IMG/VR virus record: IMGVR_UViG_3300012933_000491
Span: 1-34,830 of that record
From: a virus
Lineage: Duplodnaviria; Caudoviricetes
Length of the DNA: 34,830 nucleotides
Reading direction: 5' to 3' (one strand)
Numbering within the stretch: position 1 is the first letter of the stretch; every line of letters starts with the position of its first letter. The notes below the pieces were generated by a model that searched no databases, was not told the origin of the DNA, and saw nothing but the letters and a program-made list of their open reading frames with translations. Both the position numbers and the translations under genes were made by a program. Below are positions 1-34,830 of this stretch, one piece after another.

Positions 1-65
1 TGTTTGATCTGTTATCTCCAACCAACAAAAGCCGCGGGCTTTATGCAAGCTAACGCGGAATCTTA

Positions 66-1337
66 ATGGTTGCGGTGTGGGGTAGCGGGGTTTATAAATT
101 AACTCTTTCTGGCGGTGTTTTTTCTTACGTATTTATAGGGTTTCTTGACACTACTGCTGGTGATGTTTATATGGCAGAAAACAACAATAACCAAATAGCT
201 ATAACGGATGGAATTAATATATATGGGTATAAGTGGAGCGATCCTCCTGCATTATTAAGCTCTAATGGCGCGGGAATTACCATACCAGCAGGACTTAAAA
301 ATCCCGGTTATATTTCTTTTCAAAACGGAAGATTTATAGTTTCAGATACAACTTCAAAAAACTGGTATTTATCAGCCGCAAATGATGTAACAAGCTTTCC
401 ATCTACAGCGCAATTTCAAGGATCCCTAGAAAGCAAGCCAGATACGGTTCAAGCGGTTTTCCCGACCCCAGGCGGTGGTAACAACATAGTAGTTTTTGGA
501 CATACTGTTATTGAGCAATGGCAAGATATAGGGGCTGCATTGTTTCCTTATCAGCGCAGTTCAACATCTAATATTGACTTTGGAACAATTAATGCATCCA
601 GTATAGCAGCTTTAGATAGCTATGTTGTATGGCTTGCTGTAAACGAATCTTCGGGTGTATCCTTGATGATTTACGCAGGGAATAATGCACAACGTATATC
701 AATGGATGGGCTTGACTATAAGCTTGCCTCTTTATCGGCGCCAGAAGATTGCACGGCTTTTCTTTTTAGACAAGATGGGCATATTATTTACCAGTTTACG
801 TTTATTACAGATAACTTAAGTTACATATACGATTTAACCACCCAGCAATTTTTTACGGTTACTGATGAAAACTTAAATCACCATATAGCAAAAAATGTAG
901 TTTTCTTTCAAAACAAATATTATTTTGTTTCTTTGAATGGAGGCGATCTTTATGAGTTTGGTTCTAATATAACATTTATGGAGTATGCAAGCTTAGTTAG
1001 ACACATTATTCCACAAATACGCATAACAAACCCCATAAGATTGCCAAATCAAAGTATGTTTATTATAAAAAGCGCATCCTTTACGGTTGAGAATGGACAA
1101 CAGGCTTCCCCAATAGTTCCACCAAGTACTTCTGCTGCAATTGATTTATCTATATCTAGGAATGGAGGAGAGTCTTTTGGGTCTGCTGTAAGAATAGATT
1201 CTAATCCTAGCGGACAAAGAAGAAGTAAGCTTATTTACCAAAAACTAGGTCAAGCAAACGATGCTACCTTTCAGATACGGTTTATAGGATATCAAAGATT
1301 TGTAGCTTTTGATGGTGTTGTGGAGATATATCAATGA
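66..1337 (+). CDS. P22 gp10-like tail hub / packaged-DNA stabilization protein (C-terminal part; N-terminus at 34667-34830 + 8-50)
   Basis: Beta-rich 423 aa ORF with ESKPD, VFGxxxIEQW, FRQDGHIIYQFTF and SRNGGESFG motifs resembling gp10. It follows the gp4-like adaptor across the junction. Confidence 0.8.
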   Translation: MVAVWGSGVYKLTLSGGVFSYVFIGFLDTTAGDVYMAENNNNQIAITDGINIYGYKWSDPPALLSSNGAGITIPAGLKNPGYISFQNGRFIVSDTTSKNWYLSAANDVTSFPSTAQFQGSLESKPDTVQAVFPTPGGGNNIVVFGHTVIEQWQDIGAALFPYQRSSTSNIDFGTINASSIAALDSYVVWLAVNESSGVSLMIYAGNNAQRISMDGLDYKLASLSAPEDCTAFLFRQDGHIIYQFTFITDNLSYIYDLTTQQFFTVTDENLNHHIAKNVVFFQNKYYFVSLNGGDLYEFGSNITFMEYASLVRHIIPQIRITNPIRLPNQSMFIIKSASFTVENGQQASPIVPPSTSAAIDLSISRNGGESFGSAVRIDSNPSGQRRSKLIYQKLGQANDATFQIRFIGYQRFVAFDGVVEIYQ

Positions 1338-1648
1338 CAGACAGTGTTGTTAGGGTGCCAAATCTCCCGTTAGGTAAAATAGTTGATGAGTCTTTTAATG
1401 CAACAGATGACGAATTAACTTTTAGGCATACATTAATAACTTGCCTACAAAAAAACTTTGGAAATGAGGGTGTTGTAATACCTACGCAAGACAGTGCTAA
1501 TATAGCTATAATAGAAGCAAATCAAAATGAAAACCTGCAATATACATGTCAGGCAGGAACCTTTATTTATGATTCAGATACAGACACTGTAAAAGTTTCT
1601 ATTCTTGTAGCAGGTGTTCCTGTATTTAAAACCGTAACGGTAACATAA
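1334..1648 (+). CDS. Small virion protein between tail hub and ejection genes
   Basis: ATGA overlap with the upstream gene; position in the structural operon. Confidence 0.6.
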   Translation: MTDSVVRVPNLPLGKIVDESFNATDDELTFRHTLITCLQKNFGNEGVVIPTQDSANIAIIEANQNENLQYTCQAGTFIYDSDTDTVKVSILVAGVPVFKTVTVT

Positions 1649-1659
1649 GGATATAAAAA

Positions 1660-2412
1660 ATGAGCTTTGGAGCAATATTGGGTGGATTATCAGGGCTTGG
1701 GTCTGTGGTTCAAGGTTTGTCTGGTTTATTTGGGCATAAAAATAAAGGGCAAGCAGCACAAGCAAATCCAGCAACTGCAGCAGATTCATATTATACGCAG
1801 ATACCTGAAAAAGCACTTCCTTATTATCAGCCCTATATGGAAGCAGGCCAAGGCGCCATGGGTAACTTGGCTGGTGAATATGGCAAAATGACCAGCAATC
1901 CACAGGATTTATATAATAAATTTGGAGGCGGTTACAAAGAGTCTTCAGGTTACCAAACACGCTTGCAAAGCGCACTGCAAGCAGCGCAAAATGCATCAGC
2001 CGCAGGCGGAATGCTTGGAACGCCCCAATATCAGCAGCAAGCGGCTCAAATAGCTAATGATATGAGTGCAAAGGATTATGAGGATTACTTAAACCATATT
2101 CTTGGTATATATGGTGGTGGCATTCAAGGTCAGCAAGGCATAGAAAACCAAGGATATGATGCCTCTAAAGGGTATGCTAATTTGTTGGGTGGCGCTTTGT
2201 CTGCACAAGGACAAAATGCTTACGCAGGGCAAGCAGGACAAAACGCAGCGCAAGCAGCGCAAAATCAACAAAACCAACAAAATAGAGCGCAAAGCTGGGG
2301 TAATGTATTTGGTGGATTAAGCGGACTTGGAAGTCTTTTTGGAAACAGTGGCGCAGGAAATCTTCCAGCACAAAACAATTGGGCGAATTTATTTGGAGGT
2401 GAAAATAGATGA
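1660..2412 (+). CDS. DNA ejection/pilot protein (P22 gp7-like)
   Basis: Gly/Ala/Gln-rich, with a hydrophobic Gly-rich N-terminus and PYMEAG, SGYQTRL and SAAGGMLG motifs. AAGGA RBS upstream. Confidence 0.75.
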   Translation: MSFGAILGGLSGLGSVVQGLSGLFGHKNKGQAAQANPATAADSYYTQIPEKALPYYQPYMEAGQGAMGNLAGEYGKMTSNPQDLYNKFGGGYKESSGYQTRLQSALQAAQNASAAGGMLGTPQYQQQAAQIANDMSAKDYEDYLNHILGIYGGGIQGQQGIENQGYDASKGYANLLGGALSAQGQNAYAGQAGQNAAQAAQNQQNQQNRAQSWGNVFGGLSGLGSLFGNSGAGNLPAQNNWANLFGGENR

Positions 2413-4193
2413 GCATTCAATACTTTCCGTCATTTAGGCTTACGCCTGAAGAAGCAGGGTTTAGTGGAAAAGTAAACTATGCAGATGCTTTCAGTAAAGG
2501 CTTAAAGCAAGGATATGAGCCACGCAATCATTCTGAAGATTTACTTACTAAAATGCTTAAAAATAAATTGCTTGGTGTAGAGTCAAAGTATGCCGAACCT
2601 AAAAGCATGGCGGATTTATTGCGTATGAATCTTGCTAATCAATTTGCTAGCGGTTCTATGGCTGACAGGCTTCAAGCATTATCTCTTGCTAATGAAGGCA
2701 CTGGATTGTCCAATCAATATGCAAGAGAGTCTATGCCCGATAAGCTTTTATCCAATCAATTAGCAAATCAAAGCGCTGGACTTAGCGTGCAAAAACAGCG
2801 TTTATTGCAAAATTTATATAATGCTAGCCCAGAAACTGCATTGGGTGGTGATGTAGCGCAAACACTAGGATTGATGTCCGCTCGCGATAGAATGCAAGCA
2901 GAAGCTGAATCGCAAAATGATGATAGACCTCAATATGCTAAAAATATGGAGATTAGCTTAAACTTACCGCAAGAACCTGAAGGCGCTGTACAGGTAGGAC
3001 CTGATGAGGAAATTAGCGAAGAAGAATACAGAAGACAAGCAGGGCAAAGAGTACAACCTATTATTCCTAAGGAAATTTTAGAGGTTGCAAGAAAAGAAAA
3101 AGAAAAAGAAGAAAAAAAAGAGGAAAGGCAAAATTTAACTGGAAACTTTATAAGTAAGAAAGGGGCTGCCAATGATAAGTTGCTGGCAGAAGCAGTTAAA
3201 GACATAGACAGGAAAATTAATTTATACGGTCCAAATTCATTGCAAGTAAAACAAGCAAGATCGCGCGCTAATGCAATTGCAGACTCGGTAAGTAATGAAA
3301 GGTCAAAGGAGGGTTATTTAGACGCTATCCTTCCAATGACGTCGCCAATAAAAAAACCTATAACAAACACTAAACAAGCAAACATTGATGCAATAAATCA
3401 GAAATTAAGCGGAAAACAAGTAAAAGGAACATTATTAGAAGAAGCGGATAAATACGCAGACAAGCAATCCAAACTATACGGGTATAGCTCGCCAGAGGCT
3501 ACGCGCGCAAGAAAGTATGCAAATAGTATTGCTGAATCAAAAAACAAGCAAGGATCTGTAGGGCCTCATTTAAAAGCAATAAATGATCTTCAGGCAATAA
3601 AAGAAACGTATGGGGAAGGCAGCGATGAGTATAAAACTCAAAAAGGTATAGTGGATGCTTTTAAAAAGAGCCAAGAATTTGTTCCAAACACTAAAGAAGT
3701 TATCACGCAAAATCAAAACGTTGTTAATGGTGTTGCTGAAACGGCAGCGGCATTTGATAAATTAATTAAACTTCCTTCTCCATTTGAAAATATTGGAAAC
3801 AAAGTATTGAAAGCGGATCAAATTGCAGCGCATAAAGCTGCTGTTGTTGAAGCGCTAGAGGGGATTATCAAATCAAACAACTGGATAAGAACCAACAAAT
3901 CTATAGCTGCTGCGCGTGAGATAGCGGAAAGAGGCGAGCTTGAAAGCGATAAAGCATATAGGGAAAGACTTAAAATATCAAAACAGCAAGCAATAGAAAA
4001 AGCAAAAAAATCAAGAGAGATTTTAAGGAATGGGACACCAATAGATGCGGATAAAGAAAGTGAAGAATACTTTAATCCTGAGAAATATGACTTACCAAAA
4101 AATACAATTCCAATGTCAATGAATGGAAAACTATTTTTTATTCCTAAAGAAAAGTCTGAAGAAATGCTTAAAAAGGGGTTTAAATATGGATGA
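2409..4193 (+). CDS. Ejection/internal virion protein (gp20 position)
   Basis: 594 aa helical, charged ORF coupled to the gp7-like gene by ATGA; contains internal repeats. Confidence 0.6.
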   Translation: MSIQYFPSFRLTPEEAGFSGKVNYADAFSKGLKQGYEPRNHSEDLLTKMLKNKLLGVESKYAEPKSMADLLRMNLANQFASGSMADRLQALSLANEGTGLSNQYARESMPDKLLSNQLANQSAGLSVQKQRLLQNLYNASPETALGGDVAQTLGLMSARDRMQAEAESQNDDRPQYAKNMEISLNLPQEPEGAVQVGPDEEISEEEYRRQAGQRVQPIIPKEILEVARKEKEKEEKKEERQNLTGNFISKKGAANDKLLAEAVKDIDRKINLYGPNSLQVKQARSRANAIADSVSNERSKEGYLDAILPMTSPIKKPITNTKQANIDAINQKLSGKQVKGTLLEEADKYADKQSKLYGYSSPEATRARKYANSIAESKNKQGSVGPHLKAINDLQAIKETYGEGSDEYKTQKGIVDAFKKSQEFVPNTKEVITQNQNVVNGVAETAAAFDKLIKLPSPFENIGNKVLKADQIAAHKAAVVEALEGIIKSNNWIRTNKSIAAAREIAERGELESDKAYRERLKISKQQAIEKAKKSREILRNGTPIDADKESEEYFNPEKYDLPKNTIPMSMNGKLFFIPKEKSEEMLKKGFKYG

Positions 4194-6027
4194 GTTTGAG
4201 CAATACAGTGCACGCAACTTCTTAAAGAAAAAACCAAAGGAAGACTTATCCGAATATTCTCAATACAGTGCTGATAATTTTTTAAAGAAAGATAAAAAAG
4301 AACGTTCTTTTGCAAGCAAATTATTACCTAATATAGCAACAGGTTTATTAAATGCAGGTCGAGGAATAGCCAATACTCCGCATAATATAGCTGGTTTAGT
4401 AGGACTTGGTGAATATGTTCCGCAAGTAGACCCTGAATTTAATTACGCAAGACAATTGGGTCTTGAAGACGAGCAAACAACAGCAGATAAAGTTATACAG
4501 GGTATTGCTCAATATGCGCCAAGTCTTGCTATACCAGGCACTAGCATTAAAGCATTGGCAGCAGGGCAGGCAGCATACGGAGCTACACAAAATAAAAATC
4601 CATTAAAAGGCGCTGCTGAAGGTGCTATAGGTGGTGCTGCTGGCGGTATTTTGGGTAAAGGCGCACAATATGCTTTAAACAAAGTAAGGCCATCTAGATT
4701 GCTGCGTGGTAATTTAACGCCAGAACAACTTCAAAAAAACATTGATATAACAAAAGGGACAAGTACGGGGCTAGGGCAAGTTCTTGGTAGCCCTGTTTTA
4801 AATAGATTGCATGAAAATATTTTGCCTAACATTATTGGATCTGGATCTGAAAAAATAGCACAAAAAAATGCAGAAATAATAGGAAAAAAAGGATCCGAAC
4901 TATTTAATAAAATTAAGGGTGATATTAATCCAGAAGATTATGGGATTCATTTACAGGAAGCGTTAAAAACCGCTGAAAAAGAAGCAAGAGCTGGAAAAAA
5001 TGCAAATTATGCACAACTTAATAAATTAGCTGAAGAAAATAATGTAAAAGTTGGACGAAAAAATTTCACGGAAACGGCGTCAAAAGTAATATCGGATATA
5101 AATAAAAGCCCTGAATTAAAGAATGAATTTGGAAAAGAATTATATAAGTCATTGTTAAAGTACGCAAAAAATAAAGAAGGCAATAGCCTTGAGTTAACAA
5201 ATATATTTAGAGGTAAGTTAGGAGATAAAGCGTCTAAGCTATATAAAGACAATAATATGCATGAATACGGTCTTGTAAAAGACCTTCAAAATTCGTTATC
5301 AAAAGACATAGAAGAATCTTTTAATGCAACTGGAAACAGTAAATTAAAAGAAGCGTATGAAAAATCACAAAGGGAATATCGTGAAAATTTCGCGCCTTTT
5401 GAAGATCGCAACATTGTTAAGTTTACTCGACAAGGTGGCGATCCAGATATGATTCTTAGTCATTTTCTGAAGGGGGGCAAGAATGATCGGGCAACACTCC
5501 TGAAGAAGCTAGATCAAGCTTATAAGCAAAATAAAACATCGCCAACCAAAACAAACATTCTGCCATCTGCGTATCTCTCAAAAGCATTTGATGCTGAAGG
5601 GCGCATCAACCCAACCAAATTTAAAACATTATACAATAATCTTGGCGAAAAGCAAGCGGACGTTCTTTTTGGTAAAGGAACAAAATTGCACAAAGAGGTA
5701 AGGGATTATGTAAATTTGGTTGGTAAAAATGCGCATTCATTTAATTTAATGGCAAACCCAAATACAGGGCAAAAATTAATGGGATTATTGCATACAGGTC
5801 TTGCGCTTAAAAGCCTTCCACTTGCAATAGGAGGAGGTGTTGCGTCAAATGTGGCATCAAAGTTATTAACAAATGAATCAATAAGAGAAAAACTATTGAA
5901 AGCTATGATAAAAAACAAAGATTTTAAAATACCTTACGCTGAAAAAGCAGGCGCAGGAATATCTCAATCCATGTATCAAAATAACAAACCCATGGAAATA
6001 GACATGACAGGCGGACATCGTGAATAG
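4186..6027 (+). CDS. Ejection/DNA transfer protein (gp16 position)
   Basis: Likely start MDEFEQ at 4186, overlapping the upstream stop. Gly/Ala-rich segment (GAAEGAIGGAAGGILG) followed by a Lys-rich helical region. Confidence 0.65.
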   Translation: MDEFEQYSARNFLKKKPKEDLSEYSQYSADNFLKKDKKERSFASKLLPNIATGLLNAGRGIANTPHNIAGLVGLGEYVPQVDPEFNYARQLGLEDEQTTADKVIQGIAQYAPSLAIPGTSIKALAAGQAAYGATQNKNPLKGAAEGAIGGAAGGILGKGAQYALNKVRPSRLLRGNLTPEQLQKNIDITKGTSTGLGQVLGSPVLNRLHENILPNIIGSGSEKIAQKNAEIIGKKGSELFNKIKGDINPEDYGIHLQEALKTAEKEARAGKNANYAQLNKLAEENNVKVGRKNFTETASKVISDINKSPELKNEFGKELYKSLLKYAKNKEGNSLELTNIFRGKLGDKASKLYKDNNMHEYGLVKDLQNSLSKDIEESFNATGNSKLKEAYEKSQREYRENFAPFEDRNIVKFTRQGGDPDMILSHFLKGGKNDRATLLKKLDQAYKQNKTSPTKTNILPSAYLSKAFDAEGRINPTKFKTLYNNLGEKQADVLFGKGTKLHKEVRDYVNLVGKNAHSFNLMANPNTGQKLMGLLHTGLALKSLPLAIGGGVASNVASKLLTNESIREKLLKAMIKNKDFKIPYAEKAGAGISQSMYQNNKPMEIDMTGGHRE

Positions 6028-6087
6028 GTATACTTTTTGCCCATAGAAGAGTAAAATATTTTAATTGCATATAAAAGGACTTATTGA

Positions 6088-8289
6088 ATGGCAACACCAA
6101 ATCCGCTTTATTACATGTGCCCATCACTACAAGATTATTTTGTTGACAAGGACAATGGAGCCCCTCTAAGCGCAGGTGTTGTTACTTTTTATAAGGATAA
6201 TGACCACAACACACTTAAAAGCGTGTATCAGCAAGTAAGAAGCCCAAGCCCTCCTTATGACTATCAGTTTGTAGCACTTCCAAACCCTATGGTATTAAGT
6301 AGTGTAGGAACCTTTCTTGATAATAATGGCGCGGATATAATCCCTTATTTTTACCCATGGGAAAATGCCCCAGGATTTCCTACAGGAAACCAAGATTTAT
6401 ATTATATTACGGTAGAAAGCACGGACGGAGTGCCTCAGTTTACAAGAGAAGCATGGCCGCCAAATGCCGCAGATAACCCAAACACAAGTGAAACATTTGT
6501 ACCAACTACAAATTTGTTATCAAATCCACAATTTGTAGAGGTTCTATTTTCAGGGTCTACCTCTATACCTGTAACTGGAACAAATACGGTAACAGAAATT
6601 GCCCCAGATTGGGCAATAATTACTTCAGGTTCTGGCAACGTTGTTGTTCAGCAAGTGCCTATTATTGATAACCCATTAGAAAGCAATCCCCCTTATGTTT
6701 TAGACATACAAGTTCCTGCATTGTCAGCGCCTTTATTATTAAGGCAGAGGCTACAAAATAGCCCTAGGTTGCTAGCAGATAACTATATGGCAGGATATTT
6801 TATTGTAGCGTCTCAGGATGGGGCTAATCACGATATAGGATTAAATTATTTACCCTACGGATTAACAGCGCAATTAATATGTGAAGTGACCACTACCTCA
6901 ACGGGTGATTATCTAGCTGCATCTGGAACCGTTGAGGTTGATACGGTTTCACTTGTACCAGCAGATATAGGATATTTAGATATATACATATCTATACCAG
7001 CAAGTTCACATATCCGCATAAGCAGCATACAAGCGGTTGGCGTAGCCAATATAACTTCTTCCGCGCAATTTATACAAGAATCGGCAGCAAGACAAAAAGA
7101 CCATTTATACCATTATTGGGAGCCAAGCCTTAAAGCTATGCCCATATCTTCCTTTTTAACGGGGTGGGATTTTATTTTAAATCCAGTTCAGTGGGGTGCA
7201 TCCATAGGTCCTGTAACTGTTGGTGGAACGAATACAGCATTTTATGCATGGGACCAAACTATAATACATCAGCAAGTTGATGCTAGCGTTGTTGTCTCTT
7301 TAAATACTGGCGGAGAAATGGCAATAACTCCAAATACAACAACGCAGATAGGTATTATTCAATATCTAGCTAAATATAAATGTAAAGATGTACTTAGGGC
7401 TGTTCTATATGGTGGCGTAAGCTCGGCTGTTAAAATGTCCGCAGGACAAGATATTACTATAAATGTATCAATTTGGTATACAAAAAATGCATCGCTACCA
7501 GTGCTTACAAACCCTGCTGTAGGATTTATTGCAAAAGGGCTTTCTTTTGTACAGACTATGAGTGGAGACGGTCATCCTGAAACTGTAGTGGCTGGATGGA
7601 TTGAGATACCGCTAGTTATACCTTATAAACAAACGCAAACGATAACTGGCGATTATATTCAAAGACAGATTGATTTTGCTTTTTGGCAGGCCAATTTATC
7701 TTTGCTGGAGATAGTGCAGGCTACTTATTTTGCTATATTTGTTGGAACAAGCGCTATAAATAATGGGACTGTATTATATTTGGATTCTATAGCGCTTGTT
7801 CCCGGAGTAATTCCTACATTACCTGCTCCTCAGTCACAAGATCAGGTTTTAAGGGAGTGCCAGTATTATTTTGAGCATTCTTATGAAATTCTTTCCAGTC
7901 CTGTTCCCATTGCAACATCAAGAAATGCAGCAGTATTCCCTTTATCAAATAATACTTCTGGAATAGGTGTAACAACCGTATACCCAGAGGCGTTTACCAT
8001 AAATTATGCCCAAGAAAAAATTGTAATACCCACTGTAGCGCTCTATCCATCTTCTGGCGTATTAACGGCAGGGAATGTGTACGTAGAGGCGAATTATACA
8101 GGGGGACCTGCGGCCTCCACTGGTAATATTGTTGCATCAACCGCATGGAATCAACGGTTTATTGGAACAAGATCTGTATCTTATACGCCAGCAAATAAAA
8201 CAGCAATTTATACGGTTGCAGGAACTACAGGCGGATGGGGGTTTGTAGAAGCCCAGTATGTTTTGGACGCAAGACTAGGAGTCGTTTAA
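6088..8289 (+). CDS. Tailspike / tail fibre with N-terminal head-binding domain
   Basis: N-terminal YFVDKDNGAPLSAGVVTFY...NPMVL resembles podovirus head-binding domains. Beta-rich body and a C-terminal LRECQYYFEHSY fibre motif. Confidence 0.7.
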   Translation: MATPNPLYYMCPSLQDYFVDKDNGAPLSAGVVTFYKDNDHNTLKSVYQQVRSPSPPYDYQFVALPNPMVLSSVGTFLDNNGADIIPYFYPWENAPGFPTGNQDLYYITVESTDGVPQFTREAWPPNAADNPNTSETFVPTTNLLSNPQFVEVLFSGSTSIPVTGTNTVTEIAPDWAIITSGSGNVVVQQVPIIDNPLESNPPYVLDIQVPALSAPLLLRQRLQNSPRLLADNYMAGYFIVASQDGANHDIGLNYLPYGLTAQLICEVTTTSTGDYLAASGTVEVDTVSLVPADIGYLDIYISIPASSHIRISSIQAVGVANITSSAQFIQESAARQKDHLYHYWEPSLKAMPISSFLTGWDFILNPVQWGASIGPVTVGGTNTAFYAWDQTIIHQQVDASVVVSLNTGGEMAITPNTTTQIGIIQYLAKYKCKDVLRAVLYGGVSSAVKMSAGQDITINVSIWYTKNASLPVLTNPAVGFIAKGLSFVQTMSGDGHPETVVAGWIEIPLVIPYKQTQTITGDYIQRQIDFAFWQANLSLLEIVQATYFAIFVGTSAINNGTVLYLDSIALVPGVIPTLPAPQSQDQVLRECQYYFEHSYEILSSPVPIATSRNAAVFPLSNNTSGIGVTTVYPEAFTINYAQEKIVIPTVALYPSSGVLTAGNVYVEANYTGGPAASTGNIVASTAWNQRFIGTRSVSYTPANKTAIYTVAGTTGGWGFVEAQYVLDARLGVV

Positions 8290-8655
8290 ATGAGTTTATC
8301 AGACACACGTTTTTCAATGACCCGTGATATTAATGGGTATAATGGATTTGGTTTGCCAGCATCTACTATAAACCAAAGCATGGTACTTGCTGCAACTGTA
8401 GAGCAGCATATAACAGTGCCTGCATCACAAGGTTATTGGATAGCCATATTAAGTTATACACCCGGTGTAAATGTATGGGTTGATAATATAGGAACCGCCG
8501 TAGCGCCAACTGGGGCTGCTTCCAATACTACTGCCATGCTAAATCCTGCTGGATTATATGTTAAAGGCGGAAGTACATTAAGTTTTATTACAAGTGACGT
8601 AACAAGCCCACAGGTTGGCGTGAGGTTTTATGTTGCGCCTCCATATACAAACTAA
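8290..8655 (+). CDS. Small virion structural protein
   Basis: Abuts the tailspike stop; beta-rich, T/S/A/G-rich composition. Confidence 0.6.
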   Translation: MSLSDTRFSMTRDINGYNGFGLPASTINQSMVLAATVEQHITVPASQGYWIAILSYTPGVNVWVDNIGTAVAPTGAASNTTAMLNPAGLYVKGGSTLSFITSDVTSPQVGVRFYVAPPYTN

Positions 8656-8656
8656 C

Positions 8657-8839
8657 ATGAGCACATTCTCTACGCCTTTAGGCATGAATGCGGTTAATAA
8701 CCCATTAATAGACTCACCTTTTGTTGATCAACATAACATTGGAAGCAATTATCCGCCGTCCAATCATTATGTAATGATTACAGAAGACAATAAATTAATG
8801 ATAACCGAAACATTAAATAAATTTATGATTACGGAGTAA
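8657..8839 (+). CDS. Small virion/fibre-associated protein
   Basis: Start MSTFSTP at 8657 fills the gap between neighbours; C-terminal MITE repeated three times. Confidence 0.55.
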   Translation: MSTFSTPLGMNAVNNPLIDSPFVDQHNIGSNYPPSNHYVMITEDNKLMITETLNKFMITE

Positions 8840-8843
8840 TTAT

Positions 8844-9833
8844 ATGCCAGCATACACTAAATGGAGCTCTTTCCCGAGTACAACATCCACTACAGCAGGT
8901 GATGCTGTTGTTGGATTGCATTCAGGCGTAAATGAGCGGTTTTTAGTATCCGAAACCCCGAATGCTTCTGGTATTGCTTTATGGGATGCAAATTCTAATA
9001 TATCTGCAAATAACGTTCTGGAAGGATATGCTACCACTGAAACAGCCGCAGGAACAACAACCCTTACGGTTGCATCAAAACGCCAGCAGTTTTTTACAGG
9101 ATCAACAACCCAAACGGTTATACTTCCTGTTACTGCCACGCTTGTTTTGGGGCAGTCATTTTACATTGTTAACAACTCTACAGGTATTGTTACGGTGCAA
9201 TCATCAGGGGCTAATACCGTACAAGCCATGGCCGCAGGAACGGCTTTGCTAGTTACCTGTATCTTAACTAGCGGTACAGGTGCTGCATCTTGGAGTGCAT
9301 CTGTATTATTTAATAATGCTAATGTTACGGGATCAGGCGCATTGGTTTTAGCTAACAGCCCCTTACTAGTGACCCCAAACATTGGTACTGCCACAGCATC
9401 TAGCGTAACGTTTGCAGTTGGTAACCCATTAAGCACTTATTTGGCATCACAAAGCTTTACGCCCACCTTTACTTTTGCAACTCCCGGAGATCTAAGTGTT
9501 GCTTATGCAATACAAACAGGAAAATACTGGCAAATAGGATCAATAATTTTAATTTCTTATACAATACGCTTTACCCCTACTTATACTACTGCATCAGGAC
9601 AAGCTAGATTTGCTGGACTACCGATTTCAGCAGGATCTAATAACTGGGTTTTGAATGTAAATGAATCAACCGCTATATCGTTTGCAGGACCACAATTAAT
9701 AGCCACTGCTCCATCAACTTATTTAGTAGTAAATTACCAAGGATCTGGGATTGCGTCAACGGCATTATCAACAACTAATTTTGTTTCTGGTGTACAATAT
9801 ACATTAATAATTAGTGGAATGTATGGACTATAA
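8844..9833 (+). CDS. Tail fibre-like protein
   Basis: Thr/Ser/Ala/Gly-rich, with TGSGALVLANSPLLVTPNIGTAT and a C-terminal fibre-tip-like region (GKYWQIG...GLP). Confidence 0.7.
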   Translation: MPAYTKWSSFPSTTSTTAGDAVVGLHSGVNERFLVSETPNASGIALWDANSNISANNVLEGYATTETAAGTTTLTVASKRQQFFTGSTTQTVILPVTATLVLGQSFYIVNNSTGIVTVQSSGANTVQAMAAGTALLVTCILTSGTGAASWSASVLFNNANVTGSGALVLANSPLLVTPNIGTATASSVTFAVGNPLSTYLASQSFTPTFTFATPGDLSVAYAIQTGKYWQIGSIILISYTIRFTPTYTTASGQARFAGLPISAGSNNWVLNVNESTAISFAGPQLIATAPSTYLVVNYQGSGIASTALSTTNFVSGVQYTLIISGMYGL

Positions 9834-9834
9834 T

Positions 9835-10014
9835 ATGAATAAAAAATGGATAAAAGATGCTACAAAAAACAAAGGCGCTTTACATGAAAAGCTAGGCGTT
9901 CCTGAAGGAAAAAAAATACCCGTTAAAAAATTAGTAAAAGCAGAGCATAGTAAAAATCCCACGCTACGCAAGGAAGCAAACCTTGCTAAAACTTTAAAAT
10001 CATTCAAAAAATAA
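9835..10014 (+). CDS. Small basic phage protein
   Basis: KKWIKDATKNKGALHEKLGVPEGKKIP...ANLAKTLK, a recurrent Lys-rich phage hypothetical type; coupled to the upstream stop. Confidence 0.7.
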   Translation: MNKKWIKDATKNKGALHEKLGVPEGKKIPVKKLVKAEHSKNPTLRKEANLAKTLKSFKK

Positions 10015-10023
10015 GGATATAAA

Positions 10024-10893
10024 ATGAGCATAGTTTCAATGAATTTTGGATTTGCAGGTCAAGAAGGAATCCACCCTAGGCGTGTTCAAATGGTTGTTAC
10101 AGATGGATTGACAGCCCTTACTACAGCAGGCTACATAACCGTACAAAGTTTGTTACCAAACACCGTATATCCTACGGATATTTTTGACATTATTTATAGC
10201 TACAATACTAGTACTAACACAGGAACTTACGCTGTTTTTCTACCGACTATAGCTAGTAATGGATCCATTACGCTTGCGCTTGATGTTAGCGAGGGTAATG
10301 TATTGTTACCTGTTATTGCTGATCATATGGCGGCATTTAGTGGAACTACGGGTAAAATTAAAAGTGATGCCTCTACTATAATCAACTCAGGTAATGTACA
10401 AGCTGGTTTATCAGGTACAGCAGGTTATTTAGCAAGTTTCCCATCTGCAGCAAGCAAAGGCAGCTTAAGAGTAACAGCGGTAGCCAATACAGGCAATACA
10501 TTAACTACTATATCCAATTCTGCTATGGGCCAAGCCTCTGTTATAAGCATTCCAGACCCTGCAGCTGCTACCGCAAGTTTTGCTGTATGCCCTGCGGCTT
10601 TAGTAAACGGTAATGCGGTTAAGGCTTCAGGAACAGCGGGATTATTAGTGGATGCTGGTTACTCACTTAAAGCCAACACAACAGCAGCTTACGCAGGCGG
10701 CGGCACATCTAATGCCTTTGTAGCAACAGGGGTTACGGCTACATCTATAGTTACAGCGTCCATACTCGCTTCTACCAATGCGGTATCTATAGTGAAAGTA
10801 GTTCCAACGGCTAATACACTTACCGTTAGCTTTAGTGCAGATCCCGGTGCTGCAACTACTGTAAGCTGGATAGCTATTAGTGCCGCAGTATAG
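10024..10893 (+). CDS. Virion structural protein (fibre/decoration-like)
   Basis: Ala/Ser/Thr-rich 289 aa ORF with AAGGA RBS; last gene of the structural block. Confidence 0.6.
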   Translation: MSIVSMNFGFAGQEGIHPRRVQMVVTDGLTALTTAGYITVQSLLPNTVYPTDIFDIIYSYNTSTNTGTYAVFLPTIASNGSITLALDVSEGNVLLPVIADHMAAFSGTTGKIKSDASTIINSGNVQAGLSGTAGYLASFPSAASKGSLRVTAVANTGNTLTTISNSAMGQASVISIPDPAAATASFAVCPAALVNGNAVKASGTAGLLVDAGYSLKANTTAAYAGGGTSNAFVATGVTATSIVTASILASTNAVSIVKVVPTANTLTVSFSADPGAATTVSWIAISAAV

Positions 10894-10908
10894 TATTATT
10901 TACGGGTT

Positions 10909-10932
10909 GGCCTTATTAATTTAAGGCCTTTT
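10909..10932 (+). terminator. Possible weak intrinsic terminator
   Basis: GGCCTTA-ttaatt-TAAGGCC followed by TTTT. Confidence 0.45.
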
Positions 10933-10951
10933 AAATAGCACGGAGGCTAAT

Positions 10952-11425
10952 ATGATTAAAGTTTTGATAGTTTTTGCAGTAACATTTATTCTTACATGGG
11001 TATTTCTTATATCCAATAAAATAAATAACTATTCGATAAACATAATACATAAAGCAGGATTTATGCCAGCCGAAGGCATAAATTATACTTTAGACTCACC
11101 ATTTGTAGTGCAAATAAACAACCGAGAAATAACCGTACCAATTAATTTTGAAACCGACCTTGCATCCATACCAAGAATTTTATGGCCTTTATTTTCACCA
11201 AATGATTCAGATACTGTTTACCCTGCAATACTTCATGATTATTTATATTCATGCGGAGGATGGGTTAGCAGAAAATATGCGGATGATGTTTTGTATTCGT
11301 TTTTAATAGAGCGAGGATACCCAAAATATAAGGCATTGCCTTTTTATATTGCGGTAAGGGTTTTTGGGTCATCGCATTTCGAGAAACGGAATAAGCAATG
11401 CGAGTTTAAATACATAGGGAGATAA
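10952..11425 (+). CDS. DUF1353-like protein with N-terminal TM segment
   Basis: VPINFETDLASIPRILW...AILHDYLY...RKYADDV...AVRVFG signature; GGAGG RBS. Confidence 0.8.
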   Translation: MIKVLIVFAVTFILTWVFLISNKINNYSINIIHKAGFMPAEGINYTLDSPFVVQINNREITVPINFETDLASIPRILWPLFSPNDSDTVYPAILHDYLYSCGGWVSRKYADDVLYSFLIERGYPKYKALPFYIAVRVFGSSHFEKRNKQCEFKYIGR

Positions 11426-11427
11426 TC

Positions 11428-11844
11428 ATGGACGAGCTTAAAAAATTAGTAATAGCGCATGAAGGACTAAAGCTTAAAGCCTACAGATGCACGGCAAACA
11501 AACTTACCATAGGCGTTGGACGTAACCTTGATGATTGCGGTATATCCAAGGATGAAGCTTTAATCATGCTAGATAATGATCTGGCGGAATCCGAACGTTA
11601 TTTAAAAGCCTATGATTGGTGGAGAAGCGTTGATCGTGTGCGCCAAGAGGTTCTTATTGAGCTTTGTTTTAATATCGGCATAGCTAAAATATTGCAATTT
11701 AAAAACATGATTAAAGCCATACACGACAAGGACTTTGAAAATGCTGCAAAACATATGTTAGATTCTGCTTGGGCAAAGCAGGTAGGGCCTACTAGAAGCA
11801 ATAATATGGCTGCAAGAATGAGGAATGGAAGTTATGCATCCTGA
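11428..11844 (+). CDS. Endolysin, T4-lysozyme-like (GH24) muramidase
   Basis: HEGLKLKAYRCTANKLTIGVGRNL gives an E-x8-C-x5-T triad; also FNIG and MLDSAWAKQVG. Confidence 0.9.
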   Translation: MDELKKLVIAHEGLKLKAYRCTANKLTIGVGRNLDDCGISKDEALIMLDNDLAESERYLKAYDWWRSVDRVRQEVLIELCFNIGIAKILQFKNMIKAIHDKDFENAAKHMLDSAWAKQVGPTRSNNMAARMRNGSYAS

Positions 11845-12238
11845 AGAAATTGAGCAATGTAAACTATTTGATTGGATTAGAACCGTTCCAGAACTTGAAA
11901 AGTGCGCTTTTCACATAGCTAACGAACGCAAAACCAATCCCATGCGAGGGCTTCTATTAAAACGCATGGGCGTTCTTTCTGGTGTAAGTGATGTATTTAT
12001 AGCTTTACCAAAAGGCGGTTTTCATGGGTTGTTTTTGGAGCTTAAAGCAGGTAATAACAAAGCTACGGAACATCAGCGTTTATTTCTTGAGAAAATGACT
12101 CAAAACGGATACCTTGCTATATGCTGTACAGGGTATGAAGCAGCAAGAGCAATTATTCTTACATACCTTGGAAAATCTTATTCCGAATTTTTAGATCATC
12201 CGATAGAGCCAGATGAGATGGCGTTAAAGCATTCTTAA
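11834..12238 (+). CDS. VRR-NUC domain nuclease
   Basis: EEIEQ...FHIANE...GVLSGVSDVFI...LFLELKA...EHQRLFL motifs. Its 3' end overlaps the convergent helicase gene by 80 bp. Confidence 0.88.
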   Translation: MHPEEIEQCKLFDWIRTVPELEKCAFHIANERKTNPMRGLLLKRMGVLSGVSDVFIALPKGGFHGLFLELKAGNNKATEHQRLFLEKMTQNGYLAICCTGYEAARAIILTYLGKSYSEFLDHPIEPDEMALKHS

Positions 12239-13826
12239 TCATATTTTCAAGATAGCACATCTTATCAAGATGCATGTAATAACTGGAGGCATCTTCCACG
12301 TGCTTTTTTACAAATTTCGCATAAAATATATCGCGTGCTTTTTTGCTATTTGTTGAATACCATTCGGTAATTACATGGGTTGAACCATACGGAATTTTAA
12401 CCTGATAAGAGGCTATCAATATTTTATTGGCATTAACCCTGTATTTTGAGGCTATTACAGGCACTACAATAATATCCTTGAGCGGCCTTAGTTTTTCGTT
12501 AGGATCTATTATTTCCTCTGCACATTCTCTGCAATAACGCGCTGTTATATCGTTTTTAGCCCCGCATTCTTTGCACTCTTTAAACGTAAAATAGTGGTTG
12601 CATCGTGTACTATTAAAATCTAATCCTGTACAACGCCTCGTATGTTCGCCAGCGGGTGTTTTGCATTCTGGGCACTGGAATATCATTGGCTTGGTTTCAT
12701 CGATTTTTTTTAATGCAGAAACCAAAATGGGATCATCCCAATTACTATGCCTATCTATGTTTTGCGCATAGTCTAATATCAAACAATCTTTTTTTGTTTC
12801 ATGCAATCTTAATCCGCGCCCAATTCCTTGCATAAAGAGCGTTAAGCTTGACGTAGGCCTTAACCACGCACACATATCAAATGCCGGAACATCTACGCCT
12901 GTCATTAGGCAATTAACGCTTACTAAGTAACGTATATGCAATTTTCTTGCAGCCGTTAATATACGGCCGCGTTCCTCATGTGGCGTGTCTCCTGTAATGA
13001 TTGCAGCTTGCCCCTCTGGAAGGGATGAAAAAGCCTCCTCACAATGCTTACGCGTTGCGCAAAATATAAATGTACCATTTCGACCACGATTAACTAAGTC
13101 TGTTAATTCTTGCATTATCTCGCCCGTTAAGCGCTCTTTAGAATCTATTACTTTTTCAAGTTCTGCATTACTGAATTTTCCTGATGTAGTTTTTATTTTG
13201 CTAAAATCAAAAGAACCTATGGTTGATATATCAAATAATGGCTTAACTAAAAAACCACTTTCTATTAACTTAAGCATAGGAATTGAAACCACTTCCTCCT
13301 TAAATAATTGGTTTTTTCCTATAATAGATATATTTTCACCTCTAAAGGGCGTACCTGTAAGCCCTATAATGCGCATACGTTTTTGTTGGTTGTAAGCTTG
13401 TATATTTAAATGGTTGATAACGCGCATATACATAGACTTCTCATTTTGGTAGTCGATGTTATGGCATTCGTCTATTATGATTAAATTAAATGCTATGCTC
13501 TTTATATCTTTGCCGTTAAGCAAAGATTTTGGGGTAGCAAATATTATTGGCTTGTCTGTTTCTTTTTTATTTAATGATGCGCAGTATATTCCGCAACTAC
13601 CGCCTTGCTCGGTGTATGTTTCCGCGTTTTGGCGTATAAGTGTTGAGTTCATAGTTAAGCATAATCCACGCCAACCGCATTTTTCTATCATTAAAAGTAG
13701 TTCACAAAGTATTACAGATTTTCCAGCACCCACGCTGGCATTTATTAATAACGGTTCGCACGTTTCTTTTAATCGTTTTTTTACTTTGTTTATAGCTTCT
13801 AACTGATAAGGCCTAAGCGTCTTCAT
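12159..13826 (-). CDS. SF2 DExH helicase (ResIII/RadD-YejH-like) with C-terminal Zn fingers
   Basis: LRPYQ Q-motif, GAGKS Walker A, DECH, GLTGTP, TGVDVP, QGIGRGLR and CxxC pairs. Confidence 0.93.
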   Translation of the reverse strand: MKTLRPYQLEAINKVKKRLKETCEPLLINASVGAGKSVILCELLLMIEKCGWRGLCLTMNSTLIRQNAETYTEQGGSCGIYCASLNKKETDKPIIFATPKSLLNGKDIKSIAFNLIIIDECHNIDYQNEKSMYMRVINHLNIQAYNQQKRMRIIGLTGTPFRGENISIIGKNQLFKEEVVSIPMLKLIESGFLVKPLFDISTIGSFDFSKIKTTSGKFSNAELEKVIDSKERLTGEIMQELTDLVNRGRNGTFIFCATRKHCEEAFSSLPEGQAAIITGDTPHEERGRILTAARKLHIRYLVSVNCLMTGVDVPAFDMCAWLRPTSSLTLFMQGIGRGLRLHETKKDCLILDYAQNIDRHSNWDDPILVSALKKIDETKPMIFQCPECKTPAGEHTRRCTGLDFNSTRCNHYFTFKECKECGAKNDITARYCRECAEEIIDPNEKLRPLKDIIVVPVIASKYRVNANKILIASYQVKIPYGSTHVITEWYSTNSKKARDIFYAKFVKKHVEDASSYYMHLDKMCYLENMIKNALTPSHLALSDDLKIRNKIFQGM

Positions 13827-14454
13827 GACATATGTTGGAAAACGGGCACATTTTACATATAAAAAAACATGGGTTTTTGTTTATACGATCTGGCGGTTCT
13901 TCTGAATAAATAACTTCATTAGCGCGGTTTAGCAGCTCTTCATAATATAATGGGTCAAAAGTCACTAGTTCCTCATGCAATTCTGCTGTATCTTTATTTA
14001 TTGCTATAAGTATGGCCTTGTCTATTTTTTTTATTCCCATATAGGCCTGTACTTGCGCATAATATTGCATCTTCCATGCATGCAGGCCTTTTAACTTAAA
14101 AGCATTAAATTGCGTATTGCATGTGCTTTTTATTTCTATAATGTAAAGTTCACCGTGTTCATCTACGGCTATTGCATCAACATGACCATGTATAGGTTTT
14201 GTTTCTACTTCATCAAAATATATTGTTTTAAGGCCAGATTTATCAAGTAGATCAAGAATCATTCGCTCTAAATAGTGTCCCATTTCAAATGTCATTAAAA
14301 GTTTATCAGAAAAAGGCTCTTGTTTTTTAAGATGGTAAGAATACCAGACTCTTCGCAAGCATGGGTGCCCTATGCCTGATGCACCTATGTAATCGCGGCT
14401 TGGCTCTTCTGCTCTTTTTTTAATTAACGCCTTATTTATTTTTTCTATTAACAT
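13813..14454 (-). CDS. Cas4-like / PD-(D/E)XK phage exonuclease with Fe-S cysteines
   Basis: GASGIGHPCLRRVWY, GHVDAI, IIEIKS, QVQAYM and C-terminal CKMCPFSNIC. Confidence 0.88.
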   Translation of the reverse strand: MLIEKINKALIKKRAEEPSRDYIGASGIGHPCLRRVWYSYHLKKQEPFSDKLLMTFEMGHYLERMILDLLDKSGLKTIYFDEVETKPIHGHVDAIAVDEHGELYIIEIKSTCNTQFNAFKLKGLHAWKMQYYAQVQAYMGIKKIDKAILIAINKDTAELHEELVTFDPLYYEELLNRANEVIYSEEPPDRINKNPCFFICKMCPFSNICHEDA

Positions 14455-14471
14455 AGTTAAATCCTTGGGAT

Positions 14472-14491
14472 TGGGGGCATTAGCCCCCGCA
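14472..14491. terminator. GC-rich intergenic hairpin
   Basis: GGGGGC-atta-GCCCCC between the DUF669-like and nuclease genes. Confidence 0.45.
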
Positions 14492-14492
14492 T

Positions 14493-15029
14493 TTAAAACG
14501 CAACGTCATCTTCTTTTTGTAAAGAATGTATTATTTCAAGTTTTTTCCCTTTAGCCTCTACAAAACCTTTTATAGCGTGCACTTCTGATATAAAGTTTCC
14601 CTCATTAAGCCCACCGCTTCCATCAGATTTAGGCATGGAGTACTCTTTTATTTTTATCCCAAGCACCTTGCCAACCATCTGACTTAAAAAGTAATTATCT
14701 GGCGCAACGTTAGGAGCCGGTACGTCCGAAAGGTTCATGATAAGTCGCAGCATATTTAGCGCTTTAAATCGCTTCTTTTCATCTTCATCAAAACAACGTA
14801 TCTTTTGAAAAATTATTCTTCCTACATAATCGCCTTGTGCAATTACCCATTTAACTTCGTAAATTTTACTTGCAGCACCGTATGCACTAGATGGTTTTTG
14901 TATAACGCTAAAATCTTCTATGCGTGCAAAAGCTTTTGTGCCATCAGGTATTAACCCAAAATCTTGCGTAAAAGCATTATCTGGGTTTCCATCCGCTACG
15001 CCTAACCCTGTTTCCCAAAAACCTGTCAT
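14493..15029 (-). CDS. DUF669-like phage ssDNA-binding protein
   Basis: DFGLIPDG...G.Y.GRIIFQ motif and an acidic-aromatic SSB-like tail (EDDVAF); adjacent to the AAA annealase. Confidence 0.7.
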   Translation of the reverse strand: MTGFWETGLGVADGNPDNAFTQDFGLIPDGTKAFARIEDFSVIQKPSSAYGAASKIYEVKWVIAQGDYVGRIIFQKIRCFDEDEKKRFKALNMLRLIMNLSDVPAPNVAPDNYFLSQMVGKVLGIKIKEYSMPKSDGSGGLNEGNFISEVHAIKGFVEAKGKKLEIIHSLQKEDDVAF

Positions 15030-15680
15030 TTAATTATCCTCTTGGTTATAGTTATTGATCGTTTTTTTTACATTTAATAAATTGTTATCAATTATTTTGT
15101 CAGTAAACATCCCCATAGGGCTTTTAGCCATGTGTATGCCATCCGAGTTAGTAAGAAACTTGTATTCGTTATCAACAAGCATGGTATGCAATATCACCGT
15201 AAACATGCCTTCCAGATTTACTTTATCATCCAGCATTTTTCCTATCGTTCTTATTTTTGACTTCCCATCAACATCTACATAATTATGGGTTAAGATAAAA
15301 CAATCTAAATCATCGCGTGCTTCTGTAAGTGCTTTAACAATTTTCCATGCATTAGAACCTATATCTGTAAACTTGCGGTAACCAACCTCGGAAGCTCTGC
15401 GCATATATTCATTTGCTAAAATGTATTGAAAATCATCTATTACTAGCGTTTTAACATCCAGTCTTTCATCGTTTAATTTTTTTATAGCACGCAATATCAT
15501 TTCTGCGTTGTCTGTTGCAAGGTAATTTTTTGACTCTAGATTATACTTTGCCTTATATCCTTTGAATGGCAAAGGCTTGTCCAATACGTTTATAATTACT
15601 GTTGTTTTGTTATCCAGATCACGTAAGCTAGTTGATTTTCCGCTTCCTGATTCGCCCAGTATTAGCGTTGCGTTTCCCAT
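15030..15680 (-). CDS. AAA_24 / Sak4-like ssDNA-annealing ATPase
   Basis: LILGESGSGKSTS Walker A, LVIDDFQY Walker B, TIGKMLD and AKSPMGMF. Confidence 0.88.
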   Translation of the reverse strand: MGNATLILGESGSGKSTSLRDLDNKTTVIINVLDKPLPFKGYKAKYNLESKNYLATDNAEMILRAIKKLNDERLDVKTLVIDDFQYILANEYMRRASEVGYRKFTDIGSNAWKIVKALTEARDDLDCFILTHNYVDVDGKSKIRTIGKMLDDKVNLEGMFTVILHTMLVDNEYKFLTNSDGIHMAKSPMGMFTDKIIDNNLLNVKKTINNYNQEDN

Positions 15681-16090
15681 TATATGACCTCCACTTTAAC
15701 GTTAGGCTTACTAAAGCCTATACTTAAAAAAGCCGACAACAATTCTTTGTCCGCTCCTGTTCCTTGTGCTTCCTTTAATTTTTTCTTGTTGATTTTATAC
15801 GTTTTCCCAATATCAACGGGGTCTATTTTAAGCTTATCGCGTATAGATTCGTATTGTTTTTTATCAATACTGTAAAGATATTCTGTTTTAATAGTTGCCT
15901 TATATTTTCCGCACCTATGTGTAGAAGAACCATCTTTTTCGATTATAAGAAGATTATGCCCATCAAATACAGCTTGCCCCGTTCCTTCTATAATTTTTCG
16001 TTCTAATTGTTCTTTTAGTACGCGCAGTTCTGCTATTTGTAGGTTGATTGTTTGAAGTGAAGATAAATAATCTTCAAAGGAGTTTTGCAT
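15680..16090 (-). CDS. Hypothetical recombination-operon protein (coiled-coil N-terminus)
   Basis: First gene of the leftward operon, with GAGGT RBS; its stop overlaps the start of the ATPase gene. Confidence 0.7.
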   Translation of the reverse strand: MQNSFEDYLSSLQTINLQIAELRVLKEQLERKIIEGTGQAVFDGHNLLIIEKDGSSTHRCGKYKATIKTEYLYSIDKKQYESIRDKLKIDPVDIGKTYKINKKKLKEAQGTGADKELLSAFLSIGFSKPNVKVEVI

Positions 16091-16141
16091 TTTACTTTAC
16101 CTCTTTATTATGTTATATAAGCGTCGGTATGACGTAATAAT

Positions 16142-16180
16142 ATAGTAACGCTTGTCCGTCATATTGTCAACAGGTATAAT
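16142..16180. promoter_or_regulatory. Overlapping divergent sigma70 promoters
   Basis: Rightward TTGTCC(16152)-17-TATAAT(16175); leftward TTGACA(16170)-17-TACTAT(16147). Confidence 0.8.
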
Positions 16181-16208
16181 AAAATTTTTACTTTTGAGGG
16201 GATTTATT

Positions 16209-16406
16209 GTGTTATTGTCTGAAGTGGTTGGCTATTACAAGTCAACGTATAATTTTAAACGATGCACAGGGATGAGCTCATCAAGCTGGAGTGAGTGGAG
16301 CAGGATTAGTCATATACCTATCGGCTCACAAATGAAACTGCAAAGATTAACGAACGGGGAGCTAAAAGCAGATCTAAATCATACGGGGAACAAGTATGTC
16401 GCATAG
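16209..16406 (+). CDS. Cro-like HTH regulator
   Basis: GTG start after a GAGGGGA RBS; 65 aa with SEW...IP...QMKLQRLTNGELKAD, a typical Cro/YdaS C-terminus. Confidence 0.75.
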   Translation: MLLSEVVGYYKSTYNFKRCTGMSSSSWSEWSRISHIPIGSQMKLQRLTNGELKADLNHTGNKYVA

Positions 16407-16731
16407 AAAACCTGTAAATATTACATATAATCAAGAAACAAAGCTTGCTTTACTTGAGATGTCAGTATTAAATATCGCAAATACGTTAAATGAAATGCGA
16501 AAAGATAGTAAAGACGAATTTAAATTACTCAAAGAAGAAATAAATTCATCAAGAAAAGAACTCAAAGAGGAAATTCGAGAATTCAAAGAGGAATTCAAAA
16601 ATGAAATCAGAGAAGTTAAAAGTAATGCCCAATCTAACTTTAAATGGTTATTGGGAATCATGTTTAGTACACAGATAACCGTTATAAGTGCAGTTTTTGC
16701 AGCATTAGGAAAAGCTTATAACTGGTTTTAA
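16396..16731 (+). CDS. Coiled-coil protein with C-terminal TM (XhlA/DUF1640/Bdr-like), paralogue 1
   Basis: NQETKLALLE motif, KEEI/KEEF repeats, and FKWLLGIM...KAYNWF hydrophobic tail. Confidence 0.75.
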   Translation: MSHRKPVNITYNQETKLALLEMSVLNIANTLNEMRKDSKDEFKLLKEEINSSRKELKEEIREFKEEFKNEIREVKSNAQSNFKWLLGIMFSTQITVISAVFAALGKAYNWF

Positions 16732-16775
16732 ATTAATTTGTAGCAGGGATGCCTTTTTGTTATGAGGCAAATAAA

Positions 16776-17237
16776 ATGTTAAACAATACACCTTTAAAAG
16801 TAGTTCCATTTGAGTTAAACAGAAAAGTAGGAAACAAAATATTAGCCGTAAAAGCCCCAGCAGGCATTGACCCCATGTATTTTGAAGTAGCAGAGTACGC
16901 GGTTTCAGCATTATATCAAGCATTCCCTTTCCATAAAGGCTTCGGTGAAAAGCACTGGCGACACAAAGCAGAAGACTATTTTAAAGCAACCGTGCACCTC
17001 TGGGGGCTTGAGTTTGCAGCAAATGGCTTATGTAGCAAATGGAGTGCAACTGAAGCATTAAAGTTAATAGTAAAGAAAAACATAGAGCCAACCCTTGGAA
17101 ATTTCATTGCAGCGTACTGGAAAAAAGAAGAGCTACTTAAAACCGCAAACCATCTTCAGTATATAAAATTCCTAGAAGCGCGCTTAAGTTACGCTTATAC
17201 CATAGATAGATTTAATAATTTGCAAAATAGCGCTTGA
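16776..17237 (+). CDS. Hypothetical protein
   Basis: Likely start MLNNTP after GAGG; no motif recognised. Confidence 0.6.
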   Translation: MLNNTPLKVVPFELNRKVGNKILAVKAPAGIDPMYFEVAEYAVSALYQAFPFHKGFGEKHWRHKAEDYFKATVHLWGLEFAANGLCSKWSATEALKLIVKKNIEPTLGNFIAAYWKKEELLKTANHLQYIKFLEARLSYAYTIDRFNNLQNSA

Positions 17238-17285
17238 CATGTTAACCGTATTGCCCTATATTGTCCTTAATCAAACAATATAGGG
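17234..17285 (+). promoter_or_regulatory. Sigma70 promoter with overlapping 11-bp inverted repeat
   Basis: TTGACA(17234)-17-TATATT(17257); CCCTATATTGT(17254-17264)-N10-ACAATATAGGG(17275-17285). Confidence 0.75.
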
Positions 17286-17293
17286 GTGTTAAA

Positions 17294-17500
17294 ATGATAG
17301 AAAAAGTAGGTAAAATATTGCGTACAACCGATATAAGAAAACTATTTAAGATAGGAAGAACTACGCTTGCAAGATGGGAAAAAGAAGGTTCTTTCCCTAA
17401 AAGGGTTAAACTTGGAGAAAAATTATTTGGCTGGCAAGAAGAAGACGTTCTTAAATGGTTACAAGATCAAAACAAGGATACTACTAATGAAGCGGCTTAA
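17294..17500 (+). CDS. AlpA/excisionase-family HTH regulator
   Basis: ILRTTDI...IGRTTLARWEKEGSFPKRVKLG...GWQEEDVLKWL. Confidence 0.9.
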   Translation: MIEKVGKILRTTDIRKLFKIGRTTLARWEKEGSFPKRVKLGEKLFGWQEEDVLKWLQDQNKDTTNEAA

Positions 17501-17508
17501 AACATGCG

Positions 17509-17556
17509 GTAGGGATTTTAACCCCTACCCCAACAGCCACAACACGACTTGTGGCT
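17509..17556 (+). promoter_or_regulatory. Two tandem hairpins between the AlpA-like and replication genes
   Basis: GTAGGG-attttaac-CCCTAC and AGCCACAA-cacgac-TTGTGGCT. Confidence 0.45.
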
Positions 17557-17604
17557 CAAAACTATCAGGAATAATAATTTCAACTAAACAAGAGGAATAA
17601 TAGC

Positions 17605-17940
17605 ATGACTGAAACAAAAAATAAAATAAAATCTTTTGAACATTGCATGGATCTTATTGACGGCATATTTTATGGGTTAATGGGTGCGTATCCTGCGTGG
17701 AGGCAGGCATGGAGAGATCAAGAGGAACTAGATAGGGCAAAAATTTCTTGGCTCAGAACTATAGTAGAGGCAGGAATAAATGATTTGCGCGATTTAAACA
17801 GAGGCATGGCAAGATGCAGGGCGGACATAAGTGCGTTTGTACCAAGCGCAGGGCAGTTCGTTTGTTGGTGTCTAGATAAAGATAATCATGATTTACCATT
17901 ATGCAGCTTATGCGGTTCTGAAATAGGGGAAAAGTCATGA
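17605..17940 (+). CDS. Short lambda replication protein P-like protein (N-terminal domain only)
   Basis: AYPAWRQA...AKISWLRTIVEAGI...RGMARCR...FVPSAGQFVCWC; GAGGA RBS. Confidence 0.8.
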   Translation: MTETKNKIKSFEHCMDLIDGIFYGLMGAYPAWRQAWRDQEELDRAKISWLRTIVEAGINDLRDLNRGMARCRADISAFVPSAGQFVCWCLDKDNHDLPLCSLCGSEIGEKS

Positions 17941-18254
17941 TAAAAGCAGAAAAACCCCATCAAGAAAGATTTATTTTAATAAATGAAGAAATAATTAAAA
18001 GTTTAACGTCGCGTTCATATGTAGTTTATTCAGTACTTAGATTAGAGTCTGATTGTAAATCTGAATGCGGATATGTGAGCTGTAAGGTCAAGTTCATTTC
18101 CAACGAATCCAACATACCTGTATCGCAAATTTACAAGTGTTTAAATGAACTTGAATCCGCTGGTTTAGTCAAAAGAAACTCAGTGCTTGGAGAAAAAACA
18201 ACGTATGGCGTAGCTAAAACTTTAGGTTATTTTAACAATGAAGGGGTTAAGTAA
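17937..18254 (+). CDS. Stand-alone wHTH, paralogue of the initiator N-terminal domain
   Basis: Aligns without gaps to the first ~100 aa of 18257-19165 (QIxKCLxELExxGL, LGE, AKxLxYFN). Confidence 0.8.
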   Translation: MIKAEKPHQERFILINEEIIKSLTSRSYVVYSVLRLESDCKSECGYVSCKVKFISNESNIPVSQIYKCLNELESAGLVKRNSVLGEKTTYGVAKTLGYFNNEGVK

Positions 18255-18256
18255 TC

Positions 18257-19165
18257 ATGAAAATAGAAGAAACCACCCCTAATAAAAGGTTTGTTTTGAC
18301 AAACGAAGACATAATAATGGCGTTAAATGGTAATGCATATAAGCTTTATTCGATTATACAGCTTGAGTCAAATTACAAAAAAGAATGCTCGAAAATAACC
18401 AAGAAATTAAAGTTTTTTTCTAACCGATCTGGTCTATCTAAGAAGCAAATTTTGAAGTGTTTATTTGAGCTTGAATTGCACGGTTTGATTAAAATAGAAA
18501 GAACATTAGGCGAGCAATCTATTTATCATTTTGCTAAGGAACTAAACTATTTCAACAAAAAATGTCAAATCAACCAAGAATGCAAACCAGTTACCTCAGA
18601 GGTACCACCCAGTTCCCTTTTGGATACCACCCAGTTACCTGAGGGAACCACCCAGTTACCAGAAATGCAATCCTTACTCATGAGAGGGGCAGAGTTCTTA
18701 ACAGAAGAGGGGCAGAAGAAAGAATACGCGCGCGCTAAAGCGCCCGCTGATTTTTCTTTTAAACCCCCCTCCCGCTTTCTAGAATTTTGGAATGCTTATC
18801 CGAAAAAAGAAGGCGAAACTATTTGCCTTAAAATTTGGGAAAAAAAAGGCCTTGATAGCATTGCCGATGCAATACTTGAAAAACTAGAAAACCAAAAAGA
18901 ACATGACGCTAAATTTAAAGCAGGCTTTATTTTTTCACCAAGAAATTACTTGCAAGATGAAAGGTGGAAAGATGAAATAGCAAAACCTATAAAACAAAAA
19001 GAGGAAGAGAAGGAGGAAGAAAAAGAGGAGGTGGTAGAGATAATTCCAATTACTAATCTTGCTGAAGGTCTCAGGCAATATTTTATTTCAGACAATGAAC
19101 AAAGAGTAAAAGATGGATTAGAACCCAACAATTATGATGAGGTAATGAAAGCATGGAAACTTTAA
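18257..19165 (+). CDS. Replication initiator (lambda O-like)
   Basis: N-terminal wHTH, internal iterons, and C-terminal FLEFWNAYPKK...PRNYLQDERWKDE motif. Confidence 0.85.
   Translation: MKIEETTPNKRFVLTNEDIIMALNGNAYKLYSIIQLESNYKKECSKITKKLKFFSNRSGLSKKQILKCLFELELHGLIKIERTLGEQSIYHFAKELNYFNKKCQINQECKPVTSEVPPSSLLDTTQLPEGTTQLPEMQSLLMRGAEFLTEEGQKKEYARAKAPADFSFKPPSRFLEFWNAYPKKEGETICLKIWEKKGLDSIADAILEKLENQKEHDAKFKAGFIFSPRNYLQDERWKDEIAKPIKQKEEEKEEEKEEVVEIIPITNLAEGLRQYFISDNEQRVKDGLEPNNYDEVMKAWKL
18587..18661 (+). repeat. Four 21-22 bp iterons (probable replication origin)
   Basis: CCAGTT at 18587, 18609, 18631 and 18652 within (ACCAC)CCAGTT(A/C)CC units, inside the O-like gene as in lambdoid origins. 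Confidence 0.85.
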
Positions 19166-20451
19166 ACCTGGTAAAAACATTAGAGCATCATGAAGAATTA
19201 TTTTTAAAGGCAGCAAGCTATTTAGTGGATAAGATAATATCAGAGTTACGTGTTATTTACCCAGAATGTAACCGATATTACAAAACACGAGAAGACATTG
19301 CAGAGCTAAAAGAAGTTTGGGCAAAGGCTATTTCTGGAGCAGGCTTAATGGGCTTAGAAGATATAGAGCGAGGGCTACATAGATGCAGACAATCAAAATC
19401 TGACTTCATGATATCGCCTGGGGTTTTTATCGATTACTGCAGAGAAAAGCCAGAAGACATCAAAGACAGTAACGGAAGACCTCTTTTAAGCGCAACAGAA
19501 GCCCATAGAGCCTCTTTTAAGCTTCCAGAGTACTTTGGTCCCAGAATATCGCAAAGTCACGATCAGGACATGATTACAAGCTTTGTGATATCTCTTTGTG
19601 GCGGTGATGCTAGCTACCGTGCAATGAATGCAGTGGATGGGAAAAAGGCTTTTATTAGCAACTATCCTGCAGGAGTTGAGCGATGGAAAGAAATAAGGGA
19701 TATAAATCGCACACGAGAAGACAAGCTGAACATGTACTACAACCCTGTTGTACCAAGGCCTGAGCCAATAGAATCACCCACACCACGATTATTACAAACA
19801 CCTCAAGAGGTTAAAGAACAAGAGAAGGTTTTAACCCCTTATGAGGAGTTTAAATTCAATGCGGAGCTTGCTAGAAACCAAAGTCCTAAAGACTTTGGAC
19901 AACAATTTAGGCACCTTACGCAAGAGCAGCATATAGCAAAAATAAAGGAAGTACTGGAGTTTGCAAAGAAAGGAACGCTCGGAGCATCTCAGAAAATGGC
20001 ACCTATTGACCCAAAATATTACCCAGAGTACGTAGAGCCTGAGATGACCATATGGGATAAGAAAAATCCTGAGCTATATGCAAAATGGCAAGCTTTACGC
20101 TCTAAAGCGCGACTAGACCAGGTAATGGAGGAGATTAAACCCAAACCACAAACCCAAGAGAACGAGCAAACCGAGGAACCAAAGAAAGACTTTTCGGCTT
20201 ACTACCAACAACCTGAAGCGGATTACCAACAACCCGAGACCTACTACCAACAACCTAGCGTACGTACAACCGTCCAAGCAGATAGTGCGCTCCCTAAAAC
20301 CCCTAGTAACTATAGCGAAGATCCTTGGGGGGTGGATCGACCTACGGAAGAAGCTTCATCCCAAGCCTTGGGTGAAAACGCAAAAGATCTTGATGTTTAC
20401 AATGAATGGTTCTCGGAAGACGTCAATAAATGCATGAAATCGTTAAATTAA
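19153..20451 (+). CDS. Lambda P-like helicase loader with long low-complexity C-terminal extension
   Basis: IYPEC...KEVWAKAISGAGL...ERGLHRCR...SPGVFIDYC; lies directly after the O-like gene. Confidence 0.75.
   Translation: METLNLVKTLEHHEELFLKAASYLVDKIISELRVIYPECNRYYKTREDIAELKEVWAKAISGAGLMGLEDIERGLHRCRQSKSDFMISPGVFIDYCREKPEDIKDSNGRPLLSATEAHRASFKLPEYFGPRISQSHDQDMITSFVISLCGGDASYRAMNAVDGKKAFISNYPAGVERWKEIRDINRTREDKLNMYYNPVVPRPEPIESPTPRLLQTPQEVKEQEKVLTPYEEFKFNAELARNQSPKDFGQQFRHLTQEQHIAKIKEVLEFAKKGTLGASQKMAPIDPKYYPEYVEPEMTIWDKKNPELYAKWQALRSKARLDQVMEEIKPKPQTQENEQTEEPKKDFSAYYQQPEADYQQPETYYQQPSVRTTVQADSALPKTPSNYSEDPWGVDRPTEEASSQALGENAKDLDVYNEWFSEDVNKCMKSLN
20203..20256 (+). repeat. Three in-frame repeats with 21-bp period (YQQP)
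   Basis: TACCAACAACC at 20203, 20224 and 20245. Confidence 0.85.
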
Positions 20452-20560
20452 GGCATCAAGGTTGCACGTAAAAATATAGGCAGTACGTTTGCTTAGGTTT
20501 GCATTAGATCGTTAAATGGTGAGCTTTAAATTAATCGTGTGGTATTGTGGGGGATTGTTC

Positions 20561-20589
20561 TTGCCATAATTGTGCTGCTTTGGCATACT
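20561..20589 (+). promoter_or_regulatory. Putative sigma70 promoter
   Basis: TTGCCA-17-CATACT, followed by a structured leader and AAGGA RBS. Confidence 0.55.
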
Positions 20590-20673
20590 ATTGTCTCGGG
20601 TTGCCATCTAAGTTACCCAGGATGGCGTGCATCCCTGTTTGCATGCCATTCACCAAAATAAAAGGATTTTAAT

Positions 20674-20886
20674 ATGTCAAACATAGTTCAATTTAAGGAC
20701 AAAGAGAGTAATTCCTATATTAAAATAAATTTAAAACATAAAACAATTTTAGAGCACAAAGAGTTATTTCCTGACGAGCCTTTTAATGAAATAAAGGTGG
20801 TTGAATATGATAAAAAGTATAAAAATTATACTAGATTAGAAGAAATGGCGTGCATGCAAGGCTGGCTTACAAGGTATAATACATGA
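20674..20886 (+). CDS. Hypothetical protein
   Basis: AAGGA RBS; MSNIVQF start; ATGA coupling to the next gene. Confidence 0.65.
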   Translation: MSNIVQFKDKESNSYIKINLKHKTILEHKELFPDEPFNEIKVVEYDKKYKNYTRLEEMACMQGWLTRYNT

Positions 20887-21149
20887 TTACTAAATGCAGT
20901 TTTTGCGATAAAAAACCTTTAGCAATGTACCTATGCAAAGACCATTATTTTAATGCAAAAATTGTTCCAATTGATTATGCAAAATGCAATAGACCGGGTT
21001 GTTATAATGAAAAATATAAAAACAATATGTGTAGACCTCATAACGTCAGTGTTTTAGCATCTAGAAAAAATAGGAGATGTACCATAGAAGGATGCACGCG
21101 CGTAATAAGAGCGCGCGGCATGTGTAAGGGTCATTTGATTGATGATTAA
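20883..21149 (+). CDS. Cys/His-repeat Zn-finger protein
   Basis: Three C..C...CxxH units, e.g. CTIEGCTRVIRARGMCKGH. Confidence 0.7.
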   Translation: MITKCSFCDKKPLAMYLCKDHYFNAKIVPIDYAKCNRPGCYNEKYKNNMCRPHNVSVLASRKNRRCTIEGCTRVIRARGMCKGHLIDD

Positions 21150-21150
21150 G

Positions 21151-21705
21151 TTATTCGCGCTTTAGTAGCGTGTAGGCTGTTTTTGTTGACATGTTTAACG
21201 CGTTTGCTATTTCGTGCATTTTAATGCCTTCTTTTCGCATGATTTTTACTTTATCTGCTAAATGCCATTTGTTTGGGCGCCCTTTAAACGTTCCTGCAGC
21301 AATTGCTGCATCTATTCCCTCGCGTTGTCTTGCGCGTGTTATAGAGCGCTCAAATTCTGCAAATGCGCCCATCATTTGCAATATCATGATAGACATGGGC
21401 GAATCATTTCCGTTAAATACCAGCCCTTCTGTATGAAATACGATTGTAACGCCGTTTTTTATCAGTCCGTCCACGATGTTTTGTAGATCGCGCAAGCTTC
21501 TTGCTAGTCTATCGATGCTATGTATATGCAGCGTGTCGCCTGGACGCAAGTATTTTAAGCACTCTTGTAATCCTTCGCGTTCCGCGCATTTCATAGCCCC
21601 GTAACAGTCTTCAAAAACTTTATCTAACTTTATGTCTTGAAGTTGTCTTAAAGTTGTTTGATCGCTTGTTGAAACGCGTATGTACCCGATTTGTTGATTG
21701 CTCAT
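21151..21705 (-). CDS. Small serine recombinase (resolvase/invertase family)
   Basis: GYIRVSTSDQ with catalytic Ser, LRPGDTL, SIDRLARS, AFAEFER, RQREGI, GRP and C-terminal HTH; start MSNQQ after AAGGA. Confidence 0.93.
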   Translation of the reverse strand: MSNQQIGYIRVSTSDQTTLRQLQDIKLDKVFEDCYGAMKCAEREGLQECLKYLRPGDTLHIHSIDRLARSLRDLQNIVDGLIKNGVTIVFHTEGLVFNGNDSPMSIMILQMMGAFAEFERSITRARQREGIDAAIAAGTFKGRPNKWHLADKVKIMRKEGIKMHEIANALNMSTKTAYTLLKRE

Positions 21706-21878
21706 ATTTTTCCTTATGTAAAAAAGTCTGCCCTTTTTCAAAGCATGTAAAAAAGTGGTTGTTGTAAAATTACAGTGCTATTTTAAGCGCAAAAAGCTAT
21801 TAGAGTTTTAATAATTTTGATTTTAAAAGGGCATACCCGACTACAAAGCCAAATATGCCTTTTTTTGATGCATTACAG

Positions 21879-22055
21879 CTAAATAATGGAAGTTATATAC
21901 CCGTAGTTTTGGTTTTTTGTATTTTCAGTTTCATCGATATTTTCCCACTCCTTTTCTTTTTGCTTGATATCGCGCTCATTAAGTGCGTAATATTTCCAGT
22001 TGTTAAGTATGGGGTTGTCTGTTTCAAAAATATTTAGTTCCATTTTATTTTTCAT
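21879..22055 (-). CDS. Small hypothetical protein (58 aa, not in ORF track)
   Basis: MKNKMELNIFETDNPILNNWKYY...; its ATG overlaps the upstream TGA. Confidence 0.5.
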   Translation of the reverse strand: MKNKMELNIFETDNPILNNWKYYALNERDIKQKEKEWENIDETENTKNQNYGYITSII

Positions 22056-22207
22056 TTTAAAAGCCTTATTTTAGATGCTAGTTTATCAAGCGTTTTAGTG
22101 CGTATCACTTTTCGACCCATTATTATTGTGTAGCTGTTTTCTGTTCCTGAAAAAGCTGCTTTGGGGTTCATTACTACGAAAGCGCGTATAAAATCAAGAT
22201 TACTCAT
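22052..22207 (-). CDS. Small basic hypothetical protein (51 aa)
   Basis: MSNLDFIRAF... start after GGGAG, overlapping the stop of the acidic ORF. Confidence 0.55.
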   Translation of the reverse strand: MSNLDFIRAFVVMNPKAAFSGTENSYTIIMGRKVIRTKTLDKLASKIRLLK

Positions 22208-22325
22208 TATCATACTCCCAATTTTCGTCATTATATTCGTCCGCTTTTTCGCATTCGATCTGATAAAGCTCTTCATCTGAAGGCGTATCGTCGTCAACGT
22301 CGTTCAATTCCTGTTCTAGCATCAT
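22200..22325 (-). CDS. Highly acidic micro-protein (41 aa, not in ORF track)
   Basis: MMLEQELNDVDDDTPSDEELYQIECEKADEYNDENWEYDNE; AAGGAG RBS. Confidence 0.6.
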   Translation of the reverse strand: MMLEQELNDVDDDTPSDEELYQIECEKADEYNDENWEYDNE

Positions 22326-22435
22326 GCTTTTACTCCTTGTTTTTTAACCGCATTGTGTGTAATCATGTTTTTCCTCATTTGTCATTATTAATTTTTGCGC
22401 GCTAATGTTTGCAGCATTAACGCGCTTATTTGTAT

Positions 22436-22681
22436 TTAACTAAAAATTTTTGTAAGCATTAAAGTAATAAAGCCCCCGATCATGCAAACCGTCAAATTAT
22501 TTATTTTTCTATCAAAATGTCTAATGGCCTCTTTTAAGTCAGTCGATAATTCAAGCCTTAGCTGCTTTGTTTCTTTTCGTGATTCCTCCCTAGCTGCTAA
22601 ACTTTCGTTTTTTAGCTCGCGGCTTAGCTCTTCTAGCAGTCTAACCCTAACTTCTTGATTTATGTATTGTTCTTCTTTCAT
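22436..22681 (-). CDS. Coiled-coil + C-terminal TM protein, paralogue 2
   Basis: MKEEQYINQEVRVRLLEE...MIGGFITLMLTKIFS; AGGAG RBS. Confidence 0.75.
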   Translation of the reverse strand: MKEEQYINQEVRVRLLEELSRELKNESLAAREESRKETKQLRLELSTDLKEAIRHFDRKINNLTVCMIGGFITLMLTKIFS

Positions 22682-22689
22682 AACTACTC

Positions 22690-22821
22690 CTAATAGTATT
22701 GTTGCTCTTGTTGTTGTTGATCGCAATTATCTTCATCATCTCGACTTGACCAGTATAAAAAATGGTCATCTGAATAATATTTATATTCTTGTGCTTCTGT
22801 TTCTTTTGTAGTATTGTTCAT
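22690..22821 (-). CDS. Acidic/Gln-rich micro-protein (43 aa, not in ORF track)
   Basis: MNNTTKETEAQEYKYYSDDHFLYWSSRDDEDNCDQQQQEQQYY; TAAGG RBS. Confidence 0.55.
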   Translation of the reverse strand: MNNTTKETEAQEYKYYSDDHFLYWSSRDDEDNCDQQQQEQQYY

Positions 22822-22885
22822 TTGTCAGCCTTATGATTTATTATTAATTTTAAAGGGCAAGGTTCCACGCCTTGCCTTATTACTT

Positions 22886-23074
22886 TTAAACAAAAAGTTT
22901 AGTTATTAAAGCCGTTAAAAATATACCCAAAATCATTAAAAATTGCGCATTCATTTTAGAGTCTAAATGCACAATTTTTGATTCTAAGCTTTTGAAATTT
23001 TCTTTTCCTTCTTTTATCAATTCCTCAAGTAGTCTTATTCTAACTTCTTGATTAATGTATTTTTCTTTATTCAT
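22886..23074 (-). CDS. Coiled-coil + C-terminal TM protein, paralogue 3
   Basis: MNKEKYINQEVRIRLLEE...ILGIFLTALITKLFV. Confidence 0.75.
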   Translation of the reverse strand: MNKEKYINQEVRIRLLEELIKEGKENFKSLESKIVHLDSKMNAQFLMILGIFLTALITKLFV

Positions 23075-23120
23075 TTTTAGCCTTTAGTTAAGCCCGCGAT
23101 TGCGGGCGTTTAAATTTTGT

Positions 23121-23414
23121 TTATATGAATTTTTCAAGTAAATTTAAAATTGCATTGCAATACATAGCGGACGCTTTTGTTATGCCTCTATTTACAACCT
23201 CGTACCCTTTATTTTTTCTAAGAGTGAATATTTTTTCTCTTGCTTCTTCTGTTTTTTTTATGTTTTTATGATAAGAGTTATTAACCAAAATGTTCGTTAT
23301 TACGTCAATAAATTCTAGTGCTACCATCCAATTTTTTTTATTTATTGAATTCCTAGCACATTCAATAATAGCTTTTGTTTCTTGCATTTCATAATATTGG
23401 TTTGCTGTAATCAT
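23121..23414 (-). CDS. Hypothetical early protein
   Basis: First gene after the leftward promoter; AGGA RBS. Confidence 0.65.
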   Translation of the reverse strand: MITANQYYEMQETKAIIECARNSINKKNWMVALEFIDVITNILVNNSYHKNIKKTEEAREKIFTLRKNKGYEVVNRGITKASAMYCNAILNLLEKFI

Positions 23415-23505
23415 TTTTTATTATTCCTAGTTTAGTTAGTTTAAGGCCCTGCTTGTAACAGGGTTTTTTTATTTTGACTTCGCGTTTTGCGTTGTCTATG
23501 GAGTT

Positions 23506-23534
23506 ATTATAGTGCAGTCGCTGCACGTATGCAA
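23506..23534 (-). promoter_or_regulatory. Leftward sigma70 promoter with palindromic operator in the spacer
   Basis: TTGCAT-17-TATAAT; the spacer holds GTGCAG-tcg-CTGCAC (23512-23526). Confidence 0.8.
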
Positions 23535-23582
23535 GTACTTTTTGAAAAAAAACTTAACTTTTTTACAAATATTTTTTATTTG

Positions 23583-23611
23583 TTGAAAGTGCAGTAATAT
23601 CATTGTATACT
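23583..23611 (+). promoter_or_regulatory. Rightward sigma70 promoter with operator half-site
   Basis: TTGAAA-17-TATACT; the spacer begins GTGCAGT. Confidence 0.7.
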
Positions 23612-23646
23612 ATAATGTATATATATATAGAGATAGAGATTAGTTG

Positions 23647-23856
23647 ATGCATGATATAAAACAAGAAAATTTAAGAGCTATACGAAAAGCGCATAAGCTT
23701 ACGCAAAAAAAGCTAGCTGATATGCTTAAAATAAGCGTGCGCTCTATCATATGCTACGAAGCGAATACACAGAAATGTAGTCAAACTGCATTAGAATTGC
23801 TCAAGTATAAATTGGAAGAGTTGCAAGAAAATGATAAAAAAGTTATCATTCAATAA
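23647..23856 (+). CDS. XRE-family HTH regulator
   Basis: LRAIRKAHKLTQKKLADMLKISVRSIICYE; no peptidase domain. Confidence 0.88.
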   Translation: MHDIKQENLRAIRKAHKLTQKKLADMLKISVRSIICYEANTQKCSQTALELLKYKLEELQENDKKVIIQ

Positions 23857-23983
23857 CGTTATATATATAGAGATAAAACTAAAATGTATATACAATTTGA
23901 TAAAAAAAGAATCTGTGATAAAATTTATTTGCAAACTTACTTGCAACTTATAGATAACTTAATATTAACAATTAGGATAAAAA

Positions 23984-24220
23984 ATGGACTTTAAATATAA
24001 AATAGGCGACAAAGTTTATAGGAAAGCAAATTCATCTTATTCTTGCGTAAGTGAACACGTCATTACTTCTATAACTTTTGATAAAGAAGGCGTCTGTTAT
24101 GGTTGTGACGATCTGATTATTTTGCAAGAAAGTGAGCTACATAGTGATAAGCAAGATTGTAGTAAATCGCTTATAGATGATCTACAAAAAAAGCTAGACG
24201 CTTTGCAGTCTAAAGAATGA
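23984..24220 (+). CDS. Hypothetical protein
   Basis: FKYKIGDKVY start motif; AGGA RBS. Confidence 0.7.
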   Translation: MDFKYKIGDKVYRKANSSYSCVSEHVITSITFDKEGVCYGCDDLIILQESELHSDKQDCSKSLIDDLQKKLDALQSKE

Positions 24221-24402
24221 TTTTGTTACGCTGTGAAAAATGCTTAGGCCGCAAAACTCTTCAAGGCCTAGGCGGAATGATAGAGAAATGCACTGGCTGC
24301 AAGGGCATTGGTTATATATCTGATGCAGTCAAAGAAGTCGTTAAGACTGTACGTAAAAAAAGGACTTTAAAAGATGAGCATATCAAAGAAGCCGGCGCCT
24401 AA
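24217..24402 (+). CDS. DnaJ-type Zn-finger small protein
   Basis: CEKCLG...CTGCKGIG. Confidence 0.7.
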   Translation: MILLRCEKCLGRKTLQGLGGMIEKCTGCKGIGYISDAVKEVVKTVRKKRTLKDEHIKEAGA

Positions 24403-24868
24403 AAAACCTAAGGGTACACAGCAAAGATGTGGCGACCCCGTCTATAATTTAGATGATTTTAAGCTAGTTTGTGATGTAATTGCATCAAGAGACATCTCTT
24501 TAAAAGATGCATGCGCAAGCGATCCACACTTTATGGATGAAGTAACTTTTTGGCGCATGATGAGCGTCAACAAAAAAGCTAAAGAAATGTATCAAGATGC
24601 AAAGTTTCATCAAACAGAAGTAAAAGCAAACTATATTGAGTACATGATAAGAGAACAGAACTCTACTTATATAGATGCGGCAGGAATAGAAAGAACGGAT
24701 GGCGCTGTACTGCGCGCTAAAATTGATGTAATAAAGTGGAGTACAGCAATACATAACCCGAAAAAATTTAATCTTAAAGCAAATTCAGAAGTTACAAGTT
24801 CTCAGATAGCGGAAGATACTTCTAAAGTAGTAAAAGAACTAAATGAAAAGAACAAAAAGGACTATTAG
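24374..24868 (+). CDS. terS: Terminase small subunit (Sf6 gp1-like)
   Basis: ICD-like VCDVIA..ISLKDAC, TFWRM, YQDAK and LRAKIDVIKW...PKKF; upstream of TerL. Confidence 0.75.
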   Translation: MSISKKPAPKKPKGTQQRCGDPVYNLDDFKLVCDVIASRDISLKDACASDPHFMDEVTFWRMMSVNKKAKEMYQDAKFHQTEVKANYIEYMIREQNSTYIDAAGIERTDGAVLRAKIDVIKWSTAIHNPKKFNLKANSEVTSSQIAEDTSKVVKELNEKNKKDY

Positions 24869-25059
24869 TGAGCAATAACTACGAATACGAAAAGTTAATA
24901 ATAAGCTATATAAGTGATTTACAAAAAGAAATCATGAAGCAATCTGACTGTATAGCAAATTTAAAAAACGAAATTCGGCACATGAATTTAAGTTTTAATA
25001 GTCAAGTTATTGAGCTGTGTCAGAAGTTTAATTTAGATTATTCAATGCATGAATCTTAG
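24868..25059 (+). CDS. Hypothetical coiled-coil protein between terS and terL
   Basis: GTG start overlapping the terS stop; its stop overlaps the terL start. Confidence 0.55.
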   Translation: MSNNYEYEKLIISYISDLQKEIMKQSDCIANLKNEIRHMNLSFNSQVIELCQKFNLDYSMHES

Positions 25060-26611
25060 TCAAGACAAAGAAGAGTTAGCAAGCCAACTCAAAGGATCTC
25101 TTATAGCTTTTACGCAGTTTTTCTATAAGATATTAACGTCACGTGACTTCATTATATCAAACCCACTTGGGCGCGAAAGCCATCAAATCACTATAGCGCG
25201 CGCTTTAAGCCAAGCTTCACGGCTTGAAATTCCTACGCAAAGACTAATGATAAATGTAAGTCCTGGTTCAGGAAAGTCTACGTTGCTGAGCTACTGGACA
25301 GCATGGACTTTAGCGCAATACCCAGATTCACGCTATCTATATATATCTTACTCTAAAGTGCTTGCTGCAAAGCATACTGAAACAATAAAACGAATAATTC
25401 AACTCCCTCATTTTAAATACTTGTTTGATGTATCGATTAGACACGACTCTAAAGCTAAAGAATTTTTTCAAACTACAGCGGGCGGAAGTGTAGCAGCATT
25501 CGGTTCAAGCGGTTCAATTACAGGACAAGATGCAGGATTACCAGGGCTCGATAGATTTTCTGGCGCTTTAATAATAGATGATGCGATTAAGCCCGATGAG
25601 GCGCATTCTGATACAGTTCGAGAAAGTGTTACACTAAATTATAGGGAAACAATACAGCAACGCGGACGCGGTGTAAATGTGCCATATATTTATTTGGGTC
25701 AAAGGGTTCATGAAGCAGATTTGGCAGCTTATTTGCTGGCAGGAAATGATGGATACAAATGGCAGCAAGTAATTATTAAGTCTATAGATGACGCTGGCAA
25801 TGCTATGTATCCCGAAGCTTTTCCACTCGATATGCTAAGACTTAAAGAAAAATATGACCCCTATGTTTTTGCATCCCAGTTTCAACAAAACCCAATTCCA
25901 GCAGGTGGCGCACTCTTTAAACCCGAATGGTTTGTTTTACTGGATGAAGAGCCCGAAATACTCACGACATTTATAACAGCAGATACAGCAGAAACATCTA
26001 AAAGTTATAATGATGCGACAGTATTTAGTTTCTTTGGATTATATGAGATAGAAACAATGGGGCGCAAAACTGGGCAAATGGGATTGCACTGGCTAGATTG
26101 CGTTGAGATACGCATAGAACCCAAAGACCTAAAAGATGCATTCTTAGAGTTTTGGCAATCGTGCATGGTGCATAAAGTACCGCCATTAGTAGCCGCTATA
26201 GAAAAAAAGTCTACAGGCGTCACTTTAGTAAGTGTTTTAGAGGAAATACGTGGGATACAACTTAGAAAAATAGAACGCAATAGGGCTTCAGGAAGTAAAA
26301 CGCAAAGATTTCTAGAAATTCAACCCTATGTTGCAGCCCGACAAATTTCTTTTACAGATAACGCAAGACATCAAGCTATGTGTATTAAACATATGAGTAA
26401 AATAACGGCGAACAATACGCACAGAAACGACGATATAGCAGATACATTAGCAGACGCTATAAAAATAGCGCTCATAGATAAAACGATACAGTATAAAAAA
26501 ACTACACAACATAGCGATACAGCTGCTATACTATTTCAAAATCAAAATGCTTTAAATAACGCAAGGAATGCAGCATATGGCGTACACAACAACCAAGACA
26601 GCGGATACTGA
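25049..26611 (+). CDS. terL: Terminase large subunit
   Basis: PGSGKST Walker A, LIIDD Walker B, QRVHEADL, SQFQQNP, TADTA and NDDIADT nuclease acidic residues. Confidence 0.95.
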   Translation: MNLSQDKEELASQLKGSLIAFTQFFYKILTSRDFIISNPLGRESHQITIARALSQASRLEIPTQRLMINVSPGSGKSTLLSYWTAWTLAQYPDSRYLYISYSKVLAAKHTETIKRIIQLPHFKYLFDVSIRHDSKAKEFFQTTAGGSVAAFGSSGSITGQDAGLPGLDRFSGALIIDDAIKPDEAHSDTVRESVTLNYRETIQQRGRGVNVPYIYLGQRVHEADLAAYLLAGNDGYKWQQVIIKSIDDAGNAMYPEAFPLDMLRLKEKYDPYVFASQFQQNPIPAGGALFKPEWFVLLDEEPEILTTFITADTAETSKSYNDATVFSFFGLYEIETMGRKTGQMGLHWLDCVEIRIEPKDLKDAFLEFWQSCMVHKVPPLVAAIEKKSTGVTLVSVLEEIRGIQLRKIERNRASGSKTQRFLEIQPYVAARQISFTDNARHQAMCIKHMSKITANNTHRNDDIADTLADAIKIALIDKTIQYKKTTQHSDTAAILFQNQNALNNARNAAYGVHNNQDSGY

Positions 26612-28748
26612 TAACTTAGAGCGCATCAAACGCAATGTTTCAGACTCCTGCAAATACTTTAAAGAAAATGTTAAGCGCTGGAGAGACTATAGGACGTATG
26701 TATTTAGAAGCTCGCTCAGTGAAATGCAACGTAATCTTTTACAACAAAATGCGCGACCAATAACGGAATTTAATATACTAGAAGCTTATATTTCAAGACT
26801 ATTGGGCGAGTTTGCAAAGCATGAGCCGAGCATAGAAATAACGCCAAGCGAAGGTTTGCCAATTCCAGCTGAAACCCTTGACGTTGTAGAGGGTCATTTA
26901 CGCCATATAATTTATGAAAGCAATAAAGACTCTTTTGCATACGAAATATACAAGGATTTGTTAAGTGGAGGTTATTCGGTTGCTAAAGTTTGGACAGATT
27001 ACCAAAGCCCCATGAGCTTTAATCAACAAATATTTTTATCGCGCGTATTTGATCCCACAATGGCAGGCTTTGACCCAATGGCGCGTGCACCGCACAAGGG
27101 TGATGGAAAATACAGTTTTGAAATATACCCCATGCTTGAAGAAGACTTTAAGCTAGAATTCCCAAGTGTTGATATGTCAAAGTTTAAATTTACTATGGTA
27201 AGTCAAGGCGGCGGCATTGAAGGGTTTTCATGGTCATACAAAGATTTACAAAATAGAAAATGTATCCTTGTTGCCGACTATTACGAGAAGAAAAGAAAGA
27301 AAGCGCGCATTGTACAGCTTGCAAACGGACGCGTTTTAACTACTAAAGACTATGAAAAGCTACAAGAGTATTGGCAAGAAAATCAGTTCATTGAACAAAT
27401 TCCCGCTGTTATCGGTGAACCACGCTCAACGATACTAGAGCGCGTATGTAGATATAGAATTGTTGAATGCGAAATACTAGACTACTTAGAAACAGATTAT
27501 TGCTATTTGCCCCATGTGTTTTTTGACGGCAATAGTATTATGCTTACACAAGGTACAAGCAACACGCAATTCCAAATGACACGCCCATATGTGTATCACG
27601 CTAAAGGCGTTCAGGATATGACAAACTTTGCAGGGCAAACAATTTGTAATGCTATGGAAAACCTTATACAGCATAAGTTTATTGTGATGAAAGAGGCTAT
27701 TCCGCAAGAGAAAGACTATCTTGAAGCGCTTAATAATATACAAAAAGCCAATACTATTGTTGTTAATGCATATAGCGAACAAAACCCAGATCAGCCCATA
27801 CCAAACCCTATACGCGAGGTTCAAAATGTACCGTTACCGCCTGAAGTAACGGCCGCTTTCCAAATGACTGCCCCAATGACTCAAACAATATTGGGAAGTT
27901 ATGCAAGTAACTTAGGGAAAAATGATAATGATTTATCTGGAAAAGCTATTATTGAATCATCAAGTGTTGGTAATGCTGCTGCTATGCCTTATATTGTCGG
28001 CTATTTGGCAGGATTAACCCAAATTGGTGTTATATGCGTTGACTTAATGCCTAAATATCTTAAGGGCAAACGTACAATTCCGGTTGTGTCTAAAGATGGC
28101 GAGAAAAATCATCAGGGCATTAATCAGCCTCAAATGCCATATCTGGATTATCAAGAGAATGCTATACATGTTAATATTTCTGCTGGTGTTAATTTTCAAG
28201 TCCAAAAGACTCAAAGCATGGCGACTATTGTATCGCTTATGCAAGCGTCTCAGGAATTTGCGGAGTTTATGAACTCGCCCGCAGGCCTTCCAATACTGCT
28301 TGATAATATAGAATGCTATGGATCGGACAGATTACGGGAAGCGTCCACGCAATGGATGCAACAAAAACAACAGCAGCAAGCGCAAATGCAGCAGATGCAA
28401 CAGCAAGCGCAGCAAAGTGACCCTGCTTTTATTCGTGCACAAGCAGAAATACAAAAAGTACAGAATACCGCTGAAAAAAATAAGGTTGATGCACAGCTAG
28501 CAATAGCGCAATTAGCTATTGACAAAGAAAAGGCGGATGCTGATATACTCTTAGCAGAGGCACGCGTTAATCAAGCGCAAATAGACTCTGCGGTTAAACT
28601 TGAAGAATCTAATACAAGTTTACATAGGCATGCGCTAGACTCGGCTACAAAGCTTGCAGAAATACAAAGCCGCGAACATCGCGACCATTTAGCAACGCAT
28701 GAATTGCATCATCAAATACAACAAGCACAACAAAAAATTGAAGAGTAA
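26577..28748 (+). CDS. P22-like portal protein
   Basis: ~720 aa directly after TerL; FDP repeats, SGKAI motif and a Gln-rich C-terminal helical barrel. Confidence 0.9.
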   Translation: MAYTTTKTADTDNLERIKRNVSDSCKYFKENVKRWRDYRTYVFRSSLSEMQRNLLQQNARPITEFNILEAYISRLLGEFAKHEPSIEITPSEGLPIPAETLDVVEGHLRHIIYESNKDSFAYEIYKDLLSGGYSVAKVWTDYQSPMSFNQQIFLSRVFDPTMAGFDPMARAPHKGDGKYSFEIYPMLEEDFKLEFPSVDMSKFKFTMVSQGGGIEGFSWSYKDLQNRKCILVADYYEKKRKKARIVQLANGRVLTTKDYEKLQEYWQENQFIEQIPAVIGEPRSTILERVCRYRIVECEILDYLETDYCYLPHVFFDGNSIMLTQGTSNTQFQMTRPYVYHAKGVQDMTNFAGQTICNAMENLIQHKFIVMKEAIPQEKDYLEALNNIQKANTIVVNAYSEQNPDQPIPNPIREVQNVPLPPEVTAAFQMTAPMTQTILGSYASNLGKNDNDLSGKAIIESSSVGNAAAMPYIVGYLAGLTQIGVICVDLMPKYLKGKRTIPVVSKDGEKNHQGINQPQMPYLDYQENAIHVNISAGVNFQVQKTQSMATIVSLMQASQEFAEFMNSPAGLPILLDNIECYGSDRLREASTQWMQQKQQQQAQMQQMQQQAQQSDPAFIRAQAEIQKVQNTAEKNKVDAQLAIAQLAIDKEKADADILLAEARVNQAQIDSAVKLEESNTSLHRHALDSATKLAEIQSREHRDHLATHELHHQIQQAQQKIEE

Positions 28749-28795
28749 CACGGAGCTTGGATAGGATTGTTAACTTAAAATGGAGAAGGGATTGC

Positions 28796-28972
28796 ATGAA
28801 CAAGTATAAACTAACAGACCAGTTGCTAGATACACGTAGCAACATACATAAACTTGAGCGCGATGGCTTTGACAGAAGACAAATTATAGATTTCATGTAT
28901 AAAGCAACATCGGGCGTATCACAACAAGAACGCACCAAAATAATAGAGAGGCTTTATGATAGAAAAGAATGA
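28796..28972 (+). CDS. Hypothetical protein
   Basis: MNKYKLT... after AAGGGA. Confidence 0.6.
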   Translation: MNKYKLTDQLLDTRSNIHKLERDGFDRRQIIDFMYKATSGVSQQERTKIIERLYDRKE

Positions 28973-29096
28973 TTTTTTAGATGATGATGACGAGTTAATG
29001 AAAATCGAAGAGCTTGTTCAAGAGTATGCGTTAGACAAAGACTTGGCGCCTTGGCATAAACCAAATATATATTGGGACTTGTTTTCAAATGAATAA
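28956..29096 (+). CDS. Small acidic hypothetical protein (46 aa, not in ORF track)
   Basis: MIEKNDFLDDDDELMKIEE...; GAGG RBS; overlaps both neighbours. Confidence 0.5.
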   Translation: MIEKNDFLDDDDELMKIEELVQEYALDKDLAPWHKPNIYWDLFSNE

Positions 29097-29403
29097 AGCA
29101 ATTGAGTTATTGAATGAAATATTTAATATAGATGATTTTTATGCGCATTTAAATGCGCATACTAAAAAAATAAAATGTATCATGTTAAATAATAAACAAA
29201 ATAGATCGCTTTTAATGAACGCCATTTTTATTACAAGCGCAATTGCATGCTCTATTGATTCGTTGCACGAAATAACAGACTCAATTGCTGAAGAATCGCC
29301 TATTGATGGTAATGACTTGCGAAGAATATGCGTAGATATGGATGAAATAGATAAAATGATTAAAATTTTTGAAGAAAAAGCGCAAAAATGCGGGGGATTT
29401 TAA
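29089..29403 (+). CDS. Hypothetical protein
   Basis: 104 aa ORF in a coupled run of genes. Confidence 0.6.
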   Translation: MNKAIELLNEIFNIDDFYAHLNAHTKKIKCIMLNNKQNRSLLMNAIFITSAIACSIDSLHEITDSIAEESPIDGNDLRRICVDMDEIDKMIKIFEEKAQKCGGF

Positions 29404-29405
29404 AG

Positions 29406-30167
29406 ATGCCGTTAAAAAAAGGAAAATCCAAGAAGGTTGTTTCTGAGAATATATCCGAGTTGGTACATTAATTGTTTATTAGCCTTGGCAAATATGTTTT
29501 TGATGCTCAAGGCTATGACAGTTGGGGCATAAAACTTCTAGATTATCAATCAAATTGTTATTTCTGTTTCTATCCTTATGATGTACGCCTAATATCTTAA
29601 CGCATTCTGAATACTTGCATCTATTGCATTCATTAATCATCCCTCTTCTTATCATTGATTTTCTTATACTTAAAAAGCTAACTTTATTTATGTCTGATCT
29701 TTTAGAAATAGAATTACATTCCATTGAACAATATATTCTTTCTTTGGATGGCGATGATAAAAATATTTTATTGCAAATTAAACAAGTAAATTCTTTTGTT
29801 CCTTTTCCCTTCGATGATTTATAATAACATTTTCTTGAACAATATTTTGCTGTATTCGATCTAGATGAAATGTGCTCGAATTCTATATTGCATATTCCGC
29901 AATTTTTTTTTAAAGTAACCCTATTGTATAAAGCAAGACATGATCTTGAACAAAATTTAAATTTTTCTATTCTATTCTTTGGTATATAGCGTTGCAACTT
30001 GCAATTTAAACATTCAAGAACTTTTCCGGTTAATTCTTTAGGCATAAAATTAATCCAATTTAAAAACCATAACAAACAATATAATGTATTTTTAAAAATA
30101 AAATAATACTCAAAATCAAGCAATAGCCATAGCACTTAGTAAAGCTGGTAAGTCCAAAAAGAAATAA
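29406..30167 (+). pseudogene. Small basic phage gene interrupted by an HNH cassette
   Basis: 5' half MPLKKGKSKKVVSENISELVH* (29406-29471); 3' half (T)QNQAIAIALSKAGKSKKK* (~30108-30167). Confidence 0.8.
29479..30045 (-). CDS. HNH homing endonuclease with three Zn-finger repeats
   Basis: Three CxxC...(F/Y)CSxxC units and a C-terminal CNRC...VHHKDRNRNNNLIDNLEVLCPNCHSLEH; likely start MPKEL at 30045. Confidence 0.92.
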   Translation of the reverse strand: MPKELTGKVLECLNCKLQRYIPKNRIEKFKFCSRSCLALYNRVTLKKNCGICNIEFEHISSRSNTAKYCSRKCYYKSSKGKGTKEFTCLICNKIFLSSPSKERIYCSMECNSISKRSDINKVSFLSIRKSMIRRGMINECNRCKYSECVKILGVHHKDRNRNNNLIDNLEVLCPNCHSLEHQKHICQG

Positions 30168-30281
30168 GGTAAAAACCACTCGAAATCTAGTAACTATATG
30201 TTATGATTGTCAATTCTATTTGCATAACCTCTTTGTAGGATTTTCAAATAAGAGTCTTGTCCTATTGTTATTTTGTTACCT

Positions 30282-30317
30282 GAGGTTTCCACCGCAGATG
30301 GAAACCTCTTCATTTTT
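30282..30317 (+). terminator. Intrinsic terminator-like hairpin
   Basis: GAGGTTTCCA-ccgcaga-TGGAAACCTC followed by TTCATTTTT. Confidence 0.65.
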
Positions 30318-30396
30318 AACTACTCAGTGAATCAACCAAGGTTCAAAACTTCGTGACTATTAAATCTTGTATGATCAATCGTTAGCTTTTTAAAGT

Positions 30397-30624
30397 TTAA
30401 ATCAAATGAAAGGCTTTAACCGCTACAGCTACCAACAATAAAAAATTAAATCCTATTATTGCACCAATTAACCATTTAAATTGTGAATTTACGATTATTT
30501 TTATTTCTTTTATATCGCTTCTTATATCTGTTAACGTGTTTTCTATATCCAATAATGACATTTGCACAAGAGCTAACCGTGTTTCTTTGCTGCACACGAT
30601 ATCAATAGGTTTTATTTGTTCCAC
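30397..30624 (-). CDS. Coiled-coil + C-terminal TM protein (XhlA-like), paralogue 4
   Basis: GTG start; KETRLALVQMS...SQFKWLIGAIIG...KAFHLI. Confidence 0.72.
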   Translation of the reverse strand: MEQIKPIDIVCSKETRLALVQMSLLDIENTLTDIRSDIKEIKIIVNSQFKWLIGAIIGFNFLLLVAVAVKAFHLI

Positions 30625-30727
30625 ATATACCCCAGCTTTATAACCGAAATTAAAAAACGCAAATTAGAACTATTTCAAAAGTTACCTTAAATTTGCATTC
30701 ATATTATAACACCACTTGTCAAATTTC

Positions 30728-30809
30728 ATGGGGGACCCCCACTATTAAAAAAAACATTTTCCATTATTAAAATCCTTATGCAGCAAGGGTTAAAGTGGGG
30801 GACCCCCAT
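30728..30809. repeat. Two copies of the near-palindrome TGGGGGACCCCCA
   Basis: At 30729-30741 and 30796-30808, 67 bp apart. Confidence 0.9.
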
Positions 30810-30824
30810 TACTTGTTTATTTTT

Positions 30825-30918
30825 TTTAAATAGGCATTAAAAGCGTTAAGCGCGTATTAAAAGCGTTAAACGCGTGTTAACGGCGTATTAAACGCGTATT
30901 AAAGATTTAAATAGGCAT
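30825..30918. repeat. Array of 9-11 bp GCGT(A)TTAA units flanked by 13-bp direct repeats
   Basis: Units start at 30834, 30843, 30852, 30863, 30872, 30883 and 30894; TTTAAATAGGCAT at 30825 and 30906. Confidence 0.85.
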
Positions 30919-30920
30919 AG

Positions 30921-30949
30921 TTGTATTTATCTACAAATTGCCTTATCAT
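30921..30949 (+). promoter_or_regulatory. Putative sigma70 promoter for scaffold/coat operon
   Basis: TTGTAT-17-TATCAT. Confidence 0.6.
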
Positions 30950-31052
30950 GTAACCTTACGTCGTCAAACGGAAATCTGGCCGCGTCTTCACAGCGTTATT
31001 GTGATGCTCATTACGGTGACACCGCTCTATAAGTCAAAAAGAGGGATTAGGA

Positions 31053-31742
31053 ATGACTGAAGATTTAGCAGAAACTGAATTACAGGATATGCCTTTGGAA
31101 GAGGCTGAGAGTGAAACCGTTGATGATGAATATCAAACCCCTGTGTACAACAAGATACAGGTTCAAGATGTAGTCAAACGCGAAAAACAGAAAGCTTACG
31201 AAAAAGGACGGAGAGCAGCTATGATGGAATTACAACAAGAACAGCAACCACAATCATTAGGTGGAATGTCAGCTCCTTCACGAGAAGAAATCCAAAGATT
31301 GATTGCGGAACAAGCGCCACAATTGTTGCAAGACCATGTTAACGAGATGCAAGCCAAACACACGGTAAACTCTTTCGTTAGCAAGATGGAAGCCGCTGAA
31401 CAAAAATACCCTGGAATTCAAGAAAAGCTTAATGAGTTGGATTACAATACCATTACGCCTCTTATAAAGATGGCGAATGATATGGAAAACACTGGCGATA
31501 TAGTTAACGAGTTGATAACAAACCCCATGAAAATGGGTAATTTATTAGCGTTACTGTATGCTCAGCCTAAGATGGCACAGAGGGCAATGAATGACCTTTC
31601 GCAATCTATCAAGGTAAACGAGGACGCCAAGACTCAAGCGGCTGCTGCAAAAGACCCTATGTCACAACTAAAACCTTCACAAAATGCCGGAATGGATAAT
31701 GGCAATATGTCGGTTAGTGACTTTAGAAAAATGTTTAGGTAA
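31053..31742 (+). CDS. Scaffolding protein
   Basis: Acidic N-terminus, helical body and basic C-terminal SVSDFRKMFR; directly upstream of the coat gene. Confidence 0.75.
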   Translation: MTEDLAETELQDMPLEEAESETVDDEYQTPVYNKIQVQDVVKREKQKAYEKGRRAAMMELQQEQQPQSLGGMSAPSREEIQRLIAEQAPQLLQDHVNEMQAKHTVNSFVSKMEAAEQKYPGIQEKLNELDYNTITPLIKMANDMENTGDIVNELITNPMKMGNLLALLYAQPKMAQRAMNDLSQSIKVNEDAKTQAAAAKDPMSQLKPSQNAGMDNGNMSVSDFRKMFR

Positions 31743-31816
31743 ATGTAACCTAAATCTATAATCTAACCGCCACAGTGACACCATTCCAAAAATAAACATT
31801 TTTTGGAGCGACTACT

Positions 31817-33139
31817 ATGGCAGTACCAACAAATATTTTACAAACCGTCCAGACATACCAAAAAGCAGAGCTGGCATGGTTACTTAATACCTTCGTAGGC
31901 ATAAGCACTGCGAACAAAAAATTTGAGAAGTTTAATGATTTAACGGCTAACCTTGGCGACACCGTTAACTTTGACTTATCCCCTAGATATCAAAGCTACT
32001 CAGGTTTAGTTATTACCCAACAGCCTTCCACTCAACGCTTACAAGCTTTAACTTGCTCACAAGCCGCTAACGTATCCTCTGGATTTACAGCGCAACAATT
32101 TATATTAAACGTTCGTGATTACATGGATCGTTTCGGTATGGCTGCAATGAAAGAATTAGGCACCTCTATTGAATTAGATATGCTTAAGAATATCGTTTCA
32201 GGTGTTGTTGTTAACGACCCACAAAACGCTAATTTCGGTTCTTTACAAACTAATAGTGGCCCTTTCCGTTTCTATGGCAATGGCGTTACACCTATTAACT
32301 CATTTACTCAGTTAGCCCAAGCTGTTGCAAACTTTGATGATTTTGGTGCATCTACTCATAAAAAAATGGCAATGCTACCTGTTACCGCTATTCCCGCTAT
32401 TGTTGGTACTGGTTTAAACCAATTTGCAATGCGTAGAAACGATGAAACTGCAATGAAATGGGAATTGGGCGATTTTGCTGAAACCACTTGGCATGAATCT
32501 AACTTACTGCCTTTACACGTTTCTGGAACTATCGGTAATGCCGCTTCTCCTAACAACGTAATGACTGTAGTTAGCACAAATGATCCTACTGGCGCTAACA
32601 TTACTCAGATTACTTTCACTGAACCTACTGGCAGCACAGACACTAACGCGGTTAAAGCAGGTGATTTGTTCCAGTTTAATGACGGCGTTTCAGGCAAGCC
32701 TAACATGCGTTTCTTGACCTTTATTGGACGTGCTCCAAGTCAACAAAGCGTACAGTTTAGAGCAACTGCTAATGCTGCAACTGTTGCAGGAACTGTGACT
32801 GTAAGCGTTCAAACCATTAACGGCGTAGGTTTGGTTTCTGCTGCAAATGCAAATCAAAACATCAATAACGCGGTTGTTGCTGGAATGACTGTAACACCTT
32901 TACCCAGTCATAGAGCAGGTTTGTTAGAATCAGGCGATCCTTTCTATTTAGCAATGCCAAGGCTCCCAGATTACTCGCCTTTCGTATCTTCCATAATGAC
33001 CGATCCAGACAGTGGTGCAAGTATTCGCCATTACTACGGTAACCAATTTGGTCTAAACAACCAAGCTTATGTTCGTGATGCCATTTGGGGATCAACGCTT
33101 GTCAGTGAAAACTGCATGCGCCTTATATTCCCTATGTAA
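31817..33139 (+). CDS. Major capsid protein (P22 coat-like)
   Basis: 440 aa with NLGDTVNFDLSPRY, an I-domain-like KAGDLFQF, LAMPRLP and RDAIWG; GGAG RBS. Confidence 0.9.
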   Translation: MAVPTNILQTVQTYQKAELAWLLNTFVGISTANKKFEKFNDLTANLGDTVNFDLSPRYQSYSGLVITQQPSTQRLQALTCSQAANVSSGFTAQQFILNVRDYMDRFGMAAMKELGTSIELDMLKNIVSGVVVNDPQNANFGSLQTNSGPFRFYGNGVTPINSFTQLAQAVANFDDFGASTHKKMAMLPVTAIPAIVGTGLNQFAMRRNDETAMKWELGDFAETTWHESNLLPLHVSGTIGNAASPNNVMTVVSTNDPTGANITQITFTEPTGSTDTNAVKAGDLFQFNDGVSGKPNMRFLTFIGRAPSQQSVQFRATANAATVAGTVTVSVQTINGVGLVSAANANQNINNAVVAGMTVTPLPSHRAGLLESGDPFYLAMPRLPDYSPFVSSIMTDPDSGASIRHYYGNQFGLNNQAYVRDAIWGSTLVSENCMRLIFPM

Positions 33140-33144
33140 TCTTA

Positions 33145-33162
33145 TGCGCCAGAAATGGCGCA
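33145..33162 (+). terminator. Hairpin after the coat gene
   Basis: TGCGCCA-gaaa-TGGCGCA; no strong U tract. Confidence 0.45.
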
Positions 33163-33186
33163 ATAACACTTTTAAGGATAAAAAAC

Positions 33187-33945
33187 ATGAGTACATACAC
33201 ACAATTTGGTCAAGTTCCTTTTGCTTATACTAACGGCTTAAATATCAGTAATAATGCAACAACCCCTAACACCGTTATTGATATAGCAGTAGGCTCTGTA
33301 ATGGATTCAACTAAGACTTTCCAATTAACAGCCTCTTCTGCATTAACTGTAAGTTCTGCATCTAACGGTTTAAATGGATTGGATACAGGCACTATTGCAG
33401 CAAGCACTGTTTATGCGGTTTTATTGGTTGCAGATCCTGTAACAGACAGCGCTACGGGCGCCATGCTTTCTTTGTCTGCTACAGCACCAACAATGCCTTT
33501 CGGTTATAGTGCATTTGCTTTATTAGGTTATGTTGTAACCGATGGCAGCGCTAACTTCCTAAAGGGTTTATGGAAAGGTGGTAACTCTTCACGACGTACT
33601 TTTATGTATGATGCGCCACAAGCCACTGCAATCACAGCAGGTGCTGCAACTACTTATACAGCAATAGATTTGAGCGCTTTAGTTCCTGCTGTTACCGATC
33701 AGCGTTTAGTCTATATTAACTCTGCATTTACTCCCGGTGCTGCAAGCCGCACGCTTAAATTGCGTCCTACAGGAAACACAGGAGACTCTATTGTAATTAC
33801 AGGGCAAGTTACATCTGTAGTTATTAGCAACCAATCAGTAATATATGCGCGTCTTTCTTCCGCTAAGCCAAAGATTGACTATGTTGTATCTAATGCTGGG
33901 GATGCGGCTGCTATTAATGTTGCAGGGTACGATTACTACTTATAA
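33187..33945 (+). CDS. Virion structural protein (decoration/head-fibre candidate)
   Basis: GLNISNNATTPNTVIDIAVG...NGLDTGTIAASTVY fibre-type motif; directly after the coat gene. Confidence 0.65.
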   Translation: MSTYTQFGQVPFAYTNGLNISNNATTPNTVIDIAVGSVMDSTKTFQLTASSALTVSSASNGLNGLDTGTIAASTVYAVLLVADPVTDSATGAMLSLSATAPTMPFGYSAFALLGYVVTDGSANFLKGLWKGGNSSRRTFMYDAPQATAITAGAATTYTAIDLSALVPAVTDQRLVYINSAFTPGAASRTLKLRPTGNTGDSIVITGQVTSVVISNQSVIYARLSSAKPKIDYVVSNAGDAAAINVAGYDYYL

Positions 33946-33956
33946 GGCAGGACGCC

Positions 33957-34658
33957 ATGGCTTACACCGCTTTGCAGTTGATAACACGCGCTTACTATTT
34001 GTCTCAAGTAGTAAGCAGAGACCTTCAGACGCCTAGCGGTTCGCAAATCTCGGATGGCCTTTACCTGCTTAACGCAAGTCTTGACTTTAAAAGTTCGGAC
34101 TTGCGGTTAATACCTTATTTTGATAAATATTCGTTTAATGCCGTTCAAGGGCAGGAAACGTATAATATTCCTAACTTATTATTTGTAGATACCATGACCT
34201 TTAATATAGGTCCTGTACGCTATTCACTTAATGAGTTTACGCGTGAGCAATATTTTGGAATACCTCGTGTAGATAATATTCAATCATTACCCTATTGTTA
34301 TCGCGTAGAGCGCGCATTGGGTGGGTGCGATATATCCTTATATTTTCTTCCAGCTTCTAATTATCTAATAAACATTGTAGGAAAATTTGGGCTTACTGAA
34401 GTAACGCTTAATACGGATTTATCCCTTATTTACGACTTTTTTTATATCGAATACTTGCGTTATGCATTGGCTGAAATGATTTGCTGCGAATGGGGTGCCA
34501 CACTCCCCGACGGGTGCAGGAAAATGCTTCAAGAATATGAAAAGAAAGTAATGGATGTTAGTCCTCCTGATTTATCCATTAGAAGCCAATCATTCTTTAG
34601 TGGGCAATGTGGTTTTGACTGGCAAATGGCCAACTTGTACAAAGGTTATGTACCTTAA
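33957..34658 (+). CDS. Head-tail adaptor (P22 gp4-like position)
   Basis: TALQLITRAY...DGLYLLN...YLRYALAEMICCEWG; lies before the gp10-like gene. Confidence 0.75.
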   Translation: MAYTALQLITRAYYLSQVVSRDLQTPSGSQISDGLYLLNASLDFKSSDLRLIPYFDKYSFNAVQGQETYNIPNLLFVDTMTFNIGPVRYSLNEFTREQYFGIPRVDNIQSLPYCYRVERALGGCDISLYFLPASNYLINIVGKFGLTEVTLNTDLSLIYDFFYIEYLRYALAEMICCEWGATLPDGCRKMLQEYEKKVMDVSPPDLSIRSQSFFSGQCGFDWQMANLYKGYVP

Positions 34659-34666
34659 GGAATAAT

Positions 34667-34830
34667 ATGCCAGCTCCTAATGCAATGCAACAGCATCAAC
34701 AAATACCGCTAAAAATTGTTGGCGGAAATAAATTTGGGCGCTACCCAAAAATATCCGTTGAGCAAACTTTTAATATGATTGTAAGTGATGATGCGCTTGT
34801 TCCTTACGCAGGCTACAAAGTTGTGTTTGA
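34667..34830 (+). CDS. N-terminal part of the gp10-like tail hub gene (continues across the circular junction)
   Basis: AAGGA RBS; MPAPNAMQQHQQIPLKIVGGNKFGRYPKISVEQTFNMIVSDDALVPYAGYKVVF is open to the window end. Confidence 0.8.
   Translation, partial: MPAPNAMQQHQQIPLKIVGGNKFGRYPKISVEQTFNMIVSDDALVPYAGYKVVF

Follow-up and report, generated by a model that had tools for sequence, protein, structure and literature searches.

The window, the whole 34.8-kb linear record analysed here, belongs to a P22-like podophage and is about 92% complete. It encodes a terminase (25049-26611), a portal protein (26568-28748) and a major head protein (31817-33139), and the gene at 31053-31742 is presumed from its position to encode the scaffold. 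Between the portal gene and the presumed scaffold gene lies a small basic gene of the phrog_2423 family that is split by an insert. The first half of this gene (29406-29468, plus strand, MPLKK...ELVH) comprises codons 1-21, matches positions 1-20 of the 52-position family (E 6.5e-8) and is now cut off by a TAA at 29469-29471 that comes from the insert. The second half (30111-30167, plus strand) comprises codons 26-43, matches positions 26-43 (E 1.3e-4) and terminates at a TAA at 30165-30167; it is without an open start, the sole in-frame ATG upstream of it (30084) being followed by two TAA codons (30093 and 30099). The ends of the reading frames and the family matches to both parts confirm that these are two halves of one gene, as the earlier note on this DNA had proposed. 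No second phrog_2423 gene copy was found elsewhere in this 92% complete contig. The spacer downstream of the small gene (30173-30330 and 30282-30308) contains a terminator-like hairpin and varies among close relatives, with 156 nt missing in one run (X1) and other sequence in another (X3). Further downstream, at 30728-30811 and 30825-30908, the DNA upstream of the scaffold gene contains a G+C-rich palindromic pair, in which GGGGGACCCCC occurs twice at a distance of 67 nt, as well as a 20-22-nt repeat present in five overlapping copies; these may constitute an origin or a regulatory array.

The insert comprises 641 nt (29468-30108, with 1 nt of uncertainty in the boundary) and has a G+C content of 26%, compared with 37% for the contig. 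It contains an intact antisense gene (29479-30045, minus strand, ATG at 30045 and stop at 29479) whose 188-aa product matches the HNH endonuclease family phrog_1271 (E 2e-19); matches to the Pfam families HNH and HNH_3 fall under the curated cut-off. The protein features four CxxC/CSxxC zinc-finger-like repeats followed by a Cys-type HNH domain. It has 375 homologues at E <= 0.001, and in an alignment with 39 of the best of them (40 sequences) H155, H156, N163, N168, C173, C176, H177 and H181 are invariant and present in the window's protein, which keeps all invariant positions among the nuclease His, Asn and Cys residues and the four zinc-finger-like repeats. The AlphaFold model is locally confident (pLDDT 90.6, pTM 0.51). 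A fold search with this model returned nothing at E <= 0.001, the best match being weak (E 0.07, a Geobacter HNH nicking enzyme), with HNH nucleases among the matches. A single-sequence scan of viral contigs detected no relatives of the nuclease, whereas an alignment-based scan did retrieve them; none was found among annotated phage records at E 1e-8. The nuclease domain is thus of the homing-endonuclease class with intact catalytic residues, and its gene is not surrounded by an intron or intein. A clear promoter for the gene was not found, a sigma-70 scan giving 5 sites against 7.3 expected. Within the insert, the reading frame is flanked by 10 nt on the left and by 63 nt on the right, the latter being a decayed coding copy. 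Apart from the antisense HNH gene, the insert is thus not plain non-coding DNA but largely a decayed copy of part of the target.

A scan with the scaffold protein retrieved seven relatives, and the search for uninterrupted alleles and exact boundaries that had been proposed earlier succeeded among them. The whole 43-codon phrog_2423 gene is present in L085, whose flanks are 92-95% identical to the window. By BLAST, window positions 27646-29467 correspond to L085 2-1823 and positions 30109-33000 to L085 1835-4703, which fixes the insert at 29468-30108, where 641 nt replace 11 nt of the L085-type allele (the end of His21, Ser-Gly-Lys and the first base of Pro25). Empty alleles also occur in L086, L088 and L090, the sequences of L084 and L089 stop short of the small-gene slot, and in L087 (1827-2036) an unrelated 69-aa small basic protein occupies the slot after the portal gene. 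This replacement suggests that the phrog_2423 gene may be accessory. Four runs (X1-X4, of 20 listed) were examined as contigs, in which rare forms are invisible. The filled allele is found in X1 and X2, where the right junction is crossed and both TAA codons are kept, X2 crossing the left junction by only 16 nt; X3 contains an empty joint, and X4 contains HNH pieces that are about 2% diverged plus an empty joint, the joint in both leading from 29468 to 30109. As judged from L085 and the runs, the cassette occupies this site in some closely related phages and is missing from it in others. The window differs from L085 at six positions in the first half and four in the second, all of them synonymous, with one further change at junction codon 25, and X2 carries none of the listed differences within its first half. 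Such purely synonymous differences would be compatible with a recent insertion and also with continued use.

The 68 nt at 30043-30110 (plus strand) align in register with target codons 1-25 (profile P = 0.0002). For codons 10-25, none of 5000 shuffles scores as high, and codons 1-9 give no profile signal without a gap. The PHROG profile of phrog_2423, which is independent, also aligns across this segment at positions 10-47. With one gap, 44 of the 68 bases are identical to the live copy of L059, compared with 32 of 68 for the empty allele. Since these 68 nt repeat the first half of the gene in decayed form, the target sequence is duplicated after all, contrary to the earlier statement that there was no clear target duplication. 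Decay is evident in the change of the ATG of a shared CATG to ATA, the loss of about 8 nt and the TAA codons at 30093 and 30099. In the window, the carried copy therefore does not fuse in frame to keep the gene open, as it does in 75 of 81 clusters of relatives. In a tree of the nucleases (FastTree, 88 rows, rooted on three distant HNHs), the window's protein falls in a clade of nine (support 0.98) whose other eight members have the target restored, as have all members other than the window in a wider clade of 57 (support 0.87), so the decay in the window is derived. Moreover, the copy is far more decayed than flanks of 92-95% identity allow, which suggests that the replacement was probably dead before the element inserted in this phage.

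The layout of the family was surveyed in viral loci (the best 80 of 498 confirmed by an alignment search) and in metagenome loci (the best 80 of 353, overlapping with the viral set), with clusters defined at 85% HNH identity. All 80 viral loci have an intact phrog_2423 gene that runs opposite to the HNH gene and begins at its start or close by, and so do 62 of the 75 metagenome loci with room for it, five having no room. Counted by clusters, 75 of 81 are arranged head-to-head with an intact target gene, as scored with a profile that was built from the HNH-adjoining genes themselves; these genes had first been found by outside queries, plus a plain pattern (73/76). One CATG is common to both start codons in 41 of 75. 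Beyond the HNH stop, a remnant of the old start is recognizable in 25 of 80 clusters, compared with 17 of 587 control windows, for which the pattern was slightly stricter. These remnants extend from 2 codons up to 21-25, their ends being placed at about codon 21-22 or before and none going past the Gly23 codon, and are 38-69% identical to the new start over the first 31-45 nt (11 pairs). The remnant in the window is among the longest of the family and ends cleanly at a TAA.

Of the six clusters without a match, L154 and L157 possess this duplication too, though on distant homologues of the target, altered forms of the layout occur in L149 and L151, and nothing was seen in L160. In L164, as well as in L162, which lies under the score filter, a different gene adjoins the HNH, and the duplication is plain in L162. 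Since the replacement-start layout occurs on a different gene in L162 and L164, the strategy extends beyond a single target gene. The L162 target starts MPNA, and its old start survives as a 10-codon remnant beyond the HNH stop. A second solution, as read by eye, is found in L155, L143 and L137: upstream of the HNH start lies a non-coding spacer with an antisense TG-N-TATAAT, followed by a stranded KQVVAIA-like second-half remnant and then by an entire new small gene that has a ribosome site of its own. In L165 (494-892) and L167, a frameshifted or truncated HNH adjoins an intact target gene; decay of the nuclease beside an intact target is the usual route, and the decay in the window is the opposite. 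More distant HNH relatives (L168, L169 and L170) lie among tRNA-like sequences and not beside the small gene (by eye).

The very tight linkage, the overlapping start codons and the location among head genes could also be read as signs that the HNH protein, instead of being selfish, works together with the small basic protein, for instance during packaging. This reading is improbable. Among target-gene loci (the best 80 of 579, from 3 of 64 collection parts), only 2 of 80 carry the HNH and 78 do not, so dependence is one-sided, of the nuclease on its target. Furthermore, the HNH gene is gained or lost between phages that are 92-95% identical, is antisense to the late genes and is accompanied by old-start remnants; in the window it breaks its supposed partner, and in L162 and L164 the same duplication is applied to a different gene.

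Codon composition points to a separate origin of the carried half. Raw G+C of the first half was discarded as a test because it is biased by lysine codons, and GC3 was compared with that of HNH-free genes instead. In hosts of at least 50% G+C (32 vs 32), GC3 of the first half is 0.39 in HNH-linked genes and 0.62 in free ones (p = 2e-7), whereas that of the second half is 0.56 and 0.59, respectively (p = 0.57). By this measure, the carried first half is foreign to the host gene. Gly23 is present in 76 of 78 free alleles but in only 5 of 70 HNH-linked alleles, which are related loci and not independent events, and in 4 of 17 linked alleles matched for similarity. Because the first free set had been ranked by a Gly-bearing query, the scan was repeated with a query lacking Gly, and the residue was found in 72 of 78 free alleles, the two scans overlapping. 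The 11 nt deleted in the window include the Gly23 codon. Given that 5 of the 70 linked alleles retain Gly23, its replacement cannot be the sole protection. Five HNH-free alleles (L253, L254, L255, L316 and L320, at 1001-1130) have element-type first halves, with EKYP or EDFP for SGKP, and are possibly scars left after loss of the nuclease gene. A promoter or ribosome site embedded in the carried halves was also considered; the antisense promoter score is 7.66 against 7.05 for codon shuffles, with no fixed position, and the antisense ribosome-site motif occurs in 17 of 75 against 12 of 78, on which grounds neither kind of site is claimed.

Taken together, the insert is probably a free-standing HNH homing cassette on the phrog_2423 gene, whose replacement first half is live in relatives and decayed here, leaving the target likely dead. 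The solution adopted by the family operates at the DNA level: the element brings a replacement first half of the target gene. We infer from the allele comparisons that the cut site lies near codons 21-25, where the nuclease is predicted to cut or nick empty alleles. Repair off a filled genome would then copy the cassette in, with the conserved QAVAIA codons serving as the right homology arm and the old start as the left arm. The normal outcome would be an old-start remnant, a backwards HNH gene, and a new start joined to the second half of the host gene. The carried half would escape cutting because the conserved Gly23 codon is swapped, a putative immunity by recoding. In the present phage, the replacement would have died before the cassette entered, and the cassette could still have spread because the small gene would be dispensable here. 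With the replacement start dead in the window, the small gene is likely lost. The earlier proposal of a minimal mobile HNH element whose effect is just to inactivate the gene agrees with the insertion, the intact HNH and the decayed copy.

A variant of the homing cassette in which the gene is not lost would require the 21-residue first half to be translated and either to suffice or to work as a piece, like the split NrdA of phage Aeh1, leaving the replacement free to decay. The length of the remnant and its clean TAA are in keeping with this variant, as are the six synonymous differences from L085 and the lack of listed differences within the remnant in X2. It is nevertheless unlikely: the second half lacks an open start yet contains the most conserved residues of the target (P25, Q28 and A31-A33), the whole gene is restored in 75 of 81 clusters, and the remnant bears no added tails of the Aeh1 NrdA type.

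An imperfect inverted repeat had been noted at the ends of the insert. The two arms (29464-29481 and 30070-30088, both given on the plus strand, the right one over codons 12-18 of the decayed copy) exist letter for letter as the earlier note had written them, with 17 of 19 positions complementary, yet the complementarity does not exceed chance convincingly. The local alignment score of 14 has P values of 0.046, 0.050 and 0.058 (3000 dinucleotide shuffles, three window sizes) in a test picked after the match had been seen; of 1100 random AT-rich pairs drawn from this contig, 1.1% reach as high a score. The expectation that related elements would have terminal stems was not borne out: among loci that passed the filters (139 of 161, with an HNH score of at least 150 bits and enough flank), end complementarity at p <= 0.05 is found in 2 of 82 HNH clusters including the window, fewer than chance alone would give (4). 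The right arm stops at 30088, short by 20 nt of the element end at 30108, and is separated from the second half by the TAA codons at 30093 and 30099, so position decides against a role of the stem, which is likely a product of chance.

It had also been proposed that, with the aid of this stem, the insert is excised from the transcript or bypassed in translation, yielding a joined peptide. Several features are in line with such skipping, including the stop directly after the last sense codon, the synonymous-only differences of both halves from L085, and the arms themselves, whose plus-strand duplex amounts to -9.8 kcal/mol with a mean ensemble pairing of 0.35 and values up to 0.47. However, the pairing is absent from the minimum-energy and centroid structures, the insert region folds worse than 19 of 20 shuffles, and the stem, with P about 0.05, is not conserved in the family. 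Of all joins, 82 open the frame; every one of them begins at or beyond 30100, and the stem base provides no such join. No landing codon matching any of the last four sense codons follows the last in-frame stop, across a gap of over 630 nt, and the matched take-off and landing codons round a short gap that characterize gene 60-type bypass are accordingly missing. Neither a ribozyme core nor frame-restoring boundaries of group I or II introns are present; the Rfam search of the window gave nothing above the gathering score, three chance-level matches and no intron family, which bears out the earlier remark that there is no such core. A candidate junction with TAATTG after the exon, which we take to resemble the group I junction of the T4 td intron, was dropped, as no G that could form the intron end occurs between 30087 and 30119. 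Because 11 nt of the target are deleted, clean excision could not return the native gene, and the spacer is accounted for as a decayed coding copy. Removal or bypass at the RNA level is thus very unlikely. The related scenario, in which a lineage without the DNA repair module keeps the gene by looping out, through bypass or ribozyme-free excision of a 630-nt insert, is equally hard to credit; if true, the insert would be an intervening sequence of a new kind, seen as it first arises.

Least probable, to the point of being scarcely tenable, is the inversion of the segment between the arms by a recombinase, toggling the HNH gene on and off. The arms are inverted and flank the HNH gene, and the contig encodes a serine recombinase (a resolvase with HTH_7, 21151-21741, minus strand) for which no link to the insert was found. 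Against this, the arms are imperfect and unconserved, the element boundaries lack the conserved inverted repeats of an IS or invertible segment, and the orientation of the HNH is constant in the family. No strand-changing joint was seen in the four runs, whose contigs drop rare forms, and, by reading of the sequence, flipping would not reopen the small gene.

The closest parallels to the homing cassette are known from fungal mitochondria and from other phages. Mobile open reading frames (mORFs) of fungal mitochondria carry a foreign gene end, as described for atp6 of Allomyces macrogynus and for atp6, atp9, cox2 and nad3 of Glomus sp. (PMC3630166, PMC4019555). Both systems have in common an intron-free endonuclease inside the target, a diverged foreign copy of one gene end and a stranded native end. 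The phage family duplicates a gene end around the endonuclease gene as mORFs do, but it is the 5' end (25 of 80 clusters, with both copies in the window), and the foreign character of the carried copy is seen in the GC3 shift confined to the first half and in the closer resemblance of the window's copy to L059 than to the empty allele. In the mORFs, the 3' end is carried and the enzymes are of the LAGLIDADG or GIY-YIG type; the phage family is their mirror image, with the 5' half replaced, an antisense Zn-finger/HNH enzyme and overlapping start codons. The window further differs from them in that its carried copy is dead.

Among phages, MobA in genes 39/60 of T4-like phages, as described in a preprint (bioRxiv 10.1101/2022.08.31.505936), is an HNH cassette that deletes part of its target and adds a diverged homR behind a new start. 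It resembles the present family in being a phage HNH cassette within a gene, with a target deletion and a diverged homologous replacement behind a new start. With MobA, the gene ends up as two functional pieces that have acquired tails, and there is a bypass cassette of 50 nt with matched codons; in the phrog_2423-linked family, a new start makes the gene whole again as a single unit, and bypass signals are absent. The Seg and Mob enzymes of T4, which perform intronless homing, are encoded between genes and cleave at a distance of hundreds of bases (PMC2988022, PMC13565253); like them, the present nuclease gene is optional, intron-free and tied to one conserved target gene, but unlike them, its insertion site and putative cut site coincide. 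An optional intron-free nuclease tied to a conserved target is likewise the trait shared with mobE in nrdA of Aeh1, where the split gene is kept working through protein tails (PMC3045599), whereas the phrog_2423-linked family achieves rescue by a replacement start. No such replacement-start layout was seen in PMC10448857, and a literature search whose scope ended short of subscription papers and supplements yielded no account of this HNH family or of a phage 5'-replacement layout.

The main result is the family itself: a large set of compact nucleases of about 190 aa with zinc fingers and an HNH domain, which are tied to a tiny, very common phage gene and spare their target without an intron or intein by carrying a recoded first half. 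This extends to phages a strategy described in fungal mitochondria and offers a sharply predicted target site, codons 21-25, for which empty and filled alleles are available as matched pairs. Caution is needed with trees and annotations of these target genes, the genes being chimeric. In addition, the window would serve as a naturally occurring knock-out for this small protein family, whose function is not assigned. The phrog_2423 motif is found in about 14,000 stored viral stretches, and Pfam searches of family members returned only DUF6496 (1 of 14, E 0.006). A solved relative of the small protein was not found, and a literature search for 'MPLKKG' retrieved no paper. In several loci (L004, L006, L064, L020 and L003), the phrog_2423 peptide often forms the N-terminal module of proteins of 180-200 aa, and annotated phage matches adjoin or are fused with NUDIX hydrolases, which hints that the peptide may serve as a targeting or packaging tag within longer proteins.
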